Below are positions 1 to 64,000 of a stretch of 64,000 nt of DNA, one piece after another. Under the pieces are notes generated by a model. The model was not told the DNA's origin, made no database searches, and saw nothing but the letters and a program-made list of their open reading frames with translations. This DNA is from Alphaproteobacteria bacterium (GTDB lineage: Bacteria > Pseudomonadota > Alphaproteobacteria > MPNO01 > UBA830): NCBI GenBank assembly GCA_964291215.2, contig OZ219791.1, forward strand, positions 512,001-576,000, in the 5' to 3' direction. Made by a program: the position numbers and the translations under genes. The first letter of the stretch is position 1, and every line of letters starts with the position of its first letter.

Positions 1-2324
1 ACGGTGTCGCCGTTGGTGCGCCACGGCGCGCCGCCGGCAAGCTCGGGCGGACGCGCCCCCGTCCACGGCGCCCCCAGCACGCAGTCGAGGGGATCAAACC
101 CGGCAAATCCCAGATCCCCGGCCAGCGCCCGCAGGATCGAGGCGTTGCCGTCACGCCCGCCGCCCCGGGAGAGGCGTGCCAGCGCGACGAGGAGCGCGTC
201 CCGTTGCGTCCCCGACGGGCTCTTTCCGAAAACGTGAAGGCCGTCGCGGATCTGCATTTCCTTGAGCTCGCAGAGATAGTTGTCGAGCTTGGCAAGCGCC
301 TCGTCAGCCGGTTCGGCGGCGCCGATTCCGCAGTCCGCGTCGAGCCCGGCGCTGCGCGCACATTCGAGGATTTCGTCGCCGAGGAGGCGGAGGCGCCGCG
401 GGTCGACGCCGGCGGCGTCGTAATACTCGTCGACCAACCGCTCGAGGTCAGCAAGCGGTCCATAGGTCTCGGCGCGCGCCAGCGGCGGCGTCAGATGGTC
501 GATGATGACGGCCGCCGCGCGCCGCTTCGCCTGGGTTCCTTCCCCGGGATCATTGACGATGAAGGGGTAGATGTTGGGAAGCGGGCCCAGCGCCGCTTCC
601 GGGAAACAATCCGCCGACAGCGCCAGCGACTTGCCGGGAAGCCATTCCAGGTTGCCGTGTTTGCCCATTTGGATCACCGCGTCGGCGGCGAAGCCCCGGC
701 GCAGCCAGGCGTAGAAGGCGAGATAGCCATGCGGCGGCACCAGCGCCGGATCGTGGTAGCTGCGGGCCGGGTCGAGATTGTAGCCGCGGGCTGGCTGCAG
801 GCCGATAGCGATATTGCCGCAACGGAACGCGGAAACCGCAAACCGGCCGCGTGCGCCAGGCCCGGCAAGAAAGAACGGATCGCGCGACGGCGGTCCCCAC
901 CGCGTGATCACCGCGTCGCGCACGGCGTCACCGAGCGAGGCGAGAAACTCCTCGTAGTCGGCAAGCGGCAGCGTTTCGGCGATGCGCCTTCCGGCAACGC
1001 CGGCATTGGTCGGGCCCGAAAGCAGCCGGGCGACGAGCGCATCGCCGCTTTCCGGCATGTCCGCAACCCCGTACCCGGCACCGGCCATCGCGCCGAGCAG
1101 CGCCATGGTTCCCGCCGGGGTGTCGAGCCCGACGCCGTTGCCGATGCGCCCGTCGCGGTTGGGATAGTTGGCCAGGACCACGCCGACGCGGCGCTCCGGG
1201 GCCGGCCGCAGGCGAAGCCGGACCCAGGCCGCCGCCAGATCGGCCACGAACGCAATCCGGTCGGGCACGCTCCGGTAGCGGACGGTCGCAATCTCGGTCC
1301 GGGGATCGAACGCGCTTTCGGATTTGAAGGCGACGGCGCGGGTGACGATGCGGCCGTCAACTTCCGGAAGAGCGACGTTCATTGCGATGTCGCGCGCCGC
1401 GAGGCCGTTGTCGCTGGCCTTCCATCCGGCCTCGGTGGCCGCGGCGAGGACGGTCTGCAGCACCGGCGCGCGCGACGGGGTGAGCGGCGCGGCGCTGGCG
1501 GCGCCGGGCGACGACACCGCGAACCCCGTGGCATTGAGCACCACCGCCGGTGGCATGGCGGACAGGAGCTCGCCGGCGACGGCCGCGCATACGCCGTCCC
1601 TGAGGCTCTGCACGAAGAGCGGCAGCGGATTGAGTCCGCGCGCCGCAAGCGCCGCGATCAGCGCGTCGATCGGCTCGAGGTCGCCCGACTGGAGCAATGC
1701 GCGGTAGAACACGACTGCCGCCACGGGGTTGTCGCCGGTCCATTGCACCCGGATCGCTGCTGCATCCGGCATGTCGAGCCCGGTCCAGTAAAGGCCCGCC
1801 GGCATCAGCGGCAACGGTTCCGTCCAGCTGCCTTCGCGGCCTGTCAGATGGGCCGCGAAGGCAAGGAAACCGTCGGCGTTTGCGGCGCCACCGTGGACGA
1901 GGTACTGCCAGAGCCGCCTTGCGTCCTCGTCGGCCACCGTCGAGAGCTGTGCCAGTTCAGGATCGGGCCGCTGGTCCCCGGGCAGGGCCGCGAAGTCTAT
2001 GTTCCGGCACCTGCAGGTCTCCGCGATCCGGTCGATCCCGTAGGGCCAGTAAGCGGCGCCACCGAGCAGGCGGACGACCACGAGCCGGGCGTGGCGGACG
2101 ATCTTTTCGACATAGAGGTCGACCGACACGTGGTGGCGGAGCTGCAGGAGGTTGGCGAGGCGGAGCGCGGGCGCATCGGCAGGCTTCCGGGCCTGCGCCG
2201 CGGCGAGGATCGCGAGTTCCGTGTCGGCCGCCGACAGGACGACGATGTCAGCGGGCGTCTGATCGAGGTCGACAGCTCCGGCGCCGTCGGAGACAACGCC
2301 GGGCTTCGCCGCGAGGAGGTGCAT
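1..2324 (-). CDS. cobN: Cobaltochelatase subunit CobN (5' part; runs off the window edge)
   Basis: Manual translation from ATG at 2324: MHLLAAKPGVVSDGAGAVDLDQTPADIVVLSAADTELA..., later HLANYPNRDGRIGNGVGLD-like and IQMGKHGNLEWLPGKS motifs. Lies directly downstream of cobW. Missing from the ORF track because no stop falls in the window. Confidence 0.93.
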   Translation of the reverse strand, partial: MHLLAAKPGVVSDGAGAVDLDQTPADIVVLSAADTELAILAAAQARKPADAPALRLANLLQLRHHVSVDLYVEKIVRHARLVVVRLLGGAAYWPYGIDRIAETCRCRNIDFAALPGDQRPDPELAQLSTVADEDARRLWQYLVHGGAANADGFLAFAAHLTGREGSWTEPLPLMPAGLYWTGLDMPDAAAIRVQWTGDNPVAAVVFYRALLQSGDLEPIDALIAALAARGLNPLPLFVQSLRDGVCAAVAGELLSAMPPAVVLNATGFAVSSPGAASAAPLTPSRAPVLQTVLAAATEAGWKASDNGLAARDIAMNVALPEVDGRIVTRAVAFKSESAFDPRTEIATVRYRSVPDRIAFVADLAAAWVRLRLRPAPERRVGVVLANYPNRDGRIGNGVGLDTPAGTMALLGAMAGAGYGVADMPESGDALVARLLSGPTNAGVAGRRIAETLPLADYEEFLASLGDAVRDAVITRWGPPSRDPFFLAGPGARGRFAVSAFRCGNIAIGLQPARGYNLDPARSYHDPALVPPHGYLAFYAWLRRGFAADAVIQMGKHGNLEWLPGKSLALSADCFPEAALGPLPNIYPFIVNDPGEGTQAKRRAAAVIIDHLTPPLARAETYGPLADLERLVDEYYDAAGVDPRRLRLLGDEILECARSAGLDADCGIGAAEPADEALAKLDNYLCELKEMQIRDGLHVFGKSPSGTQRDALLVALARLSRGGGRDGNASILRALAGDLGFAGFDPLDCVLGAPWTGARPPELAGGAPWRTNGDT

Positions 2325-2325
2325 T

Positions 2326-3360
2326 TCAGCAGCCGAACGCCGCGGCCACCGAAGCCCGGTCGAGGCCGGCCATGCCGATGATCACGAGCCGTGAGCGGCG
2401 CGCCTCCTGCAGCCGCCAAGGCCGGTCATAGTGATAGCCGATCCGCGCGCCAACCCCCTGCACAACCAGCCGCATGTCCTTGCCGGCCACATGCACGAAA
2501 CCCTTGGCGCGAAGGATGCCGTGATCCACCGCCATCTCGCGGAGTCGTCCAGCGAGCTCCTCCGGCGTGCTGGCATCGGGCAGGTCAAGCACCATGCTCT
2601 CGAACTCGTCGTGATCGTGGTCGTCGGAACCGTCGTGATGGCCGGGGCGCGCCGCAAGGTCGTCTTCGGCGGCTGCGGCAAGCCCGAGCAGGATATCGGC
2701 GCCGATCCTGCCGTGTGCGGTGCGGATCAGCCCGACGCCCGGCCGCAGGGATCCCCGGACATCGGCCGAGACGCGTTCGATCGCGTCAGCATCCATCAGG
2801 TCGGACTTGTTGAGCAGCACGAGGTCGGCGCAGGCAAGCTGGTCCCCGTAGAGCTCGTGGAGCGGGGTTTCGTGATCGAGCCCGTCATCGGCAGCGCGCT
2901 GGCGCGCCACCATGCCCGGATCGTCGGCAAACTGGCCGCGGGCGACCGCCGGCCCGTCGAGCACGGCGACGACCCCGTCGACCGTGGTCCGGGTGCGCAC
3001 CTCGGGCCAGTTAAATGCCTGCACCAGCGGCTTGGGAAGCGCCAGGCCAGAGGTCTCGATCACGATGTGGTCAGGCGGTTCCCGGCGGTCGAGAAGCGCC
3101 TGCATGGTAGGCAGAAAATCGTCGGCGACCGTGCAGCAGATGCAACCATTGGCAAGTTCGACGATGTCGCCGTCATCGCAGAGCGGGTTGCCGCAATCCC
3201 GGAGAAGCTCGCCGTCGAGCGCAAGCTCGCCGAACTCGTTGATGACGAGCGCAAGCCTGCGGTCGCGGACATGCTCGACGAGGTGGCGGATCAGGGTCGT
3301 CTTGCCGGCGCCGAGAAAGCCGGTGACGACCGTGGCCGGGATCTTTCCTGTCATTTCCAT
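2326..3360 (-). CDS. cobW: Cobalamin biosynthesis GTPase CobW
   Basis: TGFLGAGKTT, NEFG, ELANGCICC and ETSGLALPKPL motifs plus a His-rich HHDGSDDHDHDEF segment; adjacent to cobN. Confidence 0.95.
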   Translation of the reverse strand: MEMTGKIPATVVTGFLGAGKTTLIRHLVEHVRDRRLALVINEFGELALDGELLRDCGNPLCDDGDIVELANGCICCTVADDFLPTMQALLDRREPPDHIVIETSGLALPKPLVQAFNWPEVRTRTTVDGVVAVLDGPAVARGQFADDPGMVARQRAADDGLDHETPLHELYGDQLACADLVLLNKSDLMDADAIERVSADVRGSLRPGVGLIRTAHGRIGADILLGLAAAAEDDLAARPGHHDGSDDHDHDEFESMVLDLPDASTPEELAGRLREMAVDHGILRAKGFVHVAGKDMRLVVQGVGARIGYHYDRPWRLQEARRSRLVIIGMAGLDRASVAAAFGC

Positions 3361-3459
3361 AGCCGCCTCCCGGCCGACTGCGCTGCGCCTGCCGATTGTT
3401 CCGAAGCCCCGTTATCGCAAAAAGGCCGCCGGTCTGTCCATATGGCGGCGGGCATCCGC

Positions 3460-5197
3460 CACGGCGATCCCACGCCAGGTTTGTTGGAAGGGTCGGTTTC
3501 GCTTGTTCAGGATGATTCGCATTTTTGCCGGCTTTTTGTGAAGCGGCGCAGTATCCGTTGTCGTGGAGGCAGCGGATTTTTTTGAGACGACTCCGGAGGG
3601 TTTTGCGCTCCGGGATGTGGTTGTGCGCCTTGCGCGGCCTGATGTCGCTGGAATCGTGTCGTTGACCGTCATCCTTGGTTTCAAGCAGTTTGCCGGTCGA
3701 GGTCTGCGTGTTCACCTGGCGCGGGCGGTGGATTGGCGCTGCGGGCTGGCAGACGGGCGCCCTCAGCTGCGGGACCGTTGGATTGGCTGGCGCCGCGAGG
3801 AACAGTTCAGGCGGTTGCCGGGAACAACACGAGGTTTGTTGTTCTTGGTGGTCGTTTCCGGGCCTTGCCTCGTTTGCGTTGTCGCGGATGGTGCGGCGGC
3901 GACCGGGAGGCTGCCGTTGCTTGTTGGGGAGTCGTTTGTCTCGCCGACGAAGTTCAGCGGCACCATGTACAAGGCGGCGAACCGGGAGTGCGTTGGCAGG
4001 AGCCATGCGCGCGCCAGCGGGCGCCGACCGGGGAGGCGAAGGATCTTTACGTGTTTCCGCTGCGTCGCGATGTCGGCTGCGGGATCGTTCGCCGCTTCCT
4101 GTGGCGTGGGAGTTGCGGGCGCCGCTGGTCGGCGCAGGAGTTGCGCTCGATTTATCAGCGGCGCTTTCCGGCGCGCGCAGGGGCATCGCCTCGGTACTGT
4201 GCGTGATGGCGCGGCTTGCGAACCGGCGCGGTGGCGCACTACGCGATGACGCAGAAAGAGCTGGAGCGGCGTGGAAGAACAGGGACAAGCCGGTCTCCAC
4301 CGTGCACCGGGTGCTACCGACCCGGGATGGATCGAGGATGCGGCGCGCAGCCGCAGGTCGGCAACGCGGTCGACGGCAAGCGCACCGGCGAGGATCATTA
4401 CGAGACGGCCTCGCTGGCCGGTATTCGATCCTCAACTGTCACGACGGGGAGATCGCTGCCGTCCACGCCGCGACGGCGTTGGCCGTCTGCTCACCCTCGA
4501 CGCGCTCCACACCACCCGCGAGGCTGATCGTCGAGACCCATCGCGCGGACTGATGGTCAAGGGCAACGCACCTTCGAGAGCATCAACTGGAAGACCGCGA
4601 GCGCTACAGCGAAAAGCCCGCGCATGGCCGCCAGCGCACCATCTTCACCCCGCTGGCGAAGATGATCAACTAGTCAAGCAGATCTTCCGCGTCACCCGGC
4701 ACGTCGAATTCAGGAAAACCGAACACGCCATGACCTCGGTCGAACGCGCCTCGCCGCAACAGCTGCTCGCATGGAATCGCGGACACCGGGTAGTCGAGAG
4801 CCATCACCACATACCCACCTTCCGCGAAGACGACTCCATGCTCCGAACGCGCCCGCAAACAACGCGATCACCCTCGTAATCGCCGTCATCATCCACAACA
4901 AGCGTAAGCTGCGCAAACCCTTCAACAGCTTCGTCGACGCCCGCCATGCCGACAAGCGCAGGCAGGTCCTGCACGCAATCACAAGACCAGGCTGACCGCG
5001 CCTCTCTCCCCGACAGAAATCGCAAGCTTTCGAGCCCGGCAACCAAGGCCTCTCGCTCGCCCCGGATACGCCGACCAATCGCGCCCCGCGCCGCAACAGC
5101 GCGTCAGCAAATCTCAAAATCGCAGCCTCGAACGCGTCGACCCGCGCCGCGATCAGGACTCCGATCACATCACATCAACAAGCATGGGATCACCTTG
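3460..5197 (+). mobile_element. Degenerate ISAs1-family element with N-terminal DUF4338 (DruA-like) domain, copy A
   Basis: Ends CACGGCGATCCCACGC / GCATGGGATCACCTTG (imperfect TIR). Frame-broken peptides GFKQFAGRGLR..RDRWIGWRREEQF..ESFVSPTKFSGTMYKAAN (DUF4338-like) and LLAWNRGH.VVESHHH..TFREDDS (ISAs1-like). Near-identical copy at 54765-59409. Confidence 0.75.
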
Positions 5198-6615
5198 ATC
5201 TGTCGGGCTTGCCGGCTGGGGTTCTCGAGGCACTGACGGGGTTGGCGGCCGTGTGCCGTGCGGCGCTTGCCTCGGAACCCTGTCCGGCGGCGTTCGAGGA
5301 GGTGGAGCGGCGAGTTCGGGAGGGCGTGAACGTGCTGGGCTGCGCGGTGCTGGGGTCGTGGATCGAGCGCCTTGACGACGGGGCGGGTCGAACGGGCCGG
5401 GCAGCGGCGGTTCCGTGTGGCGGCGACGCCGAAGACGATCATGGGCACGCTCGGCCCGGTGACCTACAGGCGGGCGCGCTATCGCCACGGCGTGGGTGGC
5501 CCCTCGTTCGTGCCGGTGGACGAGAGCCTGGGGCTGGTGAACGACTGGCTGACGCGCCCGGCCGCGCGGCTCGGGCTGATGATGATGGGCCATTGCACGG
5601 CGCGGGAAGCGGAGGCGTTCTTCTCGGAGATGGGCGCCATGGCGCCGTCCGCGAGCACGCTGCAACGGCTCGTCCGGACCATGCATGAGCGCTGGGAAGG
5701 CCTCGGACCGCAGGCGCTGGAGAGTATCCGCGACAGGGAGGACATCCCGCCCGAGGCGGTCAGCGCCTCGGTCTCGCTGGACGGCGTGATGGTGGCGTTG
5801 CGCGCCGGCGAGGACGGGCGCGACGAGGCCTGCTGGCGCGAGGCCGCCTGCGGCACGGTCTCCTTCCACGGCCGGGAAGGCGAACGGCTCAAGACCCTCT
5901 ATCTCGCCCGTATGCCCGAGAGCGGCAAGCGCACGCTGAAGGCCCAGCTCGCAAGCGAGATCGCGCATATCCGCCACGCGCGCCCCGATATCGCGGTCGC
6001 TGCGCTCGCCAGAGCCTGCCCCTGCGAAGGCGGGGGGCGCCCCCGACAACCGGACCTTCCTGGAGAGCCTCTCGCCCGAGGCCGTCGACTTCTGGCACGC
6101 CTGCGAGCATCTTCGCACAGCCTCCGACCATGCCGTCGATCCCCGCTGGTTCGAGGCTTACCGCCATACCCTGCGACACGACCCGCACGGCAGCGCCAAG
6201 GTGATTCGGGCGCTGCGCTACCTGCGCGACAAGGCAGGCAGCAACCGCACCGCGCGCCCCGCCATCGAGCGCGAACTCGCCTTCTTCCGCAAGCACCGCA
6301 AGCGCATGCGATACCGCAACCTCAGCGACCGGGGCATCACCATCGGCTCCGGCGTTGTCGAGGCCGCAAACAAAACCCTCGTCACACAGAGGATGAAGCG
6401 CTCCGGCATGCGATGGCGCATCCACGGCGGCCAGGCCGTCCTCACCGTCCGCGCCCTCATCAAATCCGGACGCTTCGACCGCGCATGGAATGCCCTCATG
6501 AGCGATGCCGATACCCCCGCAAACGAAAACAAACGCACCGGAAACCAACACAGCCGCGCCGCATGAACCTTGACCCTCAGCCCAGCGCCATCATCGCCAT
6601 ACGAGATTCACGCCC
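5198..6615 (+). mobile_element. Degenerate ISKra4-family transposase, 5' truncated and frameshifted
   Basis: SLDGVMV, WREAACGTVSF, VDFWHACEHL and IGSGVVEAANKTLVTQRMKRSGMRW motifs spread over several frames. Confidence 0.75.
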
Positions 6616-6741
6616 TGTGGTCTTGCCTACGTCACCGCCGCCGAGAATGACGTTCATCCCGGATGCCGGATTCCACTTGAGGCTTTCGATTCCCCGAAAG
6701 CGCTCGATGTGTAACTGGCGAACAATGGCGGTTTGAGACAT
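6616..6741 (-). pseudogene. N-terminal 42 codons of an OLD-family/AAA ATP-dependent nuclease, cut by the IS
   Basis: Manual translation MSQTAIVRQLHIERFRGIESLKWNPASGMNVILGGGDVGKTT: IERFRGI plus Walker A, ending at the IS boundary. Confidence 0.75.
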
Positions 6742-6840
6742 CGGTTTGATCTCGCGACTGCTAACTCATGGCTACTCCAGCTGCACATTGGCAGGCCAGG
6801 ACCTGGCACCCTCTACCGGGCTTTCGACTTTTGTGTGCAC

Positions 6841-8379
6841 TCACGCTGCCTGCTCAAGTGACCACGCAACCCGGTCCGCCACAAACTGCGCGAACGGCCC
6901 GATATCTTGATCGATGCTGGCGCTTTCAAGCGCCGCCAGGTAGACATCACGATCCTCGACCCGGATGACGGTCCATGGATAGCCGCCGGATGCCAGCATC
7001 GCGTTCATGACAAAGCGTGCCATACGCCCGTTGCCGTCCGGGTAAGGATGGATATAACCGAACAGCCAGTGCCCGAGCACGGCGCGAACGGAAGGCTCGG
7101 TTTCAGTTTCCAGCAGATCGAACAAGGCTGGCATGGCATCGCGCACCGCCTCCCAGCGCGGCGGCACATGCCGCGATCCCCGCAGAAACACGGCATCGTT
7201 GCGGTAACCCGCCAGAGCGGAAGCCGCGATCAGGCCGGTGGCGACGCAAGGCTGAAACAGCTCGCGATACCAGTCGCGGTGGGCCTTGCGGACTAGAGCA
7301 CCGGCTTCACCGTCGCCAATGATCTCACTGACCGCCGCCCGCACAAGCTGGAACGCCTGCCAATAACCTCGCGCGGCCAGCGCATCGCGGCTCTGCCGGT
7401 CGGCGTCATGATTGTCCGGGTCCCAGCTGCCCGCGCGTACCTGGTCGATCAGCTCCGGCGTGACGCGGTAGCCCTCGATCGACAGCGAGTGATAGGCATC
7501 GTTCTGATAGATATCGTCAACGAAGGACAAATAGGCTTTGGTATCTTTGGGCAGGCCGGGCGCTTCGGGAAATGCTGCGATCACAGGCTCCCGCATCGTC
7601 TCCCACAACGATTGCAGGCGGCCGACAATCGGCGCCTGCGCCCGGCTCAGCGCACCAAAAGCGTGTTCCGGCTCAAACGGATCGGCTTCGCGGACATCGT
7701 AACCGGCGCGTTTCATGACGCTCAGAATCTCATCGGCCACGTCACCCCTGCCGATCCGGCGGAAGGCGCCGGCCAGCCGGCCGGCGATCACCGAATGACC
7801 GCCGTCAAGCAGCCGCCCGAGCACGTCAGCCGCATCGCGGATGCCCGAGAGTACGACCTGCGCTTCGACCGGGTGCCGGACAAAAAACGCCTCCGGCACG
7901 CGCACCAATGCCGCCTCGGGCACAAACAGCCGCAGCCCGTCCCGGTCCATCAGGTCGGCGTCCGGCGGCGTGTCTTTTTGTCTGAGGTCGTATAAAGACG
8001 TGCCGAACAACAGTTCGACGGTGTTGTTGGCGCCCTTGGGCGTATAGATAATGACCTGCTGCGGAATGACGGTGTTTTCCGCGAGGAGCAGCAATGACTG
8101 TTCCGGGGACAGGTGCCAGTCCGGCCCGAACCGGGCCGTACAATAGGCCGCGCAGAACTCCCAGAAAGAAGCGAACCAAGGCGTCGTATCGCCCGGATCG
8201 GCATCAGGGCTGCAAGAGATCAGCCAGCCCTTCATCACCTCGCGCAAGAAACCGTTCCTGACCAGCCGCTGGCGGTGAAAACGCGTCAGCTCGCCGGAGC
8301 GGAAAACCCGCCGCCCTCGGCCCCGGAGCTTCTGGAGCTGCGCCAGCGACGCAGCGAGTTTCTCATTCGGTGTGACCAT
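6841..8379 (-). CDS. Fic family protein (long form)
   Basis: 512 aa ORF with canonical HPYPDGNGRMAR motif and YHSLSIEG. Confidence 0.9.
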   Translation of the reverse strand: MVTPNEKLAASLAQLQKLRGRGRRVFRSGELTRFHRQRLVRNGFLREVMKGWLISCSPDADPGDTTPWFASFWEFCAAYCTARFGPDWHLSPEQSLLLLAENTVIPQQVIIYTPKGANNTVELLFGTSLYDLRQKDTPPDADLMDRDGLRLFVPEAALVRVPEAFFVRHPVEAQVVLSGIRDAADVLGRLLDGGHSVIAGRLAGAFRRIGRGDVADEILSVMKRAGYDVREADPFEPEHAFGALSRAQAPIVGRLQSLWETMREPVIAAFPEAPGLPKDTKAYLSFVDDIYQNDAYHSLSIEGYRVTPELIDQVRAGSWDPDNHDADRQSRDALAARGYWQAFQLVRAAVSEIIGDGEAGALVRKAHRDWYRELFQPCVATGLIAASALAGYRNDAVFLRGSRHVPPRWEAVRDAMPALFDLLETETEPSVRAVLGHWLFGYIHPYPDGNGRMARFVMNAMLASGGYPWTVIRVEDRDVYLAALESASIDQDIGPFAQFVADRVAWSLEQAA

Positions 8380-8559
8380 GCCGGACTATCCGCGTGCTTT
8401 CACAAGTTTAACGCGCTGTATAAGAACAAGTATATAGTGCCGTATCTAGCCAAGTCAATAATGCTGCACATATACACGTAAATTGCGACGTGGAGACACA
8501 AGTCTCAGCTGCAGAGCGATGACCGCAGGAAGCGCGGATTTCTGCCGCGCTCCAGAAAT

Positions 8560-8599
8560 TTGACAATGTCAGATTTTTTGCATATAATACCTGACATTG
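8560..8599 (+). promoter_or_regulatory. Consensus sigma70 promoter overlapped by a 9-bp inverted-repeat operator
   Basis: TTGACA (8560-8565), 17 nt spacer, TATAAT (8583-8588). CAATGTCAG (8564-8572) and CTGACATTG (8591-8599) form a perfect IR. GGAGG RBS precedes the ATG at 8609. Confidence 0.85.
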
Positions 8600-8608
8600 G
8601 AGGTTGCC

Positions 8609-9175
8609 ATGAGCGATGGTCCCCACAGAAGCCTGAAAATGCCGCGCGGCTGGAAAAAGCTCGCAGAGCGCGCCGACAACAAGGCCTACGCGCCCGAAGA
8701 GGTGCGCGACGCCCTGCCGGAAGCGCTTGAGCAGGATTGGCGTGCAGAAGTGCCGGACAGCGTCTGCAGACGCGTCCGTGACATACTTGGCGATAATCAG
8801 AGTTCGCTGTTTGGCGATCAGCGGGCCGAGCGGCTCGAAGCCCTGCGCGGAGAGACGGCCGGATACGCGCTTGGCAATGCCTTGCTCGATTATGCGATTG
8901 AGGTGGCTGCGCAGGGATGCGACGGCGATGAGGCGTTGAGAGAAGCGGCCGGCAAGGCGTTGACGGATCGCGCCGCGCGCGGCGCCCGCCAGGTCGAGGA
9001 GCACTATTGCCGCGAGTCCACGCTCCACCGTGCCGCTCACGTGCGTGAAAGTATCGAAACCGGGGTAACGCAATCGGACATCGACGGCATTGCCGGGCGG
9101 CTCGTCGGCACCGACAAGAGTGAAAAACCGCGACCGGCCAAGCAGACGGGCCTCGATGACGGGGTGCAGCTATGA
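8609..9175 (+). CDS. Hypothetical helical protein, first gene of the QueC-like operon
   Basis: MSDGPHRSLKMPRGW..., good RBS, ATGA overlap with the next gene. Confidence 0.8.
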   Translation: MSDGPHRSLKMPRGWKKLAERADNKAYAPEEVRDALPEALEQDWRAEVPDSVCRRVRDILGDNQSSLFGDQRAERLEALRGETAGYALGNALLDYAIEVAAQGCDGDEALREAAGKALTDRAARGARQVEEHYCRESTLHRAAHVRESIETGVTQSDIDGIAGRLVGTDKSEKPRPAKQTGLDDGVQL

Positions 9176-10566
9176 AGGGCACTGCCGCCGGGAACGCCGC
9201 CGAACTGCCAATACACCGTGTAGACGTTGTCGAGCCGGGGGTGCCGGCACGGCGGCATCGTATCAGGTGCGAGATCGGGGAGACCCTGAGATTCGATACG
9301 GCTGGGCTGGAAGCCTATTGCCTTGCGAATTGGGATGCGCGGGTCTTTGACGCGTTCGTACTCGCGGCCGCCATACAGTTCTGCGACCACACGAAAGCCA
9401 GGCCTTCCGCCCGCTGGGGCCGCGAGATCATCCTGCGCATACCCGTCCATGAACCTACGCATTGGCGTTCGGCGGCGGTTTCAGAGGCATTGCACGGGGC
9501 GTTGGGATTTCTAACCGGCGACCGGTGGCACATCGAATTTGTCGCGCGAAAGAAGTCGGAGTCCCCGCCCCGGCAGCAAAACCTGAGTCTGCCGGACGGC
9601 GAACGCGTCGTTATCCCGTTTCGCGACGGCCTGGACTCGCGGGCGGTCGCCGGTCTGGCGGAACGTGAACATGGCCATAAGCTGATTCGAGTTCGGCTAG
9701 GGTCGCGGTCGCTCAACGGCCATCGCGCCAAAGGCGAGCGCGTGCCCTTTGCTTCGGTGCCGTACCATGTGCGTTTTGGTCGTCGGGGGTCGGTGGAAAC
9801 GAGCGCGCATTCGCGCGGGTTCAAGTTTGCGCTGTTGAGCGGGATCGCGGCCTATCTGTCGCAGGCCCGGCAAGTGATCGTGCCCGAAAGCGGCCAGGGA
9901 GCCCTCGGCCCAGTCCTCGTTCCGGTCGGCCAGGCCTATGAGGACTACCGGAATCATCCGCTCTTCACGGATCGTATGGAAGTCTTTTTATCCGCACTAT
10001 TTGGCCACGAAATTCGGTACACCCATCCGCGTCTCTGGCACACCAAGGCCGAAACGGTGGCAGCGTTCACTGCCGCGTGCCCGGACGGGACGAACTGGGC
10101 GCAGACGCGCTCGTGCTGGCAGGGACAGCGGCAGGCATCCGTATCCGGAAAGTGGCGCCAATGCGGCATCTGTGCCGCCTGCTTGCTCAGACGTATGAGC
10201 GTGCACGCCATGGGCGGCACTGAAGACAGAGCGACGTATATCTGGGAGGACTTGAGTGCCGCCCGCTTCGATGACGGCGCCACCACTGGTTTCAGGAAAA
10301 CCAGGCCGCAGGGCGCCCTCTACGAGTATGCGATTGCGGGGGCGCTTCACCTCGATCATCTGGCGGGGCTGCAGCATTCGCCGGCAAACCAGGTTCTGCT
10401 GGACCGGCAGGTCTTTCAGCTAAGCCGGTCGCTCGGCGTTGCGGAACAGGAAACGCGGCAAAAACTGGAGCGACTGCTCAGCCAGCACGCAAAAGAATGG
10501 AAAGACTTTGTCGGGTCCCTGGGTCCACGCTCATTCGTGGCGCAGTGGGCTTTGGGGGGACCATGA
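9172..10566 (+). CDS. QueC-like (7-cyano-7-deazaguanine synthase / QatC-like) PP-loop protein with N-terminal extension
   Basis: FRDGLDS (variant of the SxGxDS PP-loop), VPESGQG, HPLF, TKAE, and Zn site RSCW..QCGICAACLLRR; 464 aa, longer than housekeeping QueC. Confidence 0.8.
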   Translation: MKGTAAGNAAELPIHRVDVVEPGVPARRHRIRCEIGETLRFDTAGLEAYCLANWDARVFDAFVLAAAIQFCDHTKARPSARWGREIILRIPVHEPTHWRSAAVSEALHGALGFLTGDRWHIEFVARKKSESPPRQQNLSLPDGERVVIPFRDGLDSRAVAGLAEREHGHKLIRVRLGSRSLNGHRAKGERVPFASVPYHVRFGRRGSVETSAHSRGFKFALLSGIAAYLSQARQVIVPESGQGALGPVLVPVGQAYEDYRNHPLFTDRMEVFLSALFGHEIRYTHPRLWHTKAETVAAFTAACPDGTNWAQTRSCWQGQRQASVSGKWRQCGICAACLLRRMSVHAMGGTEDRATYIWEDLSAARFDDGATTGFRKTRPQGALYEYAIAGALHLDHLAGLQHSPANQVLLDRQVFQLSRSLGVAEQETRQKLERLLSQHAKEWKDFVGSLGPRSFVAQWALGGP

Positions 10567-10567
10567 T

Positions 10568-11746
10568 ATGGCGCTGGAGGAACTTAACTCTCAGGATGTC
10601 GGTGAACGTTTGCGGATTGCACGCGAAGAGGCCGGCATTACGCAGGCCGACGCTGCGGCGGGCATCGAAGTCGCGCGAACGACGCTTGTCGCCATAGAAA
10701 AAGGCCAGCGGCGCATCCGGCCGGACGAACTTCAGCGTCTCGCCCGCCTTTACGATACGTCTGTCAATGCGCTGTTGCGGCGCGAGTCCGTCTATGTCGA
10801 TCTCGTACCGCGCTTTAGGAAAGTTAGCACGAGCACTGACGAGGCAGCGGATGCAGCGGCGCGCCTGCTTGCCGATCTGGTCCGGGCCGAAGTGGAGCTT
10901 GAAAATATCCTGGGGATCAAGCGGACGCGGAACTATCCGCCCGAGCGCCCGATCATGCCCGGCGATGTGCGAGCGCAGGCGGAAAACGATGCGACGGAGC
11001 TTCGTCAGTGGCTTGGCCTTGGGCAAGCCCCGGTACGTGAGCTCATCAGCCTTCTGGAACTCGATCTTGGCGTTCGCGTCTATGTCCGGCGTGTTGATCC
11101 GCGCATTTCCGGGCTGTTCGCCTATGACGAGGAGCTCGGCGCCTGCATGCTACTCAACGCGAATCACCCGCGGGAGCGCCGGATGCAATCCGGAGGCCAC
11201 GAACTCGGCCACTTTGTTTCAACGCGGCGGAAGGCTGAAATCCTGCATGTCGACGAGGAAGAAAACTCACGGGAAGAACGCTACGCAAATGCGTTTGGCC
11301 GCGCTTTCCTGACGCCGGCGCGCACTGTCATGCAAAGATTCCGCGAAATCACGGCGGGGGCGTCACGCCTGACGCGCCGGCATGTCATCCTCCTGGCTCA
11401 TGCTTTCGGGGTCTCGCGGGAAGCGATGGTGCGGCGGCTGGAAGAGCTAGCCCTGGCCAAGCCAGGCACGTGGGACTGGTTCGTGGCCAATGGCGGCATC
11501 ACCGATGCGCAGGCCCGGCAGGTTCTGGGCGATCTGACCCCGCTCGATATGGGCAAACAAGATGCGGACCGGCCTACGACGTTGCGGCTGAATCTGCTGG
11601 CCGCGGAGGCGTGGCGCCAGGACCTCCTCAGCGAAGGTCAGCTCACCCGCTTATTGCACCTTGACCGCCTCGGCTTGCGCGAAATTCTGGACAATGTGGA
11701 GATCGAAGGGAGCGAGGCGGATGGAATGCCAAAGCTGCCTGAATGA
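10568..11746 (+). CDS. XRE-HTH + ImmA/IrrE metallopeptidase fusion
   Basis: N-terminal HTH (GERLRIAREEAGITQADAA..VAIEKG), HELGH zinc motif, EERYANAF. Confidence 0.88.
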   Translation: MALEELNSQDVGERLRIAREEAGITQADAAAGIEVARTTLVAIEKGQRRIRPDELQRLARLYDTSVNALLRRESVYVDLVPRFRKVSTSTDEAADAAARLLADLVRAEVELENILGIKRTRNYPPERPIMPGDVRAQAENDATELRQWLGLGQAPVRELISLLELDLGVRVYVRRVDPRISGLFAYDEELGACMLLNANHPRERRMQSGGHELGHFVSTRRKAEILHVDEEENSREERYANAFGRAFLTPARTVMQRFREITAGASRLTRRHVILLAHAFGVSREAMVRRLEELALAKPGTWDWFVANGGITDAQARQVLGDLTPLDMGKQDADRPTTLRLNLLAAEAWRQDLLSEGQLTRLLHLDRLGLREILDNVEIEGSEADGMPKLPE

Positions 11747-12332
11747 TCCCACGACCCTCGTTGTCGCTGATGCCAGTGTCGCAATCAATTTGAATGCGAC
11801 CGGCTTCGCCGCTTCCATATTGGAGGCGTTGCCGAACAGGTTTGCCGTAGTCGAGGAGGTCGCCCTTGAGCTTGAGAACGGGCGGCGGCGCGGGCGCAAC
11901 GACGCCGATGCCCTTAACACTCTTGTCGTTGCCGGCCGCGTTGACATCGTGCGGCTGGGAAACCCCGCCATAGGGTATTTCACGTCGCTTGTTTCAGGGT
12001 CGGCGGCAGAGACACTCGATGACGGTGAGGCCGCGACGATCGCCTACGCCCTGGAACACGGCGCCACAGCCCTGATCGATGAACGCAAAGCCAAGAGGAT
12101 TTGTGCGGAGCGGTACGGCGCTCTGGCCACCGGCTGCACCATCGACATCCTGGCCCATAACGGGGTCGAAGCGGCCCTCGGGCACAGCAGACTTGCCGAT
12201 GGGGTATTCAACGCCCTGTATCACGGCCGCATGCGCGTGCTGGCGCAACACATGAATTGGGTCGTCAATCTGATTGGTTCTGAGCGTGCGGCGCAATGCG
12301 TTTCTTTGCCAAGATCAGTTCGACCGCGTTGA
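11721..12332 (+). CDS. PIN-domain protein (DUF3368-like)
   Basis: VADASVAINL, LDDGEAATIA and IDERKA acidic PIN motifs; overlaps the end of the IrrE gene. Confidence 0.75.
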   Translation: MECQSCLNDPTTLVVADASVAINLNATGFAASILEALPNRFAVVEEVALELENGRRRGRNDADALNTLVVAGRVDIVRLGNPAIGYFTSLVSGSAAETLDDGEAATIAYALEHGATALIDERKAKRICAERYGALATGCTIDILAHNGVEAALGHSRLADGVFNALYHGRMRVLAQHMNWVVNLIGSERAAQCVSLPRSVRPR

Positions 12333-12407
12333 AGTCCTACAAATGATGGCAACTTGCAGCGTTCTGCTCACTCAGCTCCAATTAGCAGAGGCGGGAGAAG
12401 AGGACTA

Positions 12408-13282
12408 GGTCCTGTGGACAAATTGTCTCAGGCCTTGGTTATGGGATTCCCGTGCGGGGATTTGTGTGATTCATGAGACGTCGACGATTCGAGGGTTTCG
12501 GCGATGTCGACGAAGATGACGGCTTCGGACTGGGAGGTTGCGCTGGAGGTTTTCCGGCTTTGCCTGCCGAGGCGGGGTGCGAAGGCGAAGGATGATCGCC
12601 TGTTTCTTGAGGCGCTGCACTTCTTTGCCGTTCACAACATTACCTGGCGGGCATTGCCCGAGCGGTTCGGACACTGGAATACGGTATGGCGGCGCTTTCA
12701 TCGTCTGAGCCGGTCGGGAGTGTTCGAGGACTTTTTCGCCACGCTGGCGGATTCGAGCGACACGGCGCACTTGGTTCAGATGTTCGATTCGACCGTGACC
12801 CGCGCGCATGTATCGGCGGCCGGCGCAAAAGGGGGCAGCAGGGCCAGGCGCTCGGGCGTTCACGGGGCGGTTTCAGCACCAAAATCCACCTGAAGACCGA
12901 TTTCGACGGCCTGCCGATCGCCTTCGACCTGACCAGCGGCCAAGCGGCCGACGGTCCGCATTTCGAGACCCTGATGGACCTCGGCCCCGATGTCCGGCCC
13001 CGCGCCATTGTCGCCGACAAGGCCTATGACAGCGCCAAAAACCGCCAACTCGCCCGCAAAAGAGGCGCCCTGACCGTCATTCCCTACCGCAAGAACACCA
13101 AAAACAGGCCAAAGTGGTTCGCAAGGGCACTCTACAGGGCCCGCGCCCGCGCCGAACAGGCTGTCGGCAAGCTCAAACGCTTCAAGCGCATCGCCCTGCG
13201 CTGCGAAAAGACCGCCACTAACTTCAGTTCCTTCGTCGCACTCGCCGCCGCATTCATCTTGATCAAATCCGTCCACAGAACC
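12408..13282 (+). mobile_element. IS5-family (IS427-like) element, apparently intact, two ORFs joined by -1 frameshift
   Basis: TIR GGTCCTGTGGAC / GTCCACAGAACC, TA on both flanks. orfA 12504-12893 (WRALPERFGHWNTV), orfB to 13285 (GFSTKIH, ADKAYD, FKRIALRCEK). Slippery AAAAGGGGG near 12827. Confidence 0.9.
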
Positions 13283-13334
13283 TAACAGAGCTTCGTTCCG
13301 CTTGGTGCTCTACGGTCTATCCCTCCCGCCGGTT

Positions 13335-13625
13335 CTAAACGAGGAAAGCCGCGCCGTCTTCCTCGAACAGCGCCGCCCGAATCGGTTCTGGAGAGCTGGG
13401 ATCGTCGAGCTGGACGCTCAGATAGTCGCACGGTTCCTCGCCGTTGGACTCGGCCTTCCAGGCGGCGCCGAGCTCGGCCCGGCCGACATAGACGCGGAAG
13501 TCCGGTGCACCCTCACTCTTCTTCTGGTCGTTGGCGACGATCCTCGCCTTGACGTTGACCGTCAGAGTCCGGATCGTTCCGACATAGCTGTCCTTGCCGG
13601 CCATGAAGCTTCCAATGGTAGCCAT
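13335..13625 (-). CDS. DUF736 family protein (ICE/plasmid accessory), probably C-terminally clipped
   Basis: MATIGSF..GTIRTL..APDFRV..ELGAAW..YLSVQLDDP; ends LV-TAG-NRR where VWNR would be expected. Confidence 0.8.
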   Translation of the reverse strand: MATIGSFMAGKDSYVGTIRTLTVNVKARIVANDQKKSEGAPDFRVYVGRAELGAAWKAESNGEEPCDYLSVQLDDPSSPEPIRAALFEEDGAAFLV

Positions 13626-13628
13626 CGT

Positions 13629-13872
13629 TCAGGTCTCCTTTGGTTGGGTTGCAGGTGAGGACGGGCGCGTCTCGTCGAGCTTTTTGCGCGCCCGTTTGAA
13701 GCCCGGGTTGGCGTTCATGAACGCCTCCAGCATGAAGGGGATGAGATCGGCGACGCTCTCTTTCTGCCCATAGGCGCGCCGGTAGATTTCGGCGTAGTCG
13801 TTGAGCGTCGCCTTGAGGTCGGCATCGGCCGTGAAGGTGACCTTGACGCTCTCGCGATCGGGCAGCCTGTCA
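13629..13872 (-). pseudogene. DUF2274 family protein, 5' end removed by IS66 insertion
   Basis: LPDRESVKVTF..LNDYAEIY..YGQ..VADLIPFMLEAFM..PGFKR; typical neighbour of DUF736 in conjugative elements. Confidence 0.7.
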
Positions 13873-16800
13873 GTATCCGTTCGGGTTCCGGGGGATCGTA
13901 TGCCGCCACGGATTTTCTGACTGGTAACTACTTCGCGCATGCGCTACGGTCTCTCGCATGGCGGTTTTCGGCGCGGATTTCTGCACCGACCTGACGCCGG
14001 CCGAGGGGGGCGACACCTTGTGGTCGCCTCCCATGGTGATGCCGGCGTGCGAGCCGCTCGACTGGGCGTCTGTGCTTGAAGAGGCAGAGGCGCGGATCGA
14101 GGAGGAACGGGGTCGCGCACGCGTGGCGGAGTTGCGCCGCGAGGAACTGCGCTGGTCGGAGAGGGACGCCTGTACGCGCGTGCGTTCGCTGGAGAGGCAG
14201 CTTGAGACTTGCCGGTTCAAGCTCAAGTTGGCCGTAACCAAGACCGCGTCGCGGGCCATGAAGGCGTTGGAGCGCAGGGTCGAGTATCAGGACGACGAGA
14301 TCGCCGGTCTTTACCTCTCGTTGCGCCGGTCTCACGAGCACCGGGAGCGGGTCGAGGCGCGCCACCGGGACGAGATCAACTGGTTGAAGCAGGACATCGA
14401 CCGGGAGCGCTCGCGGCTCGCGAAGGTGCACCGCGAGGGCGAGCGTGTGGCCGAATCTCTGCGCGGGCGGTTCGACCGGCATCTCGCGGCGGCCAGGCGG
14501 CTGGTGGAGGCCCGGGAGGGCACGATCGCGTGGCTGCGCGCGCAACGACCGGCTGCGGTCGTGCAGGCCACGGAGCTGATCGCGTCGCTGCGGGAGAAGA
14601 ATGCCGGGCTGCGCGCCGAGGTGCGGGATCTGAAGGGCGAGAACGCCGCGCGGGTCGAGAAGCTGGAAGGCGACCTCGACAAGCTGCGCTCGACCCGCAG
14701 CGTCCTGTCGAAGGCGCTCTATGGCAGCAGGAGCGAGCGGCAGAAGAAGCCGGGCGCGAGCGCGGCCAGCAGCGCGGCACCGTCGGGCACGGCCGCACCC
14801 GGCGCCCCGGGCTCAGGAAGAAGAAGGAGACGCGCGACCCGCCGGAAGATGCGCGGATCTGCCCGCGTTGCGGCAAGCCCCATGTCGCCAACGGCGAGCG
14901 GCGCACCACCCTCTTCGAGATCGATGTCGAAGCCTGCGAGCGCACCATCGTCCGGTCGCGCTGGCGCCGGGCTTGCGACTGCGCCTCCGCGCCGCGGGAG
15001 GTGGCCGCGCCGCCGGCGGTGCGACTGTTCGAGACCACGCCTTGCGGGATCAGCGTCTGAACGTGCATGCTCTACGAACGGTTCGTCTGCTGCCGGCCGC
15101 TGCATCGGGTCGCGGCCTGGCTGGCCGACATGGGGCTGACGATCTCGCCGGGCACCCTGCAGCATCAAGCGCTTCGTGCCGCTGTTCGAGCCGCTGGCCG
15201 AGGCGATCCTTGCGCACCAGAACACCGCGGCCCTGCGCCATGCCGACGAAACATCCTGGCGCGTTCGGGCCTGGCGCGAGAAAGGCCGGTCGAGCCGCGC
15301 CTGGCTGTGGACCTCGGTGAGCCCGGACGCGGTCTATTACCACATCGATCCCTCGCGCAGCGCCGAGGTCGCGATGAAGCTGTTCGGTTCGACACAGGGC
15401 ATCGTGGTTCTGGTCTGCGACCGGTTCAGCGCCTACAGAAAGCTGGCCCGCAAACTCGCCGGCAAGGTGATCCTGCAATGGTGCTGGGCGCACCAAAGGC
15501 GCTCGTTCATCGACGGCGCGGCCGGGCGGGTGCGGCTCAGGCGCTGGTGCCAGAGATGGATCGAGCGGATCGCGGAGATCTACCGGCTCAACGAGGCGCG
15601 GCTGGAGCATTACGACCCCGCTCACCCTCTCGAACGCCGGCGTTCGACGTCGCGCACGCCAGGCTGAAGAAGGCGGTCGACGAGCTGTTCGCGGCCGCCG
15701 AAGCGGAACTGGCCGGGCTGACGGACAGGGCGCGCAGGGCCAGGCCGCTGCGCTCGCTCCTCAAGCACCGCGAGGGGCTGTGCGTCTTCGTCGACAAGCC
15801 GTTCGTGCCCATGGACAACAACCGCGGCGAACTCTCCCTGAGCTTCGCGGTCATCGGGCGACGGCTCTCGTTCGGCTCCGACAGCGAGAAAGGCGCCGGG
15901 TTCACGGCGACGATGTACTCGGTGGCCGGCACGCTGGCGATCAACGGCATCGATGTCCGGCGCTGGCTCGGTGAATGGCTGACCGCGTGCGCGGAGAACG
16001 GCGGCGAGCCGCCGGAAGACCTCTCGCCCTGGCTGCCGTGGTCAATGAGCGAGGCGCGCCGGCGCGAACTCGCGGCGGCGGGATGACCGGCGCGGTCGAG
16101 TGCCGCTATTACGGGCGCGACTTCACCGAAGATGAAATGGCGCTGCTGCGCGCCCTGATCGCCGATCCCGCCCCGCTCTCCCGCCGCGCCCTGTCGATCG
16201 AGTTCTGCCGGCGCATCGGCTGGCTCAAGCCCGACGGCGGACTGAAGGACATGATGGCCCGTGTCGCCATGCACAAGGACGGGCTCATCGAGCTGCCGCC
16301 GCCGAGGGGGCGGAAGCACCGGCCCAGGCCGGTCCAGTTCGGACCCGACACCGAACCGCCGCTGTTCCCGGCGCCCACGACCCTCGACGAGGTCCGCCCG
16401 CTCGACTTCCGCACCGTCGTGCACAGCACCCGCGAAGGCAGGCTCTGGAACGAGTTCATCGCCCGCTACCACTATCTCGGACACAAGACACTGGTCGGCG
16501 CCCAGATGCGCTATGCCGTCCACGACCGCAACGGCTGGCCCGTCGCCATGCTCGGTTTCTCCACCGCCGCATGGAAGCTCGCTCCGCGCGACCGCTTCAT
16601 CGGATGGACGCCCGAGCTGCGCGAAAAGAACCTTCCTCTTGTCGTCGACAACCCGCGCTTCCTGATCCTGCCCTGGATCGAGATCCCCAAACTCGGCTCG
16701 CACATCCTCGCCATCGTGCGCCGCCGCCTGCCCATCGACTGGACCGGGCGCTACAACATCACGCCGGTGCTGATCGAGACCTTCGTCGAAACGCCCCGCT

Positions 16801-17034
16801 ACACCGGTGCCGTATACCGCGCATCGGGCTGGACCCGCGTCGGGACCACCCAGGGCCGGGGACGCTACGACAGGCACAACAAACGAGACCAGCCGAAAAA
16901 GGACATCTGGCTCCGCACACTGCGAAAAGACTGGCAACGCACCCTCAATCGGTAGAAGTACAACCGTCGGGCCGGTGTGAAAATGCCGACAAGCGGATAA
17001 CCCAATCCTCATCCCCCGGAACCCGAACGGACAC
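13873..17034 (+). mobile_element. IS66-family element with frameshifted transposase and a DUF4338 passenger gene
   Basis: 24-bp TIR GTATCCGTTCGGGTTCCGGGGGAT / ATCCCCCGGAACCCGAACGGACAC. TnpC motifs CPRCG, HADETSW, VCDRFSAY, CWAH, PMDNN. No matching target duplication. Confidence 0.85.
16083..16955 (+). CDS. DUF4338 (DruA-like) domain protein
   Basis: WNEFIARYHYLG..GAQMRY..APRDRFIGW..NPRFLILPW..ETFVETPRYTGAVYRASGW..GTTQGRG; overlaps the transposase stop. Confidence 0.8.
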   Translation: MTGAVECRYYGRDFTEDEMALLRALIADPAPLSRRALSIEFCRRIGWLKPDGGLKDMMARVAMHKDGLIELPPPRGRKHRPRPVQFGPDTEPPLFPAPTTLDEVRPLDFRTVVHSTREGRLWNEFIARYHYLGHKTLVGAQMRYAVHDRNGWPVAMLGFSTAAWKLAPRDRFIGWTPELREKNLPLVVDNPRFLILPWIEIPKLGSHILAIVRRRLPIDWTGRYNITPVLIETFVETPRYTGAVYRASGWTRVGTTQGRGRYDRHNKRDQPKKDIWLRTLRKDWQRTLNR

Positions 17035-17220
17035 CCAACCGGAGATGCGGTGAATGCGACATCGGCGCGGATTCGGGCGCGGAGCTTTGAAATCAACTGG
17101 TGCCTATTCGATACCCGAGAGCTGCAAGTTTCCTGCGCCTGCCTCGGTTGATGTAAATAATAGATTGTTTTTATTATATAATTTTCGTATTTATATGTCT
17201 GGCATCCAAATTCGGATTAC

Positions 17221-17790
17221 CTCGACATCGTGCTGCGTGACGTGCTGCCTGAAGTAGGTAGGAGCGGCAGCGGTCGCCAGGGCTGCATCGACGGCAAGCG
17301 ACCGGAAATCCATCTTCAGCCGCTGATGATGTGCAGTCTTGTAAATGTAGACGGACTGCGCGACCGGATTCCATGCAGGCACTACCAATCGAGTCCGTGC
17401 ATGACCGATCCGTCGATTGCCTAGGATATTACAGAGCGCATTCCGCAACGCTTCCGAACCGTACTTGTTTCGGTAGAGCCGCCGGAGACTGCGCAGCCTC
17501 CTCCCGAGAAGACCGGCCAGACTGTCCCGGTTCTGGCCGAAGATTTCAGGGTCCCGGCTCTCGTACAGGCCGAGTATCTCCGAGGCCGGATGCCCAAGCG
17601 CCAGGGCGACACCGATAATGCCGCCGGTCGACGTTCCGGCGATCAGGTCGAAATAGGATCCGATCGGGCGATCGAGGTGCTGTTCAAGTTCCGTCAGGAA
17701 GGCTGCCGGAAAGGTGCCGAGAATGCCGCCCCCGTCAATGCACAGGAGGCGGCGTCTCGTTTGGCCCGGTCGTTCGTCCTCTCCTGCCAT
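17221..17790 (-). pseudogene. Patatin-like phospholipase (CBASS CapV-like), truncated
   Basis: IDGGGILG, GTSTG and TAAAPTYF motifs. The frame leaves homology at 17221, just before the DGG motif, where an IS66-type end (GTAATCC on the minus strand) begins. Confidence 0.8.
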
Positions 17791-18006
17791 CGGCACTTCC
17801 TCGTATCCGTGCCAGCCGCCTCCCCCTTGGCCGAAGAACCCATCGCACCGACATGCCGAAGCCGAATGGCCTTGCGCTGACACTGTATCTATATATGTGC
17901 GTTTTCCAATCTGTCAATGGAAAGTTTTGACATTATATGTTTGATAACGGAAACTCGCTCCGATGCCGCTGCAGCGGCGGCATTTCAGCAGGGAGGAAAC
18001 AACACC

Positions 18007-19245
18007 ATGCACGCGAAGGATCTGGGATCACGATTGCGCAGGGCGCGCGAATCCCGCGGCCTCAGCCAGCAGGCTGCTGCCCAGGCGTTGGACCTTCCCC
18101 GCACCGCCGTCACGCAGCTTGAGGCCGGTAGTCGATCCGTATCCACCCTCGAACTGATCCGGCTTTCCGAACTCTACCTGCACCCCGTCTTCGATCTCTT
18201 GCATGACGGCCCGAGGGACGAGGATCAGGATGTCCTCGTCGCTCTGCACCGCATTGCCCCGGGGCTGGAGGAAGATCCGGACACGCGCGAGCAGATCACC
18301 CGTTGTGTTCACCTCTGCCGGGAAGGCGTTGCGCTCGTACGTCTGCTGGGCACCGAATACCGATCCGGCCCTCCCAGCTACGACATGCCGATCCCCCACT
18401 CACCCGGAGAGGCTGTCGCACAGGGAGAGGAGACGGCCGAGCAGGAGCGCCGCAGGCTTGGAATCGCCAATGCGCCGATTGCTGACGTATCCGAACTCAT
18501 TGCTTCCCAAGGCATCTGGGCATCCGGCGTCACGCTTCCCGACGGTATGTCAGGCCTCTTCCTGCGGCATCCGAGCATCGGGCTGGCCATTCTCGTGAAT
18601 TCGTCCCATCCGAAAGGACGGAAGCGCTTTTCCTACGCGCACGAATACGCGCACGCCCTCCTCGACCGGAATGACTACGTGACGATTTCCAGCACCGACA
18701 ATTCCTCCGAAATGGTCGAAAAGCGCGCGAACGCATTTGCCGCAGCCTTCCTCATGCCGAGGGCCGGAATCCGTACTTCCCTGCAGGCCCTCGACAAGGG
18801 CCTGCCGAGCCGCCAGGACCACACCATCTTCGACGCCGCGAGCGGGGGCCACATCGAGGCGGCCCAGCGCCCGCCGGCTCGCTCCCAGCGCATCACCTAC
18901 AAGGACAACGCCATGCTCGCGCACCATTTCGGCGTGAGCTACCCGGCGGCCGCCTATCGGCTCAAGAGCCTTCGATACATTTCCGCGCGCGAGTGCAGCG
19001 ACCTGCTCGACCGGGGAAGCGTCGGACGAGAGTATCTTGTTGCCCTCAGCAAGTTCGATGACGTCGGCAAGCGCGAACGGCGACAATACTGGGATCGGGA
19101 GCTTCGCAGCGAAATCGTGCATCTCGCCATCGAGGCCTATCGCCTGGAGGAAATCTCCCGCGGTCGGATCCTGGAACTGAGCAAGACCCTTCGGATCCAA
19201 GGAGACACCCTGCTCAACTTGGCCGAAGCGGCCCGCAACGGATGA
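18007..19245 (+). CDS. Second XRE-HTH + ImmA/IrrE metallopeptidase fusion
   Basis: LGSRLRRARESRGLSQ HTH, RKRFSYAHEYAH, EKRANAFAAAFLMP. Confidence 0.88.
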   Translation: MHAKDLGSRLRRARESRGLSQQAAAQALDLPRTAVTQLEAGSRSVSTLELIRLSELYLHPVFDLLHDGPRDEDQDVLVALHRIAPGLEEDPDTREQITRCVHLCREGVALVRLLGTEYRSGPPSYDMPIPHSPGEAVAQGEETAEQERRRLGIANAPIADVSELIASQGIWASGVTLPDGMSGLFLRHPSIGLAILVNSSHPKGRKRFSYAHEYAHALLDRNDYVTISSTDNSSEMVEKRANAFAAAFLMPRAGIRTSLQALDKGLPSRQDHTIFDAASGGHIEAAQRPPARSQRITYKDNAMLAHHFGVSYPAAAYRLKSLRYISARECSDLLDRGSVGREYLVALSKFDDVGKRERRQYWDRELRSEIVHLAIEAYRLEEISRGRILELSKTLRIQGDTLLNLAEAARNG

Positions 19246-19772
19246 CATTCGTAGCGGGAGAAACCAAGCCGGCGATCATCGTCACCGACACCTCGGTGCT
19301 CATCAATTTTCTACGCATTGACCGGACAGACCTGATCGCCGGCCACTCCCACGATTTCCTCGCCACCGACCATGTCACGGCGGAAATCAGCGACCGCTAT
19401 CCCGACCAACAGCAGAGGTTCGCCGAAGCTCTCGATGCCGGCACCATTTCGGAGACGCGCGTTACCATGCCGGAAGAGCTTCAACTCTTCGAATCCTTGT
19501 TCACCACCGGGCGTCTGGGAGCGGGAGAATGTTCCGCAATCGCCCTCGCCGTTCACCGCGGCTACATCCTTGCCATAGATGATCGCCTCGCTATCCGCCA
19601 TGCGCGCGGGGCTGATGCCCGTCTTCGCATCCTCGCAACACAGGACCTGATGGTCTCAATGATCCGCGAAGGCCTGCTCGAAGTGGAGGAGGCCGACCGC
19701 ATCAAGGGGGACTGGGCCACGCGCCACCGATTTCGCCTCAAGCTGGACAGCTTCCGGGATCTGATCCGCTAA
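19242..19772 (+). CDS. PIN-domain protein
   Basis: VTDTSVLINF, LGAGECSAIA, AIDDRLA; ATGA overlap with the IrrE gene. Confidence 0.8.
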   Translation: MTFVAGETKPAIIVTDTSVLINFLRIDRTDLIAGHSHDFLATDHVTAEISDRYPDQQQRFAEALDAGTISETRVTMPEELQLFESLFTTGRLGAGECSAIALAVHRGYILAIDDRLAIRHARGADARLRILATQDLMVSMIREGLLEVEEADRIKGDWATRHRFRLKLDSFRDLIR

Positions 19773-20430
19773 CAGGCTGCTGAAAAACTCCTGGCGCGTG
19801 TGGCCCTGACGTGATGGCGCGTGTGGCCCTGACGTGATTCGGTGCGCGGCGAGCGATCCGGTGGGGGCGGCGATGCGTGGCAAGGACGAGAGCAGCAGCA
19901 GCCTTTTCAGCTATGTGGACCTGAAGGCGCGCGTGCCTCGGGGTCATCCCTTGCGAGCGGTCCGCGACCTGACGAACGCGGCGCTGGTGGAGATGTCGGG
20001 AGAGTTCGAGGCGCTTTATTCGCACACGGGCCGTCCGGGGATTGCGCCGGAGAAGCTTCTGCGGGCGCTTTTGCTTCAGGCGTTCTACTCGATTCGCTCG
20101 GAGCGCCAGCTGATGGAGCATCTGGAGTTCAACCTTCTGTTCCGCTGGTTTGTGGGTCTGGGGATCGACGACCGTGTGTGGGCCGCGACGGTGTGCACGA
20201 AGAACCGCGAGCGTCTTCTTGCGGGTGATGTGGCGTCGCGCTTTCTGGCGCATCTGGTCTCGCTGCCCGCGGTGAAGCGTCTTCTGTCGCAGGAGCACTT
20301 CTCAGTAGACGGGACGCAGATCGAGGCGTGGCGTCGATCAAGAGCTTCCGGGCGGTCGATGAGGAGCCTCCGGGGGAGGATGGCGACGGAGATGGCACAG
20401 GCGGCGACGGTCGCAATGCTGCCCGCGACC
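19773..20430 (+). mobile_element. Truncated IS5/IS1182-type transposase (DUF772 N-terminus) with left end
   Basis: End CAGGCTGCTGAAAAA; MRGKD..LFSYVDL..PRGHPLR..YSIRSERQLME..FSVDGTQIEAW then frameshift. 23-bp tandem duplication at 19792-19837. Confidence 0.75.
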
Positions 20431-20793
20431 GTGCACTGTGCGCAAGAACGCGCCCGGCAAGCATGGCCTTTTTTCACGGTCTGGCGGAACGCTGGCCGTC
20501 ATGCCCTTCGGGCGATGGACCGTTTGTCGGCATGCGCGAGCCGGCAACGCCTCATTTCGGATCGATCCGGTCTCGGGCCGCTATCTGGAAACAGGATTGA
20601 TTTAGCGGAGGCTAGGAAAAACCAGTAAAATCAAGGCTGTATAGAAGATTCAAAATATTTCGCCTCATTGGGGGTAAGTAAATAACTCTCCACGAAGCAC
20701 CTGCTTCGGCATCCTTGCCAGGCCCTTCCATTCGAGGCATGTGTGACATAACCAGGGCTATTCTGTTGTCGTCCCAGCAATCGGCGCATGCTG

Positions 20794-20985
20794 CACGGTG
20801 ATCTCATACTGATTCCGAGACGCGAAATCCGAGTGCGTTGGGGCTCGCGTCATCACAGATTGCCCCTTGATCGCAATTTTTCGCGCCGAGAAGGTCTCAT
20901 TGAGCCTTGGCGGCACGATTGCAGCGCGACGCAGACCGAAAAATCTCGCCGGTCGCCGCTGGATTGGCAGCGTGGGATCGTCGTG
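20794..20985. mobile_element. ~190 bp MITE with ISAs1-type ends
   Basis: TIR CACGGTGATCTCATACTG / CAGCGTGGGATCGTCGTG, 10-bp TSD GCGCATGCTG (20784-20793, 20986-20995). Related copy at 59616-59803. Confidence 0.85.
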
Positions 20986-21039
20986 GCGCATGCTGATTTT
21001 GGTCCGGGCATTCCGTTTTCGCCGTGGCAGTGTGCCGGC

Positions 21040-23733
21040 ATGGTGGCACTTGCGACCCCGGATTCCCTCCTTCGCGAGGTGACGGTGCGCCCGTGGCGCA
21101 CGTGAGCACCGGCTCCGGGACCGCCTGGTGAAGGAGCATCACTACGGACTCTCGCCAAAATAAATTGGTCGTCATGTCCGTGGCGTGAGGGTGTAGTTCC
21201 ACTCGCCGTGGAACGGGTCTCTGCGGATGGCGAGGCCGTCTATCTCATCGTTGCTGACCTTGACCCCGAGCGGATAGCTGTTCTCGTCGAGGTCCGAGCG
21301 TATGGTGAGGCCGGTGGTGGTCGCGGCGATCAGCTTGACGATCACCTGGTAGCTGACGAGGGGCCGGCCGCGCCAGTTCCGGGTGATGTGGCAGAACATC
21401 CGGTGCTCGATCTTGTTCCACTTTCCGGGCGGGAAGTGGGCCACCGACACCTTCAACCCGAGTTCGTCGGCGAGGTGCTGCAGCTTCCACAGCCGGTTGC
21501 GGCTGTTGTTGGAGCCGTCGGCGGTGATCAGCAGGCGCTTGGCATAGAGCAGCCGGCCCATCTGCCGCCACCAGCGGCCTCGACCGCGAACGCCGCCGTG
21601 TCGTGCCCAACGCTGACCCAGCCGGCGTTGGCGGTGAGATCGTAGACCCCGCAGGGGATCCGAGCTCCGGATCGGGGAAGTCATGCACGTTGACGGCTTC
21701 AGGGTCGCCCTTGGGGCCCGGCCGCCATTGCGGTACTGGATTTCCTTCTTCCTGATGTCACCACGGGCTGGCTCAGTCTCCGGAACGCGCGCACCCGGCG
21801 CGTCGGAACTGCGCATCCCGGGCTGGCGGCCTTCCAGCGTCTTGCGATTGGCCTGGAGGCTGTACCCCAGATCGTGGAGCAGCCGGTTCACCGTGCGCTC
21901 GCTGACGCGGTGGCCGCAAGACGGTCCGCCAGCGGCACTGTGACACCGCAGCGGACTCTCCGGATCGCCGCGCGTCATCGGTTCAAGCTCGCGCGCCGCC
22001 ACCAAACCCGGATCCGTTGCGCCCGCCGCCGGGGCGACGCAAACGTCCTGAAGGAATCTCACTCGAAGACTCCGAATCAAGCTCCTCCGGCGCGAACGGT
22101 GCCCATCCCCGTCGCCTCGGCCACTCGCCTCCGCGCCCGATGGGCCTCCGTCGCCGCCCACAGGCGCCGCGCACGTTCGTTCAGAACCGGACGCAACACC
22201 ACAAATTTGGATCGTAGCGTATCGACTATCGCTTCCATGACATCATTAATAGCAGATCCACATCAAAAAACAATCTATTTTGGCGAGAACCCTACCTGCG
22301 ATTTCACGGCATCAAGGGTCTGCGCCATGTCGCCCTGCACGGCGAGACTTGGGTGGTCGGCTGGCGGCACTTCAAGCTTGCTGCACGCGACCGCTGCGGA
22401 GCAGCAGTGCCTGCATCTGATTGCGAACAATTCCCGGTTCGTTGGGGGGATGCCGAACCTGGCGTGCCTTCGACGGCTGGACATCGAGGCCGCGCGTTCC
22501 TCGCGGAGATGTTCGTCAAGCGCTTCGCCGGAACCTGCTATCGCGCGACGAACTGGCGCTCGCTTGACGCTCGGTCGCGAGCGGCTCCGCGCGCTTCCGT
22601 CACCACGGCCAGGAGATCTTCATGTACGAACTGGGACCGCCGGGACGCGATCCCGGAGAGCGCAGCACGACAGTGCCGGGCCTCGGCTGCGCAGCCTGTG
22701 CCTGGGCGAGGTATGCCGCAAGCGCTATCCGCTGAGAACCATTCTCGCGGCTCGCCGGCTACCGCGGCGTGACCGCATTCGCCGCCCTCCAGGAACAGCT
22801 TGCGGCGGTGAACTCGTTCTTCAGCCCGAAGCGCTACACCGCACCCACACCTTCCACACCATCCTCGCTGACCTGCCGCCCGAGACTCTGCCCTGTGGAC
22901 GGCCCGGCAGCAGACACGCCGGCAAGGACATCCGCGGTGCCTCCAGCCGAGAACGCCCGGCGGGTCGCAGCGGTCGAGCACGGATGGTTCTCGGCCAGGC
23001 GAAGAGCAACGAGATCCCCTCGCCAGCAGCATCAACGTCACCGGCCGCATCGTCACCATGGATGCGATGCACGCTCAGCACGAGCGGCGGCTTCTCGAGC
23101 GCCGCATGTCGTCACGGCGATCAGGAATAACCAGGAGACCATACTCGACGACCTCAAGGCCATCGACTTCGAGGGCTCGTTCGAAACCCTCGACAAGGGC
23201 GCATCGAGCGCCGCCGCCGTGGTCGACATCTCCGGCGCCGAGCGGGACCGCTGCGCTGCTCTCCACGGTCGCCGCCAAGCCATCCGCATCAAGCGCGAGA
23301 TCTGCAAGACCAAAGAGAGCAGTGTCGAGACCACCTGGTACCTCACCTCGCTCGGCCCCGAACGCCCCGAGATGCTTCTGGCGCGCGGGTCATGGAAAAT
23401 CGACTCCGCTACGTACGCGATTTCACCTGCGACGAAGACCGCTGCAGGGTGCGCCGCGCAACCTCTTGACAAACGCCGCCATCGTGCGCTGCGGTGGACA
23501 CTTCATGCCCGAGGCCAACCGGCACTACGCCGCCCGCGCCCGGGACGCGCTCGACGCCATCCTCATCCCGCAGATAAACCTTCGCCCCTGGCCCCGCGCC
23601 ACAAGCCGGGAACGCGCCGACGCAACAGGACAGCTCTGCTCGAACACTCGAAAAAGCGTGCCCGGCCTGATGCACCAGCCACTGAAACCAGCCCACAGTA
23701 AACCCAAGGTGCCTCAACCATGCCAGGTCCCTG
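21040..23733 (+). mobile_element. Second lineage of DUF4338-ISAs1 element, degenerate and split by ISAzo13
   Basis: LLREVTVRP..RLVKEHHY | YLRFHGIKGLRHVA..LHLIANNSRF..FAGTCYRATNW, then ISAs1 motifs GKDIRG, KSNEIP, IVTMDAMH. Element boundaries are approximate. Confidence 0.7.
21146..22292 (-). mobile_element. ISAzo13-family element, degenerate
   Basis: TIR GGACTCTCGCCAAAATA / TATTTTGGCGAGAACCC, 3-bp TSD TAC; KWNKIEHRMFCHITRNWRGRPL..FHGEWNY. Confidence 0.85.
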
Positions 23734-23992
23734 TCACATCAGCAATCCACAGGCCCGACAAAAGAATAGTCCTGCCTGTCGCTCGGGCGGCGCATCATGT
23801 GAAGCGGAGCCATCTGTACCCCGTGACGCGGTATCATATTGATCTGTTGGGCAGCGTCGGCGACGCCGGAACGGCGGCATGCGGTCCACGGGATCCTTTC
23901 CTGCCCGAACCGTGTCGGCCAAGTATGCAGTGGTATTCGTAGAGCCGAGTCGGCAAACTGTATCCACGTTGGCGGCCAAGGATTCAGGCTAT

Positions 23993-25527
<1,535 letters not shown>

Positions 25528-25531
<4 letters not shown>

Positions 25532-26060
25532 CGATGGCCTCTTCCCATCCTTTGCATGCGCTGGGAGACATGTCGGTAAACCAAGGCGCGCGGCACCTTC
25601 CAGTGAAGGCTGTTTTCAGACAGCCTTACCCTTGCCATGATCTGCGAAGGGTTGTCGATAACGATATCGTCGATGACAACGGGAGAGACTTCGCCGGGGC
25701 CGCGCTGAGGCTGCCGCCCGACTTTATCGCCGATGCCCGGGCGCTGGCGGACATGATCGAGGCGGCACCGGATGACTGACCGGCTGCATCTCCAGCCGAA
25801 GCATCGCGAGGCGCTGTTGAGGGAACATCTGCCCGATGTCGAGGTGTGGGCCTATGGCAGCCGTGTCAACGGGCGCAGCCATGACGGCAGCGATCTCGAT
25901 CTGGTGCTGTGCGGGCCAGAATTGATTCCGGTGGGCAATGTGGCGCACGCCTGTGTCATACAACGGTTGCTGAGGCTCATAATCTTGCCGAAACTGATCG
26001 ACCAATCGGCCTGCCGCTCATGGATGAGCCGCAACGGGTCTGCGCACCGGGGACGGAGCA
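25528..26060 (+). pseudogene. Mosaic of remnants: hsdS-like start, HEPN tail, MNT N-terminus, hsdS-like tail
   Basis: 25716-25919 duplicates 26430-26642. LGDMSVN..LPVK..PYP resembles a TRD start and LRLIILPKLI resembles an HsdS C-terminus. Confidence 0.55.
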
Positions 26061-26067
26061 GCGGGGC

Positions 26068-26493
26068 ATGAGCATCGATACCACCTTCTTGCGGCGCTGC
26101 ATCGGAACGCTGGAGACAGCTTTCGGCGAGATCGACAACCAGCGCGCGACGGACGATTTCATGTATGACATCTATCGCGCCGCCTGCGTGAAGGAGTTCG
26201 AGCTGGTGTTGGAGCAGAGCGGCAAACTGTTACGTAAGCGGCTTGCCGCCTTCTTCGCCAGCAACAGACAGGCGGACCGGCTTGCCTTCAAGGACCTGTT
26301 CCGCCACGCCGCCCGGCACGGACTGATCGAAGCCGTCGCGGCGGAACGCTGGTTCAGCTATCGCGACAACCGCAACGATACCGCGCACGACTACGGCGCA
26401 GGCTTCGCCGAGGCCACGCTCAAGTTGTTGCCCGACTTTATCGCCGATGCCCGGGCGCTGGCGGACATGATCGAGGCGGCGCCGGATGACTGA
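26068..26493 (+). CDS. HEPN / nucleotidyltransferase substrate-binding protein (HI0074-like)
   Basis: ACVKEFELVLEQ..FKDLFR..RDNRNDTAHDY (RxxxxH). Confidence 0.82.
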   Translation: MSIDTTFLRRCIGTLETAFGEIDNQRATDDFMYDIYRAACVKEFELVLEQSGKLLRKRLAAFFASNRQADRLAFKDLFRHAARHGLIEAVAAERWFSYRDNRNDTAHDYGAGFAEATLKLLPDFIADARALADMIEAAPDD

Positions 26494-27640
26494 CCGGTTG
26501 CATCTTGAGCCGAAGCACCGCCAGGTGCTGACAGCCCTGCTGCGGGAGCATTTGCCCGATGTCGAGGTATGGGCCTATGGCAGCCGCGTCAACGGGCGCA
26601 GCCATGACGGCAGTGATCTCGATCTGGTGCTGCGCGGGCCAGGACAGGGGGAGATCCCGGCCGACAAGTTGGCGGACTTCGAGGAGGCGGTGCGGGAATC
26701 GACCATTCCCTTCTTGGTCGAGGCCCGCGACTGGGCGCGCCTGCCGGAGCGGTTTCACCGGGAGATCGAGCGAGATCATGTGGTACTGGCTGATGCGGGG
26801 CGTTCTTCCATTACGTTTGGAACCGCGATATTGGGCAAAGTCACCAAGCCAACTCTGAGTAGTGTCGACAAAAAAAGTAAGAATTGAGAATTTACTGTAT
26901 CACTTTGCAACTATATGGATGTCTATTCAAGGAGCTTCATCCAAGCTGATATTCCATTCATGACGGCGACTGCTACAAGGAAAGAGATTGAACGGTGCAG
27001 ATTACAAACCGACGATGTCATTATTACTAAAGACTTGGAAAAACATGATGACATTGGAGTTCCCGCACTTGTCCGTGAGAATATCAAAGGGCTTGTGTGT
27101 GGGTATCACCTCGCGATTCTTCGCCCATCAAAAGATGAACTTCATGGACCTTATCTGTACTACGCACTTCAAACCGGAGAGGCTCGGCACCAATTTCACA
27201 CCTTCGCCAACGGTGTGACAAGATTTGGCCTGCGTAAAGACGATATTTTTCGTGTCAAGGTTCCCCTCCCTCCCCTCCCGAGCAGCGAGCGATTGCGGGC
27301 CTCCTCGGCGCGCTGGACGACAAGATCGAACTGAACCGGCGGATGAACCGGACGCTGGAGGCGATGGCGCGGGCGATCTTCCAGGACTGGTTCGTCGATT
27401 TCGGGCCGGTCCGGGCGAAGAGGGAAGGGCGTGCGCCCTATCTGTCTCCCGAAATATGGAAACTGTTTCCTGATGCGCCGGACGGCGAGGGCATTCCTTT
27501 CGGTTGGGAAGTTTCAGCAATCGGTAGAGAAGTCAATACTGTCGGAGGTGCTACCCCGAGCACGAAGGATCCCTCGTTTTGGGAAGGCGGCGAGTTCCAT
27601 TGGGCCACACCAAAGGATCTGTCGAAATTGTTGTCGCCGG
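26486..27640 (+). pseudogene. hsdS: Minimal nucleotidyltransferase (MNT) fused to type I HsdS; nonsense codon, frameshift and IS66 truncation
   Basis: YGSR..DGSDLDL MNT motif. TGA at 26885 is in frame with the HsdS-like TRD (VDKKSKN*EFTVSLCNYMDVY). Frameshift near 27280 restores [29 protein letters not shown]. Confidence 0.78.
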
Positions 27641-29195
27641 GTAACTGCTCACCCCCTGGTTCCGGCTTGATGTCGGGGTAGAGTAACGAACGGGTTTACG
27701 TGGAGATTTGACACTGCAGGCCGATTCGTTTAGTGGTGGTAATCGAGAACGACGGGGACCGCCAGTGGGCTACTTTGGATCGAAGGCGACGAGCGGGCTG
27801 TGCCAGCTGCTTCCGGGGCTCCAGCCCCCGCATGATCTGTATGTGGAAACGCATCTCGGAAGCGGCGCGCTAATGAAGCGCAAGGCCGGGTGATGGCGAC
27901 GGTCAACGCGGCGCGCGAGGAGTTCGAAGCGGCCAGGATCGCGGCGCTGCGTGCGGCCGGCAAGGTGGCGGAAGAGGCCGTCATCCGCGTCCTCGTCATC
28001 CTGCTCGACATCATCATCGTCGTCCTTCTGGAGAAGACCACGCACGAGCCGGAACTCCGGTCTGCCGCCGTCACAGACGGACAAGAGCGTGCCGGGAGCA
28101 ACGGCAAGGGCCCGAAGCCGAACCGGCAGATGGGCGACAACCTGCGCAAGACCATCGTCGAGGAGACGGTCGCGGTCGATGTCTGCGACGCCTGCGGCGC
28201 TGACGGCGTCGACCCCGTCGATCGGGAGCGCCGCACGACATCGTGTTCGAGGTCGTCGAGCGCCGCGCCGAGATCAAGGAATGCCCGAAGTGCAAGGCCC
28301 GGACCAAGGGCCGGTTTCCCGACAACATCCCGTGCAGTACGGCATCGGCATTCAGGCCCTCGTCATCAACCTGCTGGTCGCCCAGATGCTGTCCCTGCGC
28401 CGTGCCGTCGCGTTCGTGCAGGCGATCTCCGGCATCAAGCTCTCCGAGGCAACCTGCCTCGGCTATGCTTTCACGATGCGCTCGTGTCATGGGAGGAGGC
28501 CGCCGTGGCGCACCTCCTGCAACGCCCGATGTCGATGATTTCGGATCAACAGTAAGTGGCTCCATGTCGTGGGACCCTGACGTGCAAGTTCCCGCACCGC
28601 AAGCGCGGCCGGGAGGCAAGAGATCGGCATCATCCCGTGCTACAAGGGCGTCCTGGGCCTCGTACATGGGCCAGTGTAGCCACCAGCTGTGCGGCAGCCA
28701 CCTGCTGCGCGAACTGACCTTTGTCGTCGAGGCTACCGCGCGACTGATGAAGAGCCTGCTCCCTGCCACAAGGTCAACAAAAGCGCATCCAAGACCCTGA
28801 ACGACGCCGGGCGCAAGCGCTACCGCACCATCAGGGCGCCAGGGAACTGCCCGATATCCCGCCGAAAGGAAAACGTGGACGCAAGTCCGACGCGCACAAC
28901 CTGCACGAACGTCTCGTGAAACACGAAAACCTGCGCTTCACAGACGACCCCAACGTCAGCTTCACCAACAATGCCGGAGAACAGAAGATCAGGATGGCAA
29001 AGGTCAAGCTCAAGGTGTCTGGATGCTTCCGCTCCACGCAAAAGCATGGTGCCGGGGCTCAAGCTACCTCACCTCCATGGCCGCACTCGGCTACAACCCA
29101 CTCGTCGCCACCCAGATCGCCCTCGACGGAAAAGCCGCAGACATCATCAACGAGCACTATGGCCAATCAGAACCCAACAAGGGGTGAGTAGATAC
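27641..29195 (+). mobile_element. IS66-family (single-ORF type) element, degenerate, copy 1
   Basis: TIR GTAACTGCTCACCCC / GGGGTGAGTAGATAC; CPKC, HQLCGSHLLREL, FTNNAGEQKIRMAKVK. No TSD, implying an adjacent deletion. Confidence 0.85.
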
Positions 29196-29579
29196 GTTCC
29201 GTCAATCTCCTTCAGACCCCGTCAAATCGTCGAACGCGCAACTCCGTGAGATCCGAGACCTGCGTAATTCCGCTGCGCCCAAGACACTGCGCCTCAACCG
29301 CCGCGAGCAACCGGCGACTCCTTTCGTCAAGATGAGGAGGAAGGACTGCAAACCGGTGCCTTATGCTCTCTGCCTGTTCCATGCACCGAAGATAAACATC
29401 CCAACAACGCCGGAGAATCCGCCGACAACCAAACTGACCGACAAATCATCCCCGAAAGACCTCAGCACCAACCAGCCGAAGCCAGCAGACTGACCCGTCA
29501 GCAAACGCTCAACCAAAACCACCGGACAGACAAAACGCCACCGCAAACAACATGGATTCGATTATTTAGTGACTAACCC
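29196..29579 (-). mobile_element. ISAzo13-family 5' fragment
   Basis: End GGGTTAGTCACTAAATAAT; IRHRFAVLPPHLDERSRRLLAAVEA. Confidence 0.65.
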
Positions 29580-29661
29580 TTAGCATGGGATCACCGTGGA
29601 GCATGCGCGACGAGCCGCAGCAGCGGCGCGTCGGAGTTCATAAAGCAAAGAGGCTTGCCGG

Positions 29662-30849
29662 GTGTCGCATCAACCGTTGCCGCTCAGCCGTTTCAGAGTG
29701 CTTGATCTCACCCGGGTGCGCGCGGGCCCGACCTGCGTCAGGCAGCTGGCCGACTGGGGCGCGGACTGCATCATGGTCGAACAGCCGCAAACGCCGGGCG
29801 CGCCGGAAGGAATCACCGGCGCCCGCGGCGGGCCCGATTTCCAGAATCTTCACCGCAACAAGCGGTCGATGACCCTGAATCTCAAGACGCTCGTGGGCCG
29901 GGAGATCTTTCACCGGCTGGTGAAGGATGCCGATGTCGTCGTCGAAAACTACCGACCCGACGTCAAGCACCGGCTCGGCCTCGACTATGAGAGCCTGAAG
30001 GCGATCAATCCGGGGATCGTGCTCGGGTCGATTTCCGGCTTCGGGCAGGACGGGCCCTACGCGAAGCGTCCCGGCGTCGACCAGATCGCCCAGGGTCTCG
30101 GAGGCCTGATGTCGATCACCGGACTGCCGGGCCAGGGCCCGGTGCGGGCCGGCACGGCGATCGCCGATCTGTCCGCGGGCCTCTATTGCGCGATCGGCAT
30201 ACTGGTCGCGCTTCTTGAGAGGGAGGTCTCGAGAGAGGGCCAGTGGGTTCACACCTCGCTTCTTGAGGCGCAGATTTCCATGCTCGACTTCCAGGCGGCG
30301 CGCTGGCTGCTCGGCGGGGAGGTCCCGTCGCAGGCCGGCAATAACCATCCGACCTCGATACCGACCGGCGTCTTTCCGTGCAGCGACGGCCACCTCAACA
30401 TCGCAGCGGGAGGCCAGAGCTTGTTCGAGCGCCTCTGCGCCGCCCTCGGGGCCGAGGATCTCGCCGCCAATCCGGACTACGCGACGGGCGAGTTGCGCCT
30501 GCGCAACCGGGATCGGCTGAATGACGAGATCGGCGAACACACGAAGCGCCGGACCAGCGCCGAATGGATCGATCTGTTCAACGATGCCGGTGTGCCATGC
30601 GGCCCCATACATACCATCGACAGGATGTTCGAGGACCCCCAAGTCAGGCATCTGGGCATGGCTGCTCCGGTGCATTCACCCGCACGGGGGGACATGCACG
30701 TTGTCGGCCAGGCCGTCAACATGAGCCGCGCATCGCGGGAGATCCGCAGCGCGACGCCGGAACGGAGCCAGCACACAGCCGACATTCTGGCGTCTCTGGG
30801 CTATTCCGCAGAGGCGATCGCAGGATTCCGCGCCGACGGTGTGGTATAG
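29662..30849 (+). CDS. CaiB/BaiF class III CoA-transferase
   Basis: VLDLTRVRAGP, RNKRS, ENYRP, SGFGQDGPY. Confidence 0.92.
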   Translation: MSHQPLPLSRFRVLDLTRVRAGPTCVRQLADWGADCIMVEQPQTPGAPEGITGARGGPDFQNLHRNKRSMTLNLKTLVGREIFHRLVKDADVVVENYRPDVKHRLGLDYESLKAINPGIVLGSISGFGQDGPYAKRPGVDQIAQGLGGLMSITGLPGQGPVRAGTAIADLSAGLYCAIGILVALLEREVSREGQWVHTSLLEAQISMLDFQAARWLLGGEVPSQAGNNHPTSIPTGVFPCSDGHLNIAAGGQSLFERLCAALGAEDLAANPDYATGELRLRNRDRLNDEIGEHTKRRTSAEWIDLFNDAGVPCGPIHTIDRMFEDPQVRHLGMAAPVHSPARGDMHVVGQAVNMSRASREIRSATPERSQHTADILASLGYSAEAIAGFRADGVV

Positions 30850-30882
30850 GAGCCGCGCCGGAACAACCGTCGGACACAAGCC

Positions 30883-31692
30883 ATGAGCAACGGTGAAGAG
30901 GCCGCGGCCACTGGACGCATGATCGCCCGCAAGGACGGCAATATCGGCTGGATGATCTACGACCATCAGGCGCGGCACAACGCGGTTACCTACGACATGC
31001 GGCGCGCGATCCCGGGCATCCTCGCCGATTTCGAGGCCGACGATGCCGTGCGGGCGGTAGTGCTGGCGGGGGCCGGAGACACGGCTTTCATTTCCGGTTC
31101 CGACATCTCGCAATTCGAGACCCGGCGCTCGTCGGAAGAGGCGCGGCGGATCTACGACGAGGTCTCCGCCCGGGCCGGCGCCGTAATGGCCGCCTTTCCC
31201 AAACCGATGATCGCGATGGTTCAGGGCTATTGCCTGGGGGCCGGCGTCATGACGGCCATGCATGCGGATATTCGCATCGCCGCCGACAATGCGCGTTTCG
31301 GCGTACCGGCAGCAAGGCTGGGGCTGGGATTTAGCTACGGCGCCGTCCGGGAGCTGATGAATCTCGTCGGACCGGCCTGTGCGGCCGAGATGCTGTTCAC
31401 GGGGAAGAGATACTCGGCCGGAGAAGCGCTGAAGATGGGGCTCGTCAACGACGTGGTGGCAATGGCGGATCTGAAGGATGCCGCTATCGGCATGGCGCGG
31501 ACCATCGCCGCCAACGCGCCGCTGACGCTGCGCTCGATCAAGACCTCGATCCGAGCCGCGCTCGCCGATGACGGCGAATGCGACATGGAACGGGTCCGGG
31601 CCGAGATCGAGGCCTGCTTCGCCAGCGAGGATTACGCCGAGGGCCGCAAGGCATTCATGGAAAAGCGCCGGCCGATGTTCAGGGGCAGGTAA
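30883..31692 (+). CDS. Enoyl-CoA hydratase/isomerase family protein
   Basis: FISGSDISQF, KPMIAMVQGYCLGAG, SEDYAEGRKAFMEKR. Confidence 0.9.
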   Translation: MSNGEEAAATGRMIARKDGNIGWMIYDHQARHNAVTYDMRRAIPGILADFEADDAVRAVVLAGAGDTAFISGSDISQFETRRSSEEARRIYDEVSARAGAVMAAFPKPMIAMVQGYCLGAGVMTAMHADIRIAADNARFGVPAARLGLGFSYGAVRELMNLVGPACAAEMLFTGKRYSAGEALKMGLVNDVVAMADLKDAAIGMARTIAANAPLTLRSIKTSIRAALADDGECDMERVRAEIEACFASEDYAEGRKAFMEKRRPMFRGR

Positions 31693-31906
31693 CGTGCGGC
31701 AGCGGGCGGCCGGGGAGCGCTTCGGCCGGTTCGCCGAGCGCTCGCGGTCCCGGAATGGCGCTGCGCCAAGCACCTGCCGAATGGCCGCGGGCATGCAGAA
31801 AATCAGATGAACCCGCCTGTTCCTGCGCCGCAGTGCAGCTTGCATTGTCGCGGCCATGACGGCATAAATGGCGCGATCGTCACATTGGCGGATTGGAGGA
31901 GTTCCC

Positions 31907-32089
31907 GTGACTCGCAACGCAACACTGATCGCCCGGCCGAAATCCACGCGAGCCGGCATCGCTGTTCCGGCGGCCGTGGCCATCCTGTTCGGCGTCTTTC
32001 TCGTACTTGGTGCCGGTTTTTCCCATTCCGACGCCATCCACAATGCCGCGCATGACAGCCGCCATGCCTTTGCCTTTCCCTGCCACTAG
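31907..32089 (+). CDS. cbtB: Cobalt transporter subunit CbtB
   Basis: One TM helix followed by HNAAHDSRHAFAFPCH. Confidence 0.9.
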   Translation: MTRNATLIARPKSTRAGIAVPAAVAILFGVFLVLGAGFSHSDAIHNAAHDSRHAFAFPCH

Positions 32090-32101
32090 GACCCACGAGC
32101 C

Positions 32102-32989
32102 GTGTATCGCAGGATTTTCGCAACGGCCTTGATCGCCGGCCTTCTGGCAGGCCTCGGCATCACGGCAATCCAGGAAGTAACGACCACGCCCCTCATCCGC
32201 CACGCGGAAAAATTCGAAACCGCCGCGCCGGATTCGCCGCACCGGCACGGTGCGCTTGAACGCCGCCTCAGCCTGACGCGGGAAGCGCACGGCCACGACA
32301 CCCTCTCCCCCCATGCGCATTTCACCGGCGAGGCCCAGGCCCACGAGACCCTTTCCCCTCATGCGCATTTCGCCAGCGAGGCCCGGAGCCACGAGACCGC
32401 AGCGCCTCATCTGCATGCCGCCGGACGAGCCCGGGCGCATGACAGCAGCTCCGAAGCCGGCGGCAGCTATCCGGGCTCGGACACCGCAGAGTCGGGAACC
32501 GGCATCGGACCCATCTTTTACACCGCGATGGCCAACGTGCTCACGGCCATCGGCTTCGCCCTGGTACTCGTCGCCTGCTTCGCTCTGGCCGGACGGCCAG
32601 TAAGCGGCCGCGAAGGCGTGCTCTGGGGAATCGCGGGCTTCACCGTCGCAAGTCTCGCGCCCGCTCTCGGTCTTCCTCCGGAAGTCCCCGGTGCGATGGC
32701 CGCGGAACTGGGCGCCCGGCAGGGATGGTGGCTGTTGTGCGCCGTCGCCACGGCCAGCGGGCTCTGGCTCTTGGTGTTCCGCCGGAGCCCACCTTGGATG
32801 ATTGCGGGTTTGGCGCTTCTCGTGATGCCACATCTCGTCGGCGCACCGCAACCCCTGGAACTCGGCGGTTCGGCGCCGCCCGAGATCGCGGCCCATTTCG
32901 TTGCCGCCTCGCTAGTCACCGCCGCGGTATTCTGGACCGGGCTCGGCTGGCTCGCCGGCACCTTCTGGAACCGCCTGGCACCACGTTAG
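32102..32989 (+). CDS. cbtA: Cobalt transporter subunit CbtA with His-rich repeat insert
   Basis: PLIRHAEKFE, PALGLPPEVPG, RQGWW, PHLVGAPQP. Confidence 0.9.
   Translation: MYRRIFATALIAGLLAGLGITAIQEVTTTPLIRHAEKFETAAPDSPHRHGALERRLSLTREAHGHDTLSPHAHFTGEAQAHETLSPHAHFASEARSHETAAPHLHAAGRARAHDSSSEAGGSYPGSDTAESGTGIGPIFYTAMANVLTAIGFALVLVACFALAGRPVSGREGVLWGIAGFTVASLAPALGLPPEVPGAMAAELGARQGWWLLCAVATASGLWLLVFRRSPPWMIAGLALLVMPHLVGAPQPLELGGSAPPEIAAHFVAASLVTAAVFWTGLGWLAGTFWNRLAPR
32294..32440 (+). repeat. Three in-frame 48-bp tandem repeats in cbtA
   Basis: HDTLSPHAHFTGEAQA / HETLSPHAHFASEARS / HETAAPHLHAAGRARA, starting at 32294, 32342 and 32390. Confidence 0.85.
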
Positions 32990-33025
32990 CGCGTTGGCGG
33001 AGGACGGTTCAGTCCGCGTCCTAAA

Positions 33026-34764
33026 CCGAAGTTCCAGAGCCGATCAGACGTAAGTGCCTGATAGAAATCACATTCAATAAATTTCAGCGGTGTCTGTCTG
33101 GGTACACCAGGGCTTCACGCCTAGGAGCTTGAATGCCCTTCTCTGGAGCGGCGTGGGCCGTGTGGTGACCTGGAAGGGTTCGGCGCCCGCAAGGCGGGGC
33201 GCCACGGTGTTGCGGGTGGCAAGATCGCCGATGAGGGTGCGGAAGCTGTGCCCCCTCCGGGCGTCCTCTTCGTTGTTGCCTTGGCCCGGGCGCTCGCCGA
33301 GACTTCTGCCGGCGCCACGACGGACGGCCGCCTTCGGCATCCTCGTCGTCGAACAGCATGGGCTTCAGTCGCATGTGCCATGTAGTAGGCGAGCATGCAC
33401 AGGAAGATGTGGGCCCGGGGCGGTGGTAGACGGGACGGACCTTCAGGTCCTTGAGGCTGCGGAAGGCCCGTTCCACGGAGCTCAGCCGCTTGTAGGCGCG
33501 CACCGTGCCGGGACCGTCGAGCTCGCTCTGCGGCAGGCTGGTGCGGACCACGTAGAGACCGTCGAGCCTGGCCTCGGCAGCGATCGCAGCCTCATCGCGC
33601 CCATAGGTGAAGACACCGTCATCGTCGATGGACCACGTGAAGTGCTTCGCCATCCTGCCGATGACCTTCCGCTCCCCGATCTTCCCGGCGCTTGTCGCGC
33701 CGTGTCGCTGCGGCAATCGGTGCGAGCCTCGGTGGCCTCGAGCAGTTCCTGGCGCTTGCGAGCCCGATCCAGCAGGGGGTTGCGGCAGAGGCGTTCGCCG
33801 GGATACGCATTGCTGGTGATCTCCACCAGGTCTCTCTCGTCGAAGAGCGACATCTCGATGTCGCCGGCCTCCACCAGTGAACGGATGGCCGGTCCCCTCA
33901 AGGCGCTGATCCAGTCCAGACCCGCAGGCTTGACCTCCTCGCGGATCCGCGCCTCGGTCAGCATCCCCCGGTCCCCCACCAGTACCACCTTCGCAAAGGA
34001 GAACCGCTCCCGCAGCGTGGCGATCTGTGAGGACACCGTGGCCGGGTGTTGCCGGGGAACACCCGCACCGACACCCGTCCCGGTCGCACAGAAGGCCGAC
34101 TGCAGCTTGCCCTTCTTGCCATCCCGGGAATGACCCCGTTGGGCCAAGGGGCATGCCCTCCCCTCCATCCACACGGAAGTCAGGAGCACCAGGCAGCCCT
34201 CTTCGAGGTGCCGCCAGGGGATCTTCTCCTGACGTTCCAGGAGCCGTAGAGGGCATTCTCGTCCAACTCCGCATCAAGGTGCTGACCGCTGTCGCCAGCC
34301 CCCTGGCCAGCTTCGAGGCGGGCTCAAGGATGCGTGCCACGATCATGGCGAAAACCTGATCGCGCTCGGGAGAAGGCTTCGGGTCGATCCGCCGGTCCAG
34401 TTTCTTCAGGGTTCCCAGCACCGCGGCGACATGGGGAAGAGAGCGGACGAGGCGTCGTTGAGACCTGCGGTTCCTCCCTTGAGCAGAATGCGCAATCCCT
34501 CGATGAGAGCGGGCTTGGAAAGGTTGGCGAGGGTGCGCTTCTTGACCGTTCCGGCTTCGCGGTAGGACTCGCGGAGCAGGATGGCGGGCGGGGACGAGCG
34601 GTTGGGGATGGATTCGATATACATGGCTATAGGCGGCAGATCCATGGATGTCAAGCATCCAACATAATATTACATGGGTACAATATGACGCACGAAAAAT
34701 CCAATAAACCACACTGCATCAATGACTTGGCGTGCATTTCAACCGGAATTTTCTGGAACTTCGG
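33026..34764 (-). mobile_element. IS1634-family element, heavily degenerate
   Basis: TIR CCGAAGTTCCAGA, 6-bp TSD CCTAAA. MYIESIPNRSSPPAILLRESYRE, VGDRGM, DGLYVVRTS, YKRLSSVERAFRSLK. Confidence 0.85.
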
Positions 34765-34765
34765 C

Positions 34766-35779
34766 CTAAAACCCTTCCGGCCCGCGCGAGACACCGGCTT
34801 CCGCAAATGTCGCCATGCCCCGGTGCGCGGCGACAGCGACACGCACCACCCCGAGGGCCGCGGCCGCGCCGGTTCCTTCGCCGAGACGCATCCCGAGATC
34901 CAGAATCGGCTCCTTGCCAAGCGCGCGCAGCAGGCGCCGATGGCCCGGCTCCGCCGAGACGTGCCCGGCAACGCAGTGATCAAGCGCTCCGGACCGGGAT
35001 TTTTCGAGCACCGCAGCAGCGGCCGTCGCCACAAAGCCGTCGAGGATCACGGGCACCTGTCGGCGGCGGGCGCCAAGTACGGCGCCGGCGAGCGCCGCGA
35101 TTTCGTAGCCGCCGACCCGGCAGAGCGCCTCGACCGGGTGTCCGATTTCACTGCCATGGAGGTCGGCCGCCGCAGCGACAACCCGTGTCTTGACCGCCAC
35201 CCCGACGGGATCGAGACCGGTTCCCGGACCGGTCCAGTCGGCAGCGGTGCCGCCGAACAGCGCGCAGGCAAGCGCCGCGGCTGCGGTGGTGTTGCCTATG
35301 CCCATCTCCCCGACGACAAGCATGTCCGCATTGCCGGGCACGGCGTCGAACCCGGTCCGGAAGCACGACGCGCACGCCCCCTCATCCATGGCCGGCGCCG
35401 TGGTGAAGTCCGCGGTCGGCTGTCCGCCGAGAAGCTCGACAACCTTAAGCCCGGCCGAATGCACGCCAGCCATCTGGTTGATCGCGGCACCGCCGGTGGA
35501 CAGGCAGTGCAGCATCTGCCCCGTTACCTCCGGCGGGTATGCCGAAACGCCGCGCGCGGCAACACCGTGATTTCCGGCAAACACCAAGATCCGCACATCG
35601 TCGAGGCGGGGAGGATGACGTGCCTGCCAGGCAGCGCACCATTCGGCCAGCATTTCCAGCCGGCCAAGCGCCCCCTCCGGCTTGACGAGTTCGGCTTCGC
35701 GCTCGCGCGTGCGGGCGATGGACTCCCGGTCGGAATCAGGCATATTATCGAACAGCCTGACAATATCGTCGTAATCCAA
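34766..35779 (-). CDS. cobT: Nicotinate-nucleotide--dimethylbenzimidazole phosphoribosyltransferase
   Basis: KPEGALGRLE, FAGNHGV, GEMGIGNTT, MRLGEGTG. Confidence 0.95.
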   Translation of the reverse strand: MDYDDIVRLFDNMPDSDRESIARTREREAELVKPEGALGRLEMLAEWCAAWQARHPPRLDDVRILVFAGNHGVAARGVSAYPPEVTGQMLHCLSTGGAAINQMAGVHSAGLKVVELLGGQPTADFTTAPAMDEGACASCFRTGFDAVPGNADMLVVGEMGIGNTTAAAALACALFGGTAADWTGPGTGLDPVGVAVKTRVVAAAADLHGSEIGHPVEALCRVGGYEIAALAGAVLGARRRQVPVILDGFVATAAAAVLEKSRSGALDHCVAGHVSAEPGHRRLLRALGKEPILDLGMRLGEGTGAAAALGVVRVAVAAHRGMATFAEAGVSRGPEGF

Positions 35780-35831
35780 CGAAGGCCTCCCCGCTTACAC
35801 GGATGGCAACACATAGCACGTTGGCACCGGC

Positions 35832-36620
35832 ATGACTGATTCGGAACGCGAACAGCTGATCCCTGCCATATTCGGAGACATCTATGCCAGCGTTGTCTTC
35901 CTGACCCGCCTTCCGGCGCCGCCATGGGCGGAAGCGGCTCGGCGCCCGCTGGCAGGCGCCATGTGGGCGTTTCCCCTGTCCGGCGTTCTCGTCGCCACAG
36001 TCATGGCCGCCTTCTATGCCGGCGGAGCGGGGTGCGGCCTGCCACCGGTTCTCTCGGCGCTGATCGCGATTGCGGGCGGCGCTCTCCTTACGGGAGGCCT
36101 GCATGAGGACGGGCTAGCGGACTTCGCCGATGGCCTGGGCGGCGGGACGACGCCGGAACGGCGGCTGGAGATCATGTCGGACAGCCGTATCGGAACATAC
36201 GGCGTGCTCGTGCTGGTCATTTCGGTTGGCGGCAAAGCGGCTGCGCTTGCCGCGATCGGCGATGTGTTCGCGGTATTCGGCGCCCTGGTCGCGGCGGCGG
36301 CGATCAGCCGCGGGCTTCTGCCGATCGTCGTTGCATCGATGGAACCGGCCAAGGAGGACGGACTCGGCCGGCTTGCAGATCGCCCGACTGCGCCGGTCTG
36401 GGCGGTCGCCCTCGGGCTCGGAGTTACCATCGTCATTCTCGCCGCACCAGGCGGCTGGATCGGGTGTCTGCTCGCCGCCGCGATCGCCGCCCTGGTGACT
36501 GGCTGGATCGCCCGTCAGGCTATCGGCGGCTATACCGGTGACGTTCTCGGCGCCGTCCAGCAGGCTGCAGAATTCCTTGCCCTCGTCCTGATTGCCGGGG
36601 TCATGACGCCAGACGGTTGA
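35832..36620 (+). CDS. cobS: Adenosylcobinamide-GDP ribazoletransferase (cobalamin synthase)
   Basis: TGGLHEDGLADFADG, IMSDSRIGTYG, GGYTGDVLGA. Confidence 0.95.
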   Translation: MTDSEREQLIPAIFGDIYASVVFLTRLPAPPWAEAARRPLAGAMWAFPLSGVLVATVMAAFYAGGAGCGLPPVLSALIAIAGGALLTGGLHEDGLADFADGLGGGTTPERRLEIMSDSRIGTYGVLVLVISVGGKAAALAAIGDVFAVFGALVAAAAISRGLLPIVVASMEPAKEDGLGRLADRPTAPVWAVALGLGVTIVILAAPGGWIGCLLAAAIAALVTGWIARQAIGGYTGDVLGAVQQAAEFLALVLIAGVMTPDG

Positions 36621-37203
36621 CGAACCGCACGCGCCACGCATCGGCATCGAAACGGTCGCAACGGGTTACCGACAGCGTGTCGATCATGAACGACGACGCG
36701 ACCTCCGGCTGCACCCCGAGAGCCGCGGCAAGAAAACCCCTGACGCTGCCGGCGTGGATCACCGCGACCACGTTCCGGCCGGAAAGGCGGCGCGACCAGG
36801 AATCGGCAGCTGCCGATACCCGGTGCGCCACCTCGGAGAACCGCTCACCGCCAGGCGGTTCCATGTCGTGCCAGGACAGTCCCGCATCGTTCAACTCGTC
36901 CCAGAGGTCGGGCCGCGACCGCCCCTCCCAGTCCCCGAAATGCTGCTCGGCGAAGTCCGGCTCCTCGAATATCTCCGCGCCATCGACGCCCCTGGCGCCA
37001 AGAATCGCATCAAGTGTGCGCCGCGTCCGCGACAGGTTCGAGACGATCCACGCGGGATTGTCGGGGAGCATCGCCGAAAGCGACCGGAAATGCGCCTCCG
37101 GCGGCAGGATGACGCCGAGATCGAGCGCCCCATAGGCCAGGTCGTCCGGATTCGCCACCGGCGCATGACGGACGAGCCACCATTGCGTGACCTGATCACT
37201 CAT
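36601..37203 (-). CDS. Histidine phosphatase family protein (alpha-ribazole phosphatase-like)
   Basis: LVRHAP, EQHFGDWEG, PPGGE, HAG; cob gene context. Confidence 0.85.
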   Translation of the reverse strand: MSDQVTQWWLVRHAPVANPDDLAYGALDLGVILPPEAHFRSLSAMLPDNPAWIVSNLSRTRRTLDAILGARGVDGAEIFEEPDFAEQHFGDWEGRSRPDLWDELNDAGLSWHDMEPPGGERFSEVAHRVSAAADSWSRRLSGRNVVAVIHAGSVRGFLAAALGVQPEVASSFMIDTLSVTRCDRFDADAWRVRFVNRLAS

Positions 37204-38186
37204 GACGCAAGCGCCCTTTCGAGCCGGCGCCAGTGAGCCTCGGGGCCGGGAAGGCCGAAACGCAGGAATTGCTCATTCTCCGGGAATCTCCTGACATGGA
37301 TGCCGGCCCTGCCGAGCCGCGCATGAATGTGCTGCGCGTCAGCATGGAGGCAATGACGAAACAGCGAGGTACCGCCGGCAATCCGCATGCCCGCGGCACC
37401 GAGGACGGCGTCGAGTCGTTCAGTCGCAGCCGCCAGCGCGGCGCGGGTTCGCGCCTGCCATTCGGTGTCGGCCAACGCCGCCGTCCCGATCTCGGCCGCC
37501 ACCGACGACACGGGCCACGGGCCAAGCACCCGGCGGAGGTCTCCGGCGGTTTCCGGATCCGCTATCGCGAAGCCGAGCCGCAGTCCCGGCCACCCGAAGA
37601 ACTTGCCGAACGAGCGCAGGATTATCACGTTGGCCGGCGCCCCGGCAACCAGCGACAACGCCGGGTCGAGATCAGCGAACGCTTCGTCGACGACGACCTG
37701 GCCGCCACGCTTTCCCAGCGTCCGAGCCAGCGCCAGGATCCGGTCCGGGTCCACGACCCTTCCGTCGGGATTGTTGGGCCGGGTCAGCACCACGACATCC
37801 GCATCGACGGCGGCGGCGGGATCGGCAATCTCCTTGACCAGATGGCCGGCCGCGGCCCAGACGGGCGCGTGTTCGCCATAGGTCGGCGCGACCACGGCTA
37901 CGCGGCCCGCCGGTCGCAATCGGGGGAACCACTGGATCAGAGCCTGTGTTCCCGGCGCTGATACCACCCGATCCGGATCGTGACAGCCATATGATGCGGC
38001 CGCTGCAGCGCGCAGGCCTTCGAGCAGGCCGCTGTCCGGCAGGCGCCAGGCAGCCGCCATCGCGGCCGGATCGGCGGGCCACGGCCACGGATTGACGCCG
38101 GTGCTCAGATCCACCCAGCCCTCTGCCGGAGTCCCGAACTGTTTGGACGCAGCCGCCAGATCGCCACCATGCAGGATCTCGCTCAG
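37200..38186 (-). CDS. cobD: Threonine-phosphate decarboxylase
   Basis: HGGDL, DLSTGVNP, PNNPDG, DEAF, RSFGKFFG. Start codon uncertain, possibly CTG at 38186. Confidence 0.88.
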   Translation of the reverse strand: MSEILHGGDLAAASKQFGTPAEGWVDLSTGVNPWPWPADPAAMAAAWRLPDSGLLEGLRAAAAASYGCHDPDRVVSAPGTQALIQWFPRLRPAGRVAVVAPTYGEHAPVWAAAGHLVKEIADPAAAVDADVVVLTRPNNPDGRVVDPDRILALARTLGKRGGQVVVDEAFADLDPALSLVAGAPANVIILRSFGKFFGWPGLRLGFAIADPETAGDLRRVLGPWPVSSVAAEIGTAALADTEWQARTRAALAAATERLDAVLGAAGMRIAGGTSLFRHCLHADAQHIHARLGRAGIHVRRFPENEQFLRFGLPGPEAHWRRLERALAS

Positions 38187-38719
38187 GACTCATCCCCCTT
38201 GAGCGCAAGCGGGAGACCCGCCGCGACGAGCACAACCCGATCGGCGACGCCGGCGACCGCCTGGTTGAGCGTGCCATGGAGATCCCGGAACCTGCGCGAA
38301 AGAGGGTTGTCGGGGACGATGCCGTAGCCGATTTCGTTCGAGATAACCACTGCTGGGCCGCGCACCGCCCCAAGCGCCGTGACCAGTGCCGCCGTCTCGG
38401 CGCCGGCATCGCGCTTGCACATGACCAGGTTCCCGAGCCATACGGTCAGGCAATCGATCAGCACTGCGTTCCCGGTCCGCGCATTGGCCTGGAGCGCCGC
38501 GGCAAGCTCGAGCGGCGCCTCGATCGTCGTCCATGCCGCGCTTCGCCGTGCGCGATGATCCGCTATTCTCGCCGCCATCTCATCGTCCGTTTCCTCTGCG
38601 GTCGCAATGTAGATTTGGCGAAGGCCGCTCTCCCCGACGAGAGACTCGGCATAGGCGCTCTTGCCCGAGGCGGCGCCCCCCACCACGAGCGTAACGGCCG
38701 GGAGCGTACCGTCGGTCAC
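38183..38719 (-). CDS. cobU: Bifunctional adenosylcobinamide kinase / phosphate guanylyltransferase
   Basis: GGAASGKS, YIATA, DCLTVW, SNEIGYG. Confidence 0.93.
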   Translation of the reverse strand: MTDGTLPAVTLVVGGAASGKSAYAESLVGESGLRQIYIATAEETDDEMAARIADHRARRSAAWTTIEAPLELAAALQANARTGNAVLIDCLTVWLGNLVMCKRDAGAETAALVTALGAVRGPAVVISNEIGYGIVPDNPLSRRFRDLHGTLNQAVAGVADRVVLVAAGLPLALKGDES

Positions 38720-38986
38720 GGAGTCATGCTCTCGCAGGAAAGCGCACGCACCGCGCAGGACCCGCAGCCGGGACGTGGGCGACATCCGCCCTCGGCAGCT
38801 GCGCGCGGGCAGCGCATACGACATCTCTGACGGAAAAGGCGATACAGGTCACTGGAACGGGTCCGCAGGTTCGGGTGACTCCATTATTCATCGACTGCGT
38901 TGCGGCGCAACCAGCGTAGTGGTGTATACATCAGGGAAGCGGCGCCGGGGAAACGGCTGCCGCACGAAACCGGGAGGAGAGCGGCC

Positions 38987-39823
38987 ATGGGCTACGCGAC
39001 GGCGCCGGACGGCGTAAGGCTTTATTTTGAGGAGGTGGGGAGCGGGGTGCCGATCCTCTTCATCCACGAGTTCGCCGGCGATCATCGTGCCTGGGAGCCG
39101 CAACTGGCCCATTTCGGGCGGCGGTGGCGCTGCATCACCTATTCCGCCCGCGGGTACCCGGGATCAGATATTCCCGAAGATCCGGAGAGCTACTCGCAGG
39201 ATATTGCCCGCGACGACGCCCTTGCCGTGCTCGATCACCTCGGCATCGAAAAAGCCCACATCGTCGGCCTGTCCATGGGCGGCTTCGCGACGGTGCATTT
39301 CGGCTTCACCTATCCCGGACGCGCGCTCTCGCTCACCATCGGCGGTTGCGGCTACGGCGCGGAACCGTCCACCCGCGAGGAATTTCAGGCGGTAGCGCTC
39401 GATGCCGCGGAGAACTTCGAAACACGCGGCGCCGCCGACTACGCAGAGGAGTACGGTATAGCCCCCGGCCGCGAGCAGTATCAGCGGAAGGATCCGCGGG
39501 GATGGCGTGCTTTTGTCGACCGGCTTGCCGAACATTCCGTTATCGGATCCGCGCTCACCATGCGTGGCGTGCAGGCGAGGCGTCCGGGCCTGTGGGACCT
39601 TGAGGAGAAAATTCGCACAATCTCGGCCCCCGCGATGATAGTTACCGGAGACGCCGACTGGCGCTGCCTCACCCCGGGCGTCTTCATGAAGGATTGCATC
39701 CGGGATGCACGGCTGTTCGTCCTGCCCGACACCGGACACCTGCTCAATCTGGAGGAGCCGGCCCTGTTCAACATGGTGCTTGACGACTTTCTCGCATACG
39801 CTGAGGCGGCCGAGAAATCCTGA
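38987..39823 (+). CDS. Alpha/beta hydrolase
   Basis: HEFAG, GLSMGG, GHLLNLEEP. Confidence 0.88.
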   Translation: MGYATAPDGVRLYFEEVGSGVPILFIHEFAGDHRAWEPQLAHFGRRWRCITYSARGYPGSDIPEDPESYSQDIARDDALAVLDHLGIEKAHIVGLSMGGFATVHFGFTYPGRALSLTIGGCGYGAEPSTREEFQAVALDAAENFETRGAADYAEEYGIAPGREQYQRKDPRGWRAFVDRLAEHSVIGSALTMRGVQARRPGLWDLEEKIRTISAPAMIVTGDADWRCLTPGVFMKDCIRDARLFVLPDTGHLLNLEEPALFNMVLDDFLAYAEAAEKS

Positions 39824-39889
39824 ACCCTGCTGTCACGCGGCCGCGGCGCCCTCGAAAACCCCGCCGGTACGGCAACGTTCCTCGGCACA

Positions 39890-40156
39890 AGCCTGTTCTC
39901 GCTCATCAGCCAGAACTGGCGCGGCAAGCCGCTGCGCAGCCTCGCGACCATCATCAGCCTGATCAGCGCAACCACCACCGAAGCCGGCCTCAAGGTCTAT
40001 TGCGATGTCGACGAAAACACCTATCCGAAGGGAATCAAGGTCGACGATGCCGAAATAAAGGCTCTCGACATCAAGCGCGCTAAATTTCAAGTCAAGTGGA
40101 GCTATTCGCTCTTGCCAACACCCAATACAGACGCCGTTGTTTCGTGACGGGCCCCC
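39890..40156 (+). mobile_element. ISAzo13-family 3' remnant
   Basis: NWRGKPL..ISATTTEAGLKVYCDVDENTYPKGIKV; end TTTCGTGACGGGCCCC. Confidence 0.65.
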
Positions 40157-40436
40157 AGAAGGCGCGAAAGGGCGTCCGTCGCACCTCAAGCGACAATGTG
40201 AAGAGCTCCGACTGGAACTCGACCGCCCATTTCATCGCCGGAATATGTATTTGCAGTCATATGAAGTCAAGTTCATTGCCGTGATCTCCTGGACCGGTTG
40301 TGATGAACGGAACGCGCCGCGGTGCGCGAGGAGAGGCCGGATGCGGCGGAGCGCCTCAGATCGTGAGGCGGCATTCCCGAACATGCGTTCGGGCGCCGTT
40401 TGCTGCATAATCCCGACCATCAACGCGGAGCGTGTC

Positions 40437-41346
40437 TTGCCAATTGCCGTCCTTTCCCTCCTGCTGTTGCTCCTAGCCGCCGTCTCGCCGGCATTCGCCG
40501 GCGCCGCGAAAGCATTGCGCATTGCGGCCTGGAATCTTGAGCATCTGAACGACAACGAAACCAAAGGTTGCCTGCGGCGCACGCAGGAAGATTATGACGC
40601 CATCGGCCGCGCGGTCATGGAACTCGACGCAGCGGTGATCGCGTTTCAGGAAGTGAAAAACGAGGCCGCGGCGCGTCTTTCCGCCGGCGACTTGGCATAT
40701 CGAGATATCGACCCGGCCCGATCCGGGTCCAGGCGCCCCGTGCCGGGACCGGCCGGAGAGCCGTCTCGGTCATCTGGCGACAGGTTTCGCCATCCGTAGC
40801 GATGTCTCCTATGAGCGCAATCCCGACCTGTCCGCCCTCGGAAAACTCGACTTGTTTCAACGCTGGGCAACTGACGTGACGATTACGGCGGGCGGGCGCA
40901 GCCTGCGGCTGCTCTCAGTCCATCTCAAGACGGGGTGCTGGGGTTCGCCGCAGGATCGGGATTCCCAGCGAACCCAAATCTGCGAAACGTTGCGGAGACA
41001 GATGCTGATCCTCAAAGGCTGGGCCGATGCGCGTCGCCAGGATGGAACCGTGTTCGTGATTCTGGGCGACTTCAACCGCCGCCTCGCGGTCTCCGGCGAC
41101 TGGGCATGGCAAATCCTGTCACCGCCGACCGCGCGGCTCCACTTGGCGACTGCAGGCCAGATTACCCGTTGCGACCCCCGCTACAACCAGTATATCGACC
41201 ACCTTATCCTGGATGACGGGGCGGCGGACATGGTCGTGGAGAATTCATTCCGCGAACGGCCGCGCCACGGCCGTCACCCGGATCACTGTGTGGTATCCGT
41301 CGAATTCTCGCTGGCCGCGGCCGGCATCGGGCGCGCCCGCAAGTAG
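40437..41346 (+). pseudogene. Exported endonuclease/exonuclease/phosphatase family protein, frameshifted
   Basis: Signal peptide, IAAWNLEHL, AFQEV, then another frame with SVHLKTGC, GDFNRR, IDH, PDHC. Confidence 0.75.
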
Positions 41347-41927
41347 TGTTGTCGGTTGGATAAAACGGCGGGATTTCGGCGATTCGCCGCACTTTTCAGG
41401 ATCGTGTTTCTTTGCTGTTGTCAGGCCCTGTTGTCGCGGTTTCAGTGTTTGTCTGTTTGTCTCTGTGAATTTCGCCCGTTTTCTTCCCTGTTGTCGTTTC
41501 GGTCCGGTTCCGGTTTTTCTGCCGGCATGTGATCCGGGCTCCTGAGGGTTGTCGGGAAGGTTCTGGTGTTTCGCGGGATCGTCTGCCTTTCCTGTCGCCC
41601 GGGTCCTGTTGTCCGGGCCCGGGGCGCCCTCGCGACGCCAGCACCAACAGATCAGCCTCGCCGCAAGGAGCCTTCCCAACGTCAGGACCATCGTCCTCGC
41701 GCAGGGCCACGACGAGGCCGGAGAACGTCAGGCCGAAACCCTGCGCACAAGGCTGAAGGTCCCCCTCGCGTCACGCTCCACAGACGCCGACCGCCAGAAA
41801 ACGAAGACCGCGCGGCCTCTCGTCAACGCCGCATGTCCTCGTACCCGTGTTCGCCCAATCCACACAGCCAACCGCTCAAAAGCGCGGTTCTCCGCCGAAA
41901 TCCCCCGTTCTGAATCGCCGCCGACAA
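41347..41927. mobile_element. Probable non-autonomous element with imperfect long TIRs
   Basis: TTGTCGG..AACGGCGGGATTTCGGCG versus CGCCGAAATCCCCCGTT..CCGACAA, with GTAG on both flanks. Confidence 0.5.
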
Positions 41928-42185
41928 GTAGAGCCGGAATTCTCACCGGCAAGATGACGTTTCCGGTAGATGGGCGCGCGGCACTGGTGCGCCGGCGTCG
42001 GAGAGAACGAGTTCGAGTTCGCAATTGGCGGCAGCGGCGAACATCCTGGCGTCAGGGATTGACGATACTGCGCGGGGAGGTTGCCGGCATGCCGGGCCGA
42101 TCAACCGCGAAATCAACCGGGAGGCCGCATATCGCACTTTGGGGTTCGAACCGCCACAGCAGCGGAGCGCAACCGTTCGGCAGCC

Positions 42186-43826
42186 CTACTCAACAGCTCC
42201 GGCGGTTGTTGGCAACTCGTAGCCGGAGAATGTCGCCCTGAGTTCCATCTTGAGCAGTTTCCCCGTCGCCGTGTGCGGAAGGTCGTCGACAAAGACAACA
42301 TCGTCCGGAATCCACCACTTGGCGACCTTGCCTTCGAAATACCCGAGGAGTTCGGCGCTCGATACGCTGCTGCCCTCGTTTCGCACCGCAACCAGCAGCG
42401 GGCGTTCGTCCCATTTCGGGTGGGCAACGCCGATGACCGCGGCCTCGAATATGCCGGGATGGCCGACCGCAATGTTCTCGAGGTCGATCGAGCTTATCCA
42501 TTCGCCGCCGGACTTGATCACGTCCTTTGAGCGGTCGGTGACCTGCACGTAGCCGTCGGCGTCAATCGTCGACACGTCGCCGGTGGCGAACCAGCCGCCC
42601 GCGTCATGGCTGTCGCCCTCTCCCTTGAAATAGGAACTGCATACCCAGTGGCCGCGGACCTTGAGTTCCCCGAAAGCCACATCGTCCCACTCCAGATCCC
42701 GGTTGTCGTCGTCGACGATCTTCATATCGACGCCGAAGCACGGACGCCCCTGCTTGACCTGACGGTCATAGCGTGCCTCGCGGGTCTCATCTTCCATCCC
42801 GTTCTTGGCTGTATTGACGGTGCCGATCGGGGACATTTCCGTCATCCCCCAGGCATGGAGCACCTGCACGCCGTACTTCTCCTCCAGCGCCACGCTCATG
42901 GCTCGCGGCGTCGCGGACCCACCGATAACGCAGCGCTGCAAGCTGTTGAGGCCGCCTCCGCTCCGCTCGAGATGGTCGAGCACCCCGAGCCAGACGGTGG
43001 GCACACCAGCCGACAGGCTGACCTTTTCCGCATCGACGAGTTCGCACAGGCTCGCGCCGTCAAGCTTCCGGCCCGGCATCACGAGCTTGGCGCCAACCAG
43101 AGTCGCCGAATACGGCAGGCCCCAGGCATTGACATGGAACATGGGAACGGCGGGCATCACCGAATCCCGCGCCGAGAGACTCATCAGGTCGGGCGCGGCC
43201 GTAGCAAGGGCGTGGAGAACGGTCGAGCGGTGGGTGTAGAGCACGCCTTTGGGGTTGCCGGTGGTGCCCGAGCTGTAGCACATCGACGACGCGGCCTCCT
43301 CGTCGAGAAGCGGCCATTCGTAATCATCGTCCTCGGCCGAGACCAGCGTCTCGTAGCAGTGCACGGCGGGCAGGGACGTCTCCGGCATGTGGCCGTCGTC
43401 GGTCATGACGACAACGGCGCGGACCGAGGTGAGTTCGCCCGCGATGCTCTCCAGAAGCGGAATGAAGTCCGCATCGACGAAGATGACCGAATCTTCCGCG
43501 TGGTTGGCGATGTAGGCGATCTGGCCGGGAAACAGGCGCGGATTGATGGCGTGGCATATGGCGCCCATGCCGGCAACGCCGAAATACAGCTCGTAGTGGC
43601 GGTAGCCGTTCCACGCGAGCGTCGCGACGCGGTCTCCCGTGTCGACCCCGAGGCCTGAAAGAGCTTTGGCCAGCCGCTTCGCGCGCGACCGGGCCTCGGC
43701 GTAGCCGTAGCGGTGAATCGGCCCTTCAAGAGTACGCGACACGATCTCGGTGGCGCCGTGAAACCTTGCTGCATGATCAAGAATCGAAGAGATCAGCAGC
43801 GGTTGTCTCATCATCAGGCCAAGCAT
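42186..43826 (-). CDS. Acyl-CoA ligase (DmdB/AlkK-like)
   Basis: [41 protein letters not shown]. Confidence 0.92.
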
Positions 43827-43917
43827 GAGGGGGGGCCCTTTGCGTAATCTCCGGTTCCTCGGTAAACAGGAAACTATCCTCTGACCTTCCCCGAGACAAT
43901 GACGGACAGGAGGCATC

Positions 43918-44721
43918 TTGGCGCACGAAAAACCGGCATTCGAAACACTGGATTTTGAGGTTGCCGACGGCATTGCGCAGTTGACCCTCAACCGCCCCGA
44001 CGCCGCCAATGCATTCACCCCCGAACTTTGCCGCGACCTTCTCGGGGCCGCGATCGTCTGCGACGAGCGCAATGACATACGCGCCGTGCTCCTCACGGGG
44101 GCGGGAAGCCTCTTCTCGGCCGGGGGCGACCTCAAGTTCTTCGCGTCGGCCGGCGACAACCTCGGTGCGGCGCTCAAGGCCATGACCGCGGACCTCCATG
44201 GCGCGATCGCCCGCATCGCTCACATGGACGCCCCCGTGGTCTGCGCTGTCAACGGCATGGCGGCCGGGGCCGGCGTCAGCCTCGCCATCGCCTGCGATTT
44301 CACGATCGCCGCCGAGTCCGCGCGCTTCACGCTCGCTTACACCGCGGCGGGTCTTTCCCCCGACGGCAGCTCGACCTGGTTCCTGCCCCGCATCGTCGGG
44401 TTGCGCCGCGCCCGCGAGCTCATGCTGACAAACCGGATGCTCACGGCCGGGGACGCGCACGCCCTCGACCTGGTCGACCTCGTGGTGCCTGATGAGGCGC
44501 TCGCCGGCGAAGCCCTTTCGCGGGCCGCTGCCTTCGCCACAGGCCCGACCCGGGCATACGGTGCCGCCAAGCGCCTCCTGCAGGACAGCATGACCAGCGG
44601 GCTCGAGACCCAGATGGACCGCGAATCGCGCATGATCGCCGACCTGTCGAAGGGCGCCGATGCGAAAGAGGGCATCGCGGCCTTCGTCGGCAAGCGCAAG
44701 CCGGCGTTCACCGGAGAATGA
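43918..44721 (+). CDS. Enoyl-CoA hydratase/isomerase family protein
   Basis: [26 protein letters not shown]. Confidence 0.9.
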
Positions 44722-45590
44722 CCGTGAGCGGCATCGTCAAGAACAGCGCCATGGTCAGGGGGCGGCGCATGGCCTGGATCGAGGCCGGCGCCGGCGATCC
44801 CGTCGTCTTTCTCCACGGCAATCCGACCTCGTCGTTCCTGTGGCGCAACATCATGCCCCATATCAGCCATCTCGGACGCTGCATCGCCCCCGATCTGATC
44901 GGAATGGGGGATTCCGAAAAGCTTGAGCCGGCCGGACCGGACCGTTACCGGTTCATCGAGCACCGTGATTTCCTGGATGCGCTGCTGGCGGAAACAGGTG
45001 TCGAGCGCAACGTCACGCTGGTCATACACGACTGGGGGTCCGCCCTCGGCTTCGACTGGGCCAACCGGCACCGCGATGCGGTGCGCGGGATCGTCTACAT
45101 GGAAGCAATCGTGCGCCCGGTTTCCTGGGACGAATGGCCGGAGCAGTCTCGTCCGGTGTTTTCGGGACTGCGGTCGCCGGCGGGAGAAGAGCTGGTGCTC
45201 GACCGCAACGTCTTCGTCGAGCGGATCCTCCCGGGCTCGATCATGCGCAAGCTGACCGCGGAAGAGATGGCCGAGTACCGCCGACCATACACGGACGGAG
45301 GCGAGAGCCGCCGCCCGACCCTGACCTGGCCGCGCCAGATTCCGATCGACGGCGAACCGGCCGACATCGTGGAAATCGTGCAATCCTATGCCGACTGGCT
45401 GTCCGCATCACCCGTCCCCAAGCTCTTCATCAACGCCGAGCCCGGAGCGATCCTCGTCGGCGCACAGCGCGAATTCTGCCGGTCCTGGCCGAACCAGACC
45501 GAGATAACCGTGCCGGGCATCCATTTCGTGCAGGAGGATTCCCCCGACGAGATCGGATCCGCAATCGCCGCCTGGCTGGGCGGCCTCTAG
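44718..45590 (+). CDS. Haloalkane dehalogenase (LinB/DhaA-like)
   Basis: [42 protein letters not shown]. Confidence 0.92.
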
Positions 45591-45666
45591 GGAAACGTCT
45601 GGCATCGGAAGGGGCAACGGTCCGGCCACAGCTGCCGCATCCCCGTCTGCCCGTGCAGGAAGGACC

Positions 45667-46863
45667 ATGGATTTCTCACTGGCGCCTGAAATCGAGGACT
45701 ACCGTCTTCGCATACGCGACTTCGTCGACACGCAGATCATCCCGCTCGAGGCGGATCGCGGAAACTACGATGAACACGACAATATCGCGCTCGACGTGCT
45801 CGAGAAGGTCCGGGGAGAGGCGAAGGCGGCGGGGCTGTGGGCGCTCCAGATGCCGGTCGAGCGCGGCGGGCAGGGCCTCCCCATTGCCGGCCTTGCGGCC
45901 TGCTACGAGGAAATGAACCGCTCGATATTCGGCCCCGTGTGCTTCAACTCCGCAGCCCCGGATGACGGCAACATGATCGTGCTCAACCGGATCGGGACCG
46001 AGGCCCAGAAGGATCGCTGGCTGCAGCCCATCATCGACGGCGCCGTGCGCTCGTCATTCGCGATGACCGAGCCGGCGCCCGGCTCCGGATCGGACCCGTC
46101 CATGATGCTGACGACGGCCGAGAAAAAGGGCGGCAGCTGGGTGATCAACGGTCGCAAGTGGTTCATCACCGGCGCCGGCGAGGCGCGCCACTTCATCCTC
46201 GTGGCCCGAACCTCTGACAATGGCCGCAAGGGCCTAACCGCGTTCCTCTTCGACGCCGAACAGCCGGGCTGGGAGATCGTCCGCCGGGTTCCGATCATGG
46301 GGCCGGAGGAACATGGCGGGCACTGCGAAATCCTCTTCGACGGACTCGAGATTCCCGACGACAATCGCCTCCTCGGCGTCGGGGACGGTCTCAAGGTTAC
46401 CCAGATCCGGCTCGGAACGGCGCGCCTCACTCATTGCATGCGCTGGGCCGGCATGGCCAAGCGCGCGCTCGAGGAGTGTTTTGACTATGTCCGCGAGCGC
46501 AAGGCGTTCGGGGAGACGCTTGACCGTCACGAAGGCGTACAATGGCTGCTTGGGGAGGCGGCCATGCAGATCGAGATCGGCCGGCTCCTTACCATGCGCG
46601 CGGCAGTCAAGCTCGACAGCGGCGACTTCGCGCGCAAGGAAGTCTCGATGGCCAAGATCGTCGTGTCGGAAACGCTGCACAAGGCGATCGACACCGCGAT
46701 TCAGCTGCGCGGCGCCCGGGGCTATTCGAAAGACACCCCGCTCGAATGGATGTACCGCTATGCACGTCAGGCGCGGCTCGTGGACGGCTCCTCGGAAACC
46801 CACAAGATGGTGCTGTCGCGCCAGCTGCTGGACGAGGGACTTGATTTCTGGAACTGGGATTGA
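45667..46863 (+). CDS. Acyl-CoA dehydrogenase
   Basis: FAMTEP, NGRKWFITG, RKAFG, RLVDGSSETH. Confidence 0.92.
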   Translation: MDFSLAPEIEDYRLRIRDFVDTQIIPLEADRGNYDEHDNIALDVLEKVRGEAKAAGLWALQMPVERGGQGLPIAGLAACYEEMNRSIFGPVCFNSAAPDDGNMIVLNRIGTEAQKDRWLQPIIDGAVRSSFAMTEPAPGSGSDPSMMLTTAEKKGGSWVINGRKWFITGAGEARHFILVARTSDNGRKGLTAFLFDAEQPGWEIVRRVPIMGPEEHGGHCEILFDGLEIPDDNRLLGVGDGLKVTQIRLGTARLTHCMRWAGMAKRALEECFDYVRERKAFGETLDRHEGVQWLLGEAAMQIEIGRLLTMRAAVKLDSGDFARKEVSMAKIVVSETLHKAIDTAIQLRGARGYSKDTPLEWMYRYARQARLVDGSSETHKMVLSRQLLDEGLDFWNWD

Positions 46864-46864
46864 C

Positions 46865-47602
46865 ATGCGGCGCGGTCCGACGCATTCGCCCGCCACCGCC
46901 GGCTGCGGTGAGTTCCGGAGGCTGAAGCTTCCGGCCAGACGCGCCGCGCCCGCGGCGGCGTTCGCCGTCATCGCTTTGCTGGCGGCCGGCGTTTCGGCGG
47001 CGGCCGACTCGATCGTCCTCGGCAGATTTTCCGCCGGCGATCTTTCCGCTTGGAAGGAGAAGGGCTTCGTCGGAGAAACCGCCTATCGCCTGGTCGACGG
47101 CAGGGACGGGAAGATTCTCGAGGCGGTGAGCCGCGCCAGCGCCTCGGGGCTGATTCTCGAGCGCCGGATCGATCTTACGGCAACGCCGGTTCTCGCATGG
47201 CGCTGGCGGGTATCCGGCCCCGTCAATCCACCGGACGAAAAAACCCGTGACGGCGACGACTTCGCCGCCAGGATCTACTTCGTGACGCCGGGACAGGGCC
47301 TGTTTTCCCTGCCAAAGTCCATCTCCTATGTCTGGGCCAGCCACCAGCCGGCCGGCTCGTCCTGGCCCAACCCGTACACCGACAATGTCCGCATGGTCGC
47401 CGTGGACTCGGGAACCCGGCACGCGGGAGAATGGCGGAGCCACCGCCGCAATCTGCGCGAGGATTTTCGTACACTGTTCGGACGCGACATCACGGAAATT
47501 ACCCATGTCGCCATCATGACCGACACCGACAACAGCGGGCTCTCCGCGCACAGCTGGTACGGTGACATCCGCCTCGAGGCGGCCGGCAACGACGGCAGAT
47601 AG
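46865..47602 (+). CDS. DUF3047 domain exported protein
   Basis: WRWRV, GDDFAARIY, YVWAS, MTDTDN, YGDI. Confidence 0.8.
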   Translation: MRRGPTHSPATAGCGEFRRLKLPARRAAPAAAFAVIALLAAGVSAAADSIVLGRFSAGDLSAWKEKGFVGETAYRLVDGRDGKILEAVSRASASGLILERRIDLTATPVLAWRWRVSGPVNPPDEKTRDGDDFAARIYFVTPGQGLFSLPKSISYVWASHQPAGSSWPNPYTDNVRMVAVDSGTRHAGEWRSHRRNLREDFRTLFGRDITEITHVAIMTDTDNSGLSAHSWYGDIRLEAAGNDGR

Positions 47603-47620
47603 GCAGCCGGAGGCCCGGAT

Positions 47621-48733
47621 TCAGGCGGCCAGCCGGTCGAGCTCGTCGACGACTGCCGCTCCCATCTGGGTGCAGGAGATCGGGCTGGTGCCGGCGCCCG
47701 CGATATCGATGGTGCGGCAGCCCGAATCCAGGGCGTTGCGGACCGCCTGTTCCAGAAGATCGGCGTCTTCAGCCATGTCGAAGGAGTAGCGCAGCATCAT
47801 CGCATAGGACTGGATCATCGCCAGCGGATTAGCCTTTCCCTGCCCGGCGATGTCCGGCGCCGAGCCGTGGACCGGCTCATAGAGCGCACGGCGGCGCCCC
47901 GAGTCATCGGCCGGGCCCAGCGAGGCCGACGGCAACATGCCGAGCGACCCGGTCAGCATCGACGCCACGTCGGAGAGCATGTCGCCGAACAGATTGTCGG
48001 TGACGATGAGGTCGAACTGGGCGGGATTGCGGACGAGCTGCATGCCGCAATTATCGGCCAGCATGTGGGTCAGCTCGACATCGGGGAACTCCTCGTCATG
48101 GATCCATTGCGCCTCCTGGCGCCACAACACGCCGGACTCCATGACGTTGCTCTTCTCGGTGGAACAGACGCGATTGCCGCGCTTGCGGGCGAGATCGAAG
48201 GCGACGCGGCAGACGCGGTGGATCTCGCTCGTGGTGTAGACTTGGGTGTTGACGCCACGCCGCTGGCCGTCGGGAAGATCCTCGATGCCCCGCGGCTCGC
48301 CGAAATAGACGCCGCCGGTCAGTTCGCGCACGATGAGTATGTCGAGCCCGGACACCAGATCGCGCTTGAGCGACGACGCGTCGGCAAGGGCATCGAAACA
48401 AATGGCAGGACGCAGGTTGGCGAACAGGTCGAGGTCCTTGCGCAGCCGCAGAAGGCCGGCCTCCGGACGGACATCGTAGCCGACACCGTCCCACTTGGGG
48501 CCGCCGACCGCACCGAAGAGCACGGCATCGGCACCGAGCGCGGCCTCCATTGTCGCATCGGTGATCGCAACCCCGTGCACGTCATGGGCGGCGCCGCCGA
48601 CGAGATCCTCGGTCACGTCGAACGAGACATGGCGACGCCGGTCCATCCAGTCGATCAGCCGGCGGACCTCGGCCATCACCTCAGGCCCGATGCCGTCGCC
48701 CGGCAGCATCAGCAGTTTCTTGTTGGCGACCAT
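47621..48733 (-). CDS. leuB: 3-isopropylmalate dehydrogenase
   Basis: [39 protein letters not shown]. Confidence 0.97.
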
Positions 48734-48788
48734 TACCGGAAGTCCCCCTGCCGCTCGGCGTCGACCCCGACGCAGCGCCCTGTCCCGT

Positions 48789-49409
48789 CTAGACCCGCGC
48801 CCCGGGGAGCCACGGCATCGCCTGTTTGCGCTTCTCCTCAAACGACGAGATCGCGGCTTCCGATTGCAGCGTGATCCCGATATCGTCCAGCCCTTCAAGG
48901 AGGCAGTGCTTGCGGAAGGGGTCGATCTCGAAGGAGATCTCCTCGCCGTCCGGTCGCACGATCTTCTGGTTTTCCAGGTCGACGGTCACCCGCGCGTTGC
49001 CGCCCTTGGCGGCGTCGTCGAGCAGCGCGTCGCGCTGCTCCGGCGTCACCGTGATCAGCAGCAACCCGTTCTTCGCCGAGTTGTTGAAGAAGATGTCCGC
49101 AAACGAGGTCGAGATCACGCAACTGATCCCGAAATCCTTGAGCGCCCAGGGCGCATGCTCGCGCGAGGAACCACAGCCGAAATTGTCGCCGGCAACGAGG
49201 ATCTCGGAATTCCGGTAGGCCGGGCGGTTGAGGATGAAATCGGGATCTTCCGAACCGTCACCCCGGTAGCGGATGTCGTTGAAGAGATTGGCGCCGAGTC
49301 CGGTGCGCTTGATGGTCTTGAGAAACCGCGCGGGAATGATGCGGTCGGTATCGATATTGTGGTCAGGCATCGGCACCGCGATACCGCTGAGCGTGGTGAA
49401 CTTGTCCAT
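48789..49409 (-). CDS. leuD: 3-isopropylmalate dehydratase small subunit
   Basis: [22 protein letters not shown]. Confidence 0.97.
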
Positions 49410-49418
49410 GATCCTGTC

Positions 49419-50849
49419 CTATTCGGCCGGTCCGGCCGGGGCTGCGCCCAGTTCGCGAGCGTCCGCAAGGTGGCCGGTCACGGCCGCGGCCGCCGCCATC
49501 GCCGGGCTGACCAGGTGGGTGCGCCCGCCGGGGCCCTGGCGGCCCTGAAAATTGCGGTTGGAAGTCGATGCCGAGCGTTCGCCCGGCTGCAGCATGTCGC
49601 CGTTCATGCCGAGGCACATCGAGCATCCGGGCTCGCGCCAGTCAAACCCGGCGCTGGAGAAGACCTTGTCGAGCCCCTCGGCTTCGGCCTGTTCCTTGAC
49701 CAGCCCGGACCCCGGAACGACCAGGGCATAGACGCTGTCGGCGACTGTCCTGCCCTTCGCGATTGCAGCCGCGGCGCGCAGGTCCTCGATGCGCGAGTTG
49801 GTGCACGATCCGATGAAGACCTTGTCGACATGGATGTCGGCAAGCTTCTGTCCCGGCGTCAGGGCCATGTATTCGAGCGCCGCCTCGACCGTCTTGCGTT
49901 TCGCCTCGTTCTCGATCTCGGCCGGGTCGGGCACCGTCGCGTTTATCGGCGCGACCATTTCAGGGCTGGTGCCCCACGAGACCTGGGGCTCTATGTCGGC
50001 GGCGTCGAGCGTGACCTCGATATCGTAGGCAGCGCCGGGATCCGACCCGAGGGTCTTCCAGTATGCAAGCGCCTGTTCCCAGGCTCCGCCCTTGGGCGCC
50101 ATCGGGCGCCCCTCGACATAGTCGAACACCTTCTGGTCCGGCGCCACCAGTCCGGCCCGGGCGCCGGCCTCGATCGTCATGTTGCATATGGTCATGCGGC
50201 CCTCGACCGAGAGATCCTCGATCGCCTTGCCGGCATACTCAATCACGCAACCGGTGCCGCCGGCGGTTCCGATCTTGCCGATGATGGCAAGGATGATATC
50301 CTTGGCCACGACCCCGGCGCCGGGCTCGCCGTCCACCGTTATGCGCATGTTCCGGCTTCGCTTCTGCAGCAGCGTCTGGGTCGCAAGGACATGCTCGACC
50401 TCGGAGGTGCCTATCCCGAAAGCGAGCGCGCCGAGCGCGCCGTGGGTCGCGGTGTGGGAGTCCCCGCACACCAGGGTGACGCCGGGGAGCGTGAAGCCCT
50501 GTTCGGGACCGATCACATGCACGATGCCCTGGCGGACATCGAGAAAATCGATGAAGGGCAGCCCGAACTCCCTCGCGTTCTTCTCCAGAAGTTCGATCTG
50601 GATGCGCGATTCCTCGTTCTCGATGCCGTCCGCGCGGCCGGCGGTCGGCACGTTGTGATCGGCCACCAGAAGCTGTGCGTCGGGCACGCGCACCTGGCGC
50701 CCCTCCTCGCGCAGGCCGTCAAAGGCCTGGGCGCTGGTGATCTCGTGAATGATATGACGATCGATGTAGATGATGCTGGTGCCGTCCTCCTTCTCCTCGA
50801 CGAGGTGACTGTCCCAGATCTTGTCGTAGAGGGTCTTGGGTTCTGCCAT
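49419..50849 (-). CDS. leuC: 3-isopropylmalate dehydratase large subunit
   Basis: [27 protein letters not shown]. Confidence 0.97.
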
Positions 50850-50881
50850 TTTCCGTTCTCCTCGAATGCCGCCGGCCTCGG

Positions 50882-51379
50882 TCAGGCCGCGCCCGCGGAC
50901 AGATCCTTGTCGTCGGCCTCCGCCGGTTCCGCAACCGCCGCAGGGGCTTCGTCGACCGCAGCAGCCGCCTCGGGATTGGGAAGCGCGTCCGCCTGCCGGT
51001 CCGGCTCCATGGATCCCACACGATCCGCCCTTGCCGCAATCCGCGCGCTCTTGCCGCGGCGTCCGCGAAGATAGTAGAGCTTGGCGCGTCGCACCGCGCC
51101 GCGCCGCGCCACCTCGATCTTCTCGACGCGCGGGCTGTACAGGGGGAAGACGCGTTCGACCCCCTCGCCATAGGAGATTTTGCGCACCGTGAACGAGGAA
51201 TTCAGCCCCTTGTTGGAACGTGCGATCACAACGCCCTCATAGACCTGTATCCGTTCGCGCGTGCCCTCGACGACGCGAAAATGCACCCGCACGGTGTCAC
51301 CCGGCGCGAATTCGGGTATCGGACGCTCGGCGACCAGGCGGTCCATCTCCGCCTTTTCGATCTGTTCAATGAGATTCAT
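50882..51379 (-). CDS. rplS: 50S ribosomal protein L19
   Basis: [26 protein letters not shown]. Confidence 0.97.
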
Positions 51380-52109
51380 GGCACTTTTCCTCTTCCCCGC
51401 GCGTCTTCTCCAGATAGCGGCTCCACAGATCTGGACGCCTCTCGCGCGTGATCGTTTCCGCCTGCGCCAGGCGCCAGGCCTCGATTCGTTCATGATGCCC
51501 GGACAGCAGGATGTCCGGAACCTTGCGGCCGCACCAGTCGGCTGGCCGCGTATAGTGGGGATATTCGAGAAGTCCCGAGGAGAAGCTCTCGTCGCGGAGC
51601 GACTCGGCCTCGCCGACAACCCCGGGAAGCAGCCGGACGCAGGCGTCGATCAGCGCGACGGCGGCAGGTTCACCGCCTGACAGCACGAAATCCCCAAGGC
51701 TTATCTCCTCGATCCCGCGAGCATCCAGCACCCGCTGGTCCAGGCCTTCGTAACGGCCGCAGATCAGCGTCACCCCCGTTCCGCACGCCAGCCGGGCGAT
51801 CCTGTCCTGGCACAGCTGCGCCCCCCGCGGGGTCAGGTAGATGGCCGGCGCACCATCGAGGGCATGAGCGGCAAGCGCCGCATCCACGACATCGGCACGC
51901 ATGACCATCCCCGGACCGCCGCCGAACGGAGAATCGTCGACAGTGCCGTGGCGGTCGGCCGCATGATCACGTATATCGGCCGTTTCCAGCCGCCATGCCC
52001 CATCCCGGAGCGCCCTGCCGGCGAGAGACAGCGCCAGCGGTCCCGGAAACATCCCGGGAAAGAGGGTCAACACCCTCGCCGTCCATGTCTGCCCGCCACA
52101 CGTGTGCAT
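51366..52109 (-). CDS. trmD: tRNA (guanine-N1)-methyltransferase
   Basis: [27 protein letters not shown]. Confidence 0.97.
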
Positions 52110-52110
52110 G

Positions 52111-52701
52111 TCAGCTACCTGTCCTGTCCGGCCCGCCACCGGTCGGCATCGCCGGCGGATCGATCACGATTCGCCGGTCCGCAATGTCCACCTCCGGCAC
52201 GGCCTCGGCGGTGAACGGCACCAGAATGCTCTCCGCACCGGGGCCCGGATCGATTTCCAGAACCTCGATCTCTCCCGCCGGGACGATCGCCGCAACCGTT
52301 CCCGCATGGCTGCCGTCTGCCAGGAACACGGAAAGCCCGAGAAGATCGGCGTGATAGAACTCGTCCTCTTCGGTGGGCGGCAGCGCCTCCCTCGAAACGT
52401 AGAGCCGTTCTCCCCTGAGCGCTTCGGCAGCCGCGCGGTCGCGCACCCCCGAGAGTTCTGCTATCGTCGCCCCCTTTCGGACCGCGCACACGCGGATGTT
52501 GAAGGACCGGCTGCCGCTCTCGTCGGCGACGGGTCCGTACGCTCCGATGTCCGCGGCGTCTGCGGTAAAGCTGCGGATCCTGACCGCGCCGCGCACACCG
52601 TGCGCCCCCGCGACCGCGCCGACACAGACGCGGCCCGCGCTCGCCGCGCCGCGAACCTGAATCGCGGACGCGATGCCGTGCTGTCCTTTTCCGCCGCCCA
52701 T
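52111..52701 (-). CDS. rimM: Ribosome maturation factor RimM
   Basis: [15 protein letters not shown]; rpsP-rimM-trmD-rplS gene order. Confidence 0.95.
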
Positions 52702-52761
52702 CGTTCAGACGCCCTGCCAATCTTCTCTGCCGCCGTCACCGAACTCTCCGCGGCCATGCCT

Positions 52762-53124
52762 TCAGGAATCGGACGGCGCCTGTGCGGCCGCCGCTTCCTC
52801 AGCCTCCTGCAGCCGTTTCTGGGCCTTGGCCTTGGGCGCGCTCTTCTTCGGCGTTTCCCGCCATTCGGGCGTCGGTATCATCTCGGCATGGCCCAGGAAC
52901 CGGGCGACGCGGTCGGACGGTTTCGCGCCTTGGGAAAGCCAGTGGCGCACCCGGTCCTCCTTGATCACGACCCGCTCCGGATGGTCGCGCGGCAGCATGG
53001 GATTGTAGGTGCCGACGCGTTCGATGAACCGTCCGTCCCGCGGCATGCGGGAGTCGGCGATGACGATCCTGTAGTAGGGGCGCTTTTTCGCTCCGCCCCG
53101 GGAAAGTCTCATTTTCAGTGACAT
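52762..53124 (-). CDS. rpsP: 30S ribosomal protein S16
   Basis: [23 protein letters not shown]. Confidence 0.97.
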
Positions 53125-53197
53125 GCGGTTTCCATTCCTCCATCACGCCCGCCACGCCCACCGGGTCTCCGGCACCGGCGGCGGACAGCCTGTTCCT

Positions 53198-54595
53198 TCA
53201 GCGGGGCCTGACGCGCCTTCCCGGCGGCAGCATCGCGGGAACACGCTGCGCCGCCCCGCCCATGACCTGCTCTCCCAAGGAGTCGAAGCCCATTCCCATC
53301 TTCTTCGCTTTCTTCATCATCCGCGTGAGCGCCTGGTACTGCTTCAGCACCTTGTTGACGTCGTGCAGGCCGACGCCGGCGCCCGCCGCTATGCGGCGCT
53401 TGCGCGACGCCTTGATGATCTCGGGCTTGCGGCGTTCACGCAGCGTCATCGAGCTGATGATCGCCTCCTGGCGGATCAGTGTCTTCTCGTTGATATTGGC
53501 GGCGTCCATATGCTGGCGCGCCTTGCGTGCGCCCGGAAGCAGGCCCATGACGCCGCCGAGCCCTCCCATCTTGCGGAGCTGGCGGAGCTGGGCCGCCATG
53601 TCTTCAAGATCAAACCTGCCGGATTCGATCTTGCGCGCGAGGTTCCTGGCCTCCTCCTCCTTGACCAGCCCCTGCGCCTTCTCGACAAGGCTAACGACAT
53701 CGCCCATGCCGAGAATGCGCGACGCGATGCGGTCGGGATGAAATGCCTCTAGCGCGTCAAGCGTCTCGCCGGTGCCGAGAAGGCGTATCGGCGTACCGGT
53801 GGCCGCCTTCATCGACAGCGCGGCGCCGCCACGGGCATCGCCATCCACGCGCGTGAGAACGATCCCGGTCAATGCCAGCCGTTCGTTGAAGGTCCTGGCG
53901 ATATTCACCGCTTCCTGGCCGGTCATGGCATCGGCCACGAGCAGGACTTCGGCCGGATCCGTCGCCTTCCTGATGTCGGCCGCCTCGTCCATCAACGCAT
54001 CGTCGATCTGGGTGCGGCCGGCGGTGTCGAGGATGACCACGTCGTAGCCTTCCCGGCGCGCCGCATCCACGGCCCGCTCGGCGATCTTCCGGGGCGACTG
54101 TCCGAGCGCGATCGGCAGCGTTGCGACCCCGGCCTGCTCGCCGAGCACGGCAAGCTGCTGCTGGGCTGCCGGACGGTTCACGTCGAGCGACGCGAGAAGC
54201 GTCTTGCGCCCCTGATCCTCCTGTAGCCGCTTGCCGATCTTGGCTGCCGTCGTGGTCTTTCCGGAACCCTGCAGCCCGACCATCATGATCGCGGCAGGCG
54301 GCGCAGCGCGGATTTCGAGATCCTGGCTCTCTGGGCCGAGCATCTCGACGAGACCGTCATTGACGATCTTGACCACCTGCTGACCCGGTGTCACCGAGCG
54401 CATGACTTCTTCGCCGATCGCCCGTTCCGTGATGCGGTCGGTGAAGTCCTTGACCACCGGCAGCGCCACGTCAGCCTCAAGCAGGGCGACGCGGATTTCG
54501 CGCATGGCGCCCCTGACGTCATCTTCGGAAAGGGCGCCGCGTCTGGAGAGCCGATCGAAGATGTCGGCAAATCGGTCTGTCAAGCCGGCAAACAT
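53198..54595 (-). CDS. ffh: Signal recognition particle protein
   Basis: GLQGSGKTT, DTAGR, DGDARGGAALS, RILGMGD. Confidence 0.97.
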   Translation of the reverse strand: MFAGLTDRFADIFDRLSRRGALSEDDVRGAMREIRVALLEADVALPVVKDFTDRITERAIGEEVMRSVTPGQQVVKIVNDGLVEMLGPESQDLEIRAAPPAAIMMVGLQGSGKTTTAAKIGKRLQEDQGRKTLLASLDVNRPAAQQQLAVLGEQAGVATLPIALGQSPRKIAERAVDAARREGYDVVILDTAGRTQIDDALMDEAADIRKATDPAEVLLVADAMTGQEAVNIARTFNERLALTGIVLTRVDGDARGGAALSMKAATGTPIRLLGTGETLDALEAFHPDRIASRILGMGDVVSLVEKAQGLVKEEEARNLARKIESGRFDLEDMAAQLRQLRKMGGLGGVMGLLPGARKARQHMDAANINEKTLIRQEAIISSMTLRERRKPEIIKASRKRRIAAGAGVGLHDVNKVLKQYQALTRMMKKAKKMGMGFDSLGEQVMGGAAQRVPAMLPPGRRVRPR

Positions 54596-56104
54596 GAAGC
54601 TTCGGTACTTTCTTAGAAATCGTCCGGAATCCGGTCCAAAACCGCACTGCGCCAGCGAGCGCACCCGCGCCGACTGACTGACGCCGTATGGCGTTCAGAT
54701 ATCCAGATTATCCTGAGCGCGTGGAAGCTAGATGGTTTGCTGCCAACTGTCAACCGCATCGGGCCACGGCGATCCCACGCCAGGTTTGTTGGAAGGGTCG
54801 GTTTTGCTTGTTCAGGATGATTCGCATTTTCGCTGACTTTTTGTGAAGCGGCGTAGTATCCGTTGTCGTGGGGGCAGCGGATTTTTTTGAGACGACTCCG
54901 GAGGGTTTTGAGCTCCGGGATGTGGTTGTGCGCCTTGCGCGGCCTGATGTCGCTGGAACCGTGTTGTTGACCGTATCTTGGTTTCAAGCAGTTTGCGGTC
55001 GAGGTCTGCGTGTTCACCTGGCGCGGGCGGTGGATTGGTGCTGCGGGCTGGCAGACGGGCGCCCTCAGCTGCGCACCCGTTGGCTGGCGCCGCGAGGAAC
55101 AGTTCAGGCGGTTGCCGGGAACAACACGAGGTTTGTTGTTCCTGGTGGTCGTTTCCGAGCCTTGCCTCGTTTGCGTTGTCGCGGATGGTGCGGCGGCGAC
55201 TGGGAGGCTGCGTACGGCCATCCGTTGCTTGTTGCGGAGTCGTTTGTCTCGCCGACGAAGTTCAGCGGCACCATGTACAAGGCGGCGAGCTGGGAGTGCG
55301 TTGGCAGGAGCCATGCGCGCGCCAGCGGGCGCCATAGCGACCGGCACGGGGAGGCGAAGGCTCTTTACGTGTTTCCGCTGCGTCGTGACGCGGGATCGTT
55401 CGCCGCTTCCTGTGGCGTGGGAGTTGCGGGCGCCGCTGGTCGGCGCAGGAGTTGCGCTCGATTTATCAGCGGCGCTTTCCGGCGTGCGCAGGGGCACCGC
55501 ATCGCCTCGGTGCTGTGCGTGATTTTGCTGGCTTGCGAACCGGCACGGTGCGGTTGCGGCGGCGCACTACGACGCAGAAGGAGCTGGAGCAGCATGGAAG
55601 AACAGGGACAAGCCGGTCTCCACCGTGCACCGGGTGCTGCAGAACACCGACCCGGGATGGATCGAGGATGCGGCGCGCAGCCGCAGGTCGGCAACGCGGT
55701 CGACGGCAAGCGCGGCCGCACCGGCGAGAATCATTACGAGACGGTCTCGCTGGCCGGTTTCGATCCTCAACTATCACGACGGGGAGATCGCTGCCGTCCA
55801 CGCCGCGTCGGCCGTCTGCTCACCCTCGACGCGCTCCACACCACCCGCGAGGCTGATCATCGAGACCCATCGCGCGAACTGATGGTCAAGGGCAATGCAC
55901 CTTCGAGAGAGCATCAACTGGAAGACCGCCAGCGCTACAACGAAAAGCCCGCGCATGGCCGCCAGCGCACCATCTTCACCCCGCTGGCGAAGATGATCAA
56001 CTAGCAGATCTTCCGCGTCACCCGGCGCGTCGAATTCAAGAAATCCAGAAAACGGACAACCGAATACGCCATGACCTTATATGACTAGGTTTTGTCCCCT
56101 TGAT

Positions 56105-57545
56105 GTATCTACTCACCCCTAGTTGGGTTCTGATTGGTCGTAGTGCTCGTTGATGATGTCTGCGGCTTTTCCGTCGAGGGCGATCTGGGTGGCGACGAGT
56201 GGGTTGTAGCCGAGTGCGGCCATGGAGGTAAGGTAGCTTGAGCCCCGGCACCATGCTTTTGCGTGGAGCGGAAGCATCCGGACACCTTGAGCTTTGCCAT
56301 CCTGATCTTCTGTTCTCCGGCATTGTTGGTGAAGCTGACGTCGGGGTCGTCTGTGAAGCGCAGGTTTTCGTGTTTCATGAGACGTTCGTGCAGGTTGTGC
56401 GCGTTTGCTATGCGTTTTCCTTTCGGCGGGATGTCGGGCAGTTCCTTGGCGCCCTGATGGTGCGCTTGCGCCCGGCCTCGTTCAGGGTCCTGGATGCGCT
56501 CTTGTTGATCTTGTGGCAGACCTCGCGGAGCAGGCTCTTCATCAGTCGCGCGGTAGCCTCGACGACGAAGGTCAGTTCGCGCAGCAGGTGGCTGCCGCTG
56601 GTGGCTACACTGCCATGTACGAGGCCCAGGACGCCCTTGTAGCACGGGCCGATCTCTTGCTTGCGGTGCGGGAACTTGCACGTCCCGACGACATGGAGCC
56701 ACTTGCTGTTGATCCGAAATCGTCGACATCGGGCGTTGCAGGAGGTGCGCCACGGCGGCCTCCTCCCATGACGCATCGTGAAAGCATAGCCGAGGCCTCG
56801 GAAAGCTTGATGCCGGAGATCGCCTGCACGAGCGCGACGGCGCAGGGACAGCATCCGGGCGACCAGCAGGTTGATGACGAGGGCTTGGATGCCGTACTGC
56901 ACGGGATGTTGTCGGGGAACCGGGCCTTGCACTTCGGGCATTCCTTGATCTCGGCGCGGCGCTCGACGACCTCGAACACGATGTCGTGCGGCGCTCCCGA
57001 TCGACGGGGCCGTCGGCGCCGCAGGCGTCGCAGGCCGCGACCGTCTCCTCGACGATGGTCTTGCGCAGGTTGTCGCCCATCTGCCGGTTCGGCTTCGGGC
57101 CGTTGCTCCCGGCACACTCTTGTCCGTCTGTGACGGCGGCAGACCGGAGTTCCGGCTCGTGCGTGGTCTTCTCCAGAAGGACGACGATGAGGATGACGAA
57201 GACGCGGATCACGGCCTCTTCCGCCACCTTGCCGGCCGCACGCAGCGCCTTGGCCGCTTCGAACTCCTCGCGCGCCGCGTTGACCGTCGCCATCACCCGG
57301 CCTTGCGCTTCATCAGCGCGCCGCCTCCGAGATGCGTTTTCACATACAGATCATGCGGGGGCTGGAGCCCCGGAAGCAGCTGGCACAGCCCGCTCGTCGC
57401 CTTCGATCCAAAGTAGCCCACTGGCGGTCCCCATCGTCCTCGATTACCACCACTAAACGAATCGGCCTGCAGTGTCAAATCTTCACGAAAACCCGTTCGT
57501 TGCTCTACCCCGACATCAAGCCGGAACCAGGGGGTGAGCAGTTAC
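56105..57545 (-). mobile_element. IS66-family element copy 2
   Basis: Inverted copy of 27641-29195 with a perfect 8-bp TSD CCCTTGAT (56097-56104, 57546-57553). Confidence 0.9.
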
Positions 57546-57625
57546 CCCTTGATGATGAAATCATCCACAGCAGTTGGGGGCGGGAAAATGTGGATCTGTG
57601 GGAGAGCTATGGTTGCAGAGAGATT

Positions 57626-57797
57626 CCGCTCCCCTGAGCGAACACGCACAGGGGAGCGGGGTGCGGGGATCAAACGATCTCCGCGGAGGTTGCCGTTTCG
57701 ACCTTGACAGGGCCGTGTCCGAGTGTGGTCGGCCAACCTCCCTTGACGTCCCTCGCATGGATGCTTGGGTTTGAACCCGTATCATCGTAAGGCGAGG
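57626..57797 (+). ncRNA. Putative IS110 bridge RNA
   Basis: 11-bp 5' hairpin, then two stems with internal loops. The second loop holds ATGGATGCT, identical to the element right end plus CT core. Confidence 0.65.
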
Positions 57798-59411
57798 AGC
57801 AAGGGACGATGGTCAAGATAGTAGCAGGGGTCAGCCAGTCTGGACATCTGGCGCATTGTTTTGCGAACGACGCCACGGGCAGGTGGCTTCGCGGCCTCGG
57901 GGTGAGCCGGGTGGTGGGCGACAGGCCGCTATCACCGCAAGGTTCACCAGTGTCTTCATGACCGGGGCTTCAAGGTTATTCTCGTCAACCCGTTGCGGGC
58001 TTCGCCGAGGCGATGGGCCAACCGCGTCGACGCCAAGATCGGCTGGGCGATCTTGAGCCTGTGGCTCCGCCTTCCTCAAGAGCCTGGAGGATCTCCTGGT
58101 GCCGCGCTTGTCGACGCGTGGCAGATGAGGAGGATGGCGAGACCGTCACAAGGGCCTCAGCGGCCGATCTCGATGACCGCATTGCCGGTGCGGCGATCAA
58201 AGCGGTGATCGCCGGTGATCCCGAGCAGAGCTACGCCATCCTGACCTCGATCCGGTGACCGCCGCGGCCCTTCTGGATGCCCGAACTCGGCAGCGTCGGC
58301 AGCCTTGATCGGGGTGGCGCCAACGACCACGGTGCTCGGGACATCCGTGGCGGGCGCCGAAGGCCACGTGATCTCCTGGCCGCAACCGGCACGCTTCAAC
58401 GCGGACCTGGTGCGCCTCAAGACTGCCGGCAAGCAAGGTCGCGATTGTCGCCGTGATGCGCAAGCTCTGGCGAACACCTTGCTGCGACAGCAGCGTTGCC
58501 TGAAGCACCGGTGAGTGAGCGAAGGAGACACGGCCCTGCCGAGAGGCAGCGCCGCGCGCCGCAAGGCCCCCACCTCCACCACCGAAAGCCCCATCGTTCC
58601 CGTGCGCAACGCTGGTGCGATGCGGTGGCTCGGTGCGGTGCAGGAGCACTATCGGGACTGTCTCGACAGTCTCCCTCTACGACACGACTTGGGGAGAATG
58701 TCTGCAGATCATCGTCGAGGTCGACATCAAGGAGATCGAACCGCCTTGGGACACCTGGAACCCGGACGGTCACGTGCCCGGGGACGGCAAGGTAGCCGCG
58801 TTCACGTGACCAATGGACGGCAACCCGCCGCCGGGACCACAAGCTTCATGTCGCCTCGCTCGCAGAGCAAACCCCACACCGCTTGTGGACAACCACAGAA
58901 AACATCACCACAGACACCCGCAAAAACCTTGCCAAGAAACATGGATGCTCGGTCGAACGCGCCTCGCCGCAACAGCTGCTCGCATGGAATCGCGGACACT
59001 GGGTAGTCGAGAGCCACCATCATGTCCGCGATGCCACCTTCCGCGAAGACGACTCCATGCTCCGAACGCGCCCGCAAACAACGCGATCACCCTCGCAATC
59101 ATCATCCGCAACAAACGCAAGCTGCCCAAACCCTTCAACAGCTTCGTCGACACCACTATGTCGACAAGCGCAAGCAGGTCCTGCACGCAATCACAAGACC
59201 AGGCTGACCGCGCCTCTCTCCCCGACAGAAACCGCAAGCTTTCGAGCCCGGCAACCAAGGCCTCTCGCTCGCCCCGGATACGCCGACCAATCGCGCCCCG
59301 CGCCGCAACAGCGCGTCAGAAAATCTCAAAATCGCAGCCTCGAACGCGTCGACCCGCGCCACGATCAGGACTCCGATCACATCACATCAACAAGCATGGG
59401 ATCACCTTGGC

Positions 59412-59605
59412 CAGGACTTTCCCACGCTGTGGTTGGTGTTTTGAATGACCGCTGAACGGGGCACAAATTTCCGCATTCTTGCCAGGTTTTCCGGCTGCGG
59501 CGACCCGTAGACGGCCCCGCGGCCAGAAAACCCGACAGGCTTGGGCCTGGGCAGCCTCTTTCCATCAGCAGTCGGCAAGATCGAATGCAGCGTGGGATAG
59601 TCCTG
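59412..59605. mobile_element. MITE with ISAs1-type ends
   Basis: TIR CAGGACTTTCCCACGCTG / CAGCGTGGGATAGTCCTG. Confidence 0.8.
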
Positions 59606-59615
59606 GCATCGGGCC

Positions 59616-59803
59616 CACGACGATCCCATGCTAATTCAGAGACAGGAAATCCGAATGCGTTGGGGCTCATCACAGATCGCCTCCTTGATCGCAATTTTTG
59701 TGCCGAGAAGGCCCCATCGAGCCTTGACGGCGCGATTGCATCGCGACGCAAACTGAGAAAATCTCGCCAGTCGTCGCCGGATTAGCAGCGTGGGATCACC
59801 GTG
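59616..59803. mobile_element. MITE, relative of 20794-20985
   Basis: TIR CACGACGATCCCATGCT / AGCGTGGGATCACCGTG, 10-bp TSD GCATCGGGCC. Confidence 0.85.
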
Positions 59804-59989
59804 GCATCGGGCCGGCTGCCGCGCAATCAACTGAAGCGGACAATTCGCATGTCACATACACCGGACACTGCAGAACGTTATCGATCGCGGCCATCAAGCG
59901 CCGCGCGGCCCGTCGCGCGACGGAGGAATGCCCGGACATGAAGCCTGGCTGTCCATAGTTGCCGCGGAGCCCTTTCCGGCTGCGCCCTA

Positions 59990-61208
59990 GTAGTCCACCG
60001 GCATTGTATTGATGGTTTTTTGTGGGTAGTATTTCCGTGTCGGCGTTCGTTGGAATCTGGACAGTACCGATATCCACACGGGCAGATGCCGAACAGGCAG
60101 GCAGCCGCAGCCCCATGCGCAGGTCCGGACAACGGGCATGCCCGCAGGTCTTCGGCGCAATGACAGGAGCGGCGCATATGGCCGACTCTCGGGGCAGGAA
60201 GCTCTACCGCGTGACCCTTTCAACGCAGGAGCGCCAGGATCTGAAGGCGATCGTCGACGGCACCGGGGCCGCCTGGCGCCGGGCACAAATCCTGATGCTG
60301 AGGGGCGCTTGTCGATGCCGACATTGCGCTGGGCATCGGCACGGCGACGGTCGAGCGTTTGCGCAAGCGCTGCGTCCTGGAGGGGCTGGACGCCGCCCGC
60401 AAGGAGCAGGTGAACCGCCGGCCAAAACGGGGGCGATGGAGGCGAAGCTGATCGCCCTGTTCGTCCCCGCCCGAGGGCTGTGGACGCTGAAGCTGCTTGC
60501 CGGCCGTCTGGTGGAGATGGAGATCGTCGAGCGCATTTCGGAAGAGACGGTCAGGAAGACGCTAAAAAAAAGAGATCAAGCCGTGGCTGAAGCAGTACTG
60601 GTGCATTCCACCGCACCGGAGCGCACAGTTCGTGGCGGCGATGGAGGATGTGCTTGACATTTATCAGCGGGACTTTGCCGGGGACGAGGTGCTGAGACCA
60701 GCCGGCAGCTGACGAAGGAACCCCCCCGGTCAGCCGGAGGTGGTCGACTATGAATATGAGCGCAACGGCACGGCCAACCTCTTCATGGCCTTTGCGCCCA
60801 ACGAGAACTGGCGCACGGTGAAAGTCACCGACCGCCGCGGGACTGGGCGCACTTCATCCGGGAGCTTGCCGACGACCATTTCCCCGACAGGAAGATCGTG
60901 CTGGACAATCTGAACACGCACAGTCGCTGTATGAAGCCTTCGAGCCCGAGGAGGCGGGTACGAAAGCGGTTCGAGTTTCGCTATACGCCGAAGCACGGAA
61001 GCTGGCTCAACATGGCCGAGATCGGTGCGCTGTCGCGGCAATGCCTTCGGCGACGCATTCCCGACCGCGACACCATGCTGCGGGAGACCGTGGCGTGGGT
61101 CGAGCGCCGCAATGCGGCCGATGTCACTGTCGACTGGCGTTTCACGACGAAGGATGCCCGGACGAAACTGAAGTCACTATATCCTTCAATCCAATAATGT
61201 CAGACTAC
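59990..61208 (+). mobile_element. IS630-family element, degenerate
   Basis: GTAGTC / GACTAC ends in a CTAG context (TA duplication); DYEYERNGTANLF, LDNLNTH, YTPKHGSWLNMAEI, WRFTTKDARTKLKSLYP. Confidence 0.85.
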
Positions 61209-61489
61209 TAGCGATGCCGGACCCTGCCGGACCAGCCTACCGTTCCCGCACTTGCTCTGAGCGGTCTCTGACCGTTACATTTTGTCACAGAACAACGGCC
61301 CCCGGACAAATGCATGCAACATGGTTGTGCGAGGATCGCACGCAACCAGCTTGGCGGTGCACACGCCAACGGGCAGGGGCGATGAGGGCGTCAGACCCTG
61401 CCCCACCAACGCGGGGGCGAACCCGCAGGTGCATGGCCCGGTTCGGGAGCCCGGCATGAAACCGGTGGAATTCGGACGGAAGGCTTCGC

Positions 61490-63136
61490 ATGTCGAAACG
61501 TAGACTCCTTGTCCTGCTCGGCGCTGGCGTTCTGATCGCGCTTGGCAGCGCCGTCTTTGCCCTCGACAAGGAACCGGTCACCGGCAAGACCTTCCTAACC
61601 GCAAAGGTCGAACGCGGCGATGTCCTGAAATCCGTGTCGGCCTCGGGCGAACTGGGGGCCGTGATCACGGTCCAGGTGGGCTCGGAGATCTCGGGTCAGA
61701 TCTCGGAACTGCAGGCGGACTTCAACTCCAGGGTCAGGGCCGATCAGGTCATCGCGCGCATCGACCCAGAAAGCTTCGAGGCCCGGGTGAACCAGTCAAG
61801 GGCGGAACTCGCGGTTGCCGACGCCACCGTCGGCATCCGGAGCGCCGCGCTGGTCCAGGCGCGGGCAAATCTGCAGAACGCACGGGCGCAGCTTGCCGTC
61901 GGGGAAGCGAACCTCAAACGCACCAAGGTAACGGCCGCGGACCTGAAACTCGACTACGACCGCAAACGGCAGCTGCGCGGGCGTGGTGCGGTTGCCGCCA
62001 GCGCGGTCGACAAGACGCGTGCGGCATGGGAGGCAGCGGTCCAGCAGGTCTCGGCCGCCGAGGCGCAGCGGCGCGCCCATCGATCGACCATTTCCGCCCG
62101 CACGGCCCAGGTCAGGATGGCCGAGGCAGAAATTGTCCACGCCCGCGCCCAAGTGCAGCAGAAGAAGGCCTCCCTCAAGGTCGCGGAGGTCAATCTGGAC
62201 AACACGTACATCCGCTCTCCGGTCGATGGTGTCGTCATCGGGCGCAATGTCGATGTGGGCCAGACGGTCGCCGCCAGCCTGCAGGCGCCAACGCTGTTCA
62301 CCATCGCCCAGGACCTGCGGAAAATGCAGGTCGAAACCAGCATCGACGAAGCGGATATCGGGCAGGTGAGGGTCGGCCAGGTGGCGACGTTCACGGTAGA
62401 CTCCTTTCCCGGACGGCAGTTTCAGGGCAGTGTCACGCAAATCCGTCTGCAGCCGCGAAACGTCCAGAACGTCGTGACCTACACCGTGGTTCTGACCGCC
62501 GACAATGGCGACCTCCGCCTACTCCCGGGGATGACCGCAAATGTCGAAATCAAAGTGTCCAGCCGGTCCGGCGTTCTGCGCGTCCCGAATGCCGCGTTGC
62601 GCTTCAACCCTCCCGGCGCATCCCCACCGGCAGCGGCAGCCAGGAGCCCGGGCGGGCGGCCGAGTGCGGCGGCAAGGGCGGAACGGCGAGCGCAGGCTCA
62701 GGCACGCCGCAGGCGCCTTGCAGAGACCCTCGGCCTCGACGAGCAACAACAGGACCGGCTGCAGGAGATCGAGCACGCCACCTTTCAGCGCATCGCCTCG
62801 CTCAGGCGAAACGGCATCCGTGGGGAAGAGTTCCGCAATTCGGCCCGCCGGCTTCGCGAACAGGCGAGCAAGGACGTCATGACCATTCTCAATCCCGAGC
62901 AGCGGGTGAAGTACGGAACGCTCCTCGCCAAGCGGCGCACCAACCCGGTCCGGCGCGCGCGGGCCTGGGTCCTTGAAAACGGCGAGCCGAAGGCGGTCCG
63001 CGTGTTTATCGGCGTCGGCGACGGAAAGTTCACCGAAATGGTTCGTGGCGGCCTGACCGAAGGGCAGGAGGTACTGGTCGGTGTCGGCAGGCCTGTGGAG
63101 CAACGGCCACACAGGTTCTGGCGTTTCGGGCTGTAG
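61490..63136 (+). CDS. Efflux periplasmic adaptor (MacA-like)
   Basis: VQVGSEISG, IRSPVDGVV, GQTVAASLQAPTLF, LLPGMTA. Confidence 0.9.
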   Translation: MSKRRLLVLLGAGVLIALGSAVFALDKEPVTGKTFLTAKVERGDVLKSVSASGELGAVITVQVGSEISGQISELQADFNSRVRADQVIARIDPESFEARVNQSRAELAVADATVGIRSAALVQARANLQNARAQLAVGEANLKRTKVTAADLKLDYDRKRQLRGRGAVAASAVDKTRAAWEAAVQQVSAAEAQRRAHRSTISARTAQVRMAEAEIVHARAQVQQKKASLKVAEVNLDNTYIRSPVDGVVIGRNVDVGQTVAASLQAPTLFTIAQDLRKMQVETSIDEADIGQVRVGQVATFTVDSFPGRQFQGSVTQIRLQPRNVQNVVTYTVVLTADNGDLRLLPGMTANVEIKVSSRSGVLRVPNAALRFNPPGASPPAAAARSPGGRPSAAARAERRAQAQARRRRLAETLGLDEQQQDRLQEIEHATFQRIASLRRNGIRGEEFRNSARRLREQASKDVMTILNPEQRVKYGTLLAKRRTNPVRRARAWVLENGEPKAVRVFIGVGDGKFTEMVRGGLTEGQEVLVGVGRPVEQRPHRFWRFGL

Positions 63137-63137
63137 G

Positions 63138-63887
63138 GTGACCGAATTCCTGATCCGCACGGAGTCGCTGACTAGGAACTACGTCCTGGGCGACAACGTG
63201 GTACATGCCCTGCGCGGCGTTTCCCTCGCCATCGCACCGGGCCAATTCGTTGCCATCATGGGCCCTTCCGGCTCGGGAAAGTCCACCATGATGAACCTTC
63301 TGGGATGCCTGGATACGCCCACGGCAGGGCAGTATTTCCTCGACCGCGTGGACGTTGCCGCTCTCGACGCGGACGAGCTTGCGAGAACCCGAAACAGCAA
63401 GATCGGCTTCGTCTTCCAGAACTTCAATCTGCTGGCGCGCACTTCCGCCCTCGACAACGTCAAACTGCCGCTGCTCTACAGTTCGATGGACAAGAGCGCC
63501 CGCACCCGGTGCGCCAAACGGGTTCTCGGCGAGGTGGGGCTGGCAGACCGTCTCGACCATCACCCGTCGCAGCTCTCGGGCGGCCAGCAGCAACGGGTTG
63601 CGATCGCCCGCGCTCTGGTCAATCAGCCGGCGCTGATCCTCGCCGACGAGCCGACAGGTGCGCTCGACACCCGCACCGGCCTTGAGATCATGGGCGTCTT
63701 CCAGCGCCTGAACCGCAGCGGCATGACGGTCATCGTCGTCACCCACGAGGCCGATGTGGCGCGGTTCGCCGGTCATGTGATCCGCTTCCAGGACGGGCTC
63801 GTCGTCGAGGAGGAGCTCGTCGAGGAGCCCGCTGACGCGGAGGCGCTCCTGAGCGCAATGCCGGCGCAGGTCCGGCCGGCGGCATGA
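63138..63887 (+). CDS. ABC transporter ATP-binding protein (MacB/LolD-like)
   Basis: GPSGSGKS, LSGGQQQR, ADEPTG. Confidence 0.93.
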   Translation: MTEFLIRTESLTRNYVLGDNVVHALRGVSLAIAPGQFVAIMGPSGSGKSTMMNLLGCLDTPTAGQYFLDRVDVAALDADELARTRNSKIGFVFQNFNLLARTSALDNVKLPLLYSSMDKSARTRCAKRVLGEVGLADRLDHHPSQLSGGQQQRVAIARALVNQPALILADEPTGALDTRTGLEIMGVFQRLNRSGMTVIVVTHEADVARFAGHVIRFQDGLVVEEELVEEPADAEALLSAMPAQVRPAA

Positions 63888-64000
63888 CCTGCTCGGATTC
63901 CGTCGCTGCCGCATTCCTGGCCATTCGGGTCAATTTCCTGCGAAGCGTCCTGACGGCGCTCGGGATCATCATTGGCGTCGGCGCCGTGATCGTCATGATC
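63884..64000 (+). CDS. ABC transporter permease (MacB-like), 5' part only
   Basis: NFLRSVLTALGIIIGVGAVIVM. Confidence 0.85.
   Translation, partial: MTCSDSVAAAFLAIRVNFLRSVLTALGIIIGVGAVIVMI

Follow-up and report, generated by a model that had tools for sequence, protein, structure and literature searches.

A conserved four-gene operon with a QatC-like enzyme, a predicted partner protein and a peptidase–PIN pair is probably an unnamed anti-phage system

Do four tightly packed genes for a small protein, a QueC-like enzyme, an HTH/M78 peptidase and a PIN nuclease form a defence system without a name, and what would the enzyme do in it? The window examined here is a stretch of 64,000 nucleotides of an alphaproteobacterial genome (contig OZ219791.1, positions 512,001 to 576,000). 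On its plus strand, ORF1 (8609-9175; 188 aa, N-terminus MSDGPH) overlaps ORF2 (9172-10566; 464 aa) in an ATGA, ORF3 (10568-11746; 392 aa) follows after a 1-nt gap, and ORF4 (11721-12332; 203 aa) overlaps ORF3 by 26 nt. A sigma-70-type promoter on the same strand, TTGACA-17-TATAAT (8560-8588), matches the consensus at 12 of 12 positions; a scan of the region gave 2 sites against 0.7 expected, and comparison of upstream regions showed that the −35 box is kept upstream of most homologues. The operator TGACAwTGTCAG-N17/18-CTGACA (8561-8598, no strand assigned), conserved upstream and the putative target of the ORF3 Xre HTH, has the palindrome core AATGTCAG-N18-CTGACATT in the window (8565-8598), and its three TGACA half-sites fall on the −35 box and on the downstream side of the −10 box. 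TGTCAG..CTGACA, allowing up to 1 mismatch, occurs in 73 of 85 upstream regions, that of the window included, versus 3 of 2000 random windows. The packed genes, strong promoter and operator palindrome described in the sequence-only reading of this locus are borne out by these data.

Surveys of gene neighbourhoods support the four-gene operon as a conserved unit in defence-rich contexts. The complete order ORF1–QueC-like–HTH/M78 peptidase–PIN was found in 69 of the 71 species-level genomes with room for it, in eight phyla, and the QueC-like gene is present at 79 of 80 ORF1 loci. When metagenomes were searched with PIN as the anchor, all four genes were present in 42/42 contigs with room. Each of the 25 plasmid records with a full-length ORF2 match also carries ORF4, and ORF2 occurs in 25 of the 26 ORF4 records. 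None of the viral contigs encodes an ORF2 relative, and no RNA holder is listed. PADLOC matches at E<=1e-30 were obtained for 54 of 407 flanking gene families versus 1 of 136 random genes (Fisher p 1.7e-6), the control genes coming from this one genome and related loci not being independent; at least one such match, a class that includes generic kinases, helicases and methylases, flanks 55 of 76 loci. The flanking defence genes include those of RM, Gabija, AbiE, Hachiman, CBASS, pAgo and Septu, and integrases, resolvases, transposases and other toxin-antitoxin genes are also neighbours of the operon.

The defence genes reported around the operon in this genome are present, but the island is a decayed mobile and defence island, containing IS pieces, type I RM remnants, a patatin stub and a second HTH-M78+PIN pair (17917-19772) that is distant, with 29% identity. 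A Fic gene (6841-8379, from the window ORF scan) is divergent from the operon; beyond it lies the N-terminal stub of an ATPase, assigned from a Walker-A-like motif only and interrupted by an IS-like element. Both had been pointed out before, the stub as OLD-type, but the Fic neighbour is not conserved among loci. Fic, missing from most loci, was rejected as a fifth component.

The last two genes encode a predicted toxin–antitoxin pair of a known kind, since ORF3 carries a UPF0175-like C-terminal tail behind its Xre HTH and M78 (IrrE/ImmA) zinc peptidase domains. Pfam HTH_3 and Peptidase_M78 score above cut-off, PADLOC returns RmrA (3e-26), capP (1e-13) and capH (3e-8), and UPF0175 was detected in 20 of 25 ORF3 tails. 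The peptidase residues H211, E212, H215 and E237 are invariant in 55 sequences, with HExxH intact. ORF4 is a PIN-like nuclease by a weak profile match (PADLOC PDC-S70, 1e-10); Pfam PIN is matched by 3 of 62 family members, one RefSeq homologue is named PIN domain protein, and the acidic residues D17, E50, D101, E103 and D120 are invariant. Judged by these features, ORF3 is likely a repressor and antitoxin, and ORF4 likely an RNA-cutting toxin. The peptidase sensor/repressor and PIN effector suggested earlier stand as domains with their catalytic residues, but not as a new idea, HTH-peptidase plus PIN having been described before as a predicted type of toxin–antitoxin pair (PMC2701414, PMC5499597, PMC10440598). 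Two loci make a strict antitoxin role of ORF3 awkward: in one (L083) PIN is present and ORF3 absent, and in the other (L076) an intact PIN adjoins a frameshifted ORF3.

ORF2 is, as had been proposed, a PP-loop ATP pyrophosphatase of the QatC type (PADLOC QatC, E 8e-30; hmmsearch 9vlk, E 1e-29; Foldseek 9y01/9y02, TM 0.62-0.63), with a Zn site at C315, C331, C334 and C337. Its score with the NCBIfam QatC equivalog, 103.6 bits, is below the cut-off of 280, and its clade is separate from, and sister to, QatC (support 0.94; midpoint-rooted tree). Against canonical QueC (TIGR00364) it scores 16.1 bits, below the cut-off of 150.3, and it has 464 aa versus about 220. The RefSeq name 7-cyano-7-deazaguanine synthase is likely wrong for enzymes of this type. 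The substrate site D258-x-R260 is invariant in 67 sequences and aligns without gaps to STRTTHP of QatC; in the register that the alignment favours, the counterparts of D258 and R260 are Y and D in QueC and Cap9, and T and T (T-x-T) in QatC. Y256 varies, whereas D258 and R260 do not. The family motif is often YPDYR or YEDYR, near the canonical YPDCR, so that a two-residue register shift with CDG binding kept is possible.

No que genes occur among the window ORFs scanned, which agrees with the reported absence of queD, queE, queF and tgt nearby; tgt lies elsewhere in this genome (99.3% complete), in which QueD, QueF and canonical QueC were not found. QueD or QueC is present in 36 of 50 hosts. 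The other 14, several of which are incomplete MAGs, have neither QueD nor canonical QueC, though the motifs of their ORF2-type enzymes are intact. The gap-free alignment of D258/R260 to T-x-T, together with these 14 hosts, points to a substrate other than CDG.

The ORF2 enzyme of this window is probably inactive, because Arg occupies the position of the first P-loop Ser (FRDGLDS, S151R), which is Ser in other members, and a second lesion, R213H, is present. Both substitutions occur in two read runs, in which ORF3 and ORF4 have no listed indels; one run is possibly the source of this DNA, and an assembly error was rejected as the explanation of S151R. The sequence-only reading had overlooked the two substitutions. 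In a third, related run the QueC-like gene is frameshifted, and ORF3 and ORF4 have no listed indels. Such lesions beside ORF3 and ORF4 free of listed indels, and a locus (L036) with an additional ORF3–ORF4 copy without ORF1–ORF2, argue that the QueC-like enzyme is not an antitoxin.

ORF1 is all-helical (AF2 pLDDT 92, N-terminus ordered in the model) and belongs to a family of 809 clusters at 50% identity. MSDGP starts 107 of 120 ORF1 matches and MSDGPH is found at 38 of the 42 PIN-anchored loci, the PIN-anchored search and the plasmid loci serving as controls for bias of the search pattern. Within the N-terminal SDGP noted earlier, D3-G4 is invariant but position 2 is not, being S, T, R, N, I or absent. 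With ORF1 as query, PDB sequence searches gave no real match, Foldseek none at E<=0.001 and ESM Atlas no usable one; a wide VIA search returned generic helical bundles (best Z 6.6), QatB not being among the matches listed. The VIA match to QatB itself (9y01_A; Z 4.5, rmsd 4.8, 131 residues over the whole core) ranks 23, within helical-protein noise, and hhalign to QatB gave 0.35%.

The predicted ORF1–ORF2 complex scored 0.90 versus 0.50 for the best of 3 controls; 116 of the 157 solved complexes reach the mark set for this score, as do 2 of the 215 mismatched pairs. Contact agreement was 89% and partner pLDDT at least 79. Resemblance to solved QatBC may account for part of the score. On ORF2 the predicted interface comprises 79-85, 108-119, the loop 250-256 and the C-terminal helices 384-416, the regions that QatB contacts; on ORF1 it includes the conserved RQVEEHYxR. 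Binding is thus predicted, as had been anticipated, but the model does not put the N-terminus into the active site, residues 2-9 being absent from the confident contacts. Of the QatB-like substrate first envisaged, the partnership with ORF2 stands and the fold match is weak; ORF1 is best described as a predicted partner of ORF2 that is analogous or remotely homologous to QatB but lacks the long tail. The C-terminal LDDGV of ORF1 was set aside as a reactive tail: its Gly is encoded by GGA/GGG in 70 of 74 loci, versus 474 of 1085 when all glycines of ORF1 are counted, and the codon therefore doubles as the ribosome-binding site of ORF2, and the tail varies in length.

From its sequence and context the operon is probably an unnamed anti-phage system. 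In the specific form that we favour, and in which our confidence is about even, ORF3 is repressor and PIN restraint, and the QatC-like enzyme modifies ORF1 with a non-CDG substrate. By analogy with relatives, the ORF3 HTH would bind the TGACA operator and repress the operon, and the UPF0175-like tail would bind PIN and hold the nuclease in check. Infection-linked ssDNA or DNA damage would activate the M78 peptidase, as in CapP/IrrE, which would then cut ORF3 itself; expression would rise, PIN would be freed and the cell would arrest. ORF2, predicted to bind ORF1, would form an amide bond at the short xDGP N-terminus at the expense of ATP, and ORF1 so modified would switch on defence. ORF1–ORF2 would be an activating or phage-facing arm, like QatBC in Qat, and not an antitoxin. 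The copy in the window is probably disarmed at the ORF1–ORF2 step.

An unlikely reading, but one to be taken seriously, is that the operon holds two co-regulated, chemically independent modules, ORF1–ORF2 defending like QatBC and ORF3–ORF4, an RmrA/CapHP-type regulator and toxin–antitoxin pair, doing no more than regulating transcription and stabilising the element. HTH-DUF955+PIN pairs are common alone (PMC2701414, PMC5499597), and QatBC by itself defends against some phages (PMC13279940). The second, distant pair in the window and the separate ORF3–ORF4 copy in L036 are consistent with this. However, linkage is near-absolute both ways, across eight phyla, and is tighter than usual for a swappable regulator.

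Bolder, and unlikely as well, is a third, queuosine-independent QueC-family protein-modification chemistry, in which the D-x-R enzyme would activate a protein carboxylate (most simply ORF1 Asp3) for ligation to an amine, giving an isopeptide to a phage or host target, or M78 would unmask Gly4 as a fresh N-terminus; modified ORF1 would directly activate PIN. The sequence-only reading had ORF2 deazaguanylate ORF1. The version in which ORF2 does so at Ser2, with CDG from the host or from the 7-deazaguanine pathway of an infecting phage, and the system senses DNA-modifying phages is rather improbable. The Y-x-D-x-R motif resembles YPDCR, CBASS CD-NTase tails are reported to permit M(G/S)G (10.1101/2025.04.06.647259), 36 of 50 hosts carry at least one of QueD and QueC, and QatB carries a low-level NDG peptide despite the T-x-T site of QatC (PMC13639016). 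On the other hand, the invariant residues of ORF2 are D258 and R260 and not Y256, those of ORF1 are D3-G4 and not position 2, and the CDG pathway genes tested are missing from 14 of 50 hosts and this genome; deazaguanylation by ORF2 is therefore doubtful and, for ORF1 as first stated, not supported. Still less probable is that the operon serves plasmids and integrative elements as a stress-response or addiction module and plays no part against phages: the 25 plasmid records and adjoining mobile-element and toxin-antitoxin genes fit this, but in the papers covered QatC and Cap9, the characterised QueC-family protein-partner enzymes, and the tested RmrA systems are all anti-phage, and the flanks are enriched in defence genes.

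Both the QatC reaction and the mode of phage arrest by QatBC are stated as unresolved in the 2026 structure papers. With the ORF2 family there is a second QatC-type enzyme that is widespread; its invariant substrate site differs, its partner is compact, and it occurs in hosts apparently without CDG synthesis. What is more, PIN is a defined effector and the regulator comes with a conserved operator, so that the operon offers simple read-outs that Qat lacks (toxicity, reporter, intact mass) in a candidate defence system absent from the PADLOC and NCBIfam versions searched.

In line with the sequence-only reading, no named system was found for the architecture: the four-gene combination gave no match in those PADLOC and NCBIfam versions, literature searches found no paper on it, and the accessible part of a PF06508 survey supplement has no PF06114 row. 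The peptidase+PIN half is already known as a predicted kind; its combination with a QatC-like enzyme and partner was not found named. The operon resembles QatABCD in that ORF2 has the N- and C-terminal extensions of QatC and its WxR, RxRxxxF, ExG, HP and Zn-site motifs, and in that a small helical gene upstream overlaps the enzyme gene, its product being predicted to bind the QatB-contacted regions. It differs in having no QatA ATPase or QatD TatD nuclease, an absence reported earlier and confirmed by tblastn, in which two QatA and two QatD queries gave no match in the window and a single weak QatA match, about 9 kb off, at 1 of 80 loci. It differs further in D-x-R in place of T-x-T, in the separate clade of ORF2 below the NCBIfam QatC cut-off, and in ORF1, which starts xDGP and has about 8 residues ahead of its folded body, whereas QatB has MGTS on a 30-90-residue tail. 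Type IV CBASS Cap9 would share a QueC-family enzyme acting on a partner N-terminus; here, however, the operon lacks both a CD-NTase and a TGT-like Cap10, as judged from Pfam, PADLOC and NCBIfam, whose models of such proteins match none of its four products, and ORF2 is a QatC-like protein of 464 aa, not a minimal one, in which Y-x-D is present but the Y/D CDG pair is probably out of register, the alignment favouring D/R. Canonical QueC sits next to queD/queE, whereas QueD was not found in this genome. ORF3–ORF4 resemble RosmerTA, HTH-DUF955(M78)+PIN and COG2886/UPF0175-PIN in the HTH-HExxH peptidase fusion, the overlapping PIN and the UPF0175-like tail, but nearly always stand behind a QueC-like enzyme and partner, a form absent from the accessible parts of the RosmerTA and HTH-DUF955+PIN descriptions. 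CapH/CapP likewise pair an Xre HTH with an IrrE-like peptidase, and there too a conserved operator covers the promoter of a defence-like operon; they are divergent from that operon, whereas ORF3 is fused, lies within the operon that it would control and bears an antitoxin-like tail.

ORF1, encoding a 188-aa protein (8609-9175), is the first of four same-direction genes. ORF2, for the QueC-like enzyme (9172-10566), overlaps it; ORF3, for an HTH/M78 peptidase (10568-11746), lies one base from ORF2 and is overlapped by ORF4, for a PIN-like nuclease (11721-12332). The sigma-70 promoter (8560-8588, 12/12 match) is located within an operator of three TGACA half-sites around it. The outer pair, TGTCAG-N-CTGACA, was found with at most one mismatch, mostly at N18 spacing, in 73 of 85 upstream regions versus 3 of 2000 random windows, and the four-gene array, strong promoter and operator proposed in the sequence-only reading are thus borne out. 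A divergent 10/12 promoter is present in the window at 8458-8429. Upstream of many loci, on the opposite strand, is another operon that looks like a toxin-antitoxin set (HipA-like by eye, AbiE, Fic), and because it often stands head-to-head with the promoter (as in the homologous loci L005, L015, L019, L044 and L046), the operator may act in both directions. L019 (genome G016, unpublished data) is included in the 80 loci, 50 hosts, alignments and flank survey described below; no claim is made on it alone. The conserved Gly codon near the ORF1 C-terminus (in 9150-9175) is almost always GGA or GGG and also serves as the ORF2 ribosome-binding site; the Asp residues before it are conserved, with free codon choice.

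Species-level genomes were scanned with an ORF1 pattern seeded with MSDGPH, and the best 80 of 220 relatives, in eight named phyla, were taken. ORF2 is next to ORF1 in 79 of these 80 loci, and all four genes are found in 69 of the 71 loci with at least 3.3 kb downstream. Because of the MSDGPH seed, the search was repeated with the PIN as anchor: 42 of 80 metagenome contigs had room, all 42 carried the four genes, and 38 had the MSDGPH start. The proposed co-occurrence is therefore seen in both searches. On plasmids, 25 records match ORF2 across 80% or more of its length, and every one of them also matches ORF4; one further ORF4 record, from Microvirga, has the PIN alone (L083:9001-9579). Other exceptions to the four-gene arrangement are a frameshifted ORF3 beside an intact PIN in L076, a truncated PIN in L042 and an ORF1 fragment only in L072. 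Taking all the analyses together, we give about an even chance to the operon being a coupled defence system. That the two gene pairs are independent modules instead is possible, at a little under half that weight.

The QueC-like enzyme proved to be of the QatC type. ORF2 hits the PADLOC profile for QatC at E 8e-30, and its model (pLDDT 88) matches the QatC chains of 9y01 and 9y02 (TM 0.62-0.63); the NCBIfam QatC profile gives 103.6 bits (cut-off 280) and the canonical QueC profile only 16. A midpoint-rooted FastTree without outgroup, in which 26 sequences of the ORF2 family stand with 8 QatC-like ones, groups the family as one clade (0.94) separate from QatC. RefSeq labels most of the plasmid enzymes (H1-H25) as 7-cyano-7-deazaguanine synthase, a likely misannotation.

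CDG, the QueC-pathway substrate, is read by Tyr/Asp in QueC and Cap9, two invariant Thr standing there in QatC, whose own reaction is not settled (PMC13279940); an NDG peptide is reported at low level (PMC13639016). In the ORF2 family, invariant D258 and R260 align without gaps to the QatC Thr pair, and Y256 is variable. The hosts of 50 of the 80 loci were scored for QueD-family and canonical QueC genes: a QueD-family gene is present in 33, canonical QueC in 30 and neither in 14. Among these 14 are three single-chromosome assemblies and the genomes of five named strains, and the enzyme motifs are intact in every one of the 14. The window's own genome lacks QueD, QueF and canonical QueC. Because of these hosts and this genome, host-made CDG appears unlikely as a general ORF2 substrate, and the suggested deazaguanylation of ORF1 from CDG is not supported. 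CDG chemistry by ORF2 might be rescued by CDG from phage, or by a shifted register retaining Y-x-D, but the invariant D258/R260, the variable Y256 and the hosts without QueD and QueC make it improbable.

ORF1 falls in no family, although clustering at 50% leaves 809 relatives; its predicted fold is all-helical, the N-terminus being ordered and the C-terminal tail loose. Conservation of the N-terminal SDGP held for D3 and G4, which are invariant, but not for Ser2: since distant members start with MTDG or (M)RDG, and MNDG, MIDG and MDG also occur, the constant element is xDG. The predicted ORF1-ORF2 complex scored 0.90, against 0.50 for the best of 3 controls; the mark used is reached by 116/157 solved complexes and 2/215 mismatched pairs, counts that are approximate for the alignments used here. 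Contacts agreed among runs to at least 89%, with partner pLDDT of at least 79. The ORF2 interface comprises residues 79-85 and 108-119, loop 250-256 and helices 384-416. QatB contacts that loop and the C-terminal helices on QatC (PMC13279940, PMC13639016) and, because the QatBC structure is solved, the pass may partly reflect likeness. As to the N-terminus entering the active site, the complex itself is predicted and ORF1 residues 10-12 are in contact, but residues 2-9 are unplaced by the model. Structural re-alignment of ORF1 with QatB (Z 4.5, rmsd 4.8, 131 residues across QatB 64-254) is within helical noise but takes in the whole core. Five MGTS-type QatB tails read G9-P10...W20 and ORF1 reads G4-P5...W15, of equal spacing and five residues shorter, a post hoc likeness of low weight. 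The QatB-like partner role stands for predicted binding but not for sequence, where no ORF1-QatB link was found (hhalign 0.35%); ORF1 is taken here to be a compact analogue, or else a remote homologue, of QatB.

ORF3 joins an Xre HTH to an M78 peptidase, in which H211, E212, H215 and E237 are invariant, and ends in a tail. A third zinc ligand has a role in CapP/IrrE peptidases. Of 25 tails searched, 20 match UPF0175, the best at E 1.8e-6 and two reaching or passing the cut-off, and both UPF0175/COG2886 and COG2856 are listed as PIN partners (PMC2701414). The PIN-like assignment of ORF4 comes from weak profile matches (PDC-S70 at 1e-10, and Pfam PIN, which 3 of 62 members match) together with five invariant acidic residues. 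At L036:7097-8864 an extra ORF3-ORF4 copy, without ORF1-ORF2 or operator, lies just upstream of a full operon; its ORF3 is 93% identical to that of the operon.

The window ORF2 is the one aligned member in which Arg replaces the first of the two pyrophosphate-loop serines, and the near-invariant R213 is His; mutation of both loop serines abolishes Qat defence (PMC13279940). Sequencing runs X1 and X2 carry both changes. Run X3 (~98.5% identical) keeps the loop Ser, but its codon 213 is altered in another way and ORF2 is frameshifted at 10257; ORF3 and ORF4 of its contig have no listed indel. Judged from these sequences, the ORF2 enzyme is probably being lost in the window lineage and the peptidase and PIN frames are open, which argues that ORF2 is not the neutraliser of the PIN.

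For the flanks of 76 loci, taken out to 5 kb, a simple scoring script chose 568 genes in 409 families; 407 representatives were scanned, the two omitted being the extra ORF3/ORF4 of L036. PADLOC matched 54/407 families at E<=1e-30 versus 1/136 control genes, chosen likewise from 20 regions of the window's genome (the loci are partly related and the control is one genome), and 55 of 76 loci have at least one such neighbour. Matches include Gabija, AbiE, RM types I-III, Hachiman, Septu, CBASS, pAgo and Uzume, and also generic kinases and helicases. The claimed defence-rich setting is upheld across loci, the window island itself (5-29 kb) being decayed: it holds Fic, an ATPase stub that an IS-like element interrupts, fragments of IS5, IS66 and ISAzo13, DUF736, DUF2274, a patatin stub, another HTH-M78 + PIN-like pair and HsdM/HsdS and nucleotidyltransferase remnants. 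At 17191-19772 the patatin stub (minus strand) is divergent from the second HTH-M78 and PIN-like genes, and this HTH-M78 gene and stub resemble a CapH/CapP regulator in fused form next to a ruined effector of the CBASS type. A type I RM remnant occupies 23879-27681, with an intact-looking HsdM and nucleotidyltransferase/HEPN-like genes inserted ahead of a fragmented HsdS. A non-defence module is the least probable reading.

In the proposed coupled defence system, ORF3 would repress the operon and restrain the PIN. An infection or damage signal would activate its peptidase; ssDNA is the trigger of CapP/IrrE. The ORF1-ORF2 complex would use ATP to form an amide bond at the xDGP segment and so turn defence on. 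We infer every step, since all are drawn from CapP/IrrE, RosmerTA and Qat.

Another QueC-family architecture was seen on a Mesorhizobium sp. AR10 plasmid (L093:507-6119). It comprises a CHAT-domain protein, a partner whose glycine-rich tail reads MGSSGSG, a divergent QatC-like enzyme whose substrate site reads ITTRHAHP, and an ASCH protein; QatA and QatD are absent from this set.

In line with the sequence-only reading, which recognised no named system here, the combined operon with its D-x-R enzyme was not found in PADLOC 2.0, NCBIfam 20.0 or searches of the open literature, though bioRxiv supplements might list such operons. The accessible part of a PF06508 survey (PMC13329287) describes no such operon, and its supplement has no PF06114 row. 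It is a real and widespread candidate defence operon that is apparently unnamed. Relatives are known for both of its halves, among them the RosmerTA kind of HTH-M78 + PIN pair (PMC5499597, PMC10440598), and the operon is a new variant among the QueC-family protein-partner systems, beside Qat and type IV CBASS.

Follow-up and report, generated by a model that had tools for sequence, protein, structure and literature searches.

The window, i.e. the whole stretch of 64,000 nucleotides that was analysed, contains a decayed insertion sequence which, by every feature testable at the sequence level, belongs to the IS621-type IS110 group (Table 1). It lies in an abundant host element that combines DruA/DUF4338 with an ISAs1 transposase and is seen in the window at 3460-5200 and 54760-59400. 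Both domains are found together in one 586-aa frame of a member of this family (G000:C2:356634-358190, where G000 is the source genome), and the right flank of the insertion matches the ISAs1 profile (window 58946-59071). A Pfam search of the window's own fragments and an NCBIfam search of the host-element frames gave no match, and the host element had no match among plasmids. The filled junctions are found at 56071 and 58941, and CT occurs once in the empty site 4730, i.e. there is no target duplication; the empty target that the original prediction placed at ~4730 is confirmed, in the second copy of the host repeat. A precise empty site with a 2-nt overlap is also present in the public runs X2 and X5.

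Table 1. Positions of the features of the IS110 element and its target in the window
Feature	Position	Strand	Remarks
Decayed IS110 element	56078-58949	+	CT core on both sides; bridge RNA region in left end
Left target half ATGAC and CT core (56076-56077)	56071..56077	+	Filled junction, compared with empty site 4730
Left-end start: right-donor bases, predicted -10 box TATGAC (56080-56085)	56078..56104	+	
First copy of the 8-bp IS66 target duplication	56097-56104		Closes the left-end start segment
Decayed IS66-family element between -10 box and bridge RNA	56105..57545	-	8-bp duplication
5' hairpin of the predicted bridge RNA	57623..57662	+	Fold; two pairs with two-sided change
Second 5' hairpin	57663..57684	+	Fold; one-sided changes only
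Target-binding loop: stem, left target guide 57696-57704, right target guide 57717-57723, handshake bases 57724-57725	57685..57741	+	
Donor-binding loop: left donor guide 57757-57765, right donor guide 57787-57791, handshake 57792-57793	57748..57807	+	
Wrecked IS110 recombinase gene (end approximate)	57809..58514	+	19 frameshifting deletions
Remnant of the ~95-aa passenger ORF (limits approximate)	58520..58760	+	Conserved in intact relatives
Right end: predicted -35 TTGCCA (58929-58934), left donor ATGGATG (58941-58947), CT core (58948-58949)	58929..58949	+	
Right target half CGGTC	58950..58954	+	Within the ISAs1-type transposase gene of the host repeat
Empty target	4730..4741	+	In second copy of the host repeat (DruA/DUF4338 and ISAs1 element)

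The IS66-type element begins 19 nt behind the predicted -10 box, and its inverted sibling at 27639-29195 gives NF033517 matches in a profile search. It seems to carry on the minus strand (57293-57478) a decayed passenger which, from its motifs, we take to be DNA adenine methyltransferase-like; a profile search of this passenger gave no match. A related repeat is present in G041 in thirteen copies (loci L155-L167), which start with 55 nt left over from the IS110 left end. On a contig of run X2 the IS66-type ends (57545/56105) are joined with 6 letters between them, a possible circle or tandem junction. For the IS110 recombinase, fragments of a sibling copy match both PF01548 and PF02371 over the cut-off.

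The segment 57623-57807 very probably encodes a bridge RNA of the IS110 group, as predicted from its fold and from the guides that it presents. The 213-nt region folds with a z-score of -5.34, and none of 200 shuffled sequences was as good. With the CT core and four readable guides, this bears out the IS110 bridge-RNA-like structure of the original prediction, all of whose motifs (hairpin, target stem, guides, right end) were found in place. The arms of the 5' hairpin are 57626-57636/57649-57659, and the target stem (57685-57692/57734-57741) encloses TTTCGACCT (57696-57704) and CCGAG (57719-57723). In the donor loop, ATGGATGCT at 57757-57765 is identical over 9 nt to the right end plus core (58941-58949), as had been claimed, and GTAAG (57787-57791) forms the right donor guide. 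The extent given originally, 57626..57797, holds for the core of the RNA; it missed the second hairpin, and the predicted RNA runs to about 57807. No matching family was found in Rfam, where three chance matches lay far below the gathering scores. The guides precede the recombinase gene and are not at the right end, where the guide RNA of IS1111-type elements is located.

Searches with the C-terminal fragment of a sibling copy retrieved 315-aa proteins of at most 83% identity; such intact homologues match NF033542 and the structure of IS621 (8wt6, E 2e-28) and, as a distant protein match, that of IS622/ISCro4 (PDB 9t56, E 5e-24). The common left end, the ~95-aa passenger ORF and the right end are found at 31 loci in alphaproteobacterial metagenome-assembled genomes. 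The passenger ORF stands behind the recombinase in all intact relatives (e.g. L031:2481-2768); it matched no Pfam family and was recognised only by clusters of hypothetical proteins, below threshold. In one homologue (L023:~1200-1285) the left end is interrupted, upstream of the bridge RNA, by 60 inserted nt.

The homologous ends, which were expected to keep the fold and to carry guides covarying with the target, do both. The left end of the intact homologue L031 folds with a z-score of -7.5. The shared fold of 11 left ends (L040, with unrelated upstream DNA, L034, with a loop deletion, the truncated L029 and the window copy were left out of the alignment) opens with two 5' hairpins, followed by a target stem that has two internal loops and holds an inner hairpin, and then by a donor stem. 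In this alignment 98.6% of the cells are paired, and two-sided change is observed in 5 of the 63 pairs, three of them in the target stem; the shuffle controls of the alignment overstate the result, since the structure was derived from the same, related sequences. The conserved donor stem is GTCCCTCGC-GTCCT/AGGA-GCAAGGGAC, and its pairing is without covariation support because the stem is invariant in the homologues. The CCTCGC/GCGAGG stem, originally taken for the donor stem, is present as a motif but is not the donor stem of the family: its two inner pairs are broken in 4 and 3 of the 11 homologues, the handshake dinucleotide accounts for its GC, and in the window copy only a 7-nt deletion lets it close on the donor guide. 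Even in the intact homologue, the target guides are predicted to be only modestly unpaired (0.66 and 0.37).

When the two ends are joined, TTGCCA (58929) is placed 17 nt before TATGAC (56080), in agreement with the circle junction proposed from TTGCCA. The 17-nt spacer is kept in all 24 homologue loci with both ends, and TATGAC in 23 of them. From this geometry a sigma70-like promoter is predicted across the joined ends; in the window copy the IS66 insertion separates it from the RNA. No circle joint was found in the assembly or among the run-contig matches listed, and contigs drop rare forms. The right donor guide follows the left end: it reads ACAAG in 4 of 4 copies whose left end is TGTAT, and ATAAG or GTAAG in 30 of the 37 TATAT left ends. 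The Watson-Crick pairs of the handshake bases in the homologue loci number 0.6 before and 2.7 after the exchange, with higher pairing after the exchange in 21 of 23 loci, which are not independent. For the window copy there are no pairs before the exchange, and one Watson-Crick and two wobble pairs after it. A handshake asymmetry favouring insertion is described for IS621 (PMC11208158; PMC13626964).

The donor loop of the bridge RNA would thus spell the element's own two ends, and the target loop a 12-base landing site of five bases, CT, and five bases. In the intact relatives, the RNA would be transcribed from the promoter formed when the element ends join, and it would guide a DEDD/serine recombinase so that the element is inserted at CT.

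The target guides were compared with the insertion sites both across genomes and within the source genome. Across genomes, 23 of the 31 homologue loci were parsed (the target guides of the other 8 were unparsed); the left guide matches the left flank at 70 of 119 positions (48.5 after shuffling), and the right guide matches the right flank at 81 of 102 (37.5 after shuffling). With one site per guide, the worst p values are 0.012 (left) and 0.001 (right). The source genome gives 66 left-end matches, of which 61 copies were parsed and 5 had unparsed guides. These 61 copies are about 95% identical and have 18 guide pairs by full sequence, or 16 by the ten effective bases. Compared with their own flanks, they match at 175 of 280 positions on the left (null 133.5) and 284 of 399 on the right (221.5); the unique pairs match at 91/154 (73.0) and 118/175 (92.2), respectively. 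In each test none of 20,000 shuffles was as high, p-values which overstate the significance because the copies are not independent. Most of the sites lie within repeats, and one deletion spanning the left junction is common to nine copies.

The matching bases are the five on either side of CT, and the first two bases of the left guide are unmatched to the flanks; as read from these comparisons, the effective target is 5+CT+5. The ten effective guide positions are also the most variable of the element (diversity 0.29 vs 0.04-0.06), taking the top five of 1172 windows. A tree built from the CDS and right end, with the RNA excluded, gives two clades and basal copies, each clade having its own site class, and the own guide beats the guide of the other clade in 14/14 and 17/17 copies. 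Within the larger clade, the left -4 position tracks the site in 15 of 19 cases (p 0.023), and the right +4 base fails to do so (20/33, p 0.42). Since the guide pairs track the insertion sites in G000 and across genomes, the register of the target loop, about which doubt had been expressed, is correct. In G041, G047 and G048, each variant of the element has a single guide pair. The 14 short left-end matches of G041 were rejected as mini-elements, as all of those among the matches listed continue into another repeat.

The original claim that the guides match the element's own donor and target stands fully for the donor and in part for the target. The target predicted from the guides of the window copy is TCGAC-CT-CGGAC, and sites of this class are taken by other copies. 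The copy itself sits in ATGAC-CT-CGGTC, which its own guides fit at 7 of the 10 positions outside the core; for the sibling guide TTGAC/CGGTC the fit to this site is 9 of 10. All the copies share one donor sequence, and the RNA of a sibling could also deliver a circle. The position of the window copy in a site that fits the sibling guide better is likely due to such shared-donor delivery and to recombination between copies. The sister copy C2_409850 has the same IS66 junction as the window copy (2 of 208 IS66 ends), keeps only 91 nt of IS66, and diverges from the window copy near the right end. This arrangement in the closest sister shows that copies have recombined, though not in which direction.

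Compared with L031, the window copy has 50 deletions, of which 5 are in the left end and 19 are frameshifting. Three of them lie inside the RNA, in the target and donor stems or the inner hairpin: a 5-nt deletion damages the inner hairpin of the target loop, and a 7-nt deletion affects the 5' arm of the donor stem. With these three deletions, the RNA of the window copy is likely crippled. The decay of the recombinase noted in the original prediction extends to the codons of D9, E51, D93 and S232, all four of which are hit; these residues match D11, E60, D102 and S241 of IS621, each described as essential (PMC11208158).

As far as the cited papers describe them, IS621 (PMC11208160, PMC11208158, PMC13626964) and the window family have in common the CT core without target duplication, the RNA in the left end, the sigma70-like promoter across the joined ends (predicted here), the target loop followed by the donor loop, the four guides with a 9-nt left donor guide and, in the intact relatives of the window family, the DEDD and serine catalytic set. 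They differ in the target, which in the window family is 5+CT+5, with a right guide of 7 nt including the core, and in IS621 has 9 non-core positions; longer right guides are already noted in some IS621 orthologues (PMC11208160). The window family has two 5' hairpins, whereas one is described for IS621, and, unlike in IS621, its right end is longer than its left owing to the ~95-aa passenger ORF. IS110 elements are known to carry cargo (10.64898/2026.08.14.744561). A further difference from IS621 is that all the G000 copies are dead, one lineage having 16 target-guide pairs. IS622/ISCro4, as described (10.1101/2025.05.14.653916), resembles the window family in the CT core, in having a target and a donor loop with handshake guides, and in the extended right guide; it reads 14 bases, whereas the flanks of the window family match about 12. 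In Pseudomonas putida, movement by the transposase in trans is proposed for MITEPpu9/ssr9, enzyme-less IS110-family modules described together with ISPpu9 (PMC12288879), and we infer the same here. In contrast to MITEPpu9 as reported there, the putative hitchhikers of the window family are full-length, with a shredded gene, an IS621-type left-end RNA, and varied target guides.

The manner in which the enzyme-dead copies spread has two main explanations, of which movement in trans is somewhat favoured on the pattern of deletions and flanks. No intact recombinase was found among the G000 copies; the 60 aligned copies (63 less 3 that were excluded when deletions were analysed) have at least 7 frameshifts each, and none has all five catalytic codons. 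Copies at unrelated, guide-matched sites are separated by 2-8 substitutions in ~1390 nt and share 30-39 deletions, and the three near-identical copies that were checked are without D9, E51 and D93. In G048, 9 copies have one guide pair, their N-terminal matches lie in 112-aa frames in 9 of 9 cases, and no intact copy was found. In all seven copies compared (L042-L047, L053) one and the same 7-nt frameshift disrupts the RuvC domain; these copies are 1-7 substitutions apart, with no other indels and five different left flanks, and occupy several sites that match the guides. IS621 is reported to function with the recombinase on another plasmid and the RNA in trans (PMC11208160), and donor-only excision, with the donor loop being sufficient, is also reported (10.64898/2026.08.31.748434). 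It is these near-identical dead copies at unrelated sites, the G048 pattern, the trans activity of IS621 and the donor-loop-only excision that favour movement in trans. The other explanation, clearly less probable yet to be taken seriously, is that the insertions were made while the element was intact, and that the deletions were spread later by gene conversion or crossing-over, also overwriting the guide of the window copy. The copies do recombine, so conversion can also spread deletions: failures of the four-gamete test occur at all distances, among deletions in 12-19% of the pairs and among SNPs in 22-42%, the SNP share rising with distance. Only one deletion is present in 60 of 60 copies, the intact catalytic codons are patchy in different clades, and C2_409850, which shares the IS66 junction and then diverges, looks like a recombination tract. 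Against conversion, the frameshifts and the loss of D9 are found in 50-58 of 60 copies, in both clades and the basal copies, while the guide-site matching between clades is complete; the single frameshift common to the G048 copies, with no other indels among seven, also speaks against it.

Movement in trans calls for a helper, and no intact helper of the window copy's clade was found in G000 or G048. Two intact IS110 elements of another clade are present in the source genome (L001 and L002, at G000:C1:883.4-885.0 kb and 480.6-482.2 kb, with 431 and 429 aa and a long conserved region downstream of the gene); they were rejected as helpers at 24% identity. The left end had no DNA match in 40 related genomes, and one same-genus genome carries a 54%-identical recombinase. 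The enzyme might have been borrowed from an intact copy that is now lost or unassembled. The guides may have diversified by point changes during copy-out and re-insertion, much of this after the recombinase gene broke; with the borrowed enzyme included, we consider this course of events slightly more probable than its opposite. That the dead copies moved as guide-carrying parasites, with single-base changes in the target loop opening new sites stepwise, mostly inside mobile elements, appears to us an evenly balanced proposition.

The remaining explanations are all improbable to different degrees. The guides could have been rewritten after insertion to match the flanks, the specificities being learned from off-target landings. 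At one host site three copies have neither, one or both guides matching, at another site a matching right guide is seen in one of two copies, and variability along the element peaks at the guide positions. The same series is expected from recombination with the abundant sibling guide, however, and 26 of 37 copies still have at least one mismatch to their own site. We know of no mechanism by which guides are rewritten from the target, and consider this reading unlikely. Still less credible is that the guide mosaic and the deletions are artefacts of assembly or polishing, for which the repeat content of this metagenome assembly might speak (repeats of at least 5 copies make up 24% of the genome). 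Artefacts would not produce guide-flank matches, the nearby core genes are intact, and the guide variants as well as the long and short alleles recur in contigs of the public runs X1-X3 (these come from one study, and one of them may be the source). The structure might also be a folded 5' leader that controls translation of the recombinase, with the guide matches arising by chance. Its last stem stops 1 nt short of the start codon and covers the ribosome-binding site, and a structured leader is reported to inhibit translation in ISPpu9 (PMC12288879). A leader role may coexist with guidance but cannot explain the covariation of the loops with the flanks, within and across genomes, and as a sole explanation it is the least plausible of all. 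Taken as a whole, an IS110-group bridge RNA with 5+CT+5 targeting, guide diversification and spread in trans is the best explanation, and a probable one.

The deletions are not confined to the IS110 element, each copy of which has about 42. Deletion-scarred dead mobile DNA is seen in the window at, e.g., 54700-59500, 3460-5200 and 27639-29195. In 1796 alignments of sampled repeat regions 67% of the gaps are 5-7 nt long, with a small peak at 12-13, and at least one such gap per kb is found in 154 of 177 sampled regions. Microhomology of at least 3 nt flanks 28% of 1381 events (7% expected), and no strong motif beyond G or GY microhomology was found at the deletion sites. In sampled BLAST alignments the deletions per 100 substitutions increase from 3.7 in two-copy to 22 in 30+-copy DNA; high-copy repeats as the sole setting were rejected, as the pattern is also present in some two-copy duplicates. 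A search of the genome for possible causes found no Piwi, no Ku and no TnpB over the cut-off. Two CRISPR arrays are present (G000:C1:574174-581216 and C2:2068488-2069571, with 96 and 17 repeats), and a Cas1 (L133) lies within a 599-aa frame, possibly a fusion; the 111 spacers gave three weak self matches in the genome, none in repeats. MutS is present, but it is described as recognising loops only up to four nucleotides (PMC8235422), and our best guess is therefore that the deletions are products of slippage or end joining which escape mismatch repair. For bacterial pseudogenes, deletions are described as following a power law in which multiples of three are favoured (PMC6054270); the 5-7-nt spectrum of this genome departs from that power law, and no report of such a spectrum was found among the papers listed in literature searches.

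The RNA itself is a further example of the system described in 2024. What adds value is that guide and target change together among 61 copies in one genome, whereas the published covariation of guides is drawn across thousands of orthologues (PMC11208160). In the literature outside subscription papers and the supplements of PMC11208160, no paper on a within-genome radiation of guides was found. The series offers ready-made natural guide/target pairs with their mismatch tolerances, and a compact recombinase of 315 aa, with a predicted 5+CT+5 target, is available from the intact relatives. If the dead copies did move as guide-carrying parasites, they would form a near-isogenic natural series of 16 guide-target pairs in which the evolution of RNA-guided recombinase specificity could be followed.
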